NCBI GenBank assembly: GCA_964348525.1
Contig: CAYGCY010000002.1
Location: forward strand, 9,726-73,725
DNA from: an uncultured Candidatus Saccharibacteria bacterium
GTDB lineage: Bacteria > Patescibacteriota > Minisyncoccia > Phycocordibacterales > Zambryskibacteraceae
DNA length: 64,000 bases
Reading direction: 5' to 3'
Shown: piece by piece, positions 1 to 64,000 of the stretch
How positions within the stretch are numbered: position 1 is the first letter of the stretch
How the letters are laid out: each line of letters begins with the position of its first letter
Position numbers and translations under genes: made by a program
Notes under the pieces: generated by a model
Database searches by the model: none
Seen by the model: the letters and a program-made list of their open reading frames with translations, nothing else
What the model was told of the DNA's origin: nothing

Positions 1-741
1 CTGATGTGAACTCATTTCAAGAGAGAATATTCCTACAGGGGTCTGGTGGTCTATAGCCGTACGTCTTGCAATATCCAAGGCAAGCGCGGTTTTACCTACA
101 GACGGCCTTGCAGCAAGAATGATAAGGTCAGAAGGTTGGAAGCCTGCTAAAAGATTATCCAAACCCTTAAAACCGGTAGGAATTCCGCGTATCTCATGGG
201 GGGATTGTGAAAGGGCCTCTAATCTTTCGTAAGCTTCGTGAAGGAGGGGTTTCAAATCTTTAAAATTTTGGTTCAAAGAATATTTTTGTGTTACTTCAAA
301 AATCCTTTTTTCTGCATCATCAAGGAGATTTTCAAGTTCACCCGCTTCATCAAACCCTAGTCTAGTGACATGGTCAGCCGCTTCTATGAGAAGGCGCATC
401 AAATGTTTTTTCTGAATTATTTCCGCATAGTGTCTAGCATTGGCTGCGGTAGGAACACTTTGAGAAATTTCACCCAAATACTGCCTGCCTCCTATTGATT
501 CCAATAAGCCCTTATTTTCTAAGCGTTCAGAAACCGCAATGTGGTCTATTGGTTCGCGCTTATTTAAAAGCTCGAGCATAACTTCAAAAAGTTTTGCATG
601 TCTATCGGAGTAAAAACTGGCAGGGGTTATAAGATCAACTATTTCATATATAACCTCCGGTCTTAAAAATACAGATCCCAAAAGCGCCTTCTCTGCTTCC
701 AGAGATTGAGGGGGGACTCTTACAAATGAAGATTCAGCCAT
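1..741 (-). CDS. dnaB: Replicative DNA helicase DnaB, N-terminal part; the C-terminus lies beyond the window start
   Basis: Minus-strand translation of 100-290 gives RGIPTGFKGLDNLLAGFQPSDLIILAARPSVGKTALALDIARRTAIDHQTPVGIFSLEMSS, a DnaB Walker A region. ATG (complement) at 739-741. Not in the ORF track because it is truncated by the window edge. Confidence 0.7.
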   Translation of the reverse strand, partial: MAESSFVRVPPQSLEAEKALLGSVFLRPEVIYEIVDLITPASFYSDRHAKLFEVMLELLNKREPIDHIAVSERLENKGLLESIGGRQYLGEISQSVPTAANARHYAEIIQKKHLMRLLIEAADHVTRLGFDEAGELENLLDDAEKRIFEVTQKYSLNQNFKDLKPLLHEAYERLEALSQSPHEIRGIPTGFKGLDNLLAGFQPSDLIILAARPSVGKTALALDIARRTAIDHQTPVGIFSLEMSSHQ

Positions 742-790
742 GTGTGAACTATATAACCAGTAGGGAAATCAAAAAAGCCCGATTTTGTGC

Positions 791-2128
791 TTAAATTGTT
801 GATAAATTCTTTAGAACACGAGTTCCGGTGGGTGTGTCAAATATTGAATATCCTTTCGACACAATTTCTTCTCTGATTAAGTCAGATTTAGTGTAATCGT
901 TTTCTGCCCGCGCTCTGTTTCGAAGTTCTAGCATCTCTTCTATTTCTTGGGGAATTTGTTGCACTTCTTTTGCTAGCTTAGAAACCGGTATGCCAAGCAC
1001 TTTTTCAACAAAATCAAGATCTATTTCTTTCATAGATGCTATAGCTTGTGCAGTATTTAAATCGTCGCCCACATATTCCAAAAGGTGCTCATCTTTAGTT
1101 GAGTTACCAACAAGAGCGAATTGGTGCACCCATTTTTCCAAATTCGTTTGAGATGCTTCTACTGAAGTTTTTGAAAAGTCCAATGGTGTTCTGTAGTGAG
1201 TCATTAAGAAAAGCCATCTTAATGAAAGGGGGTGGATTTTCCATTCATTCAAATCCTGCATTCTTACAACATTTCCTTCGGATTTTGCCATTTTTGAATC
1301 ACCGAAATTTACAAATGCGGAGTGCATAAAAAAGTTAGCGAATTTTTTTCCAGTAGCTCCTTCCGATTGAGCTATTTCATTATTGTGATGAATTGGTGCA
1401 AGGTCTATTCCTCCAGTATGAATATCTAAAGTTTCAGTCTTTAGGGTTCGCATAGACATGGCAGAGCACTCTATGTGCCAGCCAGGGAAGCCTTTTCCGT
1501 ATGGAGACTCAAATCCGTATTCGGAATTTTTTTTCCAAAGAGAAAAATCACGCGAGTTTTTTTTGTTGGGGTGGGGGATTGCTTTTAATTCTTCTGCTTT
1601 TGGCAATCCAGGGAGTGCTCCGTAATCAGAGAAATTTTCTGTATCAAAATAAATTCCGTCTTCAGTCTCATACGCCAAGCCCTTTGCCAAAAGTTTTTGT
1701 ATTAAATTCAAATCTTCACTTACATACATAGAGTCAGATGCGCGTGGCATATGGTGAGGAAAAAGAATGTTTAAGGAGGCTAAATCTTTTTTGAATGCTT
1801 CCATGTATTTGGTACCCAAATCGTGCATGGCGTTCATAGTAAAAGGTAGGCCTTCTCTTTTTAGACCCTTTGTCATTTTGTCCTCTCCCTCATCAACATC
1901 GCCCGAAAGATGCCCTATATCGGTAATGTTTATTGTCTGCTCAACGTTGTAGCCCGTATATTCGAGAACTCTTCGCAAGGTATCTGCAAAGACAAAAGAC
2001 CTCATATTCCCAACGTGTACATAGTCATAAACCGTGGGCCCGCAATGGTAGAGAGTAGTCCTTGTATCGTCTAAAGGAGCAAAAACCTCTTTCTGCCCAC
2101 TTAAAGAATTGAAAAATTTTAGATCCAT
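791..2128 (-). CDS. cysS: Cysteinyl-tRNA synthetase
   Basis: Class I HIGH-type motif (HVGN) and KMSKS-type motif (KMAKS). 445 aa. Confidence 0.9.
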   Translation of the reverse strand: MDLKFFNSLSGQKEVFAPLDDTRTTLYHCGPTVYDYVHVGNMRSFVFADTLRRVLEYTGYNVEQTINITDIGHLSGDVDEGEDKMTKGLKREGLPFTMNAMHDLGTKYMEAFKKDLASLNILFPHHMPRASDSMYVSEDLNLIQKLLAKGLAYETEDGIYFDTENFSDYGALPGLPKAEELKAIPHPNKKNSRDFSLWKKNSEYGFESPYGKGFPGWHIECSAMSMRTLKTETLDIHTGGIDLAPIHHNNEIAQSEGATGKKFANFFMHSAFVNFGDSKMAKSEGNVVRMQDLNEWKIHPLSLRWLFLMTHYRTPLDFSKTSVEASQTNLEKWVHQFALVGNSTKDEHLLEYVGDDLNTAQAIASMKEIDLDFVEKVLGIPVSKLAKEVQQIPQEIEEMLELRNRARAENDYTKSDLIREEIVSKGYSIFDTPTGTRVLKNLSTI

Positions 2129-2215
2129 TTTTTGGGATTATTATACCACTCGGTTTTCTTTTAATTTCCCCAATTTTTTCTTCCAGAAATAATTCTTTAT
2201 GAGATAATTTCCCAA

Positions 2216-3481
2216 ATGCGTAACAATGCAAATATCTCAAAAGGTGCTGTTTACATAATTTTAATTCTCGCAGGTTTTTACGTGGGTTTTAACGTAGGAG
2301 AAGGGAAATCTCTTTCAAGGGTTCCTGCGCTATCTAACACAGAAGAGTTCAAACCGGAATCCGCAGATTTTTCTCCATTTTGGAAAGTATGGAATATCTT
2401 GGATGAAAAATTTGTAGCAACAGCATCTTCCACAGATCAAATAAGCAATCAAGAAAAAGTGTGGGGGGCAGCGCAAGGTTTGGCTTCCTCATTTAAAGAT
2501 CCATACACAGTATTCATGCCACCTGTTCAGGCCGAAATTTTCCAAGATGATGTAAGAGGTAATTTCGAAGGAGTGGGGATGGAGGTTGCTGTCAAAGATA
2601 ATGCTCTTATGGTTATAGCGCCCCTCAAGGATACTCCTGCTTACAAAGCTGGAATAAAAGCTGGAGATGTAATTATAAAAATAGATGACAAGGCTATTGT
2701 TGGCTTCACTACAGAAAGAGCAATAGCAATGATTAGAGGCAAAAAAGGAACTCCAGTTAGATTTACCATAATGAGAGTAGGGTCTAAACAGCCAATAGAG
2801 ATAACAGTAGTGAGAGATACTATAAATATTCCAGCAATAAAAACAGAACTAAAGCCAAGTGGGGTGTTTGTTATTGCTTTGTACAGCTTCTCTGCTACTT
2901 CTCCGGATTTATTTAGGAATGCACTAAGAGAATTTATAAACGCACAAACAGACAAGCTCGTAGTGGATTTGCGTGGAAACCCCGGAGGTTATTTGGAAGC
3001 TGCTATAGACATGGCGAGCTGGTTTTTACCACTAGGGAAAAAGGTTGTGGAAGAAGATTTTGGTAAAAAAAGAGAGCCAATAGTATACAAGAGCAAGGGG
3101 TACGATGTTTTCAACGACAAACTAAAGATGGTTATATTAATAGACGGGGGCTCTGCTTCTGCGTCTGAAATTTTGGCAGGAGCTCTCAACGAGCAGGGGA
3201 TTGCCGTCTTGGTAGGACAAAAAAGCTTTGGAAAAGGATCAGTACAGGAGCTTATCCCTATAACCAGCGATACCTCTCTAAAGGTGACTGTAGCAAGATG
3301 GCTCACTCCTAAAGGCAACTCCATATCTTTGTCGGGTGTTATACCAGAATTTAAGGTGGAACTAGATCAAGAAAAGTTTAAGGTAGGCGTTGATACACAA
3401 ATGAAAAAAGCAGAAGAGATACTTTTGGATCAGTCGTTCTGGAATACTAGGTGGCATGACATGGGACTTGATAACCTGTAG
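2216..3481 (+). CDS. ctpA: Carboxyl-terminal processing protease (S41 family) with PDZ domain
   Basis: N-terminal TM anchor, PDZ-like segment, S41 motif GGSASASEILAGAL. Confidence 0.85.
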   Translation: MRNNANISKGAVYIILILAGFYVGFNVGEGKSLSRVPALSNTEEFKPESADFSPFWKVWNILDEKFVATASSTDQISNQEKVWGAAQGLASSFKDPYTVFMPPVQAEIFQDDVRGNFEGVGMEVAVKDNALMVIAPLKDTPAYKAGIKAGDVIIKIDDKAIVGFTTERAIAMIRGKKGTPVRFTIMRVGSKQPIEITVVRDTINIPAIKTELKPSGVFVIALYSFSATSPDLFRNALREFINAQTDKLVVDLRGNPGGYLEAAIDMASWFLPLGKKVVEEDFGKKREPIVYKSKGYDVFNDKLKMVILIDGGSASASEILAGALNEQGIAVLVGQKSFGKGSVQELIPITSDTSLKVTVARWLTPKGNSISLSGVIPEFKVELDQEKFKVGVDTQMKKAEEILLDQSFWNTRWHDMGLDNL

Positions 3482-3492
3482 AATTCGTCCTT

Positions 3493-3936
3493 ATGAGAAT
3501 TATCCTTTTGAAAGACGTCCCCAAGGTGGGAAGAAAATTTGAGGTAAAAGAAGTATCTGATGGATATGCAAATAATTTGTTATTTCCTAGAGGTTTAGCA
3601 GAAATGGCGACTCCACAAGCCCTGGTAAAACTACATAAAGAAATTGAGGCGAGCGTTGAATCAAAAAAAATTGAACTAGATCTTCTTCATAAAAATTTTA
3701 ATACACTAAAAAATACAGAAGTAAAACTTATTAAGCCAGCTAATGAAGAAGGGCATCTTTTTGCAGGAGTAAAAGAAATTGAAATAAAAAATGCTATTGA
3801 AACACAATTAGGAATTACTCTGCCAAAAGATTTTATAGATTTGGAACATCCATTAAAAACTGTGGGGGAACATTCAGTAAACATTAAATCGGGAAATATA
3901 AAAGGAACAATAAAAATAATTATTGAAACCGAATAA
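3493..3936 (+). CDS. rplI: Ribosomal protein L9
   Basis: MRIILLKDVPKVGRKFEVKEVSDGYANNLLFPRGLA, a typical L9 N-terminus. Confidence 0.9.
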   Translation: MRIILLKDVPKVGRKFEVKEVSDGYANNLLFPRGLAEMATPQALVKLHKEIEASVESKKIELDLLHKNFNTLKNTEVKLIKPANEEGHLFAGVKEIEIKNAIETQLGITLPKDFIDLEHPLKTVGEHSVNIKSGNIKGTIKIIIETE

Positions 3937-3941
3937 CAAAG

Positions 3942-3970
3942 CCGGCGCACCCCCGTTCAGGGCGCGCCGG
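3942..3970. terminator. GC-rich hairpin between rplI and a small convergent ORF
   Basis: ccggcgc...gcgccgg 7-bp stem with a 15-nt loop. Weak T-run. Confidence 0.4.
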
Positions 3971-3989
3971 TAAATTTGAGCCTCTAGTG

Positions 3990-4226
3990 CTACCCATGTT
4001 TTTCAACGTGAGAATCGTAGAGTTCTCGTTTGATACGTGCATGACAGCGCGGGCACTCTGTGCAACATGGCGCTACGTGTATGACCTCTTGGGAGCCAAC
4101 ATGACAGGCACAGTTGCAGAGTTCGTCATTTGTGACGACCAGTGCATGGTTTATGTGCCCACATGCATAGCATGTAAACGATGTGCCCAAATCACGTCCG
4201 CACCTCTCACAGCGATTGTGCAACAT
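3990..4226 (-). CDS. Small Cys-rich zinc-ribbon-like protein (GC-rich cassette). Start chosen at the internal ATG with a GGAGGG SD.
   Basis: Four CxxC-type pairs (CERCGRD, CYACGH, CNCACH, CCTECPRCH). SD GGAGGG 7 nt upstream of ATG at 4224-4226. The region is about 50% GC against an AT-rich backbone. An antisense 87-aa ORF on the plus strand is the alternative. Confidence 0.4.
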   Translation of the reverse strand: MLHNRCERCGRDLGTSFTCYACGHINHALVVTNDELCNCACHVGSQEVIHVAPCCTECPRCHARIKRELYDSHVEKHG

Positions 4227-4273
4227 GGCAAAACCCTCCATAGCGGGTAATTTCTATATCAAATTTATCACAC

Positions 4274-4552
4274 CTACTGAGGAATTACATCAAAAACTTT
4301 CTTTGATTTTGATTCACCATTGAAATGAGTTTTACGGGTTGTTCGAAGCTCTAGTTTTCCGGAGGCTAGTGCAAAAAGAGTTCTGTCAGAGCCCATACCT
4401 ACATTTTGTCCTGGGAGAATGTGGGTGCCTCTTTGACGTACCAAAATAGAGCCAGTTTTAACAACGTCTCCTGGGGTTACCTTGATTCCTAGGTATTTAG
4501 GATTTGAATCTCGACCGTTTTTTGTTGTACCTGCGGCTTTCTTATGTGCCAT
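4274..4552 (-). CDS. rpmA: Ribosomal protein L27
   Basis: [24 protein letters not shown], a canonical L27 N-terminus. Confidence 0.9.
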
Positions 4553-4574
4553 ATTGTTTCTATAATATTAGGCA

Positions 4575-4754
4575 ATGAGTATAACCCAGCTTAAGAACTG
4601 GCGCAAGGCTTTAGAGGCCCTTGTTTCTTCAAATAAGAGATTTGTTTATACGGTAGCGTTTTTAGGCTTATCTTTGATTCTAGGCTCATTTTTACTCATA
4701 AATACTATCCTAGAAAGGCCAGATGTCGTTATATACAGAGACCAGCAAGGATAA
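4575..4754 (+). CDS. Possible small membrane peptide (59 aa) upstream of the FtsX-like permease
   Basis: MSITQLKNWRKALEALVSSNKRFVYTVAFLGLSLILGSFLLINTILERPDVVIYRDQQG, with one predicted TM helix. Below the ORF-track size cut-off. No motif support. Confidence 0.2.
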   Translation: MSITQLKNWRKALEALVSSNKRFVYTVAFLGLSLILGSFLLINTILERPDVVIYRDQQG

Positions 4755-4772
4755 ATGATATAAACTTAAAAA

Positions 4773-6074
4773 GTGAGAAGAATTTCTGATAAATTAGCCC
4801 GTTTTAAAACTAGACTTTTAGTAGGGACGTTCCTTGCTTATCGCCAAGTAAGAAGGGCCTCTTTGGCTACAACCCTGCTCATTATTTTTGTCATGATGCT
4901 TACTTTTTTGAACCTTGTCGTAGTGAGAGGGGTATTGGTAGGACTTTTGCAGGGCTCTACTAATGTTTATCAATCAAGGTATTCCGGAGATGTACTTATC
5001 ACAGCTCTACCCAAAAAGAATTTCATAGAAAACAGCTCGTCTGTAATTGAGACAATAGAAAAAATGCCGTGGGTAGAAAAATACTCATACAGGTATGTTG
5101 AGGGAGGAACAATAGAGGCCGGTTATAAATCGAGAGTGAAGCTCACAGATGATCCCAATTCTGCAGCGAGCTCTATTGTTGGGATAGACCCAAAGTTAGA
5201 AAACGAGGCAACGGGGCTGGGGGAAGTAATGATAGAGGGCCAATATTTAACTCCGGACGATGCAGATGGAATATTAATTGGCAGTAATATGCTAAAAAAA
5301 TATTTAGACATAGAAGCGCCGGGAATTTCTCTTTTAGAGAATGTGGAAATAGGGGACAAGGTTCGTCTTACCATTGGGGACAACCGAAAAGAATTTATAG
5401 TAAAAGGATTTCTTAGGGGCAAGGTGGATGCCGTTGATTTTAGGGCCTTTATTTTGGATACCACTTTTAGAAATATCACAAATAGAAAAGATTTTAATGT
5501 AAATGAAATCAGTATCATTTTGAAAAAAGGGGTCGATCCTTATGTCGTAAAAAACGCTCTCCTTCTCTCGGGCATTGGGGAAGTGGGGAGAGTCCAAACT
5601 TGGGATGAATCTTTGCCTAAATTCTTGATAGATATACAAAATACTTTTGGCCTCTTGGGGAATGTGGTTGGCTCCATAGGACTTGTGGTCGCTTCTATTA
5701 CCATTTTTATAGTTATTTTCGTTAATGCAATTACAAGAAGAAAATATATAGGAATATTGAAGGGTATTGGTATTTCTTCAGGTTCAATCGAAATTGCGTA
5801 TGTTATGCAGTCTATCTTTTACGCTTTGCTGGGAATACTGGCGGGCTTTATTATTATTTACGCATTTTTGGTGCCCTTTTTCTTGGCCTACCCCATAAAA
5901 TTTCCATTTAGCGATGGAATACTAGTTGCAGAAGTTCCTAATACCGTGGTGAGAGCGGTGCTTCTTCTTATAGCCACTATTATTGCTGGCTTTATACCGG
6001 CAAGAATTGTTGTGAAGCAAAACACACTTGATGCGATTCTAGGAAGAACCAATAAAAAACAAAAACATGGATAA
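4773..6074 (+). CDS. ABC transporter permease, FtsX/MacB-like
   Basis: N-terminal TM, large periplasmic domain, three C-terminal TM helices. Followed by an ABC ATPase and an HlyD adaptor. Confidence 0.8.
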   Translation: MRRISDKLARFKTRLLVGTFLAYRQVRRASLATTLLIIFVMMLTFLNLVVVRGVLVGLLQGSTNVYQSRYSGDVLITALPKKNFIENSSSVIETIEKMPWVEKYSYRYVEGGTIEAGYKSRVKLTDDPNSAASSIVGIDPKLENEATGLGEVMIEGQYLTPDDADGILIGSNMLKKYLDIEAPGISLLENVEIGDKVRLTIGDNRKEFIVKGFLRGKVDAVDFRAFILDTTFRNITNRKDFNVNEISIILKKGVDPYVVKNALLLSGIGEVGRVQTWDESLPKFLIDIQNTFGLLGNVVGSIGLVVASITIFIVIFVNAITRRKYIGILKGIGISSGSIEIAYVMQSIFYALLGILAGFIIIYAFLVPFFLAYPIKFPFSDGILVAEVPNTVVRAVLLLIATIIAGFIPARIVVKQNTLDAILGRTNKKQKHG

Positions 6075-6765
6075 TAATTTTGTAATAGAATCCAAAAAAT
6101 TAGTAAAGTCTTTCCCGTCAGGGAGTGGTGTCCTTGTTGTGCTTAAGGGTTTAGATTTTTCTGTAAAGAGGGGAGAGTATGTAGCGGTAACGGGGAGGTC
6201 GGGTTCTGGGAAGTCCACCCTTCTTTATTTGCTGGGGCTCCTCGATGAACCTACAGACGGAGAGATTTTAATAGAAAACATTTCTACAAAAAATCTTACT
6301 AATGAAGAGCGAACAAAGATGAGACTAAATGCCTTGGGCTATATATTTCAAGACTACGCGCTCGTTCCTGAATTAACTAGTGTAGAAAATGTTGTGGCCC
6401 CACTTTTAATGCAGGGGTTGGATAAAAATACGGCAATAGAAAAGGCCAAAAAATCTTTAGACAAGATGGGTTTGTCGGGTAGACATGATAATTTACCGAG
6501 CCAGCTTTCAGGCGGAGAACAACAAAGAGTCGCTATTGCGAGAGCTATCGCCCATGAACCAAAAATACTTTTTGCTGATGAGCCCACAGCTAATCTGGAT
6601 CTTGAAACTTCAAATATAGTGTTGGGTATTTTTGATACGTTGCATAAAGAAGGACAAACTATAATAATGGTTACCCACGAGCCAGAGTTTGCTGAAAGAA
6701 CGGAGAGGATTGTCTTGTTATCAGATGGGGTCATAAAGTCTGATGATAAAATAAAAAGAGAATGA
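6067..6765 (+). CDS. ABC transporter ATP-binding protein (MacB/LolD-like)
   Basis: Walker [15 protein letters not shown] signature LSGGEQQRVAIARA, Walker B ILFADEPT. Confidence 0.9.
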   Translation: MDNNFVIESKKLVKSFPSGSGVLVVLKGLDFSVKRGEYVAVTGRSGSGKSTLLYLLGLLDEPTDGEILIENISTKNLTNEERTKMRLNALGYIFQDYALVPELTSVENVVAPLLMQGLDKNTAIEKAKKSLDKMGLSGRHDNLPSQLSGGEQQRVAIARAIAHEPKILFADEPTANLDLETSNIVLGIFDTLHKEGQTIIMVTHEPEFAERTERIVLLSDGVIKSDDKIKRE

Positions 6766-8282
6766 AAGGAGTACTAAATAAAATAAAATATTTCATATTG
6801 AGTCACAAAAAGATTGCTATTTCCGTAGCGCTGGTGGTTTTCTTGGTAGTAATATTTGTAAGCCAAAACGGCAAAAAAGAGCTCACTTACACTGTGGAAA
6901 GGGGTAGTTTGAGCCTTATTATTAAGGCCACCGGCAATTTGAAGGCTTCGGAAAACGCTTCACTTTCATTTGGAAGAAGTGGCACGGTAACGAAAATCAA
7001 TTTTCAGGCGGGAGACAAAGTGAAGGCAGGGGAGGAGATATCCAGTTTGAATTTGAGTTCCTTGTACGCAGATTTAGCCAAATCAAAAAATGCTCTAGCC
7101 GAAACTAGTGTGTCTTCAGTAAAAACCATAAGAGAAACGGGGGATCAGTATTCTATAGAATTAAAGAAAGCCGTGTCTTCTATAACTGACGCTTATAACA
7201 AAGAAGACAACGCCATTAGAAATGATTTGGACAAATATTTTAGAGACCCCAATAAGGCGGGCGCGTATTTTCAATTACCGGGCTACCAGACCTCTTTTGA
7301 TGGGGTAGATTTAACGGGGGTAAATTCAAAGAGGTATCAAGTAGAGCTTGGTTTGGTAAATTTGGAAAAAATAATAAGAGATATTTCTCTCTCAACATCT
7401 CCAAATGATGCATCCAAAATAGACGAAGCCTTTTCTGTGGCTAGAAAAGAATTATCAAAAGCCATCAATCTTCTCGAAATCGTTGCTTCTTTAATAAATG
7501 GCCTGCAAAATTCAAGTTCTTCTGTAGATGCTACTCTCGAGGGGCATAAGAATAATGTTGCGGAGATAAGGGTGACTCTCGCTACCGCCTTGGTCAGTTT
7601 AGACTCTGCAATAGCTACGTGGAATACAGCTCCAAAATATTCAAATGCAGGTTCTTTAGAGAATAGTTTAGTAGCGGAATCACAACTCGAACAAAAAAAG
7701 GCAGACGTACAATCGATAGAAGCGCAAATAAGAGATTCTATTATTTTTAGTCCCTTGAATGGTTTAATTACAAAGAAAAACATTTCAATAGGAGAATCGG
7801 CAACTGCTGGGAAGGAAGCTTTCTTCGTTTTGGCCGACAAAGATTATTACATTGAAGCTAATGTGTCAGAAGTAAATATAGGAAAGGTAGCAATAGGAAA
7901 TACTGTAGACATTACGCTAGACGCCTATCCAGACAAGAAATTTTCAGGAAAAATCACTTATATAGAAAGTTCAGAAACCATTGTAGACGGTGTGGTGAAT
8001 TACAAAATAAAAGTATTTGGAAATATTCCTTCAAGCATTACGAGAAGCGGTTTGACGGCCAATCTGTCCATCCAAGGCGACTCGAGACAAAATGTTCTCA
8101 AGATTCCACTGTATGCTCTTACTAAAGAAGAAAGTGGTTATAAAGCTATAATTAAAAATGGTACCGGTGCTAAAAAAGCGTCTGTAGAAACTGGTTTTAG
8201 AGCTTCAGATGGCTTTGTTGAAGTGCTTTCGGGTTTGAAAGCGGGGGATATCGTGGTTTTGCCGGAGGTAGTGACAAAATAG
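6762..8282 (+). CDS. HlyD-family periplasmic adaptor / membrane fusion protein
   Basis: N-terminal TM, long coiled-coil, C-terminal beta-barrel-like region. Translationally coupled to the upstream ABC ATPase. Confidence 0.7.
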   Translation: MKGVLNKIKYFILSHKKIAISVALVVFLVVIFVSQNGKKELTYTVERGSLSLIIKATGNLKASENASLSFGRSGTVTKINFQAGDKVKAGEEISSLNLSSLYADLAKSKNALAETSVSSVKTIRETGDQYSIELKKAVSSITDAYNKEDNAIRNDLDKYFRDPNKAGAYFQLPGYQTSFDGVDLTGVNSKRYQVELGLVNLEKIIRDISLSTSPNDASKIDEAFSVARKELSKAINLLEIVASLINGLQNSSSSVDATLEGHKNNVAEIRVTLATALVSLDSAIATWNTAPKYSNAGSLENSLVAESQLEQKKADVQSIEAQIRDSIIFSPLNGLITKKNISIGESATAGKEAFFVLADKDYYIEANVSEVNIGKVAIGNTVDITLDAYPDKKFSGKITYIESSETIVDGVVNYKIKVFGNIPSSITRSGLTANLSIQGDSRQNVLKIPLYALTKEESGYKAIIKNGTGAKKASVETGFRASDGFVEVLSGLKAGDIVVLPEVVTK

Positions 8283-8545
8283 TATTTTTATTGTATAAAT
8301 AATGAGCAATAATATGGCTCTGTTTAGCCGTATTAACGCTTTTTTATAAAAAAAGTCCTTGACTTTGGGTAATGAAAATGCTACCATATTAATAACCCAG
8401 TAGAGCTGGGATTTTTATTTGGCATCGCATACGGGCGCCCGAAGTGGGCTACAGAAGTGAATGAAACAGCTAATGCCAATTACCAGTTAATTCAAGGCTT
8501 ATTTTATCTTTAACAACTCTCGGTTTACTCGCAGCTAATGTAAGT

Positions 8546-8950
8546 ATGAGTGCGGCCGCAATGGTCCCAACAGACCACGCGACTATCCCTCAAAAACCGT
8601 CCATAGTCGTCACAAAGAATTTGCCAAAAGCAAAGACAATCAAGGAACAAGTGGAAGCCTATTTCGCAGACATCCCAATGCTCGTAAGAGTAGCGGAGTG
8701 TGAATCTCATTTTCGTCAGTACGATGAAAATGGCGAAGTATTCCGCGGTATGGTTCCTCAAGATGTCGGTGTGATGCAGATCAATGAGAGATATTGGGGT
8801 GAAAATGCCGAGAAACTCGGTATAAATCTCTACACTACTCAAGGAAACATGCAATACGCTAGATATCTTTATGAAAAACAAGGACTTCGCCCATGGAAGG
8901 CATCGTCAGCTTGTTGGACTAAGGGTACGGAACTCGCTATAGCTAAGTAA
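8546..8950 (+). CDS. Lysozyme-like / transglycosylase-like domain protein
   Basis: AECESHF...VGVMQINERYWG resembles the catalytic Glu region of the lytic-transglycosylase/Rpf superfamily. Intermediate GC. Confidence 0.45.
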   Translation: MSAAAMVPTDHATIPQKPSIVVTKNLPKAKTIKEQVEAYFADIPMLVRVAECESHFRQYDENGEVFRGMVPQDVGVMQINERYWGENAEKLGINLYTTQGNMQYARYLYEKQGLRPWKASSACWTKGTELAIAK

Positions 8951-8957
8951 CCTACAA

Positions 8958-8990
8958 ACAAAAACCCGCGCTTAGCGCGGGTTTTTGTTT
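8958..8990. terminator. Bidirectional rho-independent terminator
   Basis: aaaaacccgcgcttagcgcgggtttttgttt: perfect GC stem flanked by A- and T-runs, between convergent genes. Confidence 0.85.
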
Positions 8991-9444
8991 AGACAAATTT
9001 CCCTGTAGTTTTCTTACTCTCTAAAAAGGTAGTTGCGAATATGAGAGTAGTGGTAAGGGCTGAGAATATACAATATAGACACCATGCCTCAATGACAAAT
9101 GCTTGAATATATGTGAAGCGTAAGGATGCAAGAAAACCTATGCCAGAAATTATTTGAAGCGCCCTCAAAATTTTGTGTGAAGAAACATTGTTTTCATCTT
9201 TCTCAAAAAACAAAATAGAGAAGGCAAAAAGTAGTAAGTAATAAACGAGGCCCATATAAGCGACGGGTATACCGAACATATAAGCGTATTCGCTAGTGGT
9301 TACTATGTCGCACCTGAAGCCCGTAACACAGGGTGGTATGACTTTACGGAAGTGCTCTATGGACAAATATAAAGAGTCCAAAAACCCTAAAATCGCCAAA
9401 ACAAAAATTATTATTTGATACTTACTGTGTTTTAGTATTTGCAT
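8989..9444 (-). CDS. Vitamin K epoxide reductase (VKOR)-family membrane protein
   Basis: Four TM helices, loop Cys pair (PPCVTGFRC) and CLYC active-site motif. Co-oriented with a DsbA-like gene. Confidence 0.7.
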   Translation of the reverse strand: MQILKHSKYQIIIFVLAILGFLDSLYLSIEHFRKVIPPCVTGFRCDIVTTSEYAYMFGIPVAYMGLVYYLLLFAFSILFFEKDENNVSSHKILRALQIISGIGFLASLRFTYIQAFVIEAWCLYCIFSALTTTLIFATTFLESKKTTGKFV

Positions 9445-10156
9445 TTGTTAATTCATTTTCTATAACTTTTTGGAACTCTGTTCCATTTTGGGGTAGGGGA
9501 ATCAGTTTGCCATTTATAAACAAGGACGGAGTGCCTGACAATTTCATGGCTCGTGCCTCATCTCGGCCACCTTTTATTTTGTCTTCTAGAGAGGCCAATT
9601 TCAAATCTCCGTTAAATTTGTCTATATTTAAACCAAGTTTAGTTGCGTAACCTAAAAACACAGCTGTGGGGTCGGTTGCATTAACCCACTCGCTTTGATT
9701 TGCGTATAGTAGGTCGAGCATTTCAAAAAATTTGCCCTGCATTCCAGAGGCCTCCGCTACTTTTGCAGATGCCAATGCTCTCGGGTGTATTTCAATAAGA
9801 GGGAAGTGACGGAAGACTATGGCTACTTCACCTTTGTATATTTCGACAGCTTGCTTGAGTAATGCAGAGTATGAGGCGCAGGCAGGGCATTGAAAATCAC
9901 CGTATTCGACTATAACAACTTTTGCATTTCTATTGCCGTACCAATGATCATTTTCTGTAACAGGGTATTTTTGCAAATCAGTAGCATCACCTGTCACAGA
10001 AGAGCTTTTACGAGAAGATAGACCTATAACAATAAGAGAAAGCGCTAGTAAACCAACTAAACCCCACAATAATTTATTTTTCATACTCGTGTAGTATAAC
10101 TTTTTGAATAAACGAAAACCACCTCGGTTTTGAGGTGGTTTATTTCTATTATCCAA
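9422..10156 (-). CDS. DsbA-like thiol:disulfide oxidoreductase (thioredoxin fold)
   Basis: N-terminal TM/signal, CPAC active site (FQCPACASY). Confidence 0.8.
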   Translation of the reverse strand: MDNRNKPPQNRGGFRLFKKLYYTSMKNKLLWGLVGLLALSLIVIGLSSRKSSSVTGDATDLQKYPVTENDHWYGNRNAKVVIVEYGDFQCPACASYSALLKQAVEIYKGEVAIVFRHFPLIEIHPRALASAKVAEASGMQGKFFEMLDLLYANQSEWVNATDPTAVFLGYATKLGLNIDKFNGDLKLASLEDKIKGGRDEARAMKLSGTPSLFINGKLIPLPQNGTEFQKVIENELTNANTKTQ

Positions 10157-10427
10157 ATTCTTTCATTTTCTTGGATAGGGAAACACATCCATCTGCCCAG
10201 ATTTTTTCCGAACTCTCGTCGAGCAGAGTATCAAGGGGCAGGGCGAATTGCTCTTCCATATTGATACCTCTCTTTGCGCATTCGTTTTCGCGAATTTGTC
10301 TTACAAGATCGCGAAGAAACTGCCTTGCTATTTTGGGTTTGGTGCCTCTAAATAGCATTTCATCGGCAGCTAACGACATGTCCAAACCTTCAAGTGTTTC
10401 TCCCAATTCTGCATAACTAATGGACAC
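10149..10427 (-). CDS. Hypothetical acidic protein, first gene of the DsbA-VKOR operon
   Basis: 92 aa, no TM. Overlaps the dsbA start by 8 nt. Confidence 0.4.
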   Translation of the reverse strand: MSISYAELGETLEGLDMSLAADEMLFRGTKPKIARQFLRDLVRQIRENECAKRGINMEEQFALPLDTLLDESSEKIWADGCVSLSKKMKEFG

Positions 10428-11201
10428 GGGCCACTCCTTACTAGGGTAGGTGATAATGATGCTTCTCCGGCGAATATATTATTTATTTTATTGCTTAAAG
10501 CAAGGAATTTTTCTACGCCCACTTAATTGTCTAGTTTAATTTAATGGAAAATAAATTTAGTAAAGCTTTGTTTATCGGCCTTTATTTTATAGGGGGATAG
10601 GGCTTTCTTAGGTTAGATTAAGGTCGCACAATATATCTTTTAGACCTACACCATCTATACAAAAGGGCCAAAGGACTCCCCCATAGCTTTTATTAAAAAA
10701 ACAGGCACTCCGGTATTTAAATTTAGAATTAATTTTATTTGTCAAAAATATTTTTAATATTATTCCCCACGTTTATACTTCACTAAAAATAATAAAACAA
10801 AAAATAATCTCTATTTTTATCTATCTTCTTTAGAGTCCATTCTGTCTGAACCCCTTTGGGGTCTTTATGAGCCCTAAAAGGCCTTAAAGAGGTATATGAC
10901 CCTATGCCAGGATGGGCCAAAGAATGCTCTTTGGAGCTTTTTAAGGAATTCTTCGTTGAGTCAATATTCTTCTACCCTTCTGGAACTTTTTATTTTTTAA
11001 AGCCTGTTTTGCATTGTTGGTAACAAACACAAAGCGAGCTTTGGACATTGAATTGTTTTTGTTTTTATTTATTGCCATATCTTTATTTTACCCATCTAAG
11101 AGCCCTTCCCACCATGAGCCTGTGTTATTAAGTATTAGGTACATCGAGCCGTAAAACGGCAAAAGGATGAAAAATAAAATTTTCTTGTGCATATACTTAC
11201 A

Positions 11202-11453
11202 CTAATTGGTCGGCGGTTTGACCACTCCAGCGGATTGGGTCACTACTTCTAGAAAAAATGGTTTTACATGGTCTGTCCACCAGCTCCACATGATAGAAAA
11301 GAAGTGGCCCACGGTATAAGGGAGTCCATTCGTTTTTAGGCTGTCAATAACGTCAAAATTGTAGGAATATTTGAGAATCAAATAAAGAACGACTAGAAGC
11401 AGAAGAAACGGTATGAATCCCCTTTCGTTTTTAAGATTTAAGTTTTTTAACAT
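11202..11453 (-). CDS. Hypothetical small membrane protein
   Basis: 83 aa with one TM helix. Last gene of the long minus-strand operon. Confidence 0.4.
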   Translation of the reverse strand: MLKNLNLKNERGFIPFLLLLVVLYLILKYSYNFDVIDSLKTNGLPYTVGHFFSIMWSWWTDHVKPFFLEVVTQSAGVVKPPTN

Positions 11454-11467
11454 ACTTTAATACTAAA

Positions 11468-12757
11468 TTAATAAGGCAGATACGCAAGTGGATCAAGATA
11501 TGCATTTAGAGGCGCGAGGGGCACGACCACGTTTTTGCAAAACTTGCTCGAAGTGTAAAAATCAACACGCAATGCATCAGTAATAAATAAACCTAAGTGC
11601 AAATGTGGACCCGTAGAAAATCCAGACCCATAAACTCCAGGCTGACCACCAGAAAAGCCTATTACTTCTCCGGTAGAAACAGTTTGGCCTACAGACACCT
11701 TAGAGCCTGAAAGATGGGAGTAAAGGCTTGAAAGCCCATTTCCGTGCTTCACAAGTATCCACTTTCCGTATGAATAGCAACCTTTTTGGTCATCTGTGTT
11801 CCCCATTGCAGAAACCACCCCGTACAGAACTGATTTTATGGGTGTGCCAACTGAAGCTCTAAAATCCACCCCATTGTGGGTTCCTGATACATATAAGCGC
11901 TTTGCATCAACTGTTTTGCCGAACCTTTGAGTGATTGTGGGAGGAGTGACGGGCCACGATAAAACTCCGGATTTTTGAGAAGGAATTTTGGACGGGTCTA
12001 TAGCGTATTGAAGTGCCGATTCAAATTCGAATTGTTCCTGTTCAATTTGTCTTCCGCGCTCCAAATTCGCTTGAAGTTGCTTTTGATAGGTAGCTTCTTT
12101 GTTTTTGGTCTCTGTTAGAAGCTGGGCTTTAGCTTTTTGTGTGTCTAAAACAATTTTTTGCTGAACCGTTAAATCTGTTTTTAGATCTTCTAGCCCCACT
12201 TTCTTCTTTTTTGATAAATCCTGTTTGTCAGTAAATTCTTCTTTTGCTTCATCCAGAGCCTCCACGTGATTTCTAAGAGAGCTATTGAATTTATTTAAAG
12301 TCTCCACACTGTCCCAAACGTCAGTAAAAGTTTTGCCAGACAATAAATGTTCCAAAATAGAGGTCGTTTCTACTTCAGACAGCGTGTTTAGAGACTGCGC
12401 GATTGCCTCTTCGCTGTTGTTAATTTTTGCTTTTGCATCGGTTATTTTTATTTCTAACTGTTGTATTTCGTATTCAGTTTTAGAAATATTATTTTTCGTT
12501 ACCTTTAAATCGCTTCCCAATTTTTTGGCATTTTTATCTAAAGTGTTTATTGTTGATGTAAGCGTTTTGGCTTCACCCTCTGTTTTGTTGATAGCTTCAG
12601 TGAGTTTCTTATTTTCTTCATCCAGTCTAGCTTTCTCTTCTTTTTTTTGGTCTATAAGTCTTTGCAATTCACTTACTGACAAAGCATTTGTATTTTGTAC
12701 AACCAAAAAAGACAATACAAAAACCGTGAGCAAAATTTTAAAGAAGTGAAATCGCAT
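11468..12757 (-). CDS. Peptidase M23 (LytM-domain) with N-terminal coiled-coil (EnvC-like)
   Basis: Signal peptide, long coiled-coil, C-terminal M23 motifs HNGVDF...HLHLG. Confidence 0.85.
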   Translation of the reverse strand: MRFHFFKILLTVFVLSFLVVQNTNALSVSELQRLIDQKKEEKARLDEENKKLTEAINKTEGEAKTLTSTINTLDKNAKKLGSDLKVTKNNISKTEYEIQQLEIKITDAKAKINNSEEAIAQSLNTLSEVETTSILEHLLSGKTFTDVWDSVETLNKFNSSLRNHVEALDEAKEEFTDKQDLSKKKKVGLEDLKTDLTVQQKIVLDTQKAKAQLLTETKNKEATYQKQLQANLERGRQIEQEQFEFESALQYAIDPSKIPSQKSGVLSWPVTPPTITQRFGKTVDAKRLYVSGTHNGVDFRASVGTPIKSVLYGVVSAMGNTDDQKGCYSYGKWILVKHGNGLSSLYSHLSGSKVSVGQTVSTGEVIGFSGGQPGVYGSGFSTGPHLHLGLFITDALRVDFYTSSKFCKNVVVPLAPLNAYLDPLAYLPY

Positions 12758-14066
12758 TTTGGATTCTTTCCAGAGTTTTTTCTTTACCTAAAATACTTGC
12801 AACCGTAAAAGGGTCTGGAGATTTTTCTTTTCCGGTTAAGGCATAGCGGAGTGGCCACAACACGTTCCCCTTCCCTATTTCCTCCGCGTAGCTCCAGAGT
12901 GCATTTTTTATTGAATCTTTATTCCAACCACCTAATTGCGACAAAAATTCTAAGATTTTTTCTAGGTTTTGTTTGGTTCTTTTTTCTTTATCTTTGGGCC
13001 AATGTAACAGTTCTTTGTCATAAGAAATTTGTTCCTTGAGGTAATCAAATTCTCCATTATTCATCAGTTCGTCCACATCGGAGAACACATCTATTCTTTC
13101 AAAAACCGAATCTAAAAAAGTTTGTTTATCAACAACACAATTCATATCTAATTTTTCTGCAAGTCTAGCCTGAAGAGCAGAATTTAGTTCTTGTTCTGGT
13201 AACAATTTCATGTGTTCTTTGTTCATCCATTTCAATTTTTCCTCATCAAAAATAGCTCCCCCTTTTTGAATTCTCTTTAAATCAAATGCTTCTATAAGCT
13301 CTTTTAAGGTATAAATTTCCTTCTCCGTTCCTGGGTTAAACCCTAAGAAGGTCAGAAAATTAACCATCGTTTCAGGCAGGTAGCCTTTATTCCTGTATTC
13401 ACTTATAGAGGTGGCCCCATGGCGTTTAGAAAGCTTTGACCTATCCTTGCCTAAAAGTAGCGGTAAATGGGCATATATGGGCCTAGGAGCGCCGATTGCC
13501 TCTTGAATGAGTATCTGACGGGGGGTATTCGAAATATGGTCTTCCCCCCTTATTACATGGGTAATTTGAGACAAAAAATCGTCTACAACTACAGCAAAAT
13601 GATAAAGAGGTTCGGTCATTGAACGAGCTATCACAAAGTCCTTAAGCTCTGTGGTGTCGAAGGTAACTTCTTCACGAATTTCATCATGAAAAGTAATTTT
13701 TTTATTTGGATTTCTAAAGCGAATAACCTCCTCCCTTTGCCCCTCTTCTGTTGGGGTTTCTTTTGAAATATAGATTAAATCTTTATCTAAAAGTTTTTGA
13801 AGTTCTGACGAATAAATTTCTGTTCTTTCAGATTGTTTGTACATCTCATCCCATTCGAGTTGTAGCCATTTAAATCCATCTATGATGTTGTCTTCGTATT
13901 CTTTTGTAGAGCGCTCTTTGTCTGTATCTTCTATACGCATTATAAATTTTCCACCATTTTGTTTCGCAAACAAAAAATTATATAAAGCAGTACGCGCTGT
14001 CCCCACGTGCAAATTGCCTGTTGGCGATGGTGCCATTCTAACTACCGGTTTAATACTGTTGCTCAT
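12738..14066 (-). CDS. gltX: Glutamyl-tRNA synthetase
   Basis: HIGH-type motif (HVGT) and KLSKRHG (KMSKS-type). Confidence 0.9.
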   Translation of the reverse strand: MSNSIKPVVRMAPSPTGNLHVGTARTALYNFLFAKQNGGKFIMRIEDTDKERSTKEYEDNIIDGFKWLQLEWDEMYKQSERTEIYSSELQKLLDKDLIYISKETPTEEGQREEVIRFRNPNKKITFHDEIREEVTFDTTELKDFVIARSMTEPLYHFAVVVDDFLSQITHVIRGEDHISNTPRQILIQEAIGAPRPIYAHLPLLLGKDRSKLSKRHGATSISEYRNKGYLPETMVNFLTFLGFNPGTEKEIYTLKELIEAFDLKRIQKGGAIFDEEKLKWMNKEHMKLLPEQELNSALQARLAEKLDMNCVVDKQTFLDSVFERIDVFSDVDELMNNGEFDYLKEQISYDKELLHWPKDKEKRTKQNLEKILEFLSQLGGWNKDSIKNALWSYAEEIGKGNVLWPLRYALTGKEKSPDPFTVASILGKEKTLERIQNAISLL

Positions 14067-15411
14067 TGTTTTGTGTGCCTGCCTGTGCAGAGAGTTCTTC
14101 CTGCAAAAGTTCTTCTGTGGTTTTATCGGCTATCACAACGTTGTCAGGAATAATGTCTTGGGCAATAAATTCCACTTTTGTTTTTGTTGTATCCGGCTCC
14201 TTTTCTTTTTCTGCCTCTCGTATCTGTGCTTCTTTTTTTCTAGCTTCTTTCAAATTTTCTATCTTTTTGTTTCTCTTCCCATGTGTAACCGCAAGTCTTA
14301 AAAGTTCTTCGGCTATTTTTCCTGCTGCATTTGGATAGACAAGTTTTTTGGCAGATTCTTTCATTTTTAGAGCCAATTCTTTGTCTTCAATTATCCTAGT
14401 CACTTCTTCTAAAAGTACATGAGGTTTTAAGTTTTTCTCCTCTAAAACAATACCTGCTCCAGCCTCTGCATAAGCATAAGCATTTCTCATTTGATGATTG
14501 CCGTTTGACTCAGTTATTGGAACGATAATGGACGGCACTCCCCACCAAGCTATTTCAAAAAGTGTTGAGCCGGCTCTGGTAATGACAGCGTTTGCAACTC
14601 CGGCACACATTCTCAAAGATAGCGTGTTTAGGTAATCAAATGGCTTATATCTGTTTTTATGTGGGTTGTCTGAAAGCAGTGTATCTGCTGTGAGGGTTAT
14701 ATTTTTGTAGTGTTCTTTGCCGGTCTGGTGGATTACTTGGAATTTTTTAACTAATTCGGGCAATGCATCCATCAAGGTTTCGTTTATTTTTTGTGAACCC
14801 AAAGATCCGCCCAGAATTAGAATAACCGGAGTTACATCTTCGAGTTTCAGGTATTCCTTTGCACCCGTTGAAAGAGGGTCTCGCAATTCTTCTCTTACGG
14901 GGTGGCCTGTAACCACAATTCTCCCCTCTTCTAGAGCTTTCCCAAAATATTTTGAGGCTTGTGGATATGAAAGCGCAATTTTTTTTGCAAATTTACCTGC
15001 CCACAAATTTGTGCGACCTGGGACAGAATCTGATTCATGAATCATCACAGGAATTCCAAAAACTCTTGCGGCAAATAGAGCGGGTACACTCCCATACCCA
15101 CCCTTACCAAAAACCGCATCAGGAAAGATAGAATAAATTTTGAAAAGTGCTTTTATTAAACCTGCTATTGTTTTGAAAATATCAAAAAAATTGAGTAAAG
15201 AAAAATATCTGCGCATCTTCCCTGCTGTAATAGGTATGTACTCTATGTCATGCTCAAAAAGAACTCCGGAGTTGTAAGGATTGGGAGACATATAAAAGAG
15301 CTCAATTGTGACCAATTTGAGTTTTTTTGTTATTGCTCTTATAGATTGAGCAACTGCGACAATTGGATAAAAGTGTCCGCCTGTCCCTCCTCCTGTTAGT
15401 ACTATACGCAT
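14050..15411 (-). CDS. murG: MurG glycosyltransferase with about 90-aa charged C-terminal extension
   Basis: MRIVLTGGGTGGHFYPIVAVAQ G-loop. 453 aa against the usual 360 or so. Lys/Glu-rich tail. Confidence 0.9.
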   Translation of the reverse strand: MRIVLTGGGTGGHFYPIVAVAQSIRAITKKLKLVTIELFYMSPNPYNSGVLFEHDIEYIPITAGKMRRYFSLLNFFDIFKTIAGLIKALFKIYSIFPDAVFGKGGYGSVPALFAARVFGIPVMIHESDSVPGRTNLWAGKFAKKIALSYPQASKYFGKALEEGRIVVTGHPVREELRDPLSTGAKEYLKLEDVTPVILILGGSLGSQKINETLMDALPELVKKFQVIHQTGKEHYKNITLTADTLLSDNPHKNRYKPFDYLNTLSLRMCAGVANAVITRAGSTLFEIAWWGVPSIIVPITESNGNHQMRNAYAYAEAGAGIVLEEKNLKPHVLLEEVTRIIEDKELALKMKESAKKLVYPNAAGKIAEELLRLAVTHGKRNKKIENLKEARKKEAQIREAEKEKEPDTTKTKVEFIAQDIIPDNVVIADKTTEELLQEELSAQAGTQNNEQQY

Positions 15412-16539
15412 TTAAGCTATTTTTCTAGATACAGATAAAATTATTCCCATTTCTGCCATTACCACTAAAAGCGAGGATGCTCCGTGGCTCACAAAAGGCA
15501 GGGTGATGCCCGTGAGAGGCAGTACCCCAAGCATCGCACCTATATTTATGAATGCTTGAGATATAAGAAGTATAACAATGCCGACCACAAGCAGTCTACC
15601 AAATGTGTCTCCTGTGTGCGCTGCCACTCTTAAGCCACGCATCGAAAACAGAGCAAATATAAGCACTATGGCGCTAGAACCAACAAAGCCGAATTCTTCA
15701 GCAGCAACGGCAAAGATGGAGTCACCTATTGGCTCCGGCAGGTATGTAAATTTTTGAATACTCCTACCAAAACCTCTTCCAGCAAAACCTCCTGACCCTA
15801 TAGCAATAAGGGACTGCCTTGCTTGAAACCCTGAGCTTAATGATTTTTCATTCGGATTAAAAAAGGTATTTATTCTTTCACGCACATAAGGTCTGGTAAA
15901 GGCAAGAGCCGATATTGTAATGAGCCCAATTAAACCAAGAACCAAGATTTCACGCACCCTACCACCGGCAGCGAAGTAAATAGCTATGCAAGCTAGTGCG
16001 GTCACCAAAAAATTATCTGTGTCAGGCTGTAAAAGCAAAACCACACCAACAACCCCTATAACCAACATCAAAGGGATGGTCCCCATTCTAAAAGTTTGAG
16101 CAGAGCCTTTTTTTACTGAATACCAAGCAGCCAAAAAAATAACGGCAGCGAGTTTTAAAAGTTCAGACGGCTGAAATGTAAAGGAACCCAAAGAAATCCA
16201 TCTCACGGCGCCTCCATGTGCAAACCCGAGTCCTGGAACAAACACTAGAAGAGTGAGAACGATGCTTAATAAAATAATCGGCCAAGCGTATTTCTTAAAC
16301 ACATGGTAATCCATTCTTGATATAAAAATACAAGCTAGTGTTCCTAAAAATAATCCAAAGAAAGTCTGCGTGAATGCTATGTTTGAAAATTGATTTCCAT
16401 CTTTGGCGAGAAGCCCGAGGGATGCGGAATTAAAAATAATGAAGCCACAAATTACCAGAATACCTAAAAGAGTGGCTAGATATTTATCTACAGGCCTTCT
16501 TTTGGCGTTAGAAAACATTGCCTTAACCCGCCAGAGCAA
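15412..16539 (-). CDS. ftsW: SEDS-family peptidoglycan glycosyltransferase FtsW/RodA
   Basis: About 10 TM helices. Sits between mraY and murG. Confidence 0.85.
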   Translation of the reverse strand: MLWRVKAMFSNAKRRPVDKYLATLLGILVICGFIIFNSASLGLLAKDGNQFSNIAFTQTFFGLFLGTLACIFISRMDYHVFKKYAWPIILLSIVLTLLVFVPGLGFAHGGAVRWISLGSFTFQPSELLKLAAVIFLAAWYSVKKGSAQTFRMGTIPLMLVIGVVGVVLLLQPDTDNFLVTALACIAIYFAAGGRVREILVLGLIGLITISALAFTRPYVRERINTFFNPNEKSLSSGFQARQSLIAIGSGGFAGRGFGRSIQKFTYLPEPIGDSIFAVAAEEFGFVGSSAIVLIFALFSMRGLRVAAHTGDTFGRLLVVGIVILLISQAFINIGAMLGVLPLTGITLPFVSHGASSLLVVMAEMGIILSVSRKIA

Positions 16540-17593
16540 TAACTACTCCTAAAATTGCAGACACTATTCCTACGACCCAGTAGCGCATTGTCACCTTGTA
16601 TGCTGGCCAACCTATAGCTTGAAAATGGTGGTGGATAGGTGCAACTAAAAATACTTTTTTACCTCTAAACTTTTTAGAAAGTACCTGAATAATGTTCGAA
16701 GCTACTGTTATAACCAGTGGTAACCCAACTATAGGCAGTACAAAAATTCCATAACCACCGCTTATCTTGTCTGTCATAAAAGCAACAATTGCGAGAGCCA
16801 CTGTAAGGCCCATGGTGCCGGTTTCTGACATATAAAATCTTGCTGGAGGAATATTAAACCAGAGAAATGCCAGAATCCCACCGACAACTGCGAGACAAAA
16901 TGCTGACAAATTTATTTGTTGCTGATAAAACGCAATACCTGCATATGCAGAAAAGACTGTAGCAAATATTCCGCCAGACAAACCGTCTATGCCGTCTATC
17001 ACGCCACTTGCATAAATTGCGAGAACCACAGCTATAAAAAAGGGAACGAAGAAAATGCCTAAAGGCAATTCCCCTCCCCATGGCAAACCTATACCACTCA
17101 CTCCGAGTTTGAAATAAAACCAAGAGCCGGCCGTGAGCCCAATTAAAGACACTATAGTTAATCTCTTTTTGAGAGACAGCCCACCAGCCATGTAATCTCC
17201 AGTTCCTCTAGTTTCTAAATAATCATCAAACAAGCCCACTATGCCTCCCAATACCAATGCGAACAAAGGAAGCCAAGTCTGGTTTCGACTCAAAAAATCA
17301 AGCTTGGTCAAAAGATCAGCATCCAAAAATTGAGAAACTAAAGATATTGCCAGTATAGAAATAGCTGTAGATACCCATATTATTATTCCGCCCATTCTTG
17401 GTGTCTTTTTTGATTCGTCTGAATGGAGTTTATTTGAAATGGGAGTGGCAGAGCCGTCTACCGCAACACTCACACTTCTTTTTTTCCACAGCTCATGTTT
17501 GTAAAGAAAATTTGAAACTATAGGAGTAATAGCTACCCCAACAATAAATGAGAAAACGGCTGGTAGAAAAACTTTTACTATGTCTTCAATCAT
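16523..17593 (-). CDS. mraY: Phospho-N-acetylmuramoyl-pentapeptide transferase
   Basis: Multi-TM protein with the DGIDGL motif. Confidence 0.9.
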   Translation of the reverse strand: MIEDIVKVFLPAVFSFIVGVAITPIVSNFLYKHELWKKRSVSVAVDGSATPISNKLHSDESKKTPRMGGIIIWVSTAISILAISLVSQFLDADLLTKLDFLSRNQTWLPLFALVLGGIVGLFDDYLETRGTGDYMAGGLSLKKRLTIVSLIGLTAGSWFYFKLGVSGIGLPWGGELPLGIFFVPFFIAVVLAIYASGVIDGIDGLSGGIFATVFSAYAGIAFYQQQINLSAFCLAVVGGILAFLWFNIPPARFYMSETGTMGLTVALAIVAFMTDKISGGYGIFVLPIVGLPLVITVASNIIQVLSKKFRGKKVFLVAPIHHHFQAIGWPAYKVTMRYWVVGIVSAILGVVIALAG

Positions 17594-17612
17594 TTTTTAT
17601 ATTTTAGCACGC

Positions 17613-18551
17613 CTACTTTGCTTCTGTATTTTGAGCAATAGTGGCCTGTATCAACTTTTTTATATCCTCAAACCTACCCTCTTCCGAAGACCCCAAAACC
17701 ACAACCGCATAAGGGTTCCCCAGTCCAGCATCAAAAGCTATTGCCAAATTACCGCCAGATAAATCAGTAAATCCTGTTTTGCCCCCTATGAGGCCGGGGA
17801 TGAAAGCTAAAGCATCATTTGTGTTTTTTGCACTATGCTTTAATTTATTTTCCGATTCTATTGTTATGTTTTGATACCTTGTGGCAGATATCATTTTAGG
17901 GTCATTCACGACTATGTAAGAGAGCAGTTTGGCAATATCTAATGCAGAGCCGTAAGCCCCAGCATTTATTTCACTTCCATCAAGGCCTGTGGGATTTTCA
18001 AAAAGAAGGCCTTTCAGTCCAATAGCCCGTGCTAGGTTATTCATATTTTCCGGAAATGTCTCTGGTGGAGTAAGCTTTGCTGCGCCAAGAGCTGCAAGTG
18101 CCTCTGAACCGTCGTTTGAGGAGCTCGTGAGAACTAGATCTATAAGGTGCCCCAAATTAAACCTTTCCCCTGGTCTCAAGCCCGAATCCCCCTGAGACCT
18201 GAGATCACTTCTACTTATAATTACCTGCTCGTTGTCTCCTTTGGTGAGTCTTTTTGTGGCAAGGGCCGTCATTAGTTTTGTAATAGAAGCTAGCGGTCTA
18301 AGCGCAAGTTCATCTTTTGCGTAAATAATTTTGCCTGTTTTTATTTCATAAACCACTGCCGAAGAGGCTTCCAAATTTACATTTTCAAAATAGTTTATCT
18401 TTTGTTCAGGTATCTTTTTTTTCTGGGCATTTTGCGAAATAAAAGAACTTCCGATAAGTAGCAAAAACAAAAAGATTATCGTGCCAAGCGTATAAAATAA
18501 TCTCGATTCATCCAAAATCTCTATATTGTGATAAGTTTTGTCGTTATTCAT
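17613..18551 (-). CDS. D-alanyl-D-alanine carboxypeptidase (S11, PBP5/6-like)
   Basis: SxxK (SITK), SxN (SSN) and KTG (GGKTG) motifs. Confidence 0.8.
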   Translation of the reverse strand: MNNDKTYHNIEILDESRLFYTLGTIIFLFLLLIGSSFISQNAQKKKIPEQKINYFENVNLEASSAVVYEIKTGKIIYAKDELALRPLASITKLMTALATKRLTKGDNEQVIISRSDLRSQGDSGLRPGERFNLGHLIDLVLTSSSNDGSEALAALGAAKLTPPETFPENMNNLARAIGLKGLLFENPTGLDGSEINAGAYGSALDIAKLLSYIVVNDPKMISATRYQNITIESENKLKHSAKNTNDALAFIPGLIGGKTGFTDLSGGNLAIAFDAGLGNPYAVVVLGSSEEGRFEDIKKLIQATIAQNTEAK

Positions 18552-19125
18552 TCTGGTTTATTACTGCAGTATCTTCTTCCTGCAAAATATCTGCGAGGCG
18601 ATTATTTAGGTCCGTTGTAAGAGCCCCGTATTCAGGCAGTTCACTCGCACTTTTTATACCAAGAAGTCCTAAAAGTTCTAGGGTGGCCTTATATACATAC
18701 CCGCCTCGCGTCGACTCGGGCCCCTCTCCCCCTCTTTCCATTCTTTCTATCAAGCCCCTAGAAACGAGAGACCTTAAAATATATTGGGACTGAACTCCTC
18801 GTATGAAATCTATTTCTCTTCGAGATACCGGTCCTTTATAAAGCACTATGGTAAGAGTTTCAAGGGAGGCCCTCCCAAGCTCTTTTTCAAGCTCCTCTTT
18901 TCTCATTGCTTCTATAAGAGGAGACACCTCGCTTGAAGTCATAAAAGAAAGCAGACTGCCGTCATCAACCACCACCACTCCCCCCTTCCACTTTTCTTTT
19001 AGTAGACCAATCGTATCTTCTAATTCTTTTGGTGATATTTTTAATACGGATTGAAGTTCTGCTCGTTCTACCGGCTCCGCTTTATAAAATAATATTGCTT
19101 CTATTTTTTGTAAGGTCTCATCCAT
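18544..19125 (-). CDS. scpB: Segregation and condensation protein B
   Basis: Tandem winged-helix pattern. Overlaps scpA. Confidence 0.75.
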   Translation of the reverse strand: MDETLQKIEAILFYKAEPVERAELQSVLKISPKELEDTIGLLKEKWKGGVVVVDDGSLLSFMTSSEVSPLIEAMRKEELEKELGRASLETLTIVLYKGPVSRREIDFIRGVQSQYILRSLVSRGLIERMERGGEGPESTRGGYVYKATLELLGLLGIKSASELPEYGALTTDLNNRLADILQEEDTAVINQNE

Positions 19126-19888
19126 ATGTTGGTGTTGAAATACTCTTCGACTCTAGCAATATATCAGTCGAATGGCTTTCTTGCATAGCCTCAACCACCC
19201 CTCTTTTTACTAGTTCTAGAAGTGCCAAGAAAGTTACTATCAAGTTTTTCTTTTCCTCCTTTGGAATTTGATATTTATGTCCCTGCATTTTTCCTCCGTA
19301 ATCTTTAGTTAGAGAACCAAAAGATGAATTTATGGCTTTTGTCAGGCGATCACCCAAGCTCACTATCATTTGTTCCAAAGAAATCACTTTTGCAATACTT
19401 GCCTTCTCACGCTTTTCTAATTTTGGGATAAGGTTTACGACATTTACAAAAGTTTTGTGCAGATTCTCTATAGAAATGTTTTTAGAAGGAGCAAAAACTA
19501 TTCTGTCGTCTTTTTTTTGTATTGGAAAAAATTCTTGCGATTTACCAAATCTTTCTTTTATGTACCCCTCAAGCTCCCTCACTTTCGCGTACAAAGCAAG
19601 CCTTTTTTCAAGCTCTTTAGCGTCTGCCTCCTCTTCACCGGTCAAAACAAGCCCCGGCAGAAGTGATTTTGATTTTATCAAAAGCAAGGTGGATGCTATC
19701 GAAAGAAATTGAGCTACTTCTCCTAAGGGGAAATTTGTCTGTTTTTCTATAAAAGCTATGAAATCATCAGCTACTTTCGCAAGCGAAATATCGTGAACCA
19801 AAAGCTTTCTTTTTTCAATCAGCTCATAGAGAAGCTCTATAGGGCCTTTAAAATTATGTTCTTCTACTTCTAGTACAAAATCTCCCAT
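19118..19888 (-). CDS. scpA: Segregation and condensation protein A
   Basis: ScpA-like N-terminus ELLYELIEKRKLLVHDISLAKVADDF. Adjacent to scpB. Confidence 0.7.
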   Translation of the reverse strand: MGDFVLEVEEHNFKGPIELLYELIEKRKLLVHDISLAKVADDFIAFIEKQTNFPLGEVAQFLSIASTLLLIKSKSLLPGLVLTGEEEADAKELEKRLALYAKVRELEGYIKERFGKSQEFFPIQKKDDRIVFAPSKNISIENLHKTFVNVVNLIPKLEKREKASIAKVISLEQMIVSLGDRLTKAINSSFGSLTKDYGGKMQGHKYQIPKEEKKNLIVTFLALLELVKRGVVEAMQESHSTDILLESKSISTPTYG

Positions 19889-19894
19889 TTCAAA

Positions 19895-21307
19895 TTATTG
19901 TACTTTCTTAATTTTAAGTTCGTCCAGCTGTTTCTGTGGAATTTCTGATGGAGAATTCATCATTAAATCCCTCCCTTCTCCATTCTTTGGAAAGGCCATT
20001 ACTTCTCTGATGTTCGGCTCATTTTCAAGAAGCATTACCAAACGATCAAGTCCCCAAGCAATCCCACCATGAGGTGGGGTGCCCGAACGAAACGCTTCGA
20101 GCATGTAGAAAAGATTTTTCTCCGCTTCTTCTTTGGGAACACCCATGATTTCATACACCGCAAGTAACGCCTCTGGTTTATGGTTTCTTATGCTCCCTCC
20201 TCCTATTTCATAGCCATTCAGTATGATGTCGTATTGGTTGGTTAAGATGTTCGCTATGTTTTTTTTGTTTAATAAATCGTCAGCGTACTCTGGTTGTGCA
20301 CCTGAAAAAGGATTGTGAGTAAACGTCCAGTCCCCAGTAGCATTTGGGTTGTCGGATTTGTCTGTTTTCTCAAAAAATGGGAAATCTATCACCCAACAAA
20401 AGGCTAATGAGTTTGGATTATTTTTGTCTTCTCTCAAGTCTGGCCTGTCAGTACCATATTTTTCTAGAGCCTCTTTATAAGAGATTCTAGGAAAAGGAAC
20501 CTGCTCGATCTTTTTTTCTGGATAGAGTAGAGAAACCAAAGCGATCAGAAGTTTTTCGTTGAGCTCCATCACATCTTCTCTTTCAACAAAACTCATTTCT
20601 AAATCAAGTTGTGTAAATTCTGGCTGTCTGTCACCGCGTAAATCTTCGTCACGAAAACATTTTGCCATTTGAAAATATCTTTCCATTCCAGATGACATTA
20701 GTAACTGTTTATATTGCTGTGGCGCTTGTGGTAAAGCGTAAAATTTACCTAAATCAAGTCTAGAAGGAACGATAAAATCTCGCGCGCCTTCAGCGGTTGA
20801 TTTTGAAAGTATGGGAGTTTCTATTTCAATAAAATCTTCTTTGTCTAAATAATCGCGGATAAACTTGATTATTTTATGTCTGTTCCTAATGTTTTTCTGC
20901 ATTCTGGAACGGCGCAAATCTATATATCTGTATTTAAGTCGAGCTTCCTCGCCAATTTCTTTGCCATCTGAATCTGTGTCTATAGGCGGAGTTTCAGCTT
21001 TGTTTAGAACATTTATGCTTGTGATTTCTAGTTCTATGTCTCCATTCTCATCACCTTCTTTCACATTTTTTTCAGGTCTTTTGTGAAGAATACCTTTCGC
21101 CTCAATTACCCATTCAGTTCTTAATTCCTTGGCAACAGACATTACTTCCTCGTGATTTGGTAAAGCAACGGCTTGGATTTTTCCACTTCTGTCTCTAATA
21201 TCAAGGAAAATAAGTTTCCCCTGATCGCGTCTCACATCTACCCAGCCAGAGACTGAAACTTCATGTTCAACGGATGCGTGTAAATCTTTTATAAGAGTCC
21301 TTTTCAT
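19895..21307 (-). CDS. aspS: Aspartyl-tRNA synthetase, short form lacking the GAD insertion domain
   Basis: Class II motif 2 FRDEDLRGDRQPEFTQLDLEMSF. 470 aa. Confidence 0.85.
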   Translation of the reverse strand: MKRTLIKDLHASVEHEVSVSGWVDVRRDQGKLIFLDIRDRSGKIQAVALPNHEEVMSVAKELRTEWVIEAKGILHKRPEKNVKEGDENGDIELEITSINVLNKAETPPIDTDSDGKEIGEEARLKYRYIDLRRSRMQKNIRNRHKIIKFIRDYLDKEDFIEIETPILSKSTAEGARDFIVPSRLDLGKFYALPQAPQQYKQLLMSSGMERYFQMAKCFRDEDLRGDRQPEFTQLDLEMSFVEREDVMELNEKLLIALVSLLYPEKKIEQVPFPRISYKEALEKYGTDRPDLREDKNNPNSLAFCWVIDFPFFEKTDKSDNPNATGDWTFTHNPFSGAQPEYADDLLNKKNIANILTNQYDIILNGYEIGGGSIRNHKPEALLAVYEIMGVPKEEAEKNLFYMLEAFRSGTPPHGGIAWGLDRLVMLLENEPNIREVMAFPKNGEGRDLMMNSPSEIPQKQLDELKIKKVQ

Positions 21308-21308
21308 A

Positions 21309-22289
21309 TTATTCGTTGTGTATTAAACCCACTTTTTCTCTGACCTCTTTCATTTTTTCATGTACGATTTGCCTCATGCTCTTTCCTCCCCGCTCAAGAA
21401 TTTTTTGTACTTCTTCGGGTTTATTTTCCCATTCCGTTCTTTTTGCTCGCATAGGTTCTATAAACTTTTTGAGGCTATCTATTAGTATCTCTTTTGATTC
21501 TTTATAGCCAATTTTCCCTTCTTCGTATCTTGCCCTCAAATCTTCAGCCAAAGATGCATCGCTTACTAATGTATGAAGCATAAAAACAGTGTCTTTTTCC
21601 GGATCTTTAGGCTCATCTACCCCTTTTGAATCTGTGGTGATACTCATGACTGCTTTTTCTATTTCTGCATCTGTTGCAAAAAGAGGGATGACATTGTTAT
21701 AGCTTTTACTCATTTTCTGGCCATCTGTACCCAAAATGGTTTGCACAGACTCAATAACAAGTGGCTCTGGTCTTGCAAAAGTTTCTCCAAACAAGTTGTT
21801 GAATTTTTCTGCCACATCCTGTGCGATTTCCACGTGCTGTTTTTGGTCCTTACCTACAGGCACCACTACTGCGTCGTGTACCAAAATGTCTGCCGCCATA
21901 AGGAGCGGGTAGTTGAAGGTACCAACATTTACTTCTTTTCTTTTTGCTTCAGCGTCTTTGAATGCGTGGGCGCGCGAAAGATATGGCATTGTAATAAGGC
22001 ACTCAAATATCCATGCAAGTTCTGTTACGTGAGGAATATCTGATTGTAAAAAAATAGCTACCTTTTCAGGATCAAGTCCGGCCCCTAGATAATCAAGTAC
22101 CAAATCATGGGTTTGCGACGCAAGTTTTTTTGGGTCATGAGTAGTGGTAAGAGCGTGCATGTTAGCTACAAAGAACCTGCACTCGTATTCATTTTGAAGG
22201 TTAATAAACTGCTTTAGGGCGCCGAAATAATTACCTATATGCAATCTACCTGATGGTTGCATCCCAGAAACTAAAATTCCTTTAGACAT
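21309..22289 (-). CDS. trpS: Tryptophanyl-tRNA synthetase
   Basis: HIGH-type motif (HIGN) and KMSKS. Confidence 0.9.
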   Translation of the reverse strand: MSKGILVSGMQPSGRLHIGNYFGALKQFINLQNEYECRFFVANMHALTTTHDPKKLASQTHDLVLDYLGAGLDPEKVAIFLQSDIPHVTELAWIFECLITMPYLSRAHAFKDAEAKRKEVNVGTFNYPLLMAADILVHDAVVVPVGKDQKQHVEIAQDVAEKFNNLFGETFARPEPLVIESVQTILGTDGQKMSKSYNNVIPLFATDAEIEKAVMSITTDSKGVDEPKDPEKDTVFMLHTLVSDASLAEDLRARYEEGKIGYKESKEILIDSLKKFIEPMRAKRTEWENKPEEVQKILERGGKSMRQIVHEKMKEVREKVGLIHNE

Positions 22290-22318
22290 AGAAGGATTAT
22301 AACAAAATTATCCTATCC

Positions 22319-23413
22319 CTATAACCCCTCTTTCTTCAGTTCCTCTATATGTTTTTTAGCGTCCTTTGATAACTTTTTAGGCATCTCTATTTTTACTCGA
22401 AGTAAGATGTCTCCCCTTTTGCCTCTTACATTAACGCCTCTTTCCTTTATTCGAATGACGTCACCAAATTTTATTCCTTCAGGAATTACTACCTTCTCCA
22501 TTCCATCTAAAGTTTGAAAATTTATTTCTGCACCCAAAAGCGCATCGCTCAACTTTACAGAAAAATCTGCTAGAAGATTTGCACCATTTTTAGTAAAAAC
22601 TGGATGAGTGTCCACTTTGACTCCAACATACAAATCTCCCTGCTCCCCTCCCCGTACAGCTTCGCCCATTTTTGAAAGTCTCAACACTTCTCCATCACTT
22701 ATTCCAGCAGGAATTTTTATATTTATTATTTCGTCTTTAGCGAAAACTCCTTTGCCTTTGCAATGGGGGCAGGTTTTCTCTGGAATTTCACCCGAGCCAG
22801 CACATACCGTGCAAATCCGCTCTGTTGCTATTGAACCCAAAATTGACCTGCGCACTTCTCTTACACTTCCTTTTCCTTTACATGTATCACAAGTTTTAAA
22901 TTTGGAACCAGACTCCGCAGTACTGCCATTACATTTTTCGCAGACAACATAATGATTAAGTCTTACTTTTCTCTCTGAGCCAAATACTGATTCTTCAAAC
23001 GGAATTCTGATTTCTACATGAATATCCGCCCCGCGTGACTCTTTTTTATTTCTAAAACCTCCGCCAAAAATATCGCCAAAAATATCACCCAAATCAAACT
23101 CCATACCACCCTGATTAAAGTTAAATCCTCCTTGTCCAAATTGTTGTGCAAATTGAGAAAAATCAAAACCCTGAGCCCCATTAAACCCATTGAAACCTCC
23201 ATTAAATGCCCCACTGCCCATCATGTCGTATTGAGCTCGCTTGTTATCATCTGAGAGCACCGAATATGCCTCGTTTAGCTCTTTGAATTTGTCAGCGTTG
23301 CCAGTTTTTTTATCTGGATGGTATTCATGCGCGAGTTTTCTAAACGCCTTTTTAATATCGTCTTTGGTAGATTTTTTATCTACACCCAATATCTTGTAAT
23401 AATCTTTAGACAT
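22319..23413 (-). CDS. dnaJ: Chaperone DnaJ
   Basis: J-domain with HPD, G/F region, four CxxCxGxG zinc-finger repeats. Confidence 0.9.
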   Translation of the reverse strand: MSKDYYKILGVDKKSTKDDIKKAFRKLAHEYHPDKKTGNADKFKELNEAYSVLSDDNKRAQYDMMGSGAFNGGFNGFNGAQGFDFSQFAQQFGQGGFNFNQGGMEFDLGDIFGDIFGGGFRNKKESRGADIHVEIRIPFEESVFGSERKVRLNHYVVCEKCNGSTAESGSKFKTCDTCKGKGSVREVRRSILGSIATERICTVCAGSGEIPEKTCPHCKGKGVFAKDEIINIKIPAGISDGEVLRLSKMGEAVRGGEQGDLYVGVKVDTHPVFTKNGANLLADFSVKLSDALLGAEINFQTLDGMEKVVIPEGIKFGDVIRIKERGVNVRGKRGDILLRVKIEMPKKLSKDAKKHIEELKKEGL

Positions 23414-23439
23414 ATTTTAGAAATTTAGAAACAAATAAA

Positions 23440-25314
23440 TTATTGTTTCGAATTTTCTGTAGATGATTCTGGTGGGGTCTGAGGCGGAGTTTCAGTGGGA
23501 GGAGTTTGCTGTGTATTCTGTTGCATTGCCTGCCCGACTTTCTGCAGTTCGTCCGACAGCTCTTGAGTGGCTTTCTTTATAGCCTCTGATGTTCCTGTGT
23601 CTTTAACTAACTTAAGTGCAGATATTTTTCCTTCTACACTTGTCTTCACATCGGCGGACACTTTATCTCCGGCATCTTTCAAAGCTTTTTCAGATGCGTA
23701 AATGAGCTGTTCTGCCAAATTACGTGCCTCTGCAACTTCTTTCTTTTGTGCATCTTCAGAGGCGTGCAACTCTGCATCTTTTTTCATTTTTTCTATGTCT
23801 TCTTTAGATAATCCACTCGACGCCTCTATTCTTATAGACTGCTCTTTATTGGTGCCTTTATCTTTTGCTTTTACATTTAATATCCCATTTGCATCAATAT
23901 CAAATGTCACTTCTATTTGTGGCATTCCGCGAGGAGCTGGCGGTATACCATCTAGAATAAATCTGCCCAAGGATTTGTTATCGCCCGCCATTGGTCTTTC
24001 TCCTTGAACTATGTGGATTTCTACGCTCGTCTGGTTGTCTGTTGCAGTAGAAAATACTTGGGAACGAGAAGCTGGGACGGTCGTATTTTTCTCTATGAGT
24101 TTTGTTGCCACCCCGCCCATAGTTTCTATCCCAAAAGAAAGAGGGATAACATCAAGCAACAGTATGTCTTTTACATCCCCAGAAAGTACACCTGCCTGCA
24201 CCGCTGCACCAAGTGCCACTACTTCATCAGGATTGATTGTTCTATTGGGTTCTTTGTTGAAAAACTTTTTTACTGCCTCAATCATGGCAGGCATTCTTGT
24301 TTGCCCTCCTACCAAAATAACCTCGTCTATTTCTCCAACCTTAAATGGAGAAGCTTCCATAGCGCGCTTTGTGATAGACATGGCTCTATCCAAAAATTCT
24401 TGCGCCAATTCTTCTAACTTGGCACGGGTCATCTTTATTAGGAGATGCCTCGGACCAGTAGAATCTGAAGTTAGGAACGGAATATTTACTTCAGTTTCTG
24501 GAGTTGTAGAAAGCTCTATTTTTGCCTTTTCTGCTGCCTCATCGAGTCTCTGGAGAGCCAAAGCATCATTTCTTACATCTATTCCGGATTCTTTTTTAAA
24601 TTCTTCCGCCAGCCAATTAATTATTTTTTGATCTATATCCTTGCCTCCCAAATGTGAGTCGCCGTCTGTAGATTTTACTTCTACCACATCGTCTCCCACT
24701 TCCAAAATAGAAATATCAAATGTACCTCCTCCGAAGTCGAATACTGCTATTTTTTCGTTCTTCTTTTTATTAAAGCCGTATGCGAGCGCCGCTGCTGTGG
24801 GTTCATTTATTATTCTTTTCACATCTAAACCCGCTATTTGGCCCGCATCTTTTGTGGCTTGCCTTTGAGCATCATTAAAATAGGCAGGCACCGTGATAAT
24901 AGCTTCTGTGATTTTTTCTCCCAATTTTGCTTCTGCGTCAGCTTTTAATTTTTGCAAAATCATAGCTGAAATTTCTTCTGGACGAAGTTCTTTATCTCCC
25001 ATCTTTACTAAAACTCCTCCGTTAGAAGACTTTGATACCTCAAAAGGCACTACCGTCTTGTCTTTTTGAACCCCAGGGTCATCAAACAAATGCCCCATAA
25101 ATCTTTTTATGCCAAAAATAGTATTTTTAGGATTAGTGACTGCCTGTCTTTTGGCCAAAAGTCCAGCTAATCTTTCGCCTGTTTTTGAAATAGTGACAAT
25201 AGACGGCGTGGTGCGCACACCCTCTGCGTTTTCTATTATTTTTGGGACACCCGCTTCCATTACGGCAACTGCCGAATAAGTCGTGCCCAAATCTATTCCA
25301 ATTATTTTTGCCAT
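23440..25314 (-). CDS. dnaK: Chaperone DnaK (Hsp70)
   Basis: [14 protein letters not shown] and other Hsp70 signatures. 624 aa. Confidence 0.95.
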
Positions 25315-25376
25315 GTGGTATTTATTAAGCTATTAAGTGCGGATAATATAGGACAAATTCTATAACTTATCAAGGC

Positions 25377-25892
25377 TTATTCGTGGCTATATACAGCCAC
25401 TTTTGCGGGTCTCAAAACTCTATCGTGAAGTAAGTACCCTTTCTCTAGAACCTCTGCCACTTTGTGGTCTAAATCAGGGTCTGTGGTCAGAGTGGTTTTT
25501 ACCGCTTCGTGAAGACTTGGGTTGAATGTCTCATTCTGTGGGTCTATCGCGACTACCCCTATTTTTTTAAGCGCGGAGTTAAGCTGAGAAAGTATAGCAC
25601 TTATATCTTTGTCTGTTGCAGAAGCTATTTCTAGACTATGAATAATAGGAAACAATTCTTTTACAAATAAAGCTCCCGAATACTTTTCTCTCGTCCTCAT
25701 CTCTTCTTCATCTCGTTTTCTCAAATTTATAAAATCAGCTTGAGCTCTCTGCCAACCATCTAAATATTCTTTGGCTTTTTCTTCGGTCTTTTTTAGTTTT
25801 TCTTTCAAACGAGAAACTTGCGACTGAGTATTCCCCTCACCGTCTTCTGGTATAAATTCTTCAATTTCAATCTCTTGGTCGTCTTTTTTCAT
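25377..25892 (-). CDS. grpE: Nucleotide exchange factor GrpE
   Basis: Coiled-coil N-terminus and GrpE C-terminal domain. Operon order grpE-dnaK-dnaJ. Confidence 0.85.
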   Translation of the reverse strand: MKKDDQEIEIEEFIPEDGEGNTQSQVSRLKEKLKKTEEKAKEYLDGWQRAQADFINLRKRDEEEMRTREKYSGALFVKELFPIIHSLEIASATDKDISAILSQLNSALKKIGVVAIDPQNETFNPSLHEAVKTTLTTDPDLDHKVAEVLEKGYLLHDRVLRPAKVAVYSHE

Positions 25893-25915
25893 TATAGTTA
25901 TATATCCTACAGCGG

Positions 25916-25974
25916 AAATATTACTTTCAAAAGCATTGGTAACCTTCTGACGCTTGCTTTTGAAAGCAATATTT
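25916..25974. promoter_or_regulatory. 20-bp near-perfect inverted repeat with 19-nt spacer, 24 nt upstream of grpE: candidate heat-shock operator
   Basis: aaatattactttcaaaagca (25916-25935) against tgcttttgaaagcaatattt (25955-25974), 19/20 complementary. AT-rich, no U-run. Does not match CIRCE, HAIR or the CtsR box. Confidence 0.45.
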
Positions 25975-25986
25975 TCGCGATTGTCC

Positions 25987-26388
25987 CTATCGTTTCGACC
26001 ACTGAGGAGCTTTTCTTGCTTTCTTCAGACCGAATTTTCTTCTTTCTTTCATTCTAGGGTCTCTCTTCAACAGCCCTGCTTTTTTCAAAGATTTTCTCAA
26101 ATCTGTATCCATTATGTTTAGGGCTCGTGCTATGCCATGAGACACTGCGTCTGCTTGAGAAGAAATTCCTCCTCCGAGAACTTTTACAGAAACGCTGACT
26201 GCATTTTCTAAACTTGCATTTTTAAGTGGAGCTAGCACTTTTTCACACAATTCAGCTACAGGAAAATATTCAGACATCTGCTTTCCATTTATTACTATAG
26301 AAAGAGTTGCACTTTTTGAGAGCCTAACGCGTGCCACGCTGGTTTTTCTTCTTCCTACTGCTTCAAAATATTTTTTAGTTTCCGACAT
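25987..26388 (-). CDS. rpsI: Ribosomal protein S9
   Basis: C-terminal KKARKAPQWSKR. Confidence 0.9.
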   Translation of the reverse strand: MSETKKYFEAVGRRKTSVARVRLSKSATLSIVINGKQMSEYFPVAELCEKVLAPLKNASLENAVSVSVKVLGGGISSQADAVSHGIARALNIMDTDLRKSLKKAGLLKRDPRMKERRKFGLKKARKAPQWSKR

Positions 26389-26389
26389 A

Positions 26390-26743
26390 TTATTTCTTTA
26401 CTGTTAGTCTTTTCATTCTTGGGGTTCTCAGCTTGTTTTTAGGAAGCATTCCATCCACTGCCTTTTTTACAGCTTCTTCCACTCCACGACGATCCATTAA
26501 TCTCCCTAAAGACTCTTCTGTAAGACCTCCTGGGTATTGAGAGTGCGCTCTATACATCTTCTCTTTTTTCTTCTTTTCAGTTATCAAAAGTTTTCCTACA
26601 TTCTCTATAACAACAAAAGTTTCGCCTTCTTTGTTGGGTGCATAGTTTACTGAGTCTTTCCCTATAAGAACCTTTGCCGCTTCCGAGGCTATCCTTCCGA
26701 GTCTTTTTCCTTCTGCGTTTATTGTGTAAATCTTTTTTGTCAT
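26390..26743 (-). CDS. rplM: Ribosomal protein L13
   Basis: L13 N-terminus. Sits upstream of rpsI. Confidence 0.9.
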   Translation of the reverse strand: MTKKIYTINAEGKRLGRIASEAAKVLIGKDSVNYAPNKEGETFVVIENVGKLLITEKKKKEKMYRAHSQYPGGLTEESLGRLMDRRGVEEAVKKAVDGMLPKNKLRTPRMKRLTVKK

Positions 26744-26747
26744 GGTT

Positions 26748-27095
26748 TTATACGAATTCTATATAAGCCCTGTATGATCCGTCTTGCAAACGTCTTACAG
26801 TCTTTATAATCCTTGTGTATCCACCTTTTCTATCTTTATATTGTGGGGCCAATTTTTCAATAAGTTTTTTTGCTTGTTTCTCGCCTATCTCCCCTATTAA
26901 GAATCTGCGCGACGCAAGAGTGCCCACTTTGGCTCGTGTTACTAATCTTTCTACATAAGGTCTTACTTCTTTTGCCTTTGCTTCTGAAGTTTCGATGCGT
27001 CCACGCAACACCAAAGAATGCGCCAAACCCTTCAAGAGTGCATTTCTCTGATTTTTGTCTCTCCCTAATGTTCTTTTATTCTTGTGATGACGCAT
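26748..27095 (-). CDS. rplQ: Ribosomal protein L17
   Basis: MRHHKNKRTLGRDKNQRNALLKGLA. Confidence 0.9.
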   Translation of the reverse strand: MRHHKNKRTLGRDKNQRNALLKGLAHSLVLRGRIETSEAKAKEVRPYVERLVTRAKVGTLASRRFLIGEIGEKQAKKLIEKLAPQYKDRKGGYTRIIKTVRRLQDGSYRAYIEFV

Positions 27096-27116
27096 GATAT
27101 TTTCTATTTTTGTGTT

Positions 27117-28076
27117 TTAGTCCTTGAGAGTGATACCGAATTCGCTTAATGCTTTTCTGATTTCTTGAATTCCTTTTGCACCTAATCCGTCTACTTCCAA
27201 AAGGTCTTTCTCTCTTTTTCTAGCAAGACCGCCGACTGTTCTTATGTTTGCATTAGACAGCGCGTTCATAGTGCGAGCAGAAAGTCCAACGCTTTCCATT
27301 CTTGTTTTCAATACATCTGCATCTGGTTCTTTTTCTGATACCTGAGCACTTTCAGAAACTTCTCTTATTGGCAATGGTTCCTCTTCTTTGAAGCCTATTA
27401 TTGCTTTCAACTGATTTATCATTATTTCTATAGATTTCTCCAACGCTTCTTTCGGAGTTATGGTGCCATCGGTTTCTATAAATAATCTCAACCTATTGAA
27501 GTCTGTTCTGTCGCCTACACGCATTTGCTCTACTTCATAGCTTGCTCTTCGTATAGGGGCAAAAATGGCATCGAGAGCCAATGCGCCTACATCCATTTTT
27601 GTTTTTTGGATGACCTCTCTAGACATATAGCCAATTCCTCTTTCTACAGTTATTTCTATATCTATAGATGTTTTACCATCAGCCAAAGTGCATATTTCCT
27701 GTTCTGGATTCAATATTTCTATTTGTCCTGGGAACTCAATATCTCCTGCGGTTAAAGTCTTTGGGCCTTTCGCTTTTAGAGTCATCTTCTGAGCTTCATT
27801 TGAAGACATTCTTATTCTTATTTTCTTTAAATTTAAAAGAATGGTTATCACATCCTCTTTTATTCCAGAAATAGTAGAGAATTCATGCTCAACTCCGTCT
27901 ATTTTTATTTGAGTGATAGCAGCTCCTGGAAGAGACGACAAAATAATCCTTCTCAAAGAATTTCCAAGTGTGTGACCATAGCCCGGATACAATCCGTCTA
28001 TTTCATACATCCCTGAAAACCCTTCTTCAGTTACTATCTTTGGTTTTGATGGTAAAACAATTGATATATCATTCAT
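27117..28076 (-). CDS. rpoA: DNA-directed RNA polymerase alpha subunit
   Basis: 319 aa between rpsD and rplQ. Alpha NTD/CTD pattern. Confidence 0.9.
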   Translation of the reverse strand: MNDISIVLPSKPKIVTEEGFSGMYEIDGLYPGYGHTLGNSLRRIILSSLPGAAITQIKIDGVEHEFSTISGIKEDVITILLNLKKIRIRMSSNEAQKMTLKAKGPKTLTAGDIEFPGQIEILNPEQEICTLADGKTSIDIEITVERGIGYMSREVIQKTKMDVGALALDAIFAPIRRASYEVEQMRVGDRTDFNRLRLFIETDGTITPKEALEKSIEIMINQLKAIIGFKEEEPLPIREVSESAQVSEKEPDADVLKTRMESVGLSARTMNALSNANIRTVGGLARKREKDLLEVDGLGAKGIQEIRKALSEFGITLKD

Positions 28077-28093
28077 GGTAATTTTTGTTATTT

Positions 28094-28705
28094 TTATCTT
28101 GCGTAATACTCAAGCACTGCATTTAAATCAAACATCGTCTCCGCTTGGCTGATTTCAGGAACTGCCGTGACAAGCGCTTCCATCTTTTCTGGATCTGTCT
28201 TTAACCACTGAGGTGGAGTATAAGTTTTATTTTTTTCTACCAAATCAGCAAACATTGGTGAGCTAGAGCTTTGTGGACGAATTTGTACCTTGTCCCCGAC
28301 ATAAACATTAAACGATGGTATGGTTACTTTTTTGCCATTGACCAAGATGTGGCCATGAGAAACTGCCTGTTTTGATGCTGTACGGGTAGGTCTAAATCCA
28401 GCTCTGTACACAACATTGTCCAATCTGCTTTCAAGTTTTGCATACAATCTGCTCTGTCCGTGAGAGTCTTTTTTCTCTAAAACCTCTTTCACATATTTCG
28501 CAAATTGTTTTTCTGTTATTAGGTATGTGTATCTAGCTTTCTGCTTTTCTAAAAGTTGCATACCGAAGTTGGATTTTGGTCTTTGAGGAACTTTCCCAGC
28601 TCTTTCTTTTTTGGAAAGATTAAGAGCATATTTTTGAGTTTGAGTTTTCTCAAAAATAGGTGCCCCAAGTCTTCTCGCTATTTTATATTTTGGTCCTAAT
28701 TTCAT
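28094..28705 (-). CDS. rpsD: Ribosomal protein S4
   Basis: MKLGPKYKIARRLG N-terminus. Confidence 0.9.
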   Translation of the reverse strand: MKLGPKYKIARRLGAPIFEKTQTQKYALNLSKKERAGKVPQRPKSNFGMQLLEKQKARYTYLITEKQFAKYVKEVLEKKDSHGQSRLYAKLESRLDNVVYRAGFRPTRTASKQAVSHGHILVNGKKVTIPSFNVYVGDKVQIRPQSSSSPMFADLVEKNKTYTPPQWLKTDPEKMEALVTAVPEISQAETMFDLNAVLEYYAR

Positions 28706-28707
28706 AT

Positions 28708-29136
28708 TTATACTCTTCTTGGTTTTTTAGGTTTTGGGCCATTATGCGGAACTGGAGTCATGTCACGAATCGTCCCCAAAATAACTCCTTTCGTCAAAAA
28801 CCCTCTTATAGACGACTCTCTTCCAGAGCCTACTCCCTTTACTACTACATCAACCTTCTTTATTCCTATATTCTGAGCATTTTGTGCCAAAAGCTCGCCC
28901 ACCTTAGCGGCTGCAAAGGGTGTTCCTTTTTTTGCCCCCTTAAATCCAAGTGAGCCAGAAGAAGACCAAGCGAGAGTATTGCCCTTCGAATCTGTAAGCG
29001 TAAGCTTTGTATTGTTATAAGTAGACTCTACATATAACTTCCCTGATTCAGTTCTTTTTTTAGACGAAGAAGCAGGTGCAGTCTTTGCACCCTCACCTTC
29101 CTGTGATTCTGTTTTTACTATTCGTTTTTTACCCAT
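28708..29136 (-). CDS. rpsK: Ribosomal protein S11
   Basis: S11 C-terminal PHNGPKPKKPRRV. Confidence 0.9.
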   Translation of the reverse strand: MGKKRIVKTESQEGEGAKTAPASSSKKRTESGKLYVESTYNNTKLTLTDSKGNTLAWSSSGSLGFKGAKKGTPFAAAKVGELLAQNAQNIGIKKVDVVVKGVGSGRESSIRGFLTKGVILGTIRDMTPVPHNGPKPKKPRRV

Positions 29137-29259
29137 TGGCTATCCGGAACTCAATCGGTTTCTAGCGTATCTAGCCCCAAAACTTGACTTGAATACCAAA
29201 ATTCTCGTATATAAATGCGAGAAGAATATTGTATAGGAACATTAAAATTTTGGCAAGTG

Positions 29260-29640
29260 TTATTTCTTTTCTACTGCCTTTCTCCCTGTACCCATGGTCT
29301 TTCTGACGTTGCCCCTGCGTGTCCTCGAATTTGTCTTTGTTCTCTGTCCTCGTACAGGTAGCACTCTAGCATGCCTAGTACCCCTATACGCCTTTATATC
29401 CTTTAAGCGCTTAATATTACCCGCTACTTGGCGCTTTAAATCCCCCTCTACTGTAAAAGATTCTACTAGCGATCGAACTTTGTTTTCAGATTCTACAGAT
29501 AGACTGGCTGGACGAGCGCCGTAATCAACCCCCGCTTTTTTCAATATTTCTTGCGCCCTAGATCGGCCTATACCATAAATAACGGTAAGCCCTATTTCTA
29601 GTCTTTTCTCTTCTGGAATTGTGATACCGAGTATACGCAT
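29260..29640 (-). CDS. rpsM: Ribosomal protein S13
   Basis: MRILGITIPEEKRLEIGLTVIYGIG. Confidence 0.9.
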   Translation of the reverse strand: MRILGITIPEEKRLEIGLTVIYGIGRSRAQEILKKAGVDYGARPASLSVESENKVRSLVESFTVEGDLKRQVAGNIKRLKDIKAYRGTRHARVLPVRGQRTKTNSRTRRGNVRKTMGTGRKAVEKK

Positions 29641-29642
29641 TT

Positions 29643-29759
29643 TTATCCTTGTCTTTGTTTATGACGGGCATTTGCCTTGCAAATAACATACACCACCCCT
29701 CGACGGCGTACGGTTTGGCACTTTTCACACATTTTCTTTACGGAAGATTTTACTTTCAT
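29643..29759 (-). CDS. rpmJ: Ribosomal protein L36 (38 aa), missed by the ORF track
   Basis: Minus-strand translation [38 protein letters not shown]. Sits between infA and rpsM. Confidence 0.85.
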
Positions 29760-29799
29760 AAGAGACCAAATACTAAACTATATAGCTAAATATGTCTAG

Positions 29800-30021
29800 C
29801 TAGAGTCTTTTTACAATCCTCCCCTTTCCTCCATATTCGTCTTTTTCTATTTCTACTCTATCGCCCACCAAAATCCTTATTCTATGAAGTCTCATTTTCC
29901 CAGACAAAAAAGTAAGCATCTCTGCTTCATTTTCGCCGTCTTTATAAGAAACCCTGAAAAGGGTGTTTGGTAAGGCTTCTATTACGGTTCCTATAATCTT
30001 CTCTTTTTGCTGATGTGCCAT
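29800..30021 (-). CDS. infA: Translation initiation factor IF-1
   Basis: S1-like fold KEKIIGTVIEALPNTLFRV. Confidence 0.9.
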   Translation of the reverse strand: MAHQQKEKIIGTVIEALPNTLFRVSYKDGENEAEMLTFLSGKMRLHRIRILVGDRVEIEKDEYGGKGRIVKRL

Positions 30022-30042
30022 TCAGTTAGTAGTTTTATATAT

Positions 30043-31374
30043 TTATTGCTCCAGTTTGTTCACTACTATAGTAAAGTCTTTGGCCATTACGGGCAACTTT
30101 GATACCCATGGGGGCAAGAGGCTTACTTTCATCTGATCTATTGCTGGGAATGTCTCTTTCACGGTTTGTAAATCTGTTTTTTGTTTTCCGCTTAATGCTG
30201 TTATTAGCTCTTCATTTTTTATATCTCCTACAAATACCAGGTCTCCTTTTATACTAAATTGCATACTTTGGTCTCGTGTGGGGTCAAATTTTGAGCCATC
30301 TTTCAGCGCGAAGACAAGGCTATCTGCGTTTGAAAGAGTTACTGGAATATCTTTTAATTCAGAAGATTGGCTAGCTAAAAATTGTCCGAGCACTATTCTG
30401 TCTGAAATAACCGCCGTTATAGAGCCATTTATATTTATCTTTACAGAACTTCCGGATGGTTCACTTTGATCGGCTGGGGCAAAAGAAAACTTTTCTAATC
30501 CAGAAAGAATTATCATAGACGACGGTATCTGGCTTTTGGCTGATTTTATAAGCTCTGCCTTTAGGGCATTTTCTATTTCTGTTTCTGCTACCACCCTGTC
30601 CGCTTCAGCCACTTTTTTCATCATCCCAACAAAACCGCCAGACATAGGAGTCTTTGAGCGCGCGTACATTGTTTTGTATTTAGGGTCATTCTTAAAGCCT
30701 GGGATAGTGAAATCGGTTAGGCCTATATTGTATTTTTCTCCTATATCATCGGCATAAACCACAGCCTCAATGCTTCCGGGTATTTTCTTGCCGTCTACAG
30801 TTTTTTGCCCTGGTACCACAACAGAATCTGAAATTCTGAATATTAAGCCTTCTGGGCTCTCAAAGCGCGTATTTTTTATTAGTCTTTGACTAGCTGTGCC
30901 GGCGTCATTGTAAATAACTATCGTACCGCTAGCTTTTCTTTGAACCTCCTCTTCGCCATTAGCCTTCACGGTTTTTCCTCCAGTTTTGGTAATTGTAACT
31001 ACTTGGAAAGGAAGAGAATTACTTGGCTCTTTTCCACTCGCTACTGAGTCCACTTTGTAACCATTAAAAATATCTGTGAAATTAGCTTTCACTACTCTTG
31101 GAGTTATTTCTATACGCGCCCCAGACATGAAAGACATCACCACAAGCGCTATAGCAAGGATCCCTACCACCCCACCTATCCACCACCAAACTTTTTTGGT
31201 ACCACCAAAATTTGGCATAGAAAATTTCATTGACCTCTTTGGGGGTCTTGGGAGTACTGGCCCAGAATCACGCATTAAAGTAGGGGTCTCTCTCCTGCCC
31301 TTTGGTAGAGGTACATTTCGTATTGATCTGCCACCATTGGGAGGCACCATATCCTGAAGTACATTTTTAGTCAT
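30043..31374 (-). CDS. Hypothetical membrane-anchored protein (Pro-rich cytoplasmic N-terminus, one TM, large extracytoplasmic domain)
   Basis: 443 aa with no recognisable motif. Lies where secY/adk/map usually precede infA. Confidence 0.5.
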   Translation of the reverse strand: MTKNVLQDMVPPNGGRSIRNVPLPKGRRETPTLMRDSGPVLPRPPKRSMKFSMPNFGGTKKVWWWIGGVVGILAIALVVMSFMSGARIEITPRVVKANFTDIFNGYKVDSVASGKEPSNSLPFQVVTITKTGGKTVKANGEEEVQRKASGTIVIYNDAGTASQRLIKNTRFESPEGLIFRISDSVVVPGQKTVDGKKIPGSIEAVVYADDIGEKYNIGLTDFTIPGFKNDPKYKTMYARSKTPMSGGFVGMMKKVAEADRVVAETEIENALKAELIKSAKSQIPSSMIILSGLEKFSFAPADQSEPSGSSVKININGSITAVISDRIVLGQFLASQSSELKDIPVTLSNADSLVFALKDGSKFDPTRDQSMQFSIKGDLVFVGDIKNEELITALSGKQKTDLQTVKETFPAIDQMKVSLLPPWVSKLPVMAKDFTIVVNKLEQ

Positions 31375-31448
31375 TTATAAAATGATTATACCTCTATGCC
31401 GAAGCATAAACAATAACTGTGTTGTTGAAAAAGTGTATTAGGAAAAAT

Positions 31449-33254
31449 TTATTCAAGCACTGCTTTTATCCTGCGAATACCTTGCGCCACAGCTTCTTCT
31501 TTCTGGATTTTAAATGTGCCCAAATCTCCTGTATTTGCGACATGAGGTCCACCACAGAATTCTTTTGAAAATGCATGCTCTAAATCACTGCCAATAAAAT
31601 AAACAGAAACCTCGTCTCCATATTTTTCGCTAAACAGATGCCGTGCCCCAATCTTCATCGCCTCTTCTTTTGGCAAAATAATATTCTGGACGGGCAACTT
31701 TTCAGCAATTTTCTCATTCACAATGTTCTCCACTTTTTGCTTTTCCTCCTCTGTCATTTTTTGTGAATGGGCAAAATCAAAGCGCAACCTTTCTGGAGTG
31801 ATATTTGAACCCTTCTGTCCAACATGCTCTCCTAGCACCCTTTTTAAGGCTTCGTGAAGCAAGTGTGTGGCCGTGTGGTATTTGGTCTCCATTTCGCCGT
31901 GGCCTGCAAGCCCACCTTTAAACTTTTGTTCCGCCCCCGCGCGAGACAGTTCTTGATGGGCTTTAAATTTCTCCTGAAACTCTTTTTCATTTATTTCTCT
32001 TCCATTTTCTTTTGCTAGCTCTTTTGTAAGTTCAAAAGGAAACCCGTAGGAAGTAAATAAAACGAAAGGGTCTTCTCCCTTTTCAAAATGCTTGAGACCG
32101 GCTTCGAGGGTTTCTTTAAATTTATTTATCTCCTCAGTTATGACTTGTTTTATTAAATTCGCGTCAAAATCATAGTGATTTTTATAAATGACATGACCAA
32201 TAACAATTTCAGCAACAATAACTAGTTCTGACAAATCTGCTTTTATTTTCTTTGTATGAATGTATGCCCTACGAAGTAAGCGCCGTAAAATGTAGCCTCT
32301 GTCTGTATTTGATGGCACAACCCCATCATTTATCATAAATACCGCGGTACGTATGTGGTCAACGATAATTCTTGAAGAACGACCCGCCTTAGAATCGAAC
32401 TCCCGCAATGGCAATAGTAGTGGCGCAAAAATGTCTGTGTCATATGCGGTTTTCTTGCCCTGCATCACAGAGGTTAACCTTTCAAGCCCAGCCCCCGTAT
32501 CAACATTTTTATTAGCTAGTTTTCCAATAACTTTCCCATCTTTTTTCTCATATTCCATAAAAACATCATTCCAAATTTCTACAACAGTCTCATCCTTTAC
32601 TGCTTTCAAAAATTCTTCTTTAGATAAATTTCCCAGCCCATTTTCTGTAAGGTCATAAAACATTTCTGTATCTGGGCCACACGGGCCATCGTCTCCCGCA
32701 CTCCAAAAATTATCTTCGGCTCCCAAAAAATAAATTCTATTTTCTGCAATACCATTTTTCATCCAAATGCCCGCTGATTCAGTATCTTTTGGCGCATTTT
32801 CATCGCCCTCAAAACAAGTTATATAGAGCCTGTTTAAATCTAAACCAAAACCTTCTTCTTTTGAGGTTAAAAGCTCAACGCTCCACTTAATAGCATCCTC
32901 TTTAAAATAATCTCCAAGAGACCAATTGCCGAGCATTTCAAAAAAGGTTAGGTGCCTATTGTCGCCAACATCATCAATGTCTCCGGTGCGAATACATTTT
33001 TGAATATCAACCAACCTTTTTCCTTTTGGGTGCTCCTTGCCCAAAAGATATGGAATGAGGGGTTGCATCCCTGCACTATTAAAAAGCGTTTTCTGTGTAG
33101 CAGAAACTTCACTCGGTATAAGAGAAGCGGATGGGATTTCGATATGTCCCCTTTTAACAAAAAAATCTATGAATCTGCGCCTTATTTCTGCTGACTCCAT
33201 AGCAAAAATATAACATATTAGCGCTTTAAAACGAGCCTTGTTTGCACCATTCAC
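31449..33254 (-). CDS. alaS: Alanyl-tRNA synthetase, short form (catalytic + editing domains, no C-Ala domain)
   Basis: Class II AlaRS core. Editing-domain HxxxH (HTATHLLHEALKRVLG). 601 aa against about 870. Confidence 0.85.
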   Translation of the reverse strand: MNGANKARFKALICYIFAMESAEIRRRFIDFFVKRGHIEIPSASLIPSEVSATQKTLFNSAGMQPLIPYLLGKEHPKGKRLVDIQKCIRTGDIDDVGDNRHLTFFEMLGNWSLGDYFKEDAIKWSVELLTSKEEGFGLDLNRLYITCFEGDENAPKDTESAGIWMKNGIAENRIYFLGAEDNFWSAGDDGPCGPDTEMFYDLTENGLGNLSKEEFLKAVKDETVVEIWNDVFMEYEKKDGKVIGKLANKNVDTGAGLERLTSVMQGKKTAYDTDIFAPLLLPLREFDSKAGRSSRIIVDHIRTAVFMINDGVVPSNTDRGYILRRLLRRAYIHTKKIKADLSELVIVAEIVIGHVIYKNHYDFDANLIKQVITEEINKFKETLEAGLKHFEKGEDPFVLFTSYGFPFELTKELAKENGREINEKEFQEKFKAHQELSRAGAEQKFKGGLAGHGEMETKYHTATHLLHEALKRVLGEHVGQKGSNITPERLRFDFAHSQKMTEEEKQKVENIVNEKIAEKLPVQNIILPKEEAMKIGARHLFSEKYGDEVSVYFIGSDLEHAFSKEFCGGPHVANTGDLGTFKIQKEEAVAQGIRRIKAVLE

Positions 33255-33308
33255 GAATAAATTTTTCCAGCGAAAAATTTTGCTGTCTCTCAGTTTTTTA
33301 AAGTAAAG

Positions 33309-33405
33309 AGCCCCGTGAGATACCAGAGGACGAGTGGTGTTTGCCTTTTAGGAGCGCGGTATATCTCTCCGTGAAGGCAAATACCCGAGTCCTTATCTCA
33401 CGGGG
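33309..33405. repeat. Long imperfect hairpin with conserved apical loop (element copy 1) in the udg-alaS intergenic region
   Basis: Nested stems gccccgtgagata/tatctcacggggt and ggtgtttgcctt/aaggcaaatacc. Apical loop ttaggagcgcggtatatctctccgtga is shared with the copy at 61401-61426. Confidence 0.5.
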
Positions 33406-33465
33406 TCTTGACTTACCTATGCTGAAAAACTTCCGAGACGAACAGTATAAATAAGACTCGTTTTG

Positions 33466-34059
33466 CTAGATAAGGGTTTTTAGAACAGCAAAATCATTTA
33501 CGAGCTCTGGTTTTTTGCTTTGGGTATAGATAGCAACTGCCGGGTGATATAAAGGCACAATTTTTATTGCGCCAAATGACGCATCTGCATCTATTACTCT
33601 GCCGTGAAGCTCTGAAATTGGCAGTTCATTTTCTAAACAATCAAATTTATCCAAAATATACTTCATTGAAAACCGCCCGAGTGGAGCAATAACTTTTGGT
33701 CTAATTATTTCTAATTGTCTATCCAAATATGGCCCGTATGATTTTATTTCCTCTTCAGTTGGGTCACGATTTTCAGGTGGTCTATCTTTCACAATGTTAG
33801 TTATGTAAACATCTTCTCTTGAAATGTCCGCGCTCGCTAAAAGCTCGTCTAATATTTTCCCAGCTCGCCCCACAAACGGCCTTCCTGTTTTTGCTTCATT
33901 TTTTCCAGGGGCTTCGCCAATAAACATTATTTTCGCGCTATGACTTCCCTCTCCTATCACAGGAAAATTGTGTTCCTCGGTTCTATATTTATACAAAGGA
34001 AGCGACTCATCTTCCAATAAGTCTTCTTTTACTTTCTTCATTTCTGGATCTATATTCAT
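33466..34059 (-). CDS. Uracil-DNA glycosylase, family 4
   Basis: GEAPGKNEAKTGRPFVGRAGKILDELL motif. Confidence 0.85.
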   Translation of the reverse strand: MNIDPEMKKVKEDLLEDESLPLYKYRTEEHNFPVIGEGSHSAKIMFIGEAPGKNEAKTGRPFVGRAGKILDELLASADISREDVYITNIVKDRPPENRDPTEEEIKSYGPYLDRQLEIIRPKVIAPLGRFSMKYILDKFDCLENELPISELHGRVIDADASFGAIKIVPLYHPAVAIYTQSKKPELVNDFAVLKTLI

Positions 34060-34754
34060 TTCAAAATCTCAGTCAATGTGTACACCCAGTCTTCATTCAA
34101 GGGGTTTTCTTTCTTTTTGGTTTCCAAAAACCATTCTAAGTATTCCCTATCCTTTTTTAATATATCTTCAACCAATTCGCCTTTGTATTTTCCAAAAGAA
34201 AAACGCCTGATGAGACTAGGCCTTCCAGATATTTCTATCATTTCCTCCAAAGAAACATCTTTTAAGAAAAATTCAAAAAGTTTTTCAAGCACAGCTACAT
34301 CTCCACGAGCATCGTGCGCCTGACCCTCTGCATCTAAATCATAGGCATACCTCAAATACTGCAACTTGTGATTTGTAAGTTTTGCCTCCTTATCCAAGTG
34401 TCTAGCAACCTTTAAAGTACAAATATATTTTTGCGGTACCAAGCCTTCTGATGCAATAACTCCCATATCAAAAAGAGCATTATGGGCAACCATTATTGAA
34501 CCCTGTGCAAATAACTCCTCTAGACGCTTCTTCATTTCGCTTTCTACAAAAAGAGGTTTATCCGCAACCATCGCCCGAGTGATGTGATGAACACTTGTCG
34601 CTTCAAAAGACAGCTCTATACCTTCCGGTGGTTTAAAAAGCTCCGTGCCTTCTTCACCTGTTTTCCAGACTTTATAAGATATTTGCACAAGGCGGTCTTT
34701 ATCCGTAAGGCCTGTGGTTTCTGTATCTAAAAAAATAATTGGTTTTTCGTGCAT
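34056..34754 (-). CDS. DnaQ-like 3'-5' exonuclease (DEDDh)
   Basis: Exo I FLDTETTGL and Exo III HNALFD motifs. Confidence 0.75.
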   Translation of the reverse strand: MHEKPIIFLDTETTGLTDKDRLVQISYKVWKTGEEGTELFKPPEGIELSFEATSVHHITRAMVADKPLFVESEMKKRLEELFAQGSIMVAHNALFDMGVIASEGLVPQKYICTLKVARHLDKEAKLTNHKLQYLRYAYDLDAEGQAHDARGDVAVLEKLFEFFLKDVSLEEMIEISGRPSLIRRFSFGKYKGELVEDILKKDREYLEWFLETKKKENPLNEDWVYTLTEILK

Positions 34755-34757
34755 AGG

Positions 34758-35585
34758 TTACAAACTGCTTACTTCGTGTAAGACATGTTTAATTTTTTCA
34801 TCATTTAATCCAATAGACTTCAATATTCCCTGATTAGTTAGCAACGAATCGGCAAAAACCACGCCTTGTTCTAATAAAGAATGCTTCTGTGTCTCATTAA
34901 GTAGGCTCAGGCATGTAATAGGGAGTGTCTTCGTTTCCAAAATCAAATCATGCAAATTGCCTTGCTCTGGATAGTTCCACCCGACAAGTTTTAATTTGGT
35001 GCATTCTGCGTACTGTATGGCGGTTGTAGTAAATTTAGTATTTGTTACGAGCCAGCCTTCAGTTACTTTTCTGTTGGACCCATCGTAATTAAAAGTAGTA
35101 TTTTTCAAATCATCTATACGCGCCTTAACATACAAAACAACTTTTAAATCGGACTTGATTCCCAATTCGTTATGAAATTTAGCCTCCACCGCTATTAAAT
35201 CTTTTTCATTCCACGCAACTACGTCAACCTCATGAGGTACACATTCACCCAACATTATTTCGTCTGTTTTGGTTTGAAAGCCTTTTCTGTTTAGGATTTC
35301 TGCCACATATTTTTCAAACGGAAATCCAGACGGTCCAAGATCCATAACCGCTCTTTTTAAAACATACCTCTTGGCAGAGGAAGGCGACATTTTATGAAGA
35401 TGCTCAAAAGCCTTTTTATATATCTCTACCGTTTTTGTGTTCTCTGCTAATTCCCCCACAACTTCAGCAACTATCACTTCTGCATTTTGCGCATTGGCAC
35501 CGGCTCTAATAAGAGAGTTGCGAAGCTTGTTTTCATCAAAAAGCTCTCTTTCACCGCTAGCTTTTAAAACATAAATAGGCGTCAT
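34758..35585 (-). CDS. ATP-cone domain fused to a PD-(D/E)xK (Mrr-like) nuclease-fold domain
   Basis: N-terminal ATP-cone-like IYVLKASGERELFDENKLRNSL, then VDVVAWNEKDLIAVEAKF (D...E.K). Confidence 0.55.
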   Translation of the reverse strand: MTPIYVLKASGERELFDENKLRNSLIRAGANAQNAEVIVAEVVGELAENTKTVEIYKKAFEHLHKMSPSSAKRYVLKRAVMDLGPSGFPFEKYVAEILNRKGFQTKTDEIMLGECVPHEVDVVAWNEKDLIAVEAKFHNELGIKSDLKVVLYVKARIDDLKNTTFNYDGSNRKVTEGWLVTNTKFTTTAIQYAECTKLKLVGWNYPEQGNLHDLILETKTLPITCLSLLNETQKHSLLEQGVVFADSLLTNQGILKSIGLNDEKIKHVLHEVSSL

Positions 35586-35600
35586 ACAGAAAGTATAACA

Positions 35601-36662
35601 TTAGCTAAGTATTGCCCCACCCATGACTTTTTGGCCTTTATAAAAAACCACTGATTGACCTTCCGCTATAGGGGTAGGGCTTTTTACAGAGACATACCAA
35701 TTGCCTGTTTTTTTGAAAAGTTCGGTTTTTTGCTTTTTTTGTCGATATCTAAATCTTGCATCAAAAAGACCCCCATTAAGAAGACGGGTATCTTCATTGA
35801 AAGAAACTTTTGTAAGCTTGAATGTATATTCATTAGATAAATCTTTTTGAGATCCAACAGTCAGAGTGTTGTTTTTCACATCTTTTTTTAATACATACAT
35901 CGGCTCATCATTTACACCTTTTTTTGTGATGTTAAAACCGTGTCTCTCCCCTTCAGTGTAGAACCATACTCCGTCGTGGGTTCCTATTATTCCCCCTTTG
36001 ATATTTTTTACTTTCCCTTTTTTGGTTGTTATGTTTATTTTCAAATATTTCTTTAAATCAAGAGGGCCAAGAAAACATATGCCTTGACTGTCTTTTTTAT
36101 CTGCTACTGGAATACCTGCTTTTTTTGCTATTGCCCTAACTTCTTGTTTTGTAAGATTTTCAAGCGGAAAAATTATTTGTTCTAATTTTTCATTAGATAC
36201 TGCCCACAAAAAATAGGTCTGGTCTTTTTCTTTGTCTTTCGGCTCGCTTAACACGGTCTTTCCGTCTTCTATGTTTATACACGCATAGTGTCCCGTTGCC
36301 ACAAAATCAGCATCAAGTTTTTTAGCGATTTGAAAAAGAGTTTCGAATTTAACAAATTTATTGCACAAAATATCTGGATTGGGAGTCCTTCCGGCTTTAT
36401 ATTCTCTTATCATTTCATCGGCTACATATTTTTTGTAGAGTTTTTTTGCGTCTACTGTATACAAAGGTATATCTAGAGATGAAGCCACTCTCATGGCATC
36501 ACGCCTCTCTTCTTTTTCAGGACAATAAAATCCCTCTGGGTGCCATGTTTCTATAAATACTCCCACAACATCAAAACCTCTTTTTTTGAGCAAATATGCG
36601 GAAACAGAGGAATCCACTCCTCCAGACATGCCTACTATTGCCCTCGGTTTTTTATTTTTCAC
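35601..36662 (-). CDS. mnmA: tRNA-specific 2-thiouridylase
   Basis: PP-loop SGGVDSS. 353 aa. Confidence 0.9.
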   Translation of the reverse strand: MKNKKPRAIVGMSGGVDSSVSAYLLKKRGFDVVGVFIETWHPEGFYCPEKEERRDAMRVASSLDIPLYTVDAKKLYKKYVADEMIREYKAGRTPNPDILCNKFVKFETLFQIAKKLDADFVATGHYACINIEDGKTVLSEPKDKEKDQTYFLWAVSNEKLEQIIFPLENLTKQEVRAIAKKAGIPVADKKDSQGICFLGPLDLKKYLKINITTKKGKVKNIKGGIIGTHDGVWFYTEGERHGFNITKKGVNDEPMYVLKKDVKNNTLTVGSQKDLSNEYTFKLTKVSFNEDTRLLNGGLFDARFRYRQKKQKTELFKKTGNWYVSVKSPTPIAEGQSVVFYKGQKVMGGAILS

Positions 36663-36721
36663 ACTTTGATATTACCAGAAAGCTCTATTTTAGGGCTTAT
36701 TTGGGATACAAGATAAAATAC

Positions 36722-36751
36722 TTGACAAACGTTTAACTAGTGTTATATAAT
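36722..36751 (+). promoter_or_regulatory. Near-consensus sigma70-type promoter (TTGACA, about 16-18 nt, TATATAAT)
   Basis: ttgaca at 36722-36727, tatataat at 36744-36751, upstream of a small membrane ORF. Confidence 0.5.
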
Positions 36752-36781
36752 AGAAAAAGACCCCTAACCTTGGTAAATCAA

Positions 36782-37057
36782 ATGCCAATCGTTCTAATCT
36801 TGCTCGGTGCATTGTTTTTCGTTGTCGGCTCCAATGAGATCGTTGGTGGCTCTCAGAACCCAATGGACCTCATTGTGGTAGCTGTCGGAATCTGTTTCTG
36901 GGCAATCGGCCTTCTCATCCACGTCATCACAATAGTCGTGGAAAAACAGACGAACCGACAGATCAAGGCTGTATTCCGCATCTCGAACCCCCTTTTCTCT
37001 GAGGTGGAGCTCGAGGAGTTGTGGAATGCAAGAAAGGAAAAGTTCCTCAACCCGTAA
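36782..37057 (+). CDS. Small two-TM membrane protein (GC-rich cassette)
   Basis: MPIVLILLGALFFVV.... Start moved to the ATG downstream of the promoter -10 box. About 50% GC with G/C-ending codons. Followed by a strong terminator. Confidence 0.45.
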   Translation: MPIVLILLGALFFVVGSNEIVGGSQNPMDLIVVAVGICFWAIGLLIHVITIVVEKQTNRQIKAVFRISNPLFSEVELEELWNARKEKFLNP

Positions 37058-37058
37058 C

Positions 37059-37096
37059 CCGCCCGCAGAGCCCCCGCGCTCTCGCGGGCGGTTCTG
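37059..37096. terminator. GC-rich bidirectional terminator hairpin
   Basis: ccgcccgcagagcccccgcgctctcgcgggcgg followed by a T-rich run. Confidence 0.7.
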
Positions 37097-37104
37097 TTAT
37101 AAAA

Positions 37105-38124
37105 TTATTTTCCTAGATATTTTTCTCTATTTATCTGATGTTCTTCAAAAGTTTTAGCGAAATACATATGCCCAGCTTTGTCTGAAAGAAAATACAGATA
37201 ATTTGTTTTCGCCGGATAAAGAGTTGCTTTTATAGACTCAAGCCCCGGATTCCCTATTGGGGTAGGAGGTAAACCCGTATGGACGTACGTGTTGTATGGA
37301 GAATCTATTTTCAAATCATCAGTCGTTAACTGAAAAGTACCTTTGCCATTTATGTATATGAACGTGGCATCTGCTTGAAGCGCCATACCCATATCGAGGC
37401 GTTTCCATAATACTTGCGCCACTTTTGCTCTATCTTCAGGAAATATGGTTTCTCTCTCCACGATTGAAGCCATTTTTATAATATCTGCCTCACTTCGTTT
37501 GGTCTTTTTTATATCAATCTCTAGTGGTTCTATATGTTTTTTAAAATTGTTTGTCATTATCTCTATGACGTCTTTTTCTGTCATATTTGGGTCAAAAAAA
37601 TAAGTATCTGGAAATAAATACCCTTCGGGGGCTGTAGCCAAAAATGTTCTGAAATTAAATCTTGGAAAATCTCTGAATTTATTTAGTATTTCTTTTTTTG
37701 ACAAGCCTTCTTGAATTGTAATTTTCAAAGACGATAAAGAGTAGGTGCCTTTGTTTATCCTTTTGGCTATTCGGCATGCTCCCAGAGGTTTTTCGAAATT
37801 ATAGACCCCGGCCTTTGATTCTAGGTGTCCAAAAAGATAACTGCATAGTTTGAATGGGAGCTCATTTCTTATAAGCCCTTTTTCTCGAAGGCTCAATGAG
37901 ATTTCTCCCAAACTTGCTCCTTTTGGCACATCAAAATACTTTGGAAAAGTGGTAGTGGAATTTGGTATTGAAAAAAGTAAAAGAAAACTAAAAAAGATTA
38001 TAAAAAGCACTCCGAAAAATTCGTACCGGAGAATATTCTTCTTTAATGTTTCGGCATCCATTTTTACGCGCTTATATAGGAAGATTAGCAGGAGCTTCAC
38101 TTTTCTTGGAAAGAATACGTTCAA
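37105..38124 (-). CDS. mltG: Endolytic murein transglycosylase MltG (YceG family)
   Basis: N-terminal TM, YceG-like C-terminal LPPTPIGNPG. Confidence 0.85.
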   Translation of the reverse strand: MNVFFPRKVKLLLIFLYKRVKMDAETLKKNILRYEFFGVLFIIFFSFLLLFSIPNSTTTFPKYFDVPKGASLGEISLSLREKGLIRNELPFKLCSYLFGHLESKAGVYNFEKPLGACRIAKRINKGTYSLSSLKITIQEGLSKKEILNKFRDFPRFNFRTFLATAPEGYLFPDTYFFDPNMTEKDVIEIMTNNFKKHIEPLEIDIKKTKRSEADIIKMASIVERETIFPEDRAKVAQVLWKRLDMGMALQADATFIYINGKGTFQLTTDDLKIDSPYNTYVHTGLPPTPIGNPGLESIKATLYPAKTNYLYFLSDKAGHMYFAKTFEEHQINREKYLGK

Positions 38125-39325
38125 ATGTGGGGGTCTTGGAGACTTCTCCAGGGAAATGGAAAATGGTTGCCAGCTCTTCGGTGGTCAACACAAAGGGTTT
38201 ACCATGAAAATTTTTGTAAGGAATATTAAAGAAAGACCTTTTTTTATACGCTTCGAGCAATTTTCTTTTATTAATATGCTCTTTTTTCTTACCAAAATCT
38301 TGCCAAGCATAATCGTAAGTGGGGCCCCATCCTTTTTTGAACCCATTGAGAGTTAATGAGTTGAAAGACCCAAGAGAGCCAATAATTCCTCCCAGTCCGC
38401 CTGAATTAAAGACATCCTTCGGCGCTACATAGATTAATCTAATCATGGTATCAAAAGCGTTTTTAGAAATACTTCTCTCAATAGCAAGTATGGTGTCTTT
38501 TTCTGCAGAAGAAATTCTTCCGTAATCAGTTTTTATTTCGTTGCCATCTTTATCTTTGCCCCCAGCAAAAATACTATCTTTTACTATTTTTTTTATTTCA
38601 TCTTTAGCAGCTTTTTTCCAATCTTCCTTCTTTTTGAAAATCCTACCCTCGAGGGCTTTTTCTGTTTTGTGCGCTTGTACAAGAATCTGCACCCAGCCCT
38701 GCTCTTGCGGCTTGAGACTTCCTAAAAATTCTATGAGCGGGGTTATAGGATCTATTTTAAATTCTTCTTTAGGGTCTCTATCTAAACCATAATCTACATA
38801 AGTTTTTATTGGATATGGGTCCGGCTTTGTAAGTGTGAGCTGGGCTCCATTTAAACCAATGGACTCTTGGTCATAAACTACCGGAAGTGAATAATCCTCC
38901 GCCTCATATATTTCTATGTTCGGATATTGGGAATAAAGCTGGGCTTCAATAGAATTTTTTGAAGATTTCTGACACCAGATAAAAAATTTAACATTGCCAC
39001 CAAGAGAAACAATTTCGAGAGAAAACCACGGTCTAACGCTCCCCTTCAAAAATACTGAAATGAAATTTCCAGATGAAGATTGATAAAGAGAATTCAAAAA
39101 TATTTCCATAGCCACAGGAGATTTAGTTATGTCTCGAGGAATTCTAATCTCTAAAAGAACAGTTTCCTTTTCGGCAATAAATTTTGTATGGACATATTTC
39201 ATCCATGTCTCATAAAAAACTGTTCCTAGTACTAATGGGAGCCATACTGTCCAGAAAGACCACAAAGCGCTAAAAGCACTTAACAGTCTTTCAAGAAATG
39301 ATGCATTTGAAAAAAGTTCACTCAT
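38072..39325 (-). CDS. Hypothetical protein with N-terminal TM
   Basis: 417 aa, no recognised motif. Overlaps mltG by 53 nt. Confidence 0.45.
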   Translation of the reverse strand: MSELFSNASFLERLLSAFSALWSFWTVWLPLVLGTVFYETWMKYVHTKFIAEKETVLLEIRIPRDITKSPVAMEIFLNSLYQSSSGNFISVFLKGSVRPWFSLEIVSLGGNVKFFIWCQKSSKNSIEAQLYSQYPNIEIYEAEDYSLPVVYDQESIGLNGAQLTLTKPDPYPIKTYVDYGLDRDPKEEFKIDPITPLIEFLGSLKPQEQGWVQILVQAHKTEKALEGRIFKKKEDWKKAAKDEIKKIVKDSIFAGGKDKDGNEIKTDYGRISSAEKDTILAIERSISKNAFDTMIRLIYVAPKDVFNSGGLGGIIGSLGSFNSLTLNGFKKGWGPTYDYAWQDFGKKKEHINKRKLLEAYKKRSFFNIPYKNFHGKPFVLTTEELATIFHFPGEVSKTPTFERILSKKSEAPANLPI

Positions 39326-39343
39326 TTACTTTCAAATTATAAC

Positions 39344-39374
39344 AAAAAATCCCCGTATATACGGGGATTTTTTG
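39344..39374. terminator. Bidirectional rho-independent terminator
   Basis: aaaaaatccccgtatatacggggattttttgtt. Confidence 0.8.
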
Positions 39375-40439
39375 TTATTTGTTACCTAGGAAGTGGTATT
39401 TACCCTCTTTGTCTCTTTTAAAGAATTTTGGGTTCTGAAGATTAACCAATATAGTATTTTCTTTTACGTATCTTTCCTTCAAAACTTTCTCGATTATTTT
39501 ATCCTTTGGAAGTGGTCCGCTCTTTTCAATGATAGACACTATTACATCTTTTACCACCCCTGGAGCATATCCCCACTCTTTTAGAGCATAGAGCCCTCTA
39601 CCTACCAACACAAAACGAGCATCTTTAATCAGTTCGTTGTGAGTAGTAGCAACGTGTGCGCGCTTATTGAAATATGTAGTAATAGCTTTGGCAACATCTC
39701 TAAAGTGGATGGGCGACCCGTGCTTGCGTATAACAAGATATGCATAATCTCTGATGCCTTTTGCCTTTACATTTGAAGAAGAAGTTTTGCCCCATTCTCC
39801 TAGAGGGTTTTTCCCTACTTTGTGAGAAAGGTTGAGCCAACGCCTTATTATTTCGTCCTGTTTGTATTCGTCTGAAACATCTTTTACATATTCCAAAAAC
39901 TTTTTTACTAGTTCTGATTCTGGCACAAGCTCACTGTCGTCTAGAGACACATAGAGTTTTTCCAAAGCAGAATGCACATTTTTAGCGAGATTTTCATCTA
40001 TATGCCATCTGTGTCTAAACTGTTCGTCTTCTTTTTCCTTTGTGAAATGCTCACCTAAAACTAATAGGAAATGTATAAAATTTTGACTTGACTGGTCGCT
40101 ACCAAGCTCATCTAAAAGCTCTTGATGAACTATTATTCCGCCAAGTTTTCTCAAAACATTTTTTAGTTCTTCAAATACTTCGGATTGTTTTGTATATTCC
40201 TTTGATTTACGGATATTGTTTAGAGAATATTCGTCTATCTGACGAACTCTTTCACGAGTGATCCCATACTTTTTGCCTATGGCTTCAAGGGTCATTGGTT
40301 TTGTCTCTCCACCTAACCCATATCGCTTTGTAACGATGTCTCTCGCCCTCAACGGCAATACCGAAAGAAGCTGTTTAGTGACCTGTTTTGGCTTGAAATT
40401 TAGCTTTATTTGAGCCTTTTTTGCTGTTTTTGATGACAT
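39375..40439 (-). CDS. Sigma-70 region-4-like HTH protein with C-terminal HARE-HTH-like domain
   Basis: N-terminal LTLEAIGKKYGITRERVRQIDEYSLNNIRK (sigma region 4.2-like). C-terminal GRGLYALKEWGY resembles HARE-HTH / RpoE-delta. Confidence 0.5.
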   Translation of the reverse strand: MSSKTAKKAQIKLNFKPKQVTKQLLSVLPLRARDIVTKRYGLGGETKPMTLEAIGKKYGITRERVRQIDEYSLNNIRKSKEYTKQSEVFEELKNVLRKLGGIIVHQELLDELGSDQSSQNFIHFLLVLGEHFTKEKEDEQFRHRWHIDENLAKNVHSALEKLYVSLDDSELVPESELVKKFLEYVKDVSDEYKQDEIIRRWLNLSHKVGKNPLGEWGKTSSSNVKAKGIRDYAYLVIRKHGSPIHFRDVAKAITTYFNKRAHVATTHNELIKDARFVLVGRGLYALKEWGYAPGVVKDVIVSIIEKSGPLPKDKIIEKVLKERYVKENTILVNLQNPKFFKRDKEGKYHFLGNK

Positions 40440-40519
40440 ATTGTGTAATTAATACCTATGCTTTTTATCATTATTAGGTAAAAAGGTCAAGCGGTATCAA
40501 AACTGGGGATAATTTTTGC

Positions 40520-42799
40520 CTAAATTATCAGATTTATTATCCTTCCCGGAACATAAATTCGCCTCTTTACTGGGCTAGAAATATATTTTTTCAATTCCTC
40601 ATTTTTCTCTATCTTTGAGGCTATTTCTTCCTCTGTATCTGTATTTTTTATATCTATCACCCCTCTAAATTTCCCATTTATTTGGACAGAAATTTTCACA
40701 ACACTGCTTTCTGAGACTTTTTGAGCAATAGGCCACTCTGATTGGTGTATTGATCCTTTCATACCAATTTTCTGCCAAAGCTCTTCGGCTATGTGTGGCG
40801 CAAAAGGGGCGAGCACTTGCAAGAATCTTGCGAAATTTTTCTGAGGAATCTCTTTTTCTTTTTCTAATGCATTCGCGCAAATCATTAATTGAGATATTGC
40901 AGTATTGAAAGACATTTCTTCAATATCATTACCAACTTTTTCAATTGTTTTCTCAAAAACACTTGAACTAGTCATTGATGACATTTCAATATTTTTTACC
41001 TTTTCAGCAAGTACGAAAACTCTTTCCAAAAATCTCCTCGGACCCACGATGCCATCCTGTGACCAACTAACTGCCTGCTCAAATGGACCAATAAACATTT
41101 CATATAGGCGCAATGTGTCTGCTCCGAATTTTTTTACTATGTCGTCTGGGTTTATCACATTCCCCCTAGATTTGCTCATTTTTTCTCCACCGGAAGCTAA
41201 AATCATTCCGTGAGAAGTTCTTTTTGTGTAGGGCTCAGATGTTGGGACTAACTTTTGATCATATAAAAATTTATTCCAAAAACGAGAGTAAAGGAGGTGA
41301 AGCGTGGTGTGCTCCATCCCTCCGTTATACCAGTCAACAGGTTGCCAATATTTTAATTTCTCAATATCTGCAAATAATTTAGAATTCTTGGGGTCTATAT
41401 AACGTAAGAAATACCAGCTTGAACCCGCCCAGTTTGGCATTGTGTCGGTCTCCCTTTTCGCGAAACCTTTACATTGCGGACACTTCACATTTACCCATTT
41501 AGAAACGCTCGCTAGTGGTGACTCCCCCGTATCTGTATAGGTATACTTTTTAACTTTAGGAAGTTTTACAGGTAAATCTTTTTCTGGTACTGGCACCGTT
41601 CCACATTTATCACAATGTATTACTGGAATTGGCTCTCCCCAATATCGCTGTCTTGAAAAAACCCAATCACGAAGTTTAAAACGAGTAATTTTTTTGCCAA
41701 AATCTTCAAAACCTGCTTTTTCGTAATCTTTAACAATTGGTAAGTTGTATTTTTGGGCAAATTCATTATCTCGCGCATCATCAGATGGCACAGCCATAAT
41801 TGCTCCTGTGCCGTAATGAGGTAAAACATAATCTGCAATCCATATCGGAACTTCTTCTTTGTTGGCAGGATTGATTGCTTTTACTCCTTTTAATTCAACC
41901 CCTGTTTTTTGCTTCCCTTCTGATGTTCTTTCTATTTCTGTCTTCTTTCTAGATTGAGCAATATAATTTTCAACCTCTTCCCTGTTTGTAATTGCTAAAC
42001 TTTTAACAAGCTCATGCTCCGGCGCCAGTACCATATATGTCGCGCCAAAAATAGTATCTGGGCGAGTAGTGAAAACTTTTATTTTTAATTCATTATTCTT
42101 TATTCCAAATTCTATTTCTGCACCTTCGCTTTTTCCTATCCAATTTCTTTGTTGAATTTTTACTCGTTCTGGATAATCCAACGTCTCTAAATCATCGTGC
42201 AGGCGCTCTGCGTATTTTGTGATGGCAAGCATCCATTGTTCCTTTTCTCTTTTTTCTACCGGTGTACCGCACCTTTCACATTTCCCATCAACTACCTCTT
42301 CATTTGCTAAACCGATTTTGTCTTGTGGACACCAGTTAATTTCCGATTTTGCTTTGTATGCAAGTCCGTGTTTAAGAAGTTGCAGAAAAATCCACTGTGT
42401 CCATTTGAAATATTTTGGATCTGTCGTATTTACTTCGCGCGACCAGTCAAAAGAAAGCCCTAGGGACTGCATCTGTTTTCTGAAATTTTTTATATTCTTC
42501 TTTGTGGTTACTTCGGGATGTATGCCTGTTTTTACGGCATAGCTTTCCGCGGGAAGACCGAAGGCGTCCCAGCCCATTGGATAAAGCACGTTTTTGCCCT
42601 CCATTCGCCTCTTACGAGCCACTACATCAAGAGCTGTATAGCTTCGTACATGCCCCACATGAAGACCATCGCCGGACGGATACGGGAACTCAACAAGGAT
42701 GTAGCTTTTGTCCCCTGATTCCTTGGCTCTATATAGTTTTTTAGAATCCCAATACTTTTGCCACTTTTTCTCTATTTTTAACGGGTCGTATTTACTCAT
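40520..42799 (-). CDS. leuS: Leucyl-tRNA synthetase
   Basis: HIGH-type motif (HVGH) and KMSKS. 759 aa. Confidence 0.9.
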   Translation of the reverse strand: MSKYDPLKIEKKWQKYWDSKKLYRAKESGDKSYILVEFPYPSGDGLHVGHVRSYTALDVVARKRRMEGKNVLYPMGWDAFGLPAESYAVKTGIHPEVTTKKNIKNFRKQMQSLGLSFDWSREVNTTDPKYFKWTQWIFLQLLKHGLAYKAKSEINWCPQDKIGLANEEVVDGKCERCGTPVEKREKEQWMLAITKYAERLHDDLETLDYPERVKIQQRNWIGKSEGAEIEFGIKNNELKIKVFTTRPDTIFGATYMVLAPEHELVKSLAITNREEVENYIAQSRKKTEIERTSEGKQKTGVELKGVKAINPANKEEVPIWIADYVLPHYGTGAIMAVPSDDARDNEFAQKYNLPIVKDYEKAGFEDFGKKITRFKLRDWVFSRQRYWGEPIPVIHCDKCGTVPVPEKDLPVKLPKVKKYTYTDTGESPLASVSKWVNVKCPQCKGFAKRETDTMPNWAGSSWYFLRYIDPKNSKLFADIEKLKYWQPVDWYNGGMEHTTLHLLYSRFWNKFLYDQKLVPTSEPYTKRTSHGMILASGGEKMSKSRGNVINPDDIVKKFGADTLRLYEMFIGPFEQAVSWSQDGIVGPRRFLERVFVLAEKVKNIEMSSMTSSSVFEKTIEKVGNDIEEMSFNTAISQLMICANALEKEKEIPQKNFARFLQVLAPFAPHIAEELWQKIGMKGSIHQSEWPIAQKVSESSVVKISVQINGKFRGVIDIKNTDTEEEIASKIEKNEELKKYISSPVKRRIYVPGRIINLII

Positions 42800-42994
42800 T
42801 CATTAAAATATACCATTTTCCTTCGAACTTTTAAGCGAGCTAATAGTTTCGCCGAACATTGCGGAATCGAGTCAGCATGGTGAGTCAGGACCCTGAGCGT
42901 AGCGAGGGGCTCTTTACTCTGACGAGATGAGCATAGCAAAAACCCTCGCTGGGGGTTTTATGCGCGTTCGCCGACACTATTAGCGAGCAAACCT

Positions 42995-43525
42995 TTAATC
43001 GCGAAACTTTTTGAATGCCACCCACACAAGAATTGCTAAGGCTATGCCGAGAATTATTACTTTTATAGAATCATCTGCTGAACCCCAATAACGCATTGAA
43101 GCAACAATAAATGAAAGCACACCAGCGAGTGAGAGCGACTGGCCTATTGTCATATTACCTTTAAAGAAGTTTCCTCCAGCCACACAGAGCGCTCCAAGAA
43201 TTACTAGCGTCACAAAAACATTTCTGTCATATGTTTTTTGCGCAGAGTCATAATCCTGCCTGCAAGTGAATTGCAAATCACAAAAGCCCGTTGCTTCTGT
43301 TTTTTGTGGAGCGTAATAATTGTTTTCATTCCACTGACCACCCTTTGATACACAAGAATTTTTCGTATTTGCTTCTACTATCTGTTCAGTATTTGGGCAA
43401 AATTTTACGAAATCTGGCTGTTTGTAAATAAGAGAAAGTGCGTAATTAAAGAAAAGATTTATAACTATTACCATTCCAATAATAAGAGACCAACGAAGTA
43501 TTTTTGATGTATTATTTGGTTCCAT
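42995..43525 (-). CDS. Hypothetical membrane protein with Cys-containing extracytoplasmic loop
   Basis: 176 aa, N- and C-terminal TM helices. Confidence 0.45.
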   Translation of the reverse strand: MEPNNTSKILRWSLIIGMVIVINLFFNYALSLIYKQPDFVKFCPNTEQIVEANTKNSCVSKGGQWNENNYYAPQKTEATGFCDLQFTCRQDYDSAQKTYDRNVFVTLVILGALCVAGGNFFKGNMTIGQSLSLAGVLSFIVASMRYWGSADDSIKVIILGIALAILVWVAFKKFRD

Positions 43526-43575
43526 TCTGCTATATTAACACGAGACAAACATTGGCCCAAAGGAGGTGATGAAAG

Positions 43576-43695
43576 ATGGCCCGAAAGGTAATTTGCCGCA
43601 GGTGTCACCACGGCTCGCTTTTCTGCCGTTGTGCCCGCTTCAATCCGAAACCCTTAGTCCGCCGCCCTCGCAAGAGAGCGAGAAAAGCGAACTAG
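43576..43695 (+). CDS. Small basic zinc-ribbon-like peptide (39 aa), GC-rich cassette
   Basis: Perfect SD AGGAGGTGA 8-9 nt upstream. MARKVICRRCHHGSLFCRCARFNPKPLVRRPRKRARKAN. Preferred over the overlapping 79-aa frame in the ORF track. Confidence 0.35.
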   Translation: MARKVICRRCHHGSLFCRCARFNPKPLVRRPRKRARKAN

Positions 43696-43708
43696 CAGTG
43701 AGCTTACA

Positions 43709-43746
43709 GGGCACAAGCAAGAAATTGCGTGTGTCCTTTGTTTTAT
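43709..43746 (+). terminator. Hairpin + T-run terminator for the small peptide gene
   Basis: gggcacaagcaagaaattgcgtgtgtcc followed by tttgttttat. Confidence 0.45.
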
Positions 43747-44741
43747 ATCCTAAACTCTATTACATCCCCATCTTTCACTATATATTCCTTTCCTTCCACC
43801 CTTAACTTCCCTTTTTCTCGTGCATTGGCATATGAGCCAGACGAAACTAAATCTTCATAAGAAACCACCTCTGCGCGAATAAATTTATCTTTAAAATCTG
43901 TATGAATTGCTGTTCCTGCAACGGGCGCTGTTGAACCTTTTTCAATAGTCCACGCACGAGTTTCGTCTTTCCCTGTTGTAAAGTAAGTCTCTAGCCCAAG
44001 GAGCTCATAGCTTTTCTTTATTAATTCATCAAAACCGGTACCAAATACCGAATCAATTTCAACATAAAGCCCCGGCACTCTGTCTTTAATATCTGAAATA
44101 TTTTCAGCGGCCGCTGAAGTATTCAGCACATACAAAATTGGCTTCATAGTAAGTAAATTCATCCCTTTTATAATCTCTTTCTCCTCTTTACTTAAGTAAA
44201 GTGTACTTGCGAGCTTCCCTTCGAGTAAAACAGTTTCAACCTTTTTTAGAACGGCTTCTTCGGCAATTGCTAATTTATTTCCCGCCTTAACATCTTTTTG
44301 TAAATTTGAAAGACGCTTTGAAACACTTTGTTCATCTGCGAGTACTAATTCCAAATTGATTACTTCAATATCTGAAAGTGGGTCAATTTTCCCAGCCACG
44401 TGAATAATATCGTCATCTTTAAAAACACGAACGACCTCCGCAATTGCGTCCACCTCGCGAATGTTTGTAAGAAATTTATTTCCAAGACCTTCGCCATCGG
44501 CCGCACCCTTCACGAGGCCTGCAATATCCACGAATTCAATTACTGCTGGGATTGTTTTTTCTGATTGAGAGATTTCAGTAAGTTTCGCCAAGCGCTCATC
44601 AGGTACAGGGACAATGCCTACCGATGGGTCAATAGTACAAAAAGGATAATTTTCTGCCGGTACACTTTTTTTAGTAAGCGCGTTAAAAAGAGTTGATTTA
44701 CCAACATTTGGTAGGCCTACAATTCCGATGCTTAATTTCAC
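43743..44741 (-). CDS. ychF: Ribosome-binding ATPase YchF (Obg-family GTPase)
   Basis: G1 [10 protein letters not shown]-terminal TGS-like domain. Confidence 0.9.
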
Positions 44742-44790
44742 TCGGTAAGAATACCCAAAAAATAGACACCTGTAAAACTCTCTCCAACTT

Positions 44791-45675
44791 TTATTTAGCC
44801 GTTTCTAGTTCTTTTTTCTGGTGAGCTAAAAAAGTGTAAATAATCGCAGATACGAATAGCAAAACCCCTCCGACTGATTGAAGTATGGTAAACCTTTCTC
44901 CTCCTAGCCAATATGAGAAAAAGGCGGCAAAACCCGGCTGAAGGGATAATAGAATGGCAGCAGTAATTTCTGACGAATGTTTCAAGGAGACCATTTGAAC
45001 AAAAAACACTGAAAGTGTGGGCAGTATTCCCAAAAATACTAGTGGTCCAATTTGTGACGAAGGCACATAAATATTGAACTTTCCAATAACTAAAGCGTAA
45101 ATCAAGCTAAGCACAGCCACTACAGTAAATTGTTGAAAACACACAGTAATGGGATCGAGCTCTTTTTTTGAGTAATGTCCGACCAGTACTAGGTGAACGG
45201 AGGTTGAGATGGCGGACAAAAATATCAATAGGTCACCAAAACCTACATTATTCAAACTTCCAGTCAAAAGATAAAGACCGAAAACAGACAAAGCAATAAC
45301 TGGCAACAAAAATAATTTGAGACGCTTTTTAAATATAAAATAATTTATAAGTGGAACAAAGACAAAAAACATGCCACTTATAAAACCTGTATTTATCGCG
45401 GATGTATATTTCAAGCCTACGGCTATCAAAATAAATACTAGCCACAGAAAAAAACCCAGAATTATTCCGGGCTTTATGTTCTCGAAGGGGTTTTTCTTAA
45501 GGTAAAGTAAATAAACATATAAAGGTATTGCCGCAATCAGAAACCTAAAAGCGGTTAGCATCGAAGCGTCAACAAAGGTGGAAGTCTGTTTGGTTACGAT
45601 GTAGTGAGTGCCAAGCATGACTGAACAATACAGAAGACCAAAAATCGATAAATAGTTTTTTGTTTTTTCTGTCAT
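44791..45675 (-). CDS. EamA/DMT-family transporter
   Basis: About 10 TM helices in a duplicated EamA pattern. Confidence 0.7.
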   Translation of the reverse strand: MTEKTKNYLSIFGLLYCSVMLGTHYIVTKQTSTFVDASMLTAFRFLIAAIPLYVYLLYLKKNPFENIKPGIILGFFLWLVFILIAVGLKYTSAINTGFISGMFFVFVPLINYFIFKKRLKLFLLPVIALSVFGLYLLTGSLNNVGFGDLLIFLSAISTSVHLVLVGHYSKKELDPITVCFQQFTVVAVLSLIYALVIGKFNIYVPSSQIGPLVFLGILPTLSVFFVQMVSLKHSSEITAAILLSLQPGFAAFFSYWLGGERFTILQSVGGVLLFVSAIIYTFLAHQKKELETAK

Positions 45676-45737
45676 ATCAGTAGTTAATGGTTAACATAAT
45701 TATACCACAAATTTATTGGCCTGTGCGCAAGATGGGT

Positions 45738-46520
45738 TTAAAGCGCTTTAAATATCTTGGTGGATAACGCTTTGTTGCTACCAATTATGAATCTCATTGT
45801 GCTCTTTTGTCCGACTGCAATTCTCTTCATTTTTGGGTATTCAATACAACCACTTTCTTTGGCTATTAGAAACCCTGGACTAAAGTCATAAATCAGACTG
45901 TCTCTAGAGGCCACAGCGTCAATTTTGCCCTCTGCTAATAAACAGAAATCTAGATTGGGTGACCAGTTATTCATAACCCTGCCAAATTGAGAGTTGTAAG
46001 CCCAGTCAAAGAATTTTCTTTTTTCTTTCCATTTTGCACTATGAGAAAAATTTATCGAAATATATGAAGATTTTCTGTTTGAATCAAACTTTAGCCTTTT
46101 TTTGTTAAGAAAAGCTCCTTTTCCTTTTTCCGCAAAATACATTTTGTTTAAAACTGGGTTATATACAACAGATGAAACAACTTCTCCTTTATGCAAACAA
46201 GCAAGCGATACTGAAAAATGTGGTAGGCCAAGCAGAAAATTACTACTTCCATCAAGTGGGTCAACTATAATCGTGTCCAGTGATTTTTTATCTATGAATC
46301 CCCTCTCCTCACTTAAAATATTTATTTTAGGGAGTTTAGTGGTTAGAATTTTGATAATCGCTTCTTCAGAATCTGTGTCTGCTTTGGAAAATACATCGTA
46401 GTTGTCTTTGCCTTTATTTAATTCCTTTACGGCACTATTTTCAAAAGCTTTTTTTAGTATCTTCCCAGCTTCATACCCCGCTTGAATCATAACGTTGAGT
46501 GTAGATTTATTTTTTGTCAT
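45738..46520 (-). CDS. Inositol monophosphatase-family phosphatase (SuhB/CysQ-like)
   Basis: DPLDGSSNF and WSPNLD...EGKIDA motifs. Confidence 0.8.
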   Translation of the reverse strand: MTKNKSTLNVMIQAGYEAGKILKKAFENSAVKELNKGKDNYDVFSKADTDSEEAIIKILTTKLPKINILSEERGFIDKKSLDTIIVDPLDGSSNFLLGLPHFSVSLACLHKGEVVSSVVYNPVLNKMYFAEKGKGAFLNKKRLKFDSNRKSSYISINFSHSAKWKEKRKFFDWAYNSQFGRVMNNWSPNLDFCLLAEGKIDAVASRDSLIYDFSPGFLIAKESGCIEYPKMKRIAVGQKSTMRFIIGSNKALSTKIFKAL

Positions 46521-46564
46521 ATTTTATATAAAGTTGAAACCTCATTATATTCTACCGCTAATTA

Positions 46565-46604
46565 CACAAAGGGCTGGTTGCGGTTCAAAACCGCAACCAG
46601 CCCT
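46565..46604 (-). terminator. Perfect hairpin terminator after the P-loop kinase gene
   Basis: gggctggttgcggttcaaaaccgcaaccagccc with T-run on the minus strand. Confidence 0.75.
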
Positions 46605-46610
46605 TATTGG

Positions 46611-47153
46611 TCAGCCCTTAGCTAGCCTCAACACTTCGACCACCAGAGAGTCGATGCTTGAACCGTCTTCGTTGTACACGACAGTATGATTCTTCGTACC
46701 TTCCGGAAATTCCTCGAATGCTTCCGCACACATGTTGTGAATCTTCGTGGCGATTTCCGGTGTATGGAGAAGATGTCCTTCCCGTGGAGCCGAAAGACGC
46801 GCTACAGCAGTTTCCGGTGCCGAACGCACCTCAACCCACTGCACATCAACTTTCTGCTCGGCACAGAAAGCTTCCATCTGTGAGCGGACTGAGTGATATG
46901 GATAAACTTCATCCATGATCACAATCGAAGCCCCACTATCAAACTTGTAAAGGGCTTCTTTCAGTGCGTCCTGACAATAAAGCGACCTCACTTCTGGGGG
47001 GTCGACTTCGTCAGTCACCTTTTTTGGGTCAGCCCTGATTCGTTTGTGATGGTCAACATCAACGCGCGTTGCCCACCCCAACTCGTGCATCCGCTTACAA
47101 ATCGTCGTTTTGCCTGAGCCAGGCAAACCGGCCAGCAGTATGAGCGTGTTCAC
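46611..47153 (-). CDS. P-loop kinase / AAA_33-like NTPase (GC-rich island)
   Basis: Walker A GLPGSGKTT, Walker B IVIMDEV. GTG start with AAGGAGA SD. About 52% GC. Confidence 0.6.
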   Translation of the reverse strand: MNTLILLAGLPGSGKTTICKRMHELGWATRVDVDHHKRIRADPKKVTDEVDPPEVRSLYCQDALKEALYKFDSGASIVIMDEVYPYHSVRSQMEAFCAEQKVDVQWVEVRSAPETAVARLSAPREGHLLHTPEIATKIHNMCAEAFEEFPEGTKNHTVVYNEDGSSIDSLVVEVLRLAKG

Positions 47154-47253
47154 CTGTATCTCCTTGCCAAGGTAACAAAAATGGCCTCCAACCGAAGACC
47201 AATCTAGTTATGAACTTACCATATATATAAAGCTTAATCAATTCACTTCAAAT

Positions 47254-47290
47254 TAAAAAAAGGGCGTAACTATTGCAATAGTTACGCCCT
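47254..47290 (-). terminator. Hairpin terminator downstream of tRNA-Tyr
   Basis: gggcgtaactattgcaatagttacgccc with T-run on the minus strand. Confidence 0.75.
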
Positions 47291-47316
47291 CTGACCCAGC
47301 CAACAACCAAAACGAC

Positions 47317-47402
47317 TGGTGGGTAGGAGAGGATTCGAACCTCTGTAGGCTCACGCCAACTGATTTACAGTCAGTCCCCTTTAACCGCTCGGGCACCTAC
47401 CC
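47317..47402 (-). tRNA. tRNA-Tyr (GTA), type II with long variable arm, CCA encoded
   Basis: GGGTAGGTGCCCGAGCGGTTAAAGGGGACTGACTGTAAATCAGT...GGTTCGAATCCTCTCCTACCCACCA. Perfect 7-bp acceptor stem. Starts 5 nt after the tyrS stop. Confidence 0.85.
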
Positions 47403-47406
47403 CTAG

Positions 47407-48675
47407 TTATTCAACAACAACTTTGTGGTAAGTCTTCTTCCCTTTTCTCAAAAGAACCGTGGAGTCGTCCGTCACAAACTGACTCAACGAGACTCCGGTA
47501 TCCGTTACGGCCTTGTTGCCGATGTAAATACCGCCGGCTCTCACGAGCTTTGCCGCTTCTGTTTTTGACGTGGAGAAGCCCACCCTAACGAGAACTTCGG
47601 TGAGCTTCAACCCGTCTATTTCAGACTTGGTGAAAGTGGTACTCGGAACATGCGACAGGTCCCCACCTTCAGCACCAAACAACCCTCTTGATGAAGCTTG
47701 GGCTTTTTTCGCCTCTTCTTCACCGTGAGTGATTTTGGTTGCCTCAAAAGCGAGGGCCTCCTTTGCTCCTCGCAAATGGTGTCCGCCTTGTTCGCAGAGC
47801 TTGGCGATTTCTTCCAATGGCAGAAAGGTGAAGAGTTTCAGGAACTTTTCCACATCTCTGTCATCGGAATTAATCCAGTACTGGTAGTACTCGAAGGGCG
47901 AAGTCTTCGCCGCATCAAGCCAAATCGCACCAGACTCCGTCTTGCCCATCTTCTGTCCACGCGCAGTGGTGAGAAGCGGGAACGTCAAGCCGTGGGAATT
48001 TCCTTGCGTCACTTTCTTGATGAGGTCGATGCCCGCAAGGATGTTGCTCCACTGGTCGTCACCACCCATTTGCACCGTACACCCGTGCTTTTCGTACAAG
48101 ACGAGGAAATCATACGCCTGAAGCAACTGGTAGTTGAACTCAATGAAGGACAAGCCTTCATCTCTGTCCAGTCTCATCCTGTATGCTTCAGCGCGAATCA
48201 TCTCGTTCACCTTGAAGAATCGCCCGACGTCCCTCAAAAACTCGATGTAGTTGAGGGGTAACAACCAGTCCGCATTGTTCAAAAACAATCCAACGCCGTC
48301 ACCGAAAGACAAGTACCTCTTGAGTTGCTCCAAAAGAAGACGACCGTTTTTCGCGATGTCTTCTTTTGAAAGCATTTGTCTCATCTGCGTCTTCCCGCTC
48401 GGATCCCCAATCATGGTGGTTCCACCACCAATGATTGCAATGGGCATGTGACCAGCCCTTTGCAGATGGGTCATTGCCATAATCGGCAACAGATGTCCAA
48501 CGTGCATGCTGTCTGCAGTTGGATCGAAGCCGACATAGAACGTGACCTTCCCCGTGTCTAACAGGGATTCAAGCGACAAGGTCTTCACCAGCGTGTGCCG
48601 GTCAAAAACCTCGACAGGCGCTGTCTCCTGCTTGATGAAACCCCTGCCCTTCAGTTCTTCGTATACGTGTGACAT
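47407..48675 (-). CDS. tyrS: Tyrosyl-tRNA synthetase (compositionally atypical, about 52% GC)
   Basis: HIGH-type motif (HVGH) and KMGKT (KMSKS-type), C-terminal S4-like domain. GC far above the other aaRS genes here. Confidence 0.9.
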   Translation of the reverse strand: MSHVYEELKGRGFIKQETAPVEVFDRHTLVKTLSLESLLDTGKVTFYVGFDPTADSMHVGHLLPIMAMTHLQRAGHMPIAIIGGGTTMIGDPSGKTQMRQMLSKEDIAKNGRLLLEQLKRYLSFGDGVGLFLNNADWLLPLNYIEFLRDVGRFFKVNEMIRAEAYRMRLDRDEGLSFIEFNYQLLQAYDFLVLYEKHGCTVQMGGDDQWSNILAGIDLIKKVTQGNSHGLTFPLLTTARGQKMGKTESGAIWLDAAKTSPFEYYQYWINSDDRDVEKFLKLFTFLPLEEIAKLCEQGGHHLRGAKEALAFEATKITHGEEEAKKAQASSRGLFGAEGGDLSHVPSTTFTKSEIDGLKLTEVLVRVGFSTSKTEAAKLVRAGGIYIGNKAVTDTGVSLSQFVTDDSTVLLRKGKKTYHKVVVE

Positions 48676-48843
48676 TTGACTATCCTCTTATAGCTGGTTA
48701 ATGAACTATAGTCTTTGTGACTAGCACACTAACTCTTTATTCAGTAAATCACGAAATCTGCACTAAAGCAACCATTTTATTTGACAATTGTTTATAAATT
48801 TGGCAATATCCCAGTTTAGAAACCCTTACACGGAGCAACTCAA

Positions 48844-49020
48844 TGTTTCGCTATATGATGTTCTACCTAGCCGGCCACAAGGACAGAAAGGCATACCAGC
48901 CCGAATTTGATGCCCGTGACGATACCGAAGCACTCCGAATTGCCACGGATAAACTGGCTGATGTGCGTTTGGCTGGAGGCGACCCTTCGGACTTCAGACT
49001 TTTCAAGGAAATCAAGTAAC
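48844..49020 (+). CDS. Small hypothetical protein (58 aa), GC-rich
   Basis: SD ACGGAG. MFRYMMFYLAGHKDRKAYQPEFDARDDTEALRIATDKLADVRLAGGDPSDFRLFKEIK. Followed by terminator 49029-49056. Confidence 0.35.
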
Positions 49021-49028
49021 TAGCACAG

Positions 49029-49056
49029 CAAGCCGCCCCAAAGGGGCGGCTTTCAC
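49029..49056 (+). terminator. Hairpin terminator
   Basis: agccgccccaaaggggcggcttt. Confidence 0.6.
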
Positions 49057-49128
49057 ATTCAAAAATATGAACGATTGAAAAAAAATTTAAAATATTGTAG
49101 AACTAATGCCCCTCTACCGGAGAACGAC

Positions 49129-49386
49129 ATGGGAGTTACGCAGTACCCTCGTGAGCTTGCGGTTGCGATGTCGAAGCCCAAACATCTGCAGTTCTTTCAT
49201 TCTTTGTCTATCGTAGAGAGACAAAGAATTCGTGGCTTGGCAGGAGGAGTACACAAGTGCGGGTGCAGTTACTTTCACGAGCAACTCGGCACCGCCTGCG
49301 AGCACGACATTGCCACATTTCTGGCACTACCCATCACGAAGCGCAAGACCATCCTGCGTTCGTCCGCCCACCACCTCAGAACTTGA
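49129..49386 (+). CDS. Small hypothetical Cys/His-containing protein (85 aa), GC-rich
   Basis: SD CGGAGAA. MGVTQYPRELAVAMSKPKHLQ...HKCGCSYFHEQLGTACEHD. Start chosen at the internal Met with SD. Confidence 0.35.
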   Translation: MGVTQYPRELAVAMSKPKHLQFFHSLSIVERQRIRGLAGGVHKCGCSYFHEQLGTACEHDIATFLALPITKRKTILRSSAHHLRT

Positions 49387-49402
49387 GGTGGTGGTTTTTT
49401 TA
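49368..49402 (+). terminator. Hairpin + T8 terminator
   Basis: cccaccacctcagaacttgaggtggtggttttttta. Confidence 0.8.
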
Positions 49403-50044
49403 TTTCCCTCTCTTTCCTAACCGGTAAACCCGTCTCTTCATTGTATCTCTTCTCCAAACACCAAAGTGTTTCAAGTAACCAAATTGTCTAACCCTGATTG
49501 GTCTAAACCCTGAAAACCACAAAATTCCTTTTCTAATTTCATTAGTAGTATCCCCAAATATAATCCTTTGTATTAAAGGTACCGAGTCTGAAGTTACAAA
49601 TATGCTTGCGCTTTTCCCCTTCAATAATTTTTGCCAAAGCTGACCCTTAGCTATAAATCTATAGGCAAACCCCGACAGCCATGTTCTATCAAAAAGACCT
49701 TTTAACAATGCGGGCATTGTGGACCACCAAGATGGATAGAAAATAACGAAATGGTCACACCATCTAATATTTTCTTGAAAGGAAACTAAATCTGGTTCAA
49801 GCTCTTGTGCCACTTTATAGCCTTTGTGAAGAATTGGGTCAAACTGCATTTCTCCCACATTTTGCCTTCGTACATCATGCCCCGCCTCCATCGCTCCTTT
49901 TTCATACTCACTAGCAAGTGTTCCATTAAATGAATCGGTATCTGGGTGCCCTAGCAAAATAAAAATTTTCTTAGATTTGGTCTTAAAAAACATTGCCAAA
50001 TTATACCCTACAGACTGCTCACTTTTTGCCTTGAGACAGGACAA
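49400..50044 (-). CDS. Flavodoxin-like fold NAD(P)H dehydrogenase (quinone) family protein
   Basis: KIFILLGHPDTDSFNGTLASEY, Flavodoxin_2-like. Probable start at an internal Met. Confidence 0.65.
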   Translation of the reverse strand: MSCLKAKSEQSVGYNLAMFFKTKSKKIFILLGHPDTDSFNGTLASEYEKGAMEAGHDVRRQNVGEMQFDPILHKGYKVAQELEPDLVSFQENIRWCDHFVIFYPSWWSTMPALLKGLFDRTWLSGFAYRFIAKGQLWQKLLKGKSASIFVTSDSVPLIQRIIFGDTTNEIRKGILWFSGFRPIRVRQFGYLKHFGVWRRDTMKRRVYRLGKRGK

Positions 50045-50108
50045 AGACCCTATGGTATACTTGCCTTTGTCCGATTTATATTGTTAACAAAGTAAAATAA
50101 TCAAAATT

Positions 50109-50366
50109 ATGGTTAGAAAAGCTAATCCAGCACTATTGAAGCCTATGAATCTGTCTGCAGAACTTGAGGCTGTAGTGGGAAAAGGTCCTATGTCTCGAGG
50201 TTCAGTAGTAAAAGGTATGTGGGACTACATCAAGAAACACAACCTTCAGAATCCTTCAAACAAGAGAAACATCTTGGCTGATGAGAAACTAAAGCCTTTG
50301 TTCGGAGGCAAAAGCGAAGTGACTATGTTTGAGATGACTAAACTCGTTTCAGGCCACTTGAGCTAA
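50109..50366 (+). CDS. SWIB/MDM2-domain protein
   Basis: LSAELEAVVGKGPMSRGSVVKGMWDYIKKHNLQNPSNKRNILADEKLKPLFGG. Confidence 0.8.
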   Translation: MVRKANPALLKPMNLSAELEAVVGKGPMSRGSVVKGMWDYIKKHNLQNPSNKRNILADEKLKPLFGGKSEVTMFEMTKLVSGHLS

Positions 50367-50406
50367 ATTTCCTTGGGCGTCCGACGGGACAGCTCTCGTG
50401 AAATAA

Positions 50407-50446
50407 ACAAAAAACCGTTCACTAGCTAGTGAACGGTTTTTTGTAT
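50407..50446 (+). terminator. Perfect hairpin terminator
   Basis: aaaaaaccgttcactagctagtgaacggtttttt. Confidence 0.8.
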
Positions 50447-50447
50447 T

Positions 50448-50518
50448 GTGGACCTATCGGGAATCGCACCCGAGCTTCGTCAATGCGAATGACGCGTCGT
50501 GCTACTAGACTATAGGCC
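50448..50518 (-). tRNA. tRNA-Ala-like (anticodon CGC), non-canonical D- and T-loops
   Basis: Cloverleaf with G3:U70, A73, anticodon loop UUCGCAU. 3-bp D-stem without G18/G19. T-loop UGCGAUU (G at position 55). Confidence 0.45.
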
Positions 50519-50530
50519 CATTTCTCTTCG

Positions 50531-50601
50531 GTGGACTCACGGGGAATCGGACCCCGACCTCATCCATGCCATGGATGCGTAATACCATTTTACTATGAGC
50601 C
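50531..50601 (-). tRNA. tRNA-Ala (GGC)
   Basis: G3:U70, A73, anticodon loop AUGGCAU. D-loop has GG. T-loop UCCGAUU. Confidence 0.55.
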
Positions 50602-50673
50602 CGTCGTACTGGTATTTTACGGAAAATAACCACAGCTTCAAATAAGATTATTTTTAGGATAAGATGTTGTCTT

Positions 50674-50821
50674 CGGACCTTTAGCTTAGTTGTAGCGTCT
50701 CGTGAAAAGCAACCAGCTGTAGGGTTTCGTAAAATGTTGCTCATGCACGGGCCTTGGCTTAGTTGTAGCGTCTCGTGAAAAGCAACTGACTTCAGAGTTT
50801 TGTAAAATATTGTTCGTGTAC
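50674..50821 (+). repeat. Two tandem about 74-nt degenerate tRNA-like units sharing the 5' 28 nt of the downstream tRNA-Ala
   Basis: Units at 50674-50747 and 50748-50821 begin GG(A/G)CCTT(T)(A/G)GCTTAGTTGTAGCGTCTCGTG like the tRNA-Ala 5' half, but do not fold into a cloverleaf. Confidence 0.4.
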
Positions 50822-50897
50822 GGGCCCTTAGCTTAGCTGGTAGAGCGCCTCATTTGCAATGAGGAGGTCAGCGGTTCGAATCCGCTAGGGTCCACCA
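50822..50897 (+). tRNA. tRNA-Ala (TGC), CCA encoded
   Basis: GGGCCCTTAGCTTAGCTGGTAGAGCGCCTCATTTGCAATGAGGAGGTCAGCGGTTCGAATCCGCTAGGGTCCACCA. G3:U70, A73. Confidence 0.85.
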
Positions 50898-50962
50898 TAC
50901 GCTTTACATATAAATATATTCTCTTATCATCTTCAATTAGCGCTCTTTCAAATGAGGTGTTT

Positions 50963-51223
50963 ATGGGAAAATTCATAGCAGGTGTCTTACTTGCTGGAGG
51001 TTTGTTGTTGGTTGGAACAGTCTGGGCACAAAGCCAGACCGACTCGCTCAACAGCAACCCAGCGAGGGAATACTACTTCTTGGCCACCAGTCGTAGCCAC
51101 TTCAATGGGATTAGAACTGCTGTCGTAGTGGGGCCATTTCTAAGCTTGAGCGAATGCTCAGAAATGGGCGCAATCACCACAGGAAAAGGGTTCTCAGCAA
51201 CCAAGTGCTGGATTGGGCGCTAG
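50963..51223 (+). CDS. Small secreted protein (signal peptide, 2 Cys), GC-rich
   Basis: SD GAGGTG. MGKFIAGVLLAGGLLLVGTVWAQ signal peptide. Followed by terminator 51237-51276. Confidence 0.4.
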   Translation: MGKFIAGVLLAGGLLLVGTVWAQSQTDSLNSNPAREYYFLATSRSHFNGIRTAVVVGPFLSLSECSEMGAITTGKGFSATKCWIGR

Positions 51224-51236
51224 CCATTCGCAGGCC

Positions 51237-51276
51237 AAAACGACACAGTTATCTCTAGCTGTGTCGTTTTCTTATT
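51237..51276. terminator. Perfect hairpin bidirectional terminator
   Basis: aaaacgacacagttatctctagctgtgtcgttttcttattt. Confidence 0.8.
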
Positions 51277-52252
51277 TAATTTGAGAAATATTTATAATAT
51301 GTTCAATAAACTGCTCTGGTGTTCCGCCTACAGCATGAAGACCTTTATAAAACAGCGAATTATTATTTAATGCGGGCAAAGAATTAACTTCCAAAAACAT
51401 CACTCCCCTTTTCGGATGAATTATAAAGTCAGAGCGAGAATAAGGGCCAAGATTTAATTTGTCATGCACTTTTTTGGCGGTATTAGCCACAAGCTCTTTT
51501 ATTTTTTGGCTAATGCGCGCAGGTGTGCGAACAACAGGTTCTTTTTGATATTTATCTTCAAAAGTGAAAATACCTCCGTGAGAAATTTCTACAGGCATAA
51601 AGGCATACAAAGGTTCTCCTCTGAAACCACGTACCACTCCGCAGGTAATTTCTACTCCCGGAATATATTCCTCAACAACTACTTTGTCTGAAAAATGAAA
51701 AGCTTTTTCTAGGGCGTTTTCCAATTCCTGTGGAGTTTTAGCAACAGAAATTCCAAAAGATGAGCCTGAATCTGCCGGTTTTATAATGGCTGGCATTGGC
51801 ACATTTCTAAAGGTTTCCGAAATAACTTCTGGTCCGAAATCGTCTATTTTTACCATTTGATGAAAGGGTGATTTGATGCCGTGCTCCTTTAAAAATTCTT
51901 TTGCCGTGTGTTTGTTTTGACTAAGAGTGCCCGCAAATGCAGATGGGCCGGTATGAGGAATTTTCAACGAATCAAGAATACGCGAAACATACCCACCCTC
52001 TCCGAACGGTCCGTGCAAAGCGTTTATAACCAGATCCATTTTTGTAACTATGTCTTCAGATTTGCGAGGCAGACCATTCAAATGCCATACCCCCTTTAAA
52101 TCAATGAGAATATCAAATGCCTCGTATTTGTCTCCAAAACTTTCACGAAGAATTTTAAGGATTGAGGCGCCAGTTTCGAGAGACACATAGTACTCATGTG
52201 AGGGCCCACCTCGAAGCACTCCTATGCGAGTTTTTTCTAGTCTAAATGACAT
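51272..52252 (-). CDS. ddl: D-alanine--D-alanine ligase
   Basis: ATP-grasp fold, N-terminal IGVLRGGPSHEY. 326 aa. Confidence 0.9.
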   Translation of the reverse strand: MSFRLEKTRIGVLRGGPSHEYYVSLETGASILKILRESFGDKYEAFDILIDLKGVWHLNGLPRKSEDIVTKMDLVINALHGPFGEGGYVSRILDSLKIPHTGPSAFAGTLSQNKHTAKEFLKEHGIKSPFHQMVKIDDFGPEVISETFRNVPMPAIIKPADSGSSFGISVAKTPQELENALEKAFHFSDKVVVEEYIPGVEITCGVVRGFRGEPLYAFMPVEISHGGIFTFEDKYQKEPVVRTPARISQKIKELVANTAKKVHDKLNLGPYSRSDFIIHPKRGVMFLEVNSLPALNNNSLFYKGLHAVGGTPEQFIEHIINISQIK

Positions 52253-52286
52253 TGAAAATATTATAGCCCATCAGAAACTATAAAAT

Positions 52287-53507
52287 TTATAATTTCCTAA
52301 GACTCCTGTGGTAGCCGATGGCAAAACGATGCGCCTCGCTATTGGCGAGGAGAATTTCCTGTTTTCTTCCTTTTACCACTTCATTATTCCCTATTACATC
52401 TTTTGCTTTGTGCTTTTCATCCTTTACCACGGAACATGCTTCTATATTTAGACCAGCACTTTCTAAAACTGTCTTTGCAGTGTTTATTTGTGCAGTGGAA
52501 CCATCCACTACTATCAAGTCGGGCATTGTCCATTCAGTGTGCTTAAAGCGCCTAGTTAAGATTTCTTTCAAATTGACTGTGTCATTTACCCTGTCCTTAC
52601 CTGCTCCACGAATCTTGAATTTTCTATAATCATTTTTTTTGGCTTCACCGTCTTCTACTACCGTCATTACGCCTACTGTATTAGTGCCGGAAATATGGGC
52701 GACATCGTATGCCTCAATACGAAAAGCTTTAGACCGTTGGCTCGAAGCTATTAGTTGTTCGTGTTTTAGGAGAGAAACATCGCGGATATGCTCTAAAGCA
52801 AATATTTGTTTCTTGATTATTTGCGCCTTTTCAAAATTTTTGGCTTTAGCTAGAGACATCATTTCTTTTTTAAGAGAATTGACCAACATTCTTTTTTTAC
52901 CAGAAAAAAATAAAGAAATGTGCCTTATGGTTTTTGCGTATTCATTTTTTGATATTTTACCTATACACACTCCAGGGCAAAGACCGATTTGATAATTAAA
53001 ACATCCTCGCTTTGCATTTAATTCACACCTATCTCTATACGGAAACATTTTTCTAATTATTTTTAATGCTTCTTTTAATTGGCTCCCGTTAGTAAAGGGG
53101 CCGAAAACAGCTTTAGGCTTTAAGCTAGAGGCTTTAAGTTTCAACTCTCGCTCACGAACAATTAAAACCTTTGGGAAAACTTCTTTCGTAATTACAACGT
53201 AGTTAAAACTTTTATCATCTTTGTCCCTACTATTTCCGCTCGGCTGTAAACGCTTTATTTCTGCCGCTTCCAAAATCAATGCCTCCAAAACTGAATCGGT
53301 TGTTTTATAGGAAATAGAATCTGCAGACACAATCATTGATACAATTTTCGAACCACGCGTTAAGAGAAGGTCATTAGAAAAATAACTTTTCACCCTGTCT
53401 TTCAAGGATGTGGCTTTCCCTACATACAAAACTTCCCTACCTTTTTTGAAGTAGTAAACCCCTGGGCTATCGGGAAATTTGTATTTTTTAAAATCTTGAC
53501 TAACCAT
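52287..53507 (-). CDS. uvrC: Excinuclease ABC subunit C, short form (406 aa)
   Basis: N-terminal GIY-YIG (GVYYFKKGREVLYVGKATSLKDRVKSYF). C-terminal HhH region appears absent. Confidence 0.8.
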   Translation of the reverse strand: MVSQDFKKYKFPDSPGVYYFKKGREVLYVGKATSLKDRVKSYFSNDLLLTRGSKIVSMIVSADSISYKTTDSVLEALILEAAEIKRLQPSGNSRDKDDKSFNYVVITKEVFPKVLIVRERELKLKASSLKPKAVFGPFTNGSQLKEALKIIRKMFPYRDRCELNAKRGCFNYQIGLCPGVCIGKISKNEYAKTIRHISLFFSGKKRMLVNSLKKEMMSLAKAKNFEKAQIIKKQIFALEHIRDVSLLKHEQLIASSQRSKAFRIEAYDVAHISGTNTVGVMTVVEDGEAKKNDYRKFKIRGAGKDRVNDTVNLKEILTRRFKHTEWTMPDLIVVDGSTAQINTAKTVLESAGLNIEACSVVKDEKHKAKDVIGNNEVVKGRKQEILLANSEAHRFAIGYHRSLRKL

Positions 53508-53566
53508 TTTTTAGATTGTAGTGTAATAAAAGAACAAGCACAAGTCGCCACACCTTCGGAGGACAC

Positions 53567-53830
53567 ATGAGTATCTTTGGGCACGACGCTTTGGAGCCTG
53601 CTCCCGCAAGCCGGTCTGGTGGGCCAACACCTCCGGAGGTGTTTGAGGGTCCAAGCGGACTTATCGGCTCGAGTATGGCAGACCTTTGTGGACAAGACAC
53701 AGGCGCTCCTCCAGCACACACGGGGGCACCTTGCCACGACTGGAGTGCCCCGCCACAGACCAAGGCTGGTTGTGATTGCCACGGCATTCCCAATTGCCCA
53801 GCTTCACACCCACCCGAATTCGGATGCTGA
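53567..53830 (+). CDS. Small Cys/Pro/His-rich protein (87 aa), GC-rich
   Basis: SD GGAGG 4 nt upstream. C-terminal CHDWSAPPQTKAGCDCHGIPNCPASHPPEFGC. Strong terminator follows. Confidence 0.4.
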   Translation: MSIFGHDALEPAPASRSGGPTPPEVFEGPSGLIGSSMADLCGQDTGAPPAHTGAPCHDWSAPPQTKAGCDCHGIPNCPASHPPEFGC

Positions 53831-53836
53831 CACCTA

Positions 53837-53877
53837 CCCCGCGAGATGTATCCACATCTCGCGGGGTTTTCTTTTTC
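53837..53877 (+). terminator. Strong rho-independent terminator
   Basis: ccccgcgagatgtatccacatctcgcggggttttcttttt. Confidence 0.85.
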
Positions 53878-53923
53878 CCTATTCGGAGTTATAAATTCAA
53901 AAGACTCGCACAAGGAGATTGCC

Positions 53924-54124
53924 ATGAGTATCAGTGGTGAGGAAATGGAAGTAATGGGCAGAGCCTCGATACTTCTGGACAAGCTCAAGAAAAGGGGCTT
54001 GGACCCTGAAGAATTTGACGAACTGCGTCGGCTTCAATCCATGTGCCCACACAATTCACGGCCTGTGGACTTCATGCACAACGGAGAAGATTGCGAAGCT
54101 TGTGGCATGCACCTCGGTACATAA
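53924..54124 (+). CDS. Small Cys-containing protein (66 aa), GC-rich
   Basis: SD AAGGAG. MSISGEEMEVMGRASILLDKLKKRGLDPEEFDELRRLQSMCPHNSRPVDFMHNGEDCEACGMHLGT. Confidence 0.4.
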   Translation: MSISGEEMEVMGRASILLDKLKKRGLDPEEFDELRRLQSMCPHNSRPVDFMHNGEDCEACGMHLGT

Positions 54125-54150
54125 AGGGGCCCCTGTGGCCCCTTTTGTTT
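54123..54150. terminator. Bidirectional terminator hairpin
   Basis: aaaggggcccctgtggccccttttgttt. Confidence 0.75.
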
Positions 54151-56758
54151 ACTTGTTTTTCTTTAGCGCTTTTTTCAAATATCTGCCCGTGTGAGTATCT
54201 GTAGTAGCCACGTTTTCAGGAGTACCTTTTGCTACTATTCGTCCCCCGCCTATTCCTCCCTCTGGCCCAACGTCTATTACCCAGTCAGCATTTTTTATAA
54301 TATCTAGATTGTGTTCAATGACCATCACGGTATTACCTTTGTCTACTAATTTTTGGATAATCTCTATGAGTTTTTTTACATCGTCATAGTGCAAGCCTAT
54401 AGTCGGTTCGTCTAAAAGATAAATAGTTTTTTGAAGATGAGGTCTATACAGCTCAGAAGATATTTTTACACGTTGAGCTTCTCCTCCAGACAAAGTGGTA
54501 GCTGATTGTCCTAATCCCAAATACCCAAGCCCCACCTCATTGAGTGTTTTCAAACGATCATAAATAGAAGGAATATCTTCAAAGAATTGAAGTGCCTCTT
54601 CTACTGTCATTTTTAGAATGTCGTAAATGTTTTTATGTTTGTATTTAACCTCCAATGTTTCTTTCGTAAATCTTTTTCCTTGGCACACATCACATGGCAC
54701 ATAAACTGTTGGCAAAAAATGCATCTCAACAGCAATCTCGCCATTACCTTGGCAGGTTTCGCAACGCCCACCTTTTACATTGAAAGAGAATCTGTTTGCT
54801 CTCCAACCACGAGCTCGAGCTTCCTCCGTTTCTGCAAATAGGTCGCGCACAAATGTCCAAGCGCCTGTATATGTGGCTGGGTTAGATCTCGGAGTTCGAC
54901 CAATTGGCGATTGGTCTATCAAAATAGAGCGCCCGAGATACTCGGTACCAGAAAACGATTCGCAATTATAAGTTTCCGCGGTGCGGTATTTTCTGTCGAA
55001 ACGAGCTTGCAGATTTTTGTGCACTACTTCGTACATAAGTGTAGATTTGCCGGAACCAGAAACACCAGTAACCACATTCAACCTGCCTAGAGGTATTTCG
55101 ACATTAACATTTTTTAAATTAAAAATATTCGCATTCTTAATCACAATCTTTCCTCTCTCTTCTGTACGACGCACTTTTGGAGTGTCTATCGCCTCTTCTC
55201 CTCTCAAATAAGAAAGAGTTCTCGACCCAGAATCATTTCTTTTTGCGGTAAGTAAATTCTCTAAATAATCCGCTACTATAATTTCTCCCCCATGTACTCC
55301 GGCTTTCGGCCCGATATCAATTAAATAGTCCGATGAGAAAATAGTGTCTTCATCATGCTCCACTACTACAATAGTGTTACCTAAATCTCGAAGCGAAAGA
55401 AGTGTTTTTATAAGCCGGTCATTGTCTCTTGAGTGCAAGCCTATAGTAGGTTCATCGAGCACATAAAGGGCCCCCACGAGCCCAGAACCGAGCTGGGAGG
55501 CGAGTCTAATTCTTTGCGCTTCTCCACCCGAAAGCGTGTGGGCACGTCTGTTTAGGCTCAAATATTCGATGCCGACATTTAGCATGAATTCAAGTCTAGA
55601 AGAGATTTCTTTTACTATCACAGTAGAAATACTTTTCTCTCGTTCTGTTAATTTTGCTTTTGAAATAAACTCAAAAGCATCTTCAATACTTTGCGAAGTA
55701 AACTCCACAATATTTTTACCGTCTACAAAAATATGAAGAGCTTCTTCGCGAAGACGGGCTCCTTTACATTTTGGGCATGGGTCATCACTAAAAAAATGTT
55801 TAGTCCCTAAGCCGTTGCATTCAGGACATGCACCATATGGAGAGTTGAAAGAAAAAAGTCTTGGCTCAATCTCAGGATATGAGTAACCATCGTGAGGGCA
55901 TGAAAATCTAGAAGACATAAGAATGTCATCTTTTTCGCCGAAAGACAAAACGACCAGCCCTTCAGACTCTTGAATAGATTTTTCAATTGCGTCAGACAGT
56001 CTTTCTCCGGCATCTTTTTTTGAATCCTTTAATTTAAAATCTGTTAGAGATATTGAGTCAATCAAAACATCTATTGAATGCTTTTTGTTTTTATCTAGAA
56101 TTATTTGCTCACGAAGCTTCTTTTTTGTGCCGTCCACACGAACCTCAGAAAAACCTTTTCCCGATAAGTCGTATAAAAGCTGGTAATACTCACCTTTTCT
56201 TCCACGCACCACGGGCGCATAAACTTCGACAAAACCCATTTCGTGAACGAGCTTCCCTTTTTTATTTGTTTTTTTGCCAAGCTTATTTGCTCTTTCTGTG
56301 ATTTTACTCAGCGCAAATTTTTTTATTTCATCAAAAGAGAGTTTGGAAATTTCTCTACCACAAACCAAACAATGTGGATGGCCAATGCGTGCATACAGAA
56401 TTCTCAAATAATCATAAATTTCTGTAATAGTGGCAACAGTTGAGCGAGGATTGTTTGAACGCGATTTTTGGTCTATTGAAATTGCGGGCGAAAGACCTGT
56501 GATTTCGTCTACATCCGGCTTCTGCATTGTGTTTAAAAACTGCCTTGCATATGAAGAAAGCGATTCAACATATCTGCGCTGACCTTCTGCGAAAATGGTG
56601 TCAAAAGCCAAGGATGATTTTCCAGAGCCAGATAGACCCGTAAAAACTACCATTTTATTCCGTGGCATCTTTACGCTGATATTTTTCAAATTATGAGTGC
56701 GGGCGCCTTTTACTGTAAGCCACTCTTGATTTTTGTTGTTTTCAGAGGTTTTTGACAT
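54149..56758 (-). CDS. uvrA: Excinuclease ABC subunit A
   Basis: Two ABC cassettes with Walker [11 protein letters not shown] and [10 protein letters not shown], zinc fingers, LSGGE signatures. Confidence 0.95.
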
Positions 56759-56827
56759 AACAAGATTAGCCCTGCGGTTGGTCCACAGGGTTGAGCACGG
56801 GCAGATTCTAGCACAATAACCCCATCA

Positions 56828-56856
56828 TTGACAAACACATGATTTAGTGTGAATAT
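56828..56856 (+). promoter_or_regulatory. Possible promoter (TTGACA -35, weak -10)
   Basis: ttgaca at 56828-56833. gaatat/tatagc about 17-19 nt downstream. Confidence 0.3.
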
Positions 56857-56892
56857 AGCTGTAGTTGTACAAACAAGACCTATGGAGGCCAT

Positions 56893-57246
56893 ATGGCTTT
56901 TGGATTAAGACAGATCACGAAGGGGTCCTGCCGTGCGATTGACCGAAGAATGTTCCCCCACCTGAAGGGCGGTCGTCTTATTGTTAAGGTAGTTCCAAAC
57001 GATGAGTTACCTGCCGAATTGCGTGGTCTGTTAAAGAATGGTGGACTCTTACTGATGGAAGAGGCTCGCATCACGCCAGATTGGGTAGAGTTCATCAAAA
57101 ATAACCCCGAAAGAGCATATATTGACTACGAGAAACGCAAGATACGACACGTGGTTCTGGCGTGTGGGCCAACCCATGGTTCGGCGATATCATTTTTGCT
57201 AGACTTGGGTCTTACAGATGCCCACCTTGAGCCCATTATTGACTGA
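56893..57246 (+). CDS. Hypothetical protein (117 aa), GC-rich cassette
   Basis: SD GGAGG 4 nt upstream. No recognised motif. Terminator follows. Confidence 0.45.
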   Translation: MAFGLRQITKGSCRAIDRRMFPHLKGGRLIVKVVPNDELPAELRGLLKNGGLLLMEEARITPDWVEFIKNNPERAYIDYEKRKIRHVVLACGPTHGSAISFLLDLGLTDAHLEPIID

Positions 57247-57257
57247 GTAAGCTTAGG

Positions 57258-57290
57258 ACCCCGCACCACAAGGTTGCGGGGTTTTGTTTA
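57258..57290 (+). terminator. Hairpin + T-run terminator
   Basis: accccgcaccacaaggttgcggggttttgttt. Confidence 0.8.
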
Positions 57291-57369
57291 TAAACAGATT
57301 ACCATCTGTACTTGACAAAAGTAGTACAGTATGATTTCATATTGAAATAACCCCTGACAGGAGAAGCCC

Positions 57370-57531
57370 GTGCTTACAGTGGCAAGTGTTCTTTTTTGGA
57401 TTGGAGTTCTTTTCATCGTGATAAACGTCATGGTGACCTTTAGCAATTCGAAGGACACCAAGAACTCCTCGATTTCACTCCCATTCATGTTTCTGCTTGC
57501 TGCGGCGGTAGCCAAGTTCCTGAACATGTAG
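57370..57531 (+). CDS. Small two-TM peptide (53 aa), GTG start
   Basis: SD AGGAGAAG. VLTVASVLFWIGVLFIVINVMVTF...LPFMFLLAAAVAKFLNM. Terminator follows. Confidence 0.3.
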   Translation: MLTVASVLFWIGVLFIVINVMVTFSNSKDTKNSSISLPFMFLLAAAVAKFLNM

Positions 57532-57537
57532 ACAACA

Positions 57538-57575
57538 CCCACGAACTCCCACCGAGTATCGTGGGTTTTCGTTTA
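57538..57575. terminator. Hairpin + T-run terminator (also abuts the uvrB stop)
   Basis: cccacgaactcccaccgagtatcgtgggttttcgttt. Confidence 0.7.
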
Positions 57576-59630
57576 TATAATTTTCTTTTTTCTTTTTGGT
57601 TTTTCTGCTTTTTCCTGTGCACGCATTTTTTCGTAAAGCTGTCGTATCTCGTCCCTTAGTATCGCTGCGGTTTCAAAATCGAGAATTTTTACTGCCCCAT
57701 TCATTTGTCTCTCTTTTTCTGCTATTAGTTTTTTAGGATTTTTTATAAATTGAGCTTCATCTATCTTCATCAAATCTCCCACAGCTTGTCCATGTTCACG
57801 CTGTAAAGTATCTGTAATATCATGAATGGCTTTCATGATTGTTTTAGGAGTAATGCCGTGCTTTGTGTTGTACGCAAGCTGGATGGCGCGTCTGCGATTT
57901 GTTTCCCCTATTGCACGCTCTAATGAGCCTGTCATTTTATCGGCATATACAAAAACTTTTCCGTCCACATTTCTAGCGGCACGACCGATTATTTGAATGA
58001 GTGCGGTTTCTGAACGTAAGAAGCCTTCTTTATCCGCATCTAAAATTCCAATAAATGTAACCTCTGGCAAATCCAAACCCTCGCGAAGCAAATTCACGCC
58101 CACCAAACAATCAAAAGCTCCTTTTCTAAACTCTGTCAAAATTTCAATTCTCTCAATTGTTTTAATATCACTATGCAAATATTTTGCCTTCACTCCCCTC
58201 TCTGTTAAATATTCAGCCAAATCTTCTGCCATTTTTTTCGTTAGTGTTGTAGCAATCACACGCCCCTTTTTTTCAATCATTGAAACGGCTTCATCAATAA
58301 AATCTTTTATCTGGCCCCCATAATTCCCCTTTGGAGTAACAGGGCGCACTGTTATTTCAGGATCAATAAGTCCTGTGGGGCGAATTACCTGCTCTACTAT
58401 CGCCTCTGATTCTTTTTTCTCATAAGGCCCCGGCGTTGCGGATGTATAAAGCGTCTGCCCCACTCTCTCTAAAAATTCCTCATATTTAAGGGGGCGATTA
58501 TCCTTTGCACTAGGCAATCTAAAGCCGTGTTCTACCAAAGTATTTTTTCGACTTTGGTCGCCTGCATACATACCATTTAACTGTGGCACTGTTACATGCG
58601 ATTCATCAATTACTGTAAGAAACTGCGGTTTGCCGTTTTTGTCTTTTGGAAAATATGAGAGGAGCGAGTCTGGTGGCACGCCTTCATCACGACCGTCAAA
58701 ATGACGGGAATAATTTTCAATACCGTTTACATATCCAATCTCACGAATCAGCGCGAGGTCGTATGTAGTACGACGCTTCAATCTTTCAGCTTCAAGAAGT
58801 TTTCCTTCTGCTTCAAATTTTGTAAGTTGAATATCTAATTCTTTTTTAATTTTTACTAATGCTTTTTCAGCTGCGCCTTCGCCTGCTATATAGTGCTTTG
58901 CCGGAAATAAAAAATATGTCTCTAGTGTCCCCAAAAGAGAGCGCGAAGTGGCGTCGTATTTTGTAATTTCATAAATCACCCCGCTCTCAAAACCCACTCG
59001 GTAAATAACTTTTTCTGAAACAGGCATTATTTCAAATGCATTGCCGACTACTCTAAATTGACCAGCAGATAAATCACCATTAGTGCGCGAGTAATGAATG
59101 TTAATCAACTTGCGAATAAAATCAGTGCGGTTCTCTTTTTGCCCAACTGCAATTTTTAGATGCACTTTTTCATACTCAACTGGAGAGCCTAGTCCATAAA
59201 TACAAGACACGCTGGCCACTATAATGACATCTTTACGAGTCAGAAGTGCTTGAGTGGACGCATGACGCAAGCGATCAATTTCCGCATTTATTTGTGCTTC
59301 TTTTTCTATATAAGTGTCAGTCACAGGAACATACGCTTCTGGCTGATAGTAGTCATAGTAGGAAACAAAATAATGCACTGCATTTTCTGGAAAAAATTCA
59401 CGATATTCCTGTGCGAGCTGGGCTGCAAGGGTTTTGTTGTGTGCAATGACGAGCGTGGGCATCCCTAAATTTTGAATAATATTTGCTACTGTGAATGTTT
59501 TTCCAGAGCCTGTCACGCCCAAAAGGGTTTGTTTGCCTAGACCTTTTTTGAACCCATCTGTAAGGGCCTCAATCGCCTTCGGCTGGTCTCCCGCCGGAGA
59601 GTATCCGCTTTTAAGTTTGAACATAGTCAC
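57573..59630 (-). CDS. uvrB: Excinuclease ABC subunit B
   Basis: Helicase motifs GVTGSGKT and DESH. Likely true start at ATG 59624 (MFKLKSGYSPAGDQP). Confidence 0.95.
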   Translation of the reverse strand: MTMFKLKSGYSPAGDQPKAIEALTDGFKKGLGKQTLLGVTGSGKTFTVANIIQNLGMPTLVIAHNKTLAAQLAQEYREFFPENAVHYFVSYYDYYQPEAYVPVTDTYIEKEAQINAEIDRLRHASTQALLTRKDVIIVASVSCIYGLGSPVEYEKVHLKIAVGQKENRTDFIRKLINIHYSRTNGDLSAGQFRVVGNAFEIMPVSEKVIYRVGFESGVIYEITKYDATSRSLLGTLETYFLFPAKHYIAGEGAAEKALVKIKKELDIQLTKFEAEGKLLEAERLKRRTTYDLALIREIGYVNGIENYSRHFDGRDEGVPPDSLLSYFPKDKNGKPQFLTVIDESHVTVPQLNGMYAGDQSRKNTLVEHGFRLPSAKDNRPLKYEEFLERVGQTLYTSATPGPYEKKESEAIVEQVIRPTGLIDPEITVRPVTPKGNYGGQIKDFIDEAVSMIEKKGRVIATTLTKKMAEDLAEYLTERGVKAKYLHSDIKTIERIEILTEFRKGAFDCLVGVNLLREGLDLPEVTFIGILDADKEGFLRSETALIQIIGRAARNVDGKVFVYADKMTGSLERAIGETNRRRAIQLAYNTKHGITPKTIMKAIHDITDTLQREHGQAVGDLMKIDEAQFIKNPKKLIAEKERQMNGAVKILDFETAAILRDEIRQLYEKMRAQEKAEKPKRKKKII

Positions 59631-59648
59631 TCGAATGTATATTACACA

Positions 59649-59676
59649 AACAAAAGCCCGCGCAAAGCGCGGGCCA
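59649..59676 (-). terminator. Hairpin + T-run immediately upstream of the uvrB start (tgt terminator / attenuator)
   Basis: gcccgcgcaaagcgcgggc with T-run on the minus strand, only about 16 nt before the uvrB ATG. Confidence 0.6.
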
Positions 59677-59828
59677 ATATCACTAACTCCATAAGGAGAT
59701 TATTTTCTCTGTCCTGGGGCCAAATACTCCCCAGGACTGGCTCCGTGAAATCCCCGTTCTTACCGAGCCCTCGGAACGGTTAAGCCCGCAAAACCGAACT
59801 GCATCAGAACGCGAGCTTCGCTACTATA

Positions 59829-61028
59829 TCATCGACTTAAATATTTATCCAAAAAAGAATTTTTTAATTCTTCAAATTTGTCCTCCAAAATTGCTTGTCT
59901 GATTTGCTCCATTAGACTAGTAATAAATCTCACATTATGGGTAGTCCCGAGAATTGGCCCGAGCATCTCATCGCTTCTGTATAAATGATTCAAATAGCTT
60001 TTAGTAAAATTTTTGCAAACAGAGCAATCGCATTCTTCGTCAAGTGTTGAAAAGTCATTCTTGTATTCAGCATTTTTTATATTTATTTTCCCTGTGTGGG
60101 TATACAAAGTGCCCGACCTACCATTTCTAGTGGGAGCCACGCAGTCAAAAGTATCTACCCCATTTTCTACACCTAAAAATAAATCCTCTGGTTCGCCAAT
60201 CCCTAAAAGATGCTTTGGCTTGTCTTCCGGCAATTCTTCATTAACCCATCTCACGGCGTTGTGTAAATCGTTTTTATCAAAAGAGCCCCCGATGCCGAAA
60301 CCATCAAAATTTAGACTGGATAAATATTTTGCGCTTTTCCTACGCAATTCTTCATCACGCCCCCCTTGTATCACACCAAAAAGTGCTTGAGCTTGGCTTG
60401 TCTGCGCCTCATTGTGATAATCAAGGGATCTTCGGGCCCATGCGTGCGTGCGCAGAAGAGCTTCTTCTTGGTACTTCCTATCCTCAGTTGGCGAGGTACA
60501 CTCATCAAAAGCAAAAATAATATCGGCGCCAATTGCGTGCTGAATTTCAATTGATTTTTCTGGAGTGAAATAGTGAATTGAGCCGTCTAAATGTGATTTA
60601 AAAGACACCCCATCAGCACCTATTTTTGCAAGAGGTATGACAGGGTCTGAAATAGCTCTCTCCGGAATCATTTTGGAAGGGTCTTTTTCAGCTATAACTT
60701 TTGAAATGCCTTTTCCGAATGCTGTGCCAAGAGAAAAAACCTGGAAACCACCGGAGTCTGTCATGGTGGGCCCGTCATAGCCCATGAATTTATTTAATCC
60801 TCCTGCTGTTTTTATTATTTCAATACCCGGTTGTAAATATAAGTGATAGGCATTAGCCAATACTGACTGAATTCCGAGATTTTCAAATTGGTCTGGCAAA
60901 ATTCCTTTTACCGTAGCTTTAGTTCCCACAGCAATAAATGCAGGCGTTTTGATGTCGCCGTGAGGCGTACTCAAAACGCCTGCTCTTCCTAATTTTCCTG
61001 TTATTTTTTTCTCAATCTTAAATTTCAT
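59829..61028 (-). CDS. tgt: Queuine tRNA-ribosyltransferase
   Basis: TIM-barrel TGT. Zinc site CDCSVCKNFTKSYLNHL. Confidence 0.9.
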   Translation of the reverse strand: MKFKIEKKITGKLGRAGVLSTPHGDIKTPAFIAVGTKATVKGILPDQFENLGIQSVLANAYHLYLQPGIEIIKTAGGLNKFMGYDGPTMTDSGGFQVFSLGTAFGKGISKVIAEKDPSKMIPERAISDPVIPLAKIGADGVSFKSHLDGSIHYFTPEKSIEIQHAIGADIIFAFDECTSPTEDRKYQEEALLRTHAWARRSLDYHNEAQTSQAQALFGVIQGGRDEELRRKSAKYLSSLNFDGFGIGGSFDKNDLHNAVRWVNEELPEDKPKHLLGIGEPEDLFLGVENGVDTFDCVAPTRNGRSGTLYTHTGKINIKNAEYKNDFSTLDEECDCSVCKNFTKSYLNHLYRSDEMLGPILGTTHNVRFITSLMEQIRQAILEDKFEELKNSFLDKYLSR

Positions 61029-61077
61029 TTATGTAACACTATCAGAAATTATTGTTTAGATTCTATAATCAAATATT

Positions 61078-61106
61078 TGACATCATGCAATAAATTTTAT
61101 ATAAAC
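61078..61106 (+). promoter_or_regulatory. Consensus-like sigma70 promoter (TTGACA, 17 nt, TATAAA)
   Basis: ttgaca at 61078-61083, tataaa at 61101-61106. SD AGGAG before ATG 61147. Confidence 0.5.
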
Positions 61107-61146
61107 AACAAAGAGTACCTATCAACTAGAATAGGAGTGCCAAACA

Positions 61147-61302
61147 ATGAGACCTTTCTGTTTAGCAATGGCCTTGGCTATGGCCTTTTCAGTAGTTGTG
61201 TTCACCGACCCACTTAAATCAACTGGAACACTTGCTGGTGGCCTCGCTGGCATAATTTATGCTGTGCTCTATGTTGGTATAGCCATCAAAGAAAAGAAGT
61301 AG
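61147..61302 (+). CDS. Small two-TM peptide (51 aa)
   Basis: MRPFCLAMALAMAFSVVVFTDPLKSTGTLAGGLAGIIYAVLYVGIAIKEKK, with own promoter, SD and terminator. Confidence 0.35.
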   Translation: MRPFCLAMALAMAFSVVVFTDPLKSTGTLAGGLAGIIYAVLYVGIAIKEKK

Positions 61303-61318
61303 CCCAAACCGCACACAT

Positions 61319-61362
61319 GAGCGCCACGTGATACATCACGTGGCGCTTTTCGTTTGTTTTTT
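61319..61362 (+). terminator. Hairpin + long T-run terminator
   Basis: agcgccacgtgatacatcacgtggcgcttttcgtttgtttttt. Confidence 0.8.
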
Positions 61363-61377
61363 CTCCTACCGCTTCCA

Positions 61378-61449
61378 ATTAAGTAAATTAAAAGGCTCGT
61401 TTAGGAGCGAGGTTTATCTCTCCGTGACGAGCCTTTTAATTTACTTAAT
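61378..61449. repeat. Hairpin element copy 2: 23-bp perfect stem with the conserved 26-nt apical loop
   Basis: attaagtaaattaaaaggctcgt / acgagccttttaatttacttaat. Loop ttaggagcgaggtttatctctccgtg, about 90% identical to the loop at 33347-33372. Confidence 0.5.
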
Positions 61450-61455
61450 ACTGTC

Positions 61456-62022
61456 TTATTTTACTTTCACCAATTCCACCTCAAACAAAAGTGTTGAGTT
61501 TGGAGGAATGCTTCCTGCTTGTTGGTCACCATACCCAAGCTTTGGAGGAATAACTATCTTTCTTACAGAACCTTCCTTCATTCCAGTCACGCCTATATCA
61601 AATCCCTGTATTACTTTTCCCGAACCAATAGTGAAAACTAACGGCTCACCGCGCACTCTCGATGAGTCAAATTTGGTGCCATTTGTCAGCACTCCCTCAT
61701 AGTGCACAGCAACGGTATCACCGGCTCGTGCTTCCCTACCTGTGCCTACCTTTACATCTATAATACCTACCTGATTATCTGGAATGTTTTGAATGTTTTC
61801 TATATTGTCTGTGCTCATATTTGGTTGGTTACTTTCTTCTGTAGTTGGTAATGCGAAATTAATGCTTGAAGTATTCTGCGTGGCATCACTTACAGGCTGT
61901 TTTGCCTGAATCTCTGAAAACCTGCTAACTATAGGAGACCAAACTCCCTGCCAAAAAACATAACCAATAACTACTAAAGAAACTGATATAGCAACCCAAG
62001 TGCGTGAATGTATATTTTGCAT
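61456..62022 (-). CDS. FKBP-type peptidyl-prolyl cis-trans isomerase, membrane-anchored
   Basis: N-terminal TM. FKBP domain VAVHYEGVLTNGTKFDSS...LLFEVELVKV. Confidence 0.85.
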   Translation of the reverse strand: MQNIHSRTWVAISVSLVVIGYVFWQGVWSPIVSRFSEIQAKQPVSDATQNTSSINFALPTTEESNQPNMSTDNIENIQNIPDNQVGIIDVKVGTGREARAGDTVAVHYEGVLTNGTKFDSSRVRGEPLVFTIGSGKVIQGFDIGVTGMKEGSVRKIVIPPKLGYGDQQAGSIPPNSTLLFEVELVKVK

Positions 62023-62106
62023 GTGAATATTCTAACCCAAGACTTTTTATTTTCTAATGTGGCTGTGAATTGCTCTACCTTCACTTTCACATATATACTA
62101 TGAAGA

Positions 62107-62823
62107 ATGAAAGACGACACAAAAGATTTGCTTACTCTGAAAGAGATGCATGAAAACTCTCAGGCGAGAGTGGAAGAGATTTCAAAAGAATTTACAGATG
62201 GGTTTAAGTTTTTGGAACATTTTGGAAGAAGCGTGAGTTTTTTCGGTTCTGCTCGCACTAAAGAGAATTTTGTTGATTATCAAACCGCAAGAAATCTGGC
62301 TAGCAAAATAGCCAAGGATTTGGGGTATGCGGTAATTACAGGGGGAGGCCCCGGAATAATGGAGGCGGCTAATAGGGGTGCAAAAGAAGCTGGAGGAAAA
62401 TCAGTTGGCCTTACCATAAGACTTCCACAAGCTCAGACTACCAATCCTTATCTAACTCACCACTTAGATTTTTATTACTTTTTTGCAAGAAAAGTGTGTC
62501 TCACTTTTGCTTCTGAGGCTTTCGTATTTTTCCCAGGAGGCTACGGAACACTCGACGAGCTTTTTGAAGTGCTAACACTCATACAATCTAGAAAAATTGA
62601 AGGCGTTCCTGTATTTTTGATAGGAAGCGACTACTGGAAAGACATCGACGCTCATATAAAAAGCTCCCTGCTAGGAAAACAAATGATTGATGCGGAGGAT
62701 GTTTCCATATACACAATCACGGATGACTTGGACGAAATAGTGAGAACCATAAGAGGGTTAAAGGTGCGTGAGTGGCTTCCTTTTGACCACAACGGAGGGT
62801 TGCCAAATGTGAGTCAGGAATAA
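62107..62823 (+). CDS. LOG-family protein (cytokinin riboside 5'-monophosphate phosphoribohydrolase-like)
   Basis: GGGPGIMEAANRGA and PGGYGTLDELFEVL motifs. Confidence 0.85.
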   Translation: MKDDTKDLLTLKEMHENSQARVEEISKEFTDGFKFLEHFGRSVSFFGSARTKENFVDYQTARNLASKIAKDLGYAVITGGGPGIMEAANRGAKEAGGKSVGLTIRLPQAQTTNPYLTHHLDFYYFFARKVCLTFASEAFVFFPGGYGTLDELFEVLTLIQSRKIEGVPVFLIGSDYWKDIDAHIKSSLLGKQMIDAEDVSIYTITDDLDEIVRTIRGLKVREWLPFDHNGGLPNVSQE

Positions 62824-62834
62824 ACAGACAAATG

Positions 62835-62870
62835 AAATGGCTGGTCGCGCGTAGCGCGACCAGCCATTTT
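62835..62870. terminator. Perfect hairpin bidirectional terminator
   Basis: aaatggctggtcgcgcgtagcgcgaccagccatttt. Confidence 0.85.
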
Positions 62871-62876
62871 CCCTTC

Positions 62877-63500
62877 TTACCCTACAAAGACATCGTCATG
62901 CCCCATCAAGGTGGTGAGGCCCGTGGGCATCTTCGGAGTGGCGGAACGATCACCGACACGACGGACAGTGAACCCCGTCCTGTGCCAAGTGATAATTCTT
63001 CCCTCGTCAGAATGTGAGCCTGCAGGCTTCACGGTAATCGAATCACCGATTCGCATGATTTGCAGAATTTCCTCCACCTCGAACTCGTGCCCGTTAATCT
63101 TCTGACGAGCAAGACCTTTGAGGAGAGGCCTCTGCACTTTCTCCGAGCGCCTGATTGGCGCGTGTCGGAAAAACGAGCCGCCCTTCTTGTCATTCAAAGG
63201 CACAATCCCGTTTGGGTTGGCACTCGAAACGAGGAGAAGGGCTCGACGTTCATGCATTTCAGGAACTTCGAGAACAACCGTGTGGTCGTCGAGCTTCCTT
63301 GCAGAAGCCTCAATGACCATGTCGTTTTCCATCGTGGGAGAACTCTCGGTGCTCACAACAAGCCTCGCCGGCTGATCGCCAGGCTTCACGCTGTAGTCAC
63401 CAAGCACTCGCTCGAAGCGGGTTACCTTAATGCCGTACACCACTTCCCCGACCTCGTGACCAGCTGGGTCATGCTTGAGGCAAAAACTAAAACAGAGCAA
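62877..63500 (-). CDS. Hypothetical protein, GC-rich, start uncertain (TTG at 63500 or internal Met at 63332)
   Basis: 207-aa ORF with protein-like composition (D/E/K/G/V-rich). The opposite-strand 158-aa ORF looks like an antisense artefact. No motif recognised. Confidence 0.35.
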   Translation of the reverse strand: MLCFSFCLKHDPAGHEVGEVVYGIKVTRFERVLGDYSVKPGDQPARLVVSTESSPTMENDMVIEASARKLDDHTVVLEVPEMHERRALLLVSSANPNGIVPLNDKKGGSFFRHAPIRRSEKVQRPLLKGLARQKINGHEFEVEEILQIMRIGDSITVKPAGSHSDEGRIITWHRTGFTVRRVGDRSATPKMPTGLTTLMGHDDVFVG

Positions 63501-63616
63501 ACCTTACTCCTTTTCCTGTGGGTTTTGAAGGATTGAAATGTTCAATCCATTTGGGAGTATAACATAATTTTAAAGTTATGTAAATTAGATAATTTTATGT
63601 TATATTAGAGCCATAT

Positions 63617-64000
63617 TATGAAGAAATTAGTAAATATTTTAGACAAAATAGAAGACAAGGTTCGTGGAACGCTTTCTCGCCATCCCCTCATATATGCGCT
63701 CGCTGGGGCTGTCGGTATAGTCATGCTATGGAGAGGTATTTGGCACACTGCAGATGAGATACCATTCTTAAGCGGGCCCGTTTCTATTGTGATAGGCCTA
63801 ACTATTCTTTTGATTACAGGAATTTTCGTATCCTCTTTCGTGGGCAACAGGCTCATACTTACAGGTCTTCGGGGTGAGAAAAAATTTACAGACAAAACCA
63901 TAGAAGAAATAGAAGACGAAGAAAAGGAAATAGAAAGAGACGAACGAAAAATTGAAAAGACCCTAGAAAAAATCCAGCAAGATATTAGTGAAATAAAAAA
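63617..64000 (+). CDS. Hypothetical membrane protein, partial (continues beyond the window)
   Basis: MKKLVNILDKIEDKVRGTLSRHPLIYALAGAVGIVMLWRG..., two TM helices then a charged coiled-coil-like tail. No stop before the window end. Confidence 0.45.

Follow-up and report, generated by a model that had tools for sequence, protein, structure and literature searches.

A pair of small, putatively metal-binding proteins encoded between uvrC and uvrA in Candidatus Saccharibacteria

Two small genes, here called ORF1 and ORF2, lie next to each other on the plus strand in the uvrC-uvrA spacer of a Candidatus Saccharibacteria genome, within a 64-kb stretch of DNA analyzed as a whole (the window). Judged by conservation and substitution pattern, both are genuine protein-coding genes. 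We favor, with moderate confidence, the reading that they encode small cytoplasmic metal-binding proteins that were acquired horizontally and are each expressed from a transcription unit of their own. Metal-binding peptides were among the candidates put forward in the original prediction, and a pair of small metal-binding proteins is the best fit to the invariance of the Cys and His residues in both products; Zn2+ would be the most likely metal, with iron or an iron-sulfur cluster also possible. The layout of the locus is as follows, in window coordinates:

53508 to 53566, between strands: divergent control region, from the uvrC start (53507, minus strand) to the ORF1 start.
53567 to 53830, plus strand: ORF1, 87 aa, acidic, rich in Pro, Gly, Ala and Ser; Shine-Dalgarno site GGAGG at 53558-53562.
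53836 to 53877, plus strand: ORF1 intrinsic terminator, a perfect 14-bp GC-rich stem with a 4-nt loop and a T-run.
53887 to 53923, plus strand: ORF2 upstream block, GAGTTATAAAT..AAAAGAC..GCACAAGGAG.
53924 to 54124, plus strand: ORF2, 66 aa, acidic, carrying the CPHN...CEAC pair; Shine-Dalgarno site AAGGAG at 53912-53917.
54123 to 54155, plus strand: ORF2 intrinsic terminator, a 9-bp GC stem with a 5-nt loop and a T-run.

The uvrC, uvrA and uvrB genes, whose identities were confirmed by Pfam, are all on the minus strand, and the pair does interrupt their otherwise contiguous arrangement, as originally described. A third plus-strand ORF, unrelated to the other two, is found in the uvrA-uvrB gap, and most neighboring genes are on the strand opposite to ORF1 and ORF2. 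The predicted GC-richness of the two genes was also borne out: the island they form has a GC content of 0.52-0.625 vs. 0.40 for the whole window (a 40% GC genome), and their GC3 values are 0.50 and 0.54, respectively, vs. 0.34 +/- 0.07 in 55 host ORFs. No self-similarity was detected in the window, where Rfam at gathering score recovered 4 tRNAs only, and a literature search yielded nothing relevant to ORF1 or ORF2.

Signals consistent with separate expression flank each gene. The control region upstream of ORF1 is highly conserved overall, and contains a block (TTTAGATTGTA) that is kept in L001 and L009. It carries a -10-like TACAAT on the minus strand (53515-53520), which we assign to uvrC, and a -10-like TGTAAT on the plus strand (53522-53527), a putative promoter for ORF1; both assignments are tentative, since a consensus scan gave no canonical plus-strand sigma-70 promoter. 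The ORF2 upstream block is nearly invariant between the window, L001, L004, L009 and L015, and includes a -10-like TATAAAT (53890-53896) that may likewise act as a promoter. The ORF1 terminator, with its stem and T-run at 53836-53867, is very stable (dG -27.3 kcal/mol, z -9.4) and its hairpin is kept in L001, L009 and L015, with differences at some stem positions. That of ORF2, at 54123-54145, has a dG of -17 kcal/mol (z -2.95) on the plus strand and -18.1 on the minus strand, and is conserved with a changed loop in L001 and L009. The convergent uvrA gene stops at 54149-54151 and the hairpin starts 3 nt beyond its stop codon, suggesting that this single structure probably terminates both ORF2 and uvrA. 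With a -10-like box and a Shine-Dalgarno site in front and an intrinsic terminator behind, each gene would form a separate transcription unit. The earlier claim that both genes have their own Shine-Dalgarno sites and strong terminators is upheld by sequence, folding energies and conservation.

The length of the two ORFs is not significant by itself, with all six frames open for 54-175 codons in this GC-rich stretch. ORF1 and ORF2 are judged to be real because of their conservation and substitution pattern. The order uvrC-ORF1-ORF2-uvrA is repeated in L001-L003, L005-L006 and L009; two short contigs show parts of it, L015 ending inside ORF2 (uvrC, ORF1 and the ORF2 start visible) and L004 beginning inside the ORF1 terminator (only ORF2 and uvrA visible). 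The arrangement is retained in four diverged lineages, and ORF1 and ORF2 are the only frames open in all four. Substitutions gather at the third codon positions of these two frames, with a pN/pS of 0.17-0.37 for ORF1 (Fisher p 1e-8 to 1e-14) and 0.19-0.24 for ORF2 (Fisher p 1e-8 to 1e-16 over both ORFs). Among the remaining five frames, the value is about 0.8-2.8 in all but one; the exception, the wobble-matched antisense frame, has a pN/pS of 0.23-0.46 and is not open in every lineage. Two ORFs on the minus strand, 120 and 162 aa long, were rejected: they are closed in relatives, and it is the plus frame that carries the coding signal. Shine-Dalgarno sites, start codons and both terminators are conserved, and purifying selection is stable over saturated synonymous divergence.

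The ORF1 protein (pI 4.7) consists of two conserved ends joined by a variable Pro-rich linker. The N-terminal motif reads TP(P/I)EVFE(G/R)PSGLIG(S/A)SM..L.GQD, and the C-terminal end (...CHDWSAPPQTKAGCDCHGIPNCPASHPPEFGC) contains the cluster C69-x-C71-H72-G-x3-C77-P-A-S-H81-x-P-...-G-C87. The original prediction had counted six Cys plus His in this product. All six Cys are present, but only four of them (C69, C71, C77 and C87) are invariant in the four-lineage alignment, together with H72 and H81; C41 and C56 are missing in two lineages. The AF2 model has a pLDDT of 49 and no secondary structure, and the protein is predicted to be disordered. A mosaic visible across the gene, with two allele classes, indicates at the sequence level that the 5′ part of ORF1 is swapped between lineages by recombination. 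We also inspected the GLIGS segment as a possible double-glycine leader, and rejected it because its hydrophobic positions do not fall in the right register.

By sequence searches, ORF1 is nearly an orphan, with relatives in a few sister lineages only. A HMMER search of 1.84e9 representative proteins with the ORF1 profile returned orthologues only, in three sequence clusters; a match to the repeat protein P0061 was spurious. No family in Pfam, NCBIfam or PHROGs matched ORF1 at E-values up to 10, nor its orthologue P0060, and neither the profile nor a degenerate CxCHG...CPASH DNA pattern found relatives in viral contigs.

ORF2 was confirmed to carry the CPHN...CEAC pair noted originally. Its AF2 model (pLDDT 75) has helices at residues 5-23 and 28-38, followed by a C-x-H-x13-C-x2-C knuckle in which short strands (50-51 and 56-57) surround C57 and C60, with C41 and H43 in the coil just before. 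The putative ligands C41, H43, C57 and C60, in the order CHCC, are invariant in three alignments covering 4 Saccharibacteria sequences and 52 phage relatives described below, and form two knuckles as in the zinc-ribbon/zf-CHCC arrangement. An alternative ATG at 53846, chosen by gene callers elsewhere, would give a protein of 92 aa, but the extension is not conserved.

Database searches with ORF1, ORF2 and their orthologues gave nothing significant in Pfam, NCBIfam, PHROGs or PADLOC. The profile searches suggested by the original prediction (zinc ribbon, metallothionein and RiPP families) came back empty above threshold for both proteins, as did those for curated zinc-finger, ferredoxin and other families, and no Pfam zinc finger matched ORF2 even at E-values up to 10. 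A sequence search of the PDB gave no match, no solved or viral predicted structure resembled the ORF2 model, and scans of JGI metagenomes with the two profiles revealed no new true relatives. One candidate, L017, turned out to be a chance match to LDPDEFDEL lacking the Cys motif.

The only distant relatives we found are those of ORF2. Residues 31-65 align with an uncurated family of 65-71 aa proteins (the 68-aa family) encoded by TAG-recoded phages (P0006-P0059; loci L008 and L010-L014; hhalign 97.6%, E 4.4e-12), and on this alignment the C-terminal half of ORF2 is homologous to it. The two share the pattern ELxxLQxMCPHN-x5-F-x6-C-x2-CG, similar lengths and acidity, whereas their N-terminal helices are not alignable. 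The homology is limited to some 34 residues on either side of and between the ligands, and because the Saccharibacteria profile is shallow (Neff 1.3), there is a small chance that the likeness arose by convergence on a metal-binding motif. No relatives of the 68-aa family were found in GenBank phages. Weak matches of the family to SbcC/LmuB, explained by a coiled coil plus a CPxCG motif, were not significant.

The genomic setting of the phage genes is quite different. In every locus examined, the 68-aa gene is just upstream of nrdD-nrdG, at a distance of 5 nt in L010-L014 and with only a glutaredoxin-like gene in between in L008. The phage genes have an AT-rich composition and belong to an nrdD-nrdG operon that comes after DNA polymerase III alpha, whereas the Saccharibacteria gene is monocistronic, between uvrC and uvrA, with ORF1 as a neighbor. 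No ORF1-type partner is present in the phage loci, and a joint function of ORF1 and ORF2 is therefore not required. The shared neighborhood in the four related lineages may reflect mere vertical inheritance.

We propose that ORF1 and ORF2 are small, soluble, acidic cytoplasmic proteins, each most likely holding one metal centre through its invariant Cys and His residues. All variants have a pI of 4.5-5.4 and a negative GRAVY. The ORF1 cluster CxCHG-x3-CPASH-x5-12-C would fold only around the metal, and its N-terminal end would present a conserved short linear motif on a disordered Pro-rich chain. The pair was probably gained horizontally by the ancestor of a narrow Saccharibacteria clade, as suggested by a GC3 of about 0.5 vs. 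0.34 in host genes, and would have been under purifying selection since. The acidity of both proteins argues against DNA binding. The proteins might contact other proteins and so serve as accessory or redox factors in DNA or nucleotide metabolism, a role suggested by their neighbors: the uvr genes here, and DNA polymerase III and nrdDG in phages.

An unlikely alternative is that the two proteins do not bind zinc but are miniature redox carriers with iron or an iron-sulfur cluster, passing electrons in phages to, for example, NrdG/NrdD. Resemblance to Rieske and CDGSH proteins is a lead at the level of the motifs. The CPH...CP(Y)C of ORF2 and its phage relatives, made up of 3 Cys and 1 His, is Rieske-like, while in ORF1 the CxCHG recalls Rieske box II, CPASH recalls CDGSH, and the spacing CxC-x5-C-x3-H is reminiscent of the CDGSH pattern CxC-x8-C-x3-H. 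The strong acidity of all variants is also that of rubredoxins and ferredoxins, and the operon with nrdD-nrdG and the glutaredoxin-like neighbor in L008 would suit an electron carrier. Weak Pfam matches of the phage relatives are to Zn_ribbon_3 (50/52), zf-CHCC (41/52) and Rieske (12/52, best E 1e-3), all of them below the curated cut-offs (27 bits for zinc ribbon/zf-CHCC). The Rieske and zf-CHCC matches occur in phage relatives only, the Rieske and zf-CDGSH models match neither ORF1 nor ORF2 (zf-CDGSH not even at E-values up to 10), and a Rieske fold would not fit into proteins of this size, with ligand spacings that differ from those of Rieske and CDGSH proteins.

It is improbable, in our estimation, that ORF1 and ORF2 are small regulators, such as DNA-damage-responsive transcription factors or anti-sigma factors for the adjacent uvr genes. 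The position of ORF1, divergent from uvrC across an overlapping promoter space of just 59 bp that is highly conserved, would fit such a role, as would the frequency of zinc knuckles among small regulators. Against this, besides the acidity of both proteins, neither matched a DNA-binding family or fold, helix-turn-helix included, and the phage relatives are found in a nucleotide-metabolism operon, not in regulatory positions.

The original prediction also raised the possibility of RiPP-like precursors. In the form that best suits the data, ORF1 would be the precursor, in which a conserved N-terminal leader and a variable segment precede a Cys-rich core, the modifying enzyme would be encoded at another site in the genome, and ORF2 would be an accessory or recognition protein. 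The architecture of ORF1 (conserved N-terminal motif, variable linker, Cys-rich C-terminus, predicted disorder) is in keeping with this, as are its very narrow taxonomic range and the exchange of its two allele classes by recombination, a feature common in competition peptides. No precursor family (SCIFF, NHLP, Nif11 or others) was matched in Pfam, NCBIfam or PHROGs, however, and the search for modification enzymes nearby drew a blank: by Pfam, all 28 of the larger ORFs annotated from about 23 to 63.5 kb are housekeeping genes, with no maturase, radical-SAM, YcaO, LanM-like protein or peptidase-ABC exporter among them. Among window ORFs with 150 codons or more, the sole CxxxCxxC belongs to an overlapping non-genic frame. 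ORF1 lies between uvrC and uvrA in 4/4 lineages with no co-travelling enzyme (L001, L005 and L009 have the same flanks), and the C-terminal part that would be the core is, along with the N-terminal motif, the most conserved part of the protein. ORF2, modelled as two helices plus a knuckle, is also built differently from a PqqD-type recognition element. We consider a RiPP function very unlikely.

Also very unlikely is the idea that the genes are mobile or selfish cargo (a toxin-antitoxin system, anti-defence genes or a phage remnant) inserted in the uvr cluster, with which their foreign-looking codon composition, their strand opposite to most neighbors, the phage relatives of ORF2 and the recombinational exchange of ORF1 between lineages could all be reconciled. 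On either side of the locus there are no convincing repeats, direct or inverted, of the kind left by a mobile element, and no integrase or tRNA target was found there. Neither PADLOC (0 defence or toxin-antitoxin families) nor PHROGs matched either protein, the separate terminators mean that the two genes are not an operon pair, and purifying selection has held steady while synonymous divergence reached saturation. A GC3 of 0.19 makes the phage relatives AT-rich, and those phages are therefore not the donor. Lastly, a structured non-coding RNA or untranslated element with accidental ORFs, conceivable for a GC-rich island in an AT-rich genome with six frames open by chance, is effectively refuted by the frame-specific purifying selection, with codon-periodic substitutions (pN/pS 0.17-0.37 in the proposed frames) and conserved Shine-Dalgarno sites and start codons, and Rfam gave no match at gathering score in 53400-54250 (best E-value 0.59).

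Returning to small metal-binding proteins, the data define two uncurated small-protein families, one of which, with the CHCC knuckle of ORF2, is shared with TAG-recoded phages. That tiny Saccharibacteria genomes keep two foreign-looking genes under purifying selection suggests that they are useful. If the phage link reflects function, ORF2 could be an accessory factor that assists in DNA repair or in the anaerobic reduction of ribonucleotides. A more elaborate scheme, which we regard as a long shot, would have ORF2 and its phage relatives as a new class of miniature 3Cys-1His proteins, binding iron or an iron-sulfur cluster and dedicated to donating electrons to NrdD/NrdG or other enzymes of DNA metabolism, or to assembling them, and paired in Saccharibacteria with a disordered Cys4His2 ORF1 that delivers or buffers metal. 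As it stands, the work describes a well-supported pair of small proteins and no new mechanism.

In bacterial metallothioneins, another of the original suggestions, Cys-x-Cys clusters account for well over 10% of residues, compared to 4 conserved Cys in 73-87 residues of ORF1, and the Pfam model Metallothio_Pro matched neither protein; this identity is not supported. Like the precursors of SCIFF/ranthipeptides and other Cys-rich RiPPs, ORF1 is a small disordered protein whose N-terminal part is conserved and whose C-terminus is rich in Cys, but its gene is monocistronic and among housekeeping genes. The ligand chemistry is similar to that of Rieske and CDGSH (mitoNEET-type) [2Fe-2S] proteins, with CxH and CxxC/H in ORF2 and CxCHG and C-x3-H in ORF1. 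Rieske proteins, however, have C-x-H-x15-17-C-x2-H on a beta-sandwich of about 100 aa, vs. C-x-H-x13-C-x2-C in the 66 aa of ORF2, of which about 34 residues are helical; and the CDGSH signature C-x-C-x2-(S/T)-x3-P-x-C-D-G-(S/A/T)-H differs from the C-D-C-H-G-x3-C-P-A-S-H of ORF1, where the spacing is x5 and not x8. There is also a likeness in arrangement to Zn_ribbon_3 (PF13248) and zf-CHCC (PF10276): ORF2 and its phage relatives likewise have four putative ligands (Cys, His, Cys, Cys) on a short C-terminal beta-knuckle. Saccharibacteria ORF2 matches neither model and departs from them in two respects, its first ligand pair being C-x-H instead of C-x2-C and its knuckle being preceded by a conserved helix that ends in (E/D)ELxxLQxxCPHN.

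The 641-bp spacer that separates the uvrC start from the uvrA end holds two plus-strand ORFs, arranged as follows:

52287-53507, minus strand: uvrC, flank confirmed by Pfam
53558-53562, plus strand: ORF1 Shine-Dalgarno site, GGAGG
53567-53830, plus strand: ORF1, 87 aa
53836-53867, plus strand: ORF1 terminator, a perfect 14-bp hairpin followed by a T-run (dG -27.3 kcal/mol, z -9.4)
53912-53917, plus strand: ORF2 Shine-Dalgarno site, AAGGAG
53924-54124, plus strand: ORF2, 66 aa
54123-54145, plus strand: ORF2 terminator, a 9-bp GC hairpin followed by a T-run (dG -17 kcal/mol)
54149-56758, minus strand: uvrA, flank confirmed by Pfam

Pfam likewise confirmed uvrB among the flanking genes, and GC content rises to 0.52-0.625 at the ORF pair vs. 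0.40 for the window. The original prediction was thus accurate as to ORF positions, Shine-Dalgarno sites, terminators, GC rise and uvr flanks. The ORF2 hairpin begins 3 nt past the stop codon of the convergent uvrA gene, so it is probably shared, with both transcripts ending there. The predicted interruption of the uvrC-uvrA-uvrB arrangement also held. A third plus-strand ORF of 117 aa (56893-57246; GC3 0.49 vs. 0.34), with no match in Pfam, NCBIfam, PHROGs or PDB, lies between uvrA and uvrB, so opposite-strand genes of atypical composition break the cluster at two points.

Because all frames are open for 54-175 codons in this GC-rich stretch, ORF length is no proof of coding. Exact and near matches came from a handful of metagenomic contigs, four diverged lineages in all. 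The window shares 67-69% UvrC identity with contigs L001 or L009, comparisons in which synonymous sites are saturated. Substitutions between lineages fall chiefly at third positions of the proposed frames, with pN/pS values of 0.17-0.37 for ORF1 and 0.19-0.24 for ORF2 (Nei-Gojobori; no stop codons; Fisher p 1e-8 to 1e-16). Alternative frames had pN/pS near or above 1, or contained stops, except for the wobble-sharing antisense frame, which has a low pN/pS too, as expected, and is broken in L001. The Shine-Dalgarno sites, start codons and both terminator hairpins are kept across relatives, as is an AT-rich block with TATAAAT upstream of ORF2. This comparative evidence (substitution pattern, open frames and conserved signals) indicates that ORF1 and ORF2 are genuine protein genes, each transcribed separately. 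Minus-strand ORFs of 120 and 162 aa were rejected as genes, their frames not being open in relatives, and no Rfam family matches the region. Gene calls on some contigs give ORF2 92 aa by starting it within the ORF1 terminator, a non-conserved extension; ORF2 begins with the ATG at 53924.

The order uvrC-ORF1-ORF2-uvrA is complete in L001-L003, L005-L006 and L009. Two short contigs carry part of it: L015, ending inside ORF2, has uvrC, ORF1 and the start of ORF2, and L004, beginning inside the ORF1 terminator, has only ORF2 and uvrA. This synteny in Saccharibacteria may be simple inheritance. In L009 (3830-3985 and 3994-4362), a remnant of the window-type uvrA 3′ end adjoins a different, complete uvrA 3′ end, representing either a real duplication/recombination scar or an assembly chimera in the Logan contig.

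Sliding identity revealed a recombination mosaic at 53482-53716 of the window and the homologous regions of L001 and L009. The latter two are 75-97% identical through uvrC and from the first terminator onward; from the uvrC start codon through codon ~50 of ORF1, L001 is 81-93% identical to the window vs. 38-73% to L009. A segment of ~250-350 bp, comprising the divergent control region plus ORF1's 5′ two-thirds, has thus passed between lineages. The mosaic accounts for the low synonymous divergence of the N-terminal half of ORF1 between the window and L001 (pS 0.39 vs. 0.79, p = 0.004) and for two ORF1 allele classes, long with six Cys (window, L001) and short with four (L009, L015). On the uvrC side (53508-53520, minus strand), only 7 nt, with no Shine-Dalgarno site among them, separate a conserved upstream TACAAT hexamer from the uvrC ATG, suggesting a leaderless uvrC mRNA; the block TTTAGATTGTA upstream of uvrC is conserved in the window, L001 and L009. 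UvrC itself is short (406 aa), its sole Pfam match at E up to 1e-5 being the RNase H-like endonuclease domain.

Third-position composition also sets the pair apart. GC3 is 0.34 +/- 0.07 across 55 window ORFs, vs. 0.50 for ORF1 and 0.54 for ORF2, which are outliers in sister lineages as well. Three other genes are strong outliers (other genes ~0.33) and are probably horizontal acquisitions:

46611-47153, minus strand: AAA_33 kinase-like gene, GC3 0.54
47407-48675, minus strand: tyrosyl-tRNA synthetase gene, GC3 0.62
62877-63500, minus strand: 207-aa ORF with no family, GC3 0.61

Three tRNA-Ala genes (anticodons CGC, GGC and TGC; two minus, one plus) lie within 450 bp at 50448-50897.

Aligned across four lineages, ORF1 has a conserved N-terminal motif, TP(P/I)EVFE(G/R)PSGLIG(S/A)SM..L.GQD, a Pro-rich linker variable in sequence and length, and an invariant C-terminal cluster, C69-x-C71-H72-G-x3-C77-P-A-S-H81-x-P...G-C87. 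The six Cys originally noted are present in the window; of these only four, together with two His, are conserved, since C41 and C56 are absent from L009 and L015. A C-terminal Cys is not required, as four residues follow the last Cys in L015. Pro, Gly, Ala or Ser make up 44-52% of residues, the pI is 4.5-5.4, there is no hydrophobic segment, and the AlphaFold model (pLDDT 49) is without secondary structure. ORF1 had no match in Pfam, NCBIfam, PHROG, PADLOC or by PDB sequence. Scanned in full by HMMER with the ORF1 profile, 1.84 billion representative proteins yielded only orthologues and one spurious repeat protein, and metagenome and viral scans gave no further relatives, indicating a lineage-restricted orphan.

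The ORF2 model is moderately confident (pLDDT 75), with helices at 5-23 and 28-38 followed by a short beta-knuckle, and had no similar solved structure or viral predicted structure. Scanning viral contigs and then searching by profile yielded ~50 clusters of 68-71 aa proteins with ...ELQxMCPHN-x5-F-x6-CPYCGKKF, and the Saccharibacteria-only ORF2 profile matched the phage profile over residues 31-65 (probability 97.6%, E 4.4e-12). Scanned singly, 52 phage relatives matched Zn_ribbon_3 (50/52), zf-CHCC (41/52) and Rieske (12/52) weakly, all below curated cut-offs. Together these matches identify ORF2 as a CHCC-type knuckle protein, one of an uncurated family. In every locus examined, the phage gene follows DNA polymerase III alpha and closely precedes nrdD-nrdG, 5 nt from nrdD in L010-L014 and separated from it by a glutaredoxin-like gene alone in L008, with no ORF1-like neighbour. 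These contigs reach 183-190 kb and are AT-rich; their ORF2 relatives have a GC3 of 0.19, which excludes these phages as donors. Phage genes in L010 (324-9797 of a 189.5-kb contig) and L011-L013 carry 1-12 in-frame TAG codons and use TAA or TGA as stops, which makes TAG a recoded sense codon there. In L010-L013 a formate/nitrite transporter-family gene follows the nrdD-nrdG operon, and nrdD is called as two pieces in L012 and L013.

Among the roles originally proposed, that of metal-binding peptides agrees best with the invariant Cys/His sets, which in ORF2 comprise C41, H43, C57 and C60; the expected conservation of Cys positions was borne out there and for four of the six Cys of ORF1, and binding itself is what we infer. 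Each protein would bind one metal centre, ORF2 through a CHCC knuckle and ORF1 through its C-terminal Cys4His2 cluster, which would fold only upon binding. Zn2+ is the metal expected by default; Fe or an Fe-S cluster is a possible alternative, to which acidity, the likeness of CPH...CP(Y)C to Rieske loops and the motifs CxCHG and CPASH offer a lead. By neighbourhood alone (uvr genes in the window, DNA polymerase plus nrdDG in the phages), guilt by association suggests that the proteins play an accessory or redox part in the metabolism of DNA or nucleotides. The proposal of small regulators is disfavoured as far as transcription factors go, the two soluble products being acidic and lacking any DNA-binding fold. 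As to RiPP-like precursors, no RiPP machinery was found among the 28 larger annotated ORFs at ~23-63.5 kb of the window, all of them housekeeping (including DnaK, AlaRS, LeuRS, TyrRS, YchF, Tgt and FKBP). Neither protein proved to be a RiPP precursor, metallothionein, CDGSH or Rieske protein, nor did the pair prove to be a structured RNA or defence system.

The profile searches proposed with the original prediction thus placed neither protein in a curated family, their zinc-family signal coming from phage relatives of ORF2. ORF1 resembles no family; ORF2 would work like a small zinc-knuckle protein but does not reach the cut-off of either Zn_ribbon_3 or zf-CHCC. We rate both as being of an already known kind, the small Cys/His metal-binding proteins.

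Follow-up and report, generated by a model that had tools for sequence, protein, structure and literature searches.

A low-copy family of terminator-like palindromic hairpins with a conserved apex and variable arms in a subclade of Minisyncoccia

Bacteria of the CPR/Patescibacteria have tiny genomes with very little non-coding DNA, and to our knowledge almost nothing is known of their cis-elements or mobile DNA. Elsewhere, several classes of small palindromic elements have been described. The REP, BIME and REPIN elements of enterobacteria and Pseudomonas are short intergenic palindromes that lie mostly 3′ of genes and share their transcripts. They influence transcription termination and the stability of the mRNA, differ from strain to strain and are often paired. 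In REPs the arm sequence and a 5′ GTAG are conserved, copies number in the tens to hundreds, and a RAYT transposase is needed. Correia, ERIC and bacterial MITE elements are hairpin-forming non-coding insertions beside genes that can serve as terminators and RNase III substrates, and they show presence/absence polymorphism, nesting and decay. MITEs carry conserved terminal inverted repeats, are flanked by target-site duplications and have a related autonomous IS. Integron attC sites are structure-defined hairpins at gene 3′ ends that are orientation-specific and exchanged as cassettes. Their R and L boxes at the stem base and their extrahelical bases are conserved, not the apex, and an integron integrase and a cassette array are needed.

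The hairpin family described here shares some of the traits just listed with each of these classes and has the defining features of none of them. It is a small intergenic palindromic repeat or terminator hairpin, and its conserved tip on variable arms is unusual. Compared with REPs, it has unrelated arms, a conserved centre and about two copies per genome, and no RAYT gene was seen; since the arms are not conserved, GTAG is missing and the representative MAG holds two exact matches, a REP/REPIN identity was rejected. A classical MITE was rejected because the arms differ at 22 of 24 paired columns, no target-site duplication was seen and the copy number is low. Compared with attC, the copies lie near core housekeeping genes in conserved synteny and have no base-of-stem boxes. 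TIGR-Tas systems also combine variable palindromic stems with conserved loop motifs and are placed in "phage and parasitic bacteria" by the abstract of their description (PMC12045711). TIGR loops have two variable 8–12-nt spacers between 2–3-nt box C/D motifs and are arrayed by a Tas (Nop-domain) gene (PMC12045711). The loop of our family is instead conserved throughout, and its copies are solitary or paired beside housekeeping genes. A TIGR stem-loop array was rejected, with no array, no variable loop spacers and no Tas gene in the Pfam lists of all neighbourhoods.

The window (the whole 64,000-nt stretch of DNA analysed) comes from a tiny groundwater CPR/Minisyncoccia bacterium. A sequence-only reading of it had pointed to two related hairpins, called copy 1 and copy 2 here. 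The perfect 23-bp stem that it claimed for copy 2 is present: positions 61378–61400 and 61427–61449 form an inverted repeat, with no strand assigned, around the 26-nt loop TTAGGAGCGAGGTTTATCTCTCCGTG. Arm 1 (ATTAAGTAAATTAAAAGGCTCGT, 23 nt) is A/T-rich in its outer part and GC-richer in its inner part (GGCTCGT). Its sequence is unlike the arms of all other copies, with pairing nonetheless retained. Arm 2 reads ACGAGCC and then UUUUAAUUU, which is the U-rich tract of a terminator in either direction. The 26-nt apex module occupies 61401–61426, and judging from its orientation relative to the upstream genes it probably belongs to the minus strand. On the FKBP-sense strand it reads CAC GGAGAGAUAAACCUCGCUCC UAA. 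Its 20-nt core (61404–61423) contains the inner GGAG/CUCC mini-helix, whose pairing had also been proposed and is present in every predicted fold of both copies. As RNA, copy 2 folds at −42.3 kcal/mol on the plus strand and −38.0 kcal/mol on the minus strand (z = −9.3 and −9.0), and none of 200 shuffles folded as well. Copy 2 is a real, lineage-specific, non-random hairpin.

The hairpin lies 6 nt from the stop codon of an FKBP-type peptidyl-prolyl isomerase gene (61456..62022, minus strand, PF00254). Convergent on this gene is a 51-aa hydrophobic ORF (61147..61302, plus strand), whose plain intrinsic terminator (61319..61348, plus strand) is the same in strain L027; L-numbers (L001–L049) denote the related or matching loci and contigs compared with the window. 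A small ORF at the position of the 51-aa ORF is called in L029 and is not called in L020.

The loop of copy 2 is found once more in the window, at 33348–33373. The two loops had been described as the same; they match at 24 of 26 positions, so that the loop recurs with two mismatches. In 100 dinucleotide shuffles of the window, the expected number of second loop copies was 0. This second loop is the type 1 apex of copy 1, a two-tier hairpin of ∼97 nt (33309..33405, minus strand) with the outer stem CCCCGTGAGATA/TATCTCACGGGG. The apex of copy 2 is of type 2. Copy 1 lies between the genes for a family-4 uracil-DNA glycosylase (UDG, PF03167) and AlaRS, and its fold reaches −63.7 kcal/mol on the plus strand and −54.7 kcal/mol on the minus strand. 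Both copies had been placed immediately downstream of a gene, which is right for FKBP and less so for UDG, whose stop codon is about 60 nt away. The stem sequences of the two copies are unrelated, and their orientation is the same, as had been noted.

Copy 1 is flanked by a second conserved palindromic element, which we call element B. Its halves (33283–33308 and 33406–33443, no strand assigned) together form an imperfect palindrome of ∼80 nt (GCTGTCTCTCAGTTTTTTAAA...AAAAACTTCCGAGACGAAC). Without an insert, element B is found in L029 (5206–5282) and L030 (866–942). In the window, the 97-nt module hairpin is nested at its tip, so the apex tops a nested, multi-tier hairpin of ∼100 nt. Both the locus and the orientation of element B vary between genomes, and both orientations occur. 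The contigs L036 and L037 stop within element B, just short of the position of the nested hairpin. Logan and ENA contigs from the same organism as the window encode the same proteins; two of them break at the hairpins or close by, and the Logan contig L001 ends inside the loop of its copy. Short-read (Logan) contigs thus stop in or at long palindromes, and such elements are probably under-represented in MAGs. Because they break short-read assemblies, the palindromes mark strain-level recombination hot spots that MAG pipelines tend to miss.

To count the family, the core was scanned with its two variable positions left free (18 specified bases) against 185,579 species genomes. This gave 19 matches, with ∼17 expected by chance (1.2e12 strand positions / 4^18), and the majority were random matches in GC-rich coding sequence. 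The exceptions were two matches in one Minisyncoccia MAG, JBAQOA01 (L008 and L020), the only exact matches in the entire MAG. Each has the complete 26-nt loop on a new perfect stem. A metagenome scan contributed L024 (two copies), L026 (two copies) and L027. In total the family has nine copies at about five loci of related Minisyncoccia assemblies, which are independent assemblies from NCBI, ENA, JGI and Logan. One copy lies between UDG and AlaRS (window), three lie between FKBP and TGT (window, L027 and L020), and one lies between MAP and NDK (L008), with a stem that overlaps the stop codon. Two adjacent copies (L024a and L024b) follow gyrB, and two adjacent copies in opposite directions (L026A and L026B) follow RNase J. 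Conservation of the loop thus extends to further gene 3′ ends (UDG, MAP and RNase J, and near gyrB), and neither chance similarity of the loops nor a lack of enrichment at gene 3′ ends was found.

A covariance-model search of 205 kb for divergent members gave no additional copies. Family copies were absent in the relatives L028–L033, L038 and L042. The family is confined to a subclade of Minisyncoccia, and its copy number is low. In Rfam 15 at the gathering threshold, tRNAs alone passed in the window, and the hairpins matched no family in 11 related loci. Permissive Rfam scans of both copies and of family C, a second family described below, gave only sub-threshold matches to miRNA precursors, which are typical of long hairpins. 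Neither of these conserved-apex families was found in viral contigs, and the family was not described in the literature that we searched. The Pfam lists of the copy neighbourhoods show housekeeping genes and no recombinase, integrase, HUH, transposase or reverse transcriptase genes.

Some matches outside the family were rejected. In an Acidobacteriaceae MAG the exact 20-nt core is present in at least four identical copies, each on a stem of 9 bp (L017 2457–2494; L006, L011 and L021). All of them fall within the coding region of a group II intron reverse transcriptase, at its C-terminus (WERYTALLRRHP). In three homologous ltrA genes the same protein motif is spelled by unrelated nucleotides that form no hairpin, and a group II intron origin was rejected. 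Since the homologous introns have neither the sequence nor the hairpin, and about one chance 20-mer match is expected in the database, the acidobacterial match is judged a coincidence. The scan matches L023 and L025 are also chance matches; L025 is a coding repeat with a 72-nt period, probably of leucine-rich repeats.

Across the family the apex is conserved and the arms are not. In seven copies (L008, L020, L024b, L026B, L027 and the two window copies), 24 to 26 of the 26 apex positions are identical, and in L026A the 20-nt core alone is identical. A loop-anchored ungapped alignment shows 17 invariant positions in the core. The arms are 19–23 bp long and are semi-conserved only over the ∼6–7 bp beside the loop. 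Both sides have changed at 22 of 24 pairs, and none of 500 shuffles reached the observed values; sliding the alignment register halved arm pairing. Among 181 arm pairs, 164 are Watson-Crick, and 14 of the 17 mismatches are of the transition type. A tally of G-U wobbles across the arms gave no strand preference (9 against 5, not significant). The apex itself is predicted to form a 3×3 internal loop, a GGAGAG/CGCUCC helix with A-G mismatches and a loop of 6–8 nt. Two subtypes occur. Type 1 is GCGCGGTATAT, usually with CTCAT/ATGAG inner arms, and type 2 is GCGAGGT[T/A]TAT, usually with CTCGT/ACGAG inner arms. Both subtypes are present in each genome sampled, and adjacent pairs consist of one of each type.

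The build of the arms is that of the plain terminators of this genome, with an A-tract, a GC-richer stem of 7–8 bp beside the apex and a U-tract. In 7 of the 8 intact copies, 5–8 U are found within the 10 nt after the inner stem in both directions. The inner 8 bp with the apex reach −15 to −22 kcal/mol, comparable to plain terminators here (−18 to −24), and the position after the stop codon is also that of a bidirectional intrinsic terminator. A stable GC stem with a U-tract is therefore present in these 7 copies, whereas the short, unconserved loop of an intrinsic terminator is not. Plain terminators here have unconserved loops of 3–8 nt on arms of 9–17 bp, whereas the family has a conserved 26-nt apex on arms of 19–23 bp. 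A terminator scan (loop 3–8) did not call the copy 2 hairpin. In ∼290 kb of related DNA, hairpins with arms of at least 18 bp and loops of at least 19 nt belonged only to this family or to family C. These results show a family of terminator-competent palindromic hairpins with a conserved, structured apex. The earlier proposal of a lineage-specific terminator or RNA-stability element with a conserved loop was thus partly right: the hairpin is terminator-competent in both directions, and the conserved loop is found only in the Minisyncoccia subclade. A riboswitch or attenuator with a terminator-embedded aptamer was rejected, as 19–23 perfect base pairs (about −40 kcal/mol) are not plausibly switched by a ligand.

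Ordinary terminators of the genome are perfect palindromes with arms of 13–22 nt (window 8956–8990, 39339–39378, 50407–50444 and others). Being palindromic with matching A-tracts and T-tracts, these are bidirectional by design.

At five sites, one and the same apex strand lies on the sense strand of the upstream gene and reads CAC-GGAGAGAUA(U/A)ACC(G/U)CGCUCC-UAA. In L026, one copy has the sense orientation relative to RNase J, and its neighbour may have it relative to an ORF that enters from the contig end. The opposite directions of these two copies argue against a purely replication-linked orientation. As L024a and L026B are ambiguous, the orientation bias is suggestive only.

Strains were compared at the FKBP and UDG sites, the orthologues of MAP, NDK, RNase J and gyrB being absent from the window. 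In L027, FKBP is 98% identical to that of the window and the neighbouring plain terminator is identical base for base. The segment from FKBP to this terminator has been replaced: its hairpin has other arms and the other apex subtype, and a further palindrome is present. The latter, a perfect palindrome TGTACAAGGTGGAACCTCG-GCGTA-CGAGGTTCCACCTTGTACA at about 345–387 of L027, adjoins the module hairpin and is missing from the window. In L020, FKBP is about 74% identical (aligned part), and the module stands on yet other arms. More distant relatives have at this site element B, terminators of other sequence or a plain terminator whose arms are similar. The plain terminator of L031, AAAATGGCTC-tatt-GAGCCATTTT, is the one with similar arms. 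At the UDG site, L034 matches the window at 100% along ∼700 nt of the flanking genes and has a family C hairpin instead, as has L038 (∼75–85% identical). L036 (∼95% identical) starts with the element B allele of the window, and its contig ends before the position of the module hairpin. In L042 the gap is 10 nt long and holds no hairpin; other content is found in L040 and L049. The replaced block extends from the UDG stop codon to the extended −10 element (TGnTATATT) before AlaRS, which is the terminator slot. A before/after pair for the nested insertion was sought at this site, and a third, unrelated allele was found instead. Thus, the cassette is replaced or absent in near-identical strains. 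Decay was also seen: L024a has 4 changes in the 20 core positions and a broken stem. Both L024 copies lie between the plain terminators of two convergent genes. The MITE-like element that the sequence-only reading had offered as an alternative therefore holds in part. Replacement or absence in near-identical strains, nesting, decay and pairing agree with it; the unconserved arms, the lack of a target-site duplication and the low copy number do not.

Family C shares the design of the FKBP/UDG hairpin family, a conserved apex on variable arms. Both families turn the usual pattern of bacterial palindromic repeats around, in that the tip is conserved and the arms vary. Family C has a conserved loop of ∼21 nt (GAGCGACGAAAGGTCACCAAT) on covarying arms of 18–20 bp and is always in sense after a gene. 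The single window copy (25912–25978, minus strand) has 20-bp arms and a 19-nt loop related to GAGCGACGAAAGGTCACCAAT. Other copies were found in L034 (1533–1591), L038 (10601–10659), L042 (721–779 and 7250–7308), L036 (664–722) and the YceG–MnmA gap of L049. This last site, from YceG to MnmA, is a clean presence/absence polymorphism, and the window lacks the element there. In the alignment 96.5% of cells are paired, 9 of 19 pairs have changed on both sides, and none of 500 shuffles reached the score. On both sides are 6-nt direct repeats (TCGCTC), whose complement GAGCGA stands at the start of the loop. Having no U-tract, family C is not a canonical terminator.

What copy 2 does can be read in more than one way. 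Tentatively, and with a confidence that falls just short of even, we favour a palindromic cassette of low copy number, mobile or recombining, that sits in terminator slots and ends transcription there. Copy 2 would then terminate FKBP transcription and block convergent read-through. The cassette, or the apex with about 7 bp of inner stem, would be copied or exchanged between terminator slots, and the family would persist in this way. The route might be insertion at the single-stranded tip of terminator palindromes, homologous recombination between strains, or both. The apex would be the part recognised by a putative trans-acting factor, and the cassette, like REP or Correia elements, would be selfish in origin and serve as a terminator where it landed. 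We prefer this reading to a host docking element because copies are dispensable, some are parked at positions of presumably low transcription, and the arms look young, being nearly perfectly paired with sequences unrelated between copies. In favour of mobility, alleles at the UDG site do not follow strain relatedness; one copy is nested (in element B), one is decayed (L024a) and others are adjacent pairs (L024 and L026); and the L031 plain terminator with similar arms resembles an empty site. The two subtypes with their linked inner-arm variants, the terminator competence and the restricted distribution also speak for this reading. Against it stand the very low copy number, neighbourhoods of housekeeping genes with no transposase, recombinase or reverse transcriptase, and the possibility that the allele swaps could be ordinary homologous recombination around an immobile element. 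No target-site duplications were seen on inspection of the sequence around the nine copies.

The simplest model for unrelated but perfect arms would be insertion of the apex into the tips of existing terminators. It is inferred, as no filled and empty sites with the same arms were found, and it draws on three points only: the terminator-like build of the arms, the empty site in L031 and the nested position of copy 1 in element B. Further, though we think this unlikely, the ∼26-nt apex, possibly with about 7 bp of inner stem, may itself be mobile, as a "loop cassette" that inserts into the tips of terminator palindromes. This would account for constant centres on arms that are perfect but unrelated, for the nested copy in element B and for the repeated occupation of slots. 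If it is true, family C is a second example, and CPR bacteria have a previously undescribed targeting of miniature elements or a new class of hairpin-tip-directed enzyme. More generally, a mobile module that targets tips would be a new insertion strategy with terminators as safe havens.

A possible but less probable explanation is a host-selected RNA element, in which the hairpin is both 3′-UTR and terminator and the apex is a strand-specific docking site for a trans-acting protein or RNA. Such a factor would control 3′-end processing, stability or termination, and could be a double-strand RNase that takes its position from the loop, in the way that AGNN tetraloops guide yeast Rnt1p; the arms would then vary freely while about two helical turns stay paired. 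If the tip is such a docking site, it points to a new factor of these organisms that binds RNA or DNA. Host selection is supported by the conservation of the apex across genera, at 24–26 of 26 positions between genomes with UDG and FKBP proteins of 85% and 74% identity and with diverged arms, and by the strong covariation of arm pairing (22 of 24 pairs, 0 of 500 shuffles). The uniform arm length of 19–23 bp sets the family, with family C, apart as a distinct class among hairpins in ∼290 kb. No sampled genome lacks either apex subtype, three lineages have the FKBP site occupied, the sense strand reads the same apex strand at five sites, and in L026 the two copies, which lie between seemingly convergent genes, point in opposite directions. 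Conservation of the apex across genomes with orthologues 74–85% identical and the occupied FKBP site in three lineages fit host selection at least as well as mobility. However, single copies are dispensable, since strains with identical flanks have no copy or a different hairpin. The L024 copies follow plain terminators, at positions where transcription is expected to be low, and one of them is decayed. The wobble-pair tally shows no strand preference, the orientation rule comes from about five independent sites with two ambiguous cases, and there is neither an Rfam family nor a known candidate binding factor. The mobile-cassette and host-function readings are not mutually exclusive; REP and Correia elements are both selfish and functional.

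An improbable reading is that the apex works as DNA, as a protein-binding or recombination site. It can be written as an imperfect inverted repeat TTAGGAGCG / CTCTCCGTG around a central GGTWTAT, has the size of a tyrosine-recombinase core site or a dimeric operator, and would be presented single-stranded at the tip of an extruded hairpin, as in integron attC, IS200/IS605 ends and HUH-nuclease origins. The two variable positions are indeed central, with invariant outer half-sites; as part of a hairpin, the apex would be exposed as single-stranded DNA, and exchange at gene 3′ ends is cassette-like. The half-sites, however, match poorly (about 6–7 of 11), genes for a recombinase, an integrase or an HUH enzyme are missing from the neighbourhoods examined, a spacer of 26 nt makes cruciform extrusion from duplex DNA less favourable, and the conserved base-of-stem boxes of attC are absent. 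Rather more improbable is an independent sRNA gene on the plus strand of the window, antisense to its neighbours, in which case the hairpin would by itself be a structured sRNA. Both copies do fold slightly better on the plus strand (−63.7 against −54.7 for copy 1, −42.3 against −38.0 for copy 2), where four internal mismatches in intact helices would be G-U, against one on the other strand. These mismatches are all simple transitions, though, within an overall tally that is not significant (9 against 5). No promoter-like site lies upstream on the plus strand at copy 2, and several hairpins start 0–6 nt from the upstream stop codon, which fits co-transcription with the gene. That these are ordinary terminators with loops alike by chance or by recent local duplication is effectively refuted. 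The genome-wide scan of 18 specified bases did return about the chance number of matches (19 against ∼17), but hairpin-embedded matches are limited to AT-rich contigs of the Minisyncoccia type and share all 26 nt, no second window copy arose in any of the 100 shuffles, and the copies come from independent assemblies.

Two further features were observed in the compared loci. A palindrome AACGAGCTCT...AGAGCTCGTT with loops of 12–40 nt lies 3′ of tgt in three genomes (L020 991–1023, L028 12281–12312 and L031 6014–6077). LeuRS is 924–964 aa long in L038 (752–3526) and L042 (822–3716), with internal matches to alpha/beta-hydrolase Pfam families. In the window (40520..42799) and L040 (1203–3485) it is 759–760 aa long, and the longer form looks like LeuRS with a lineage-specific inserted domain.
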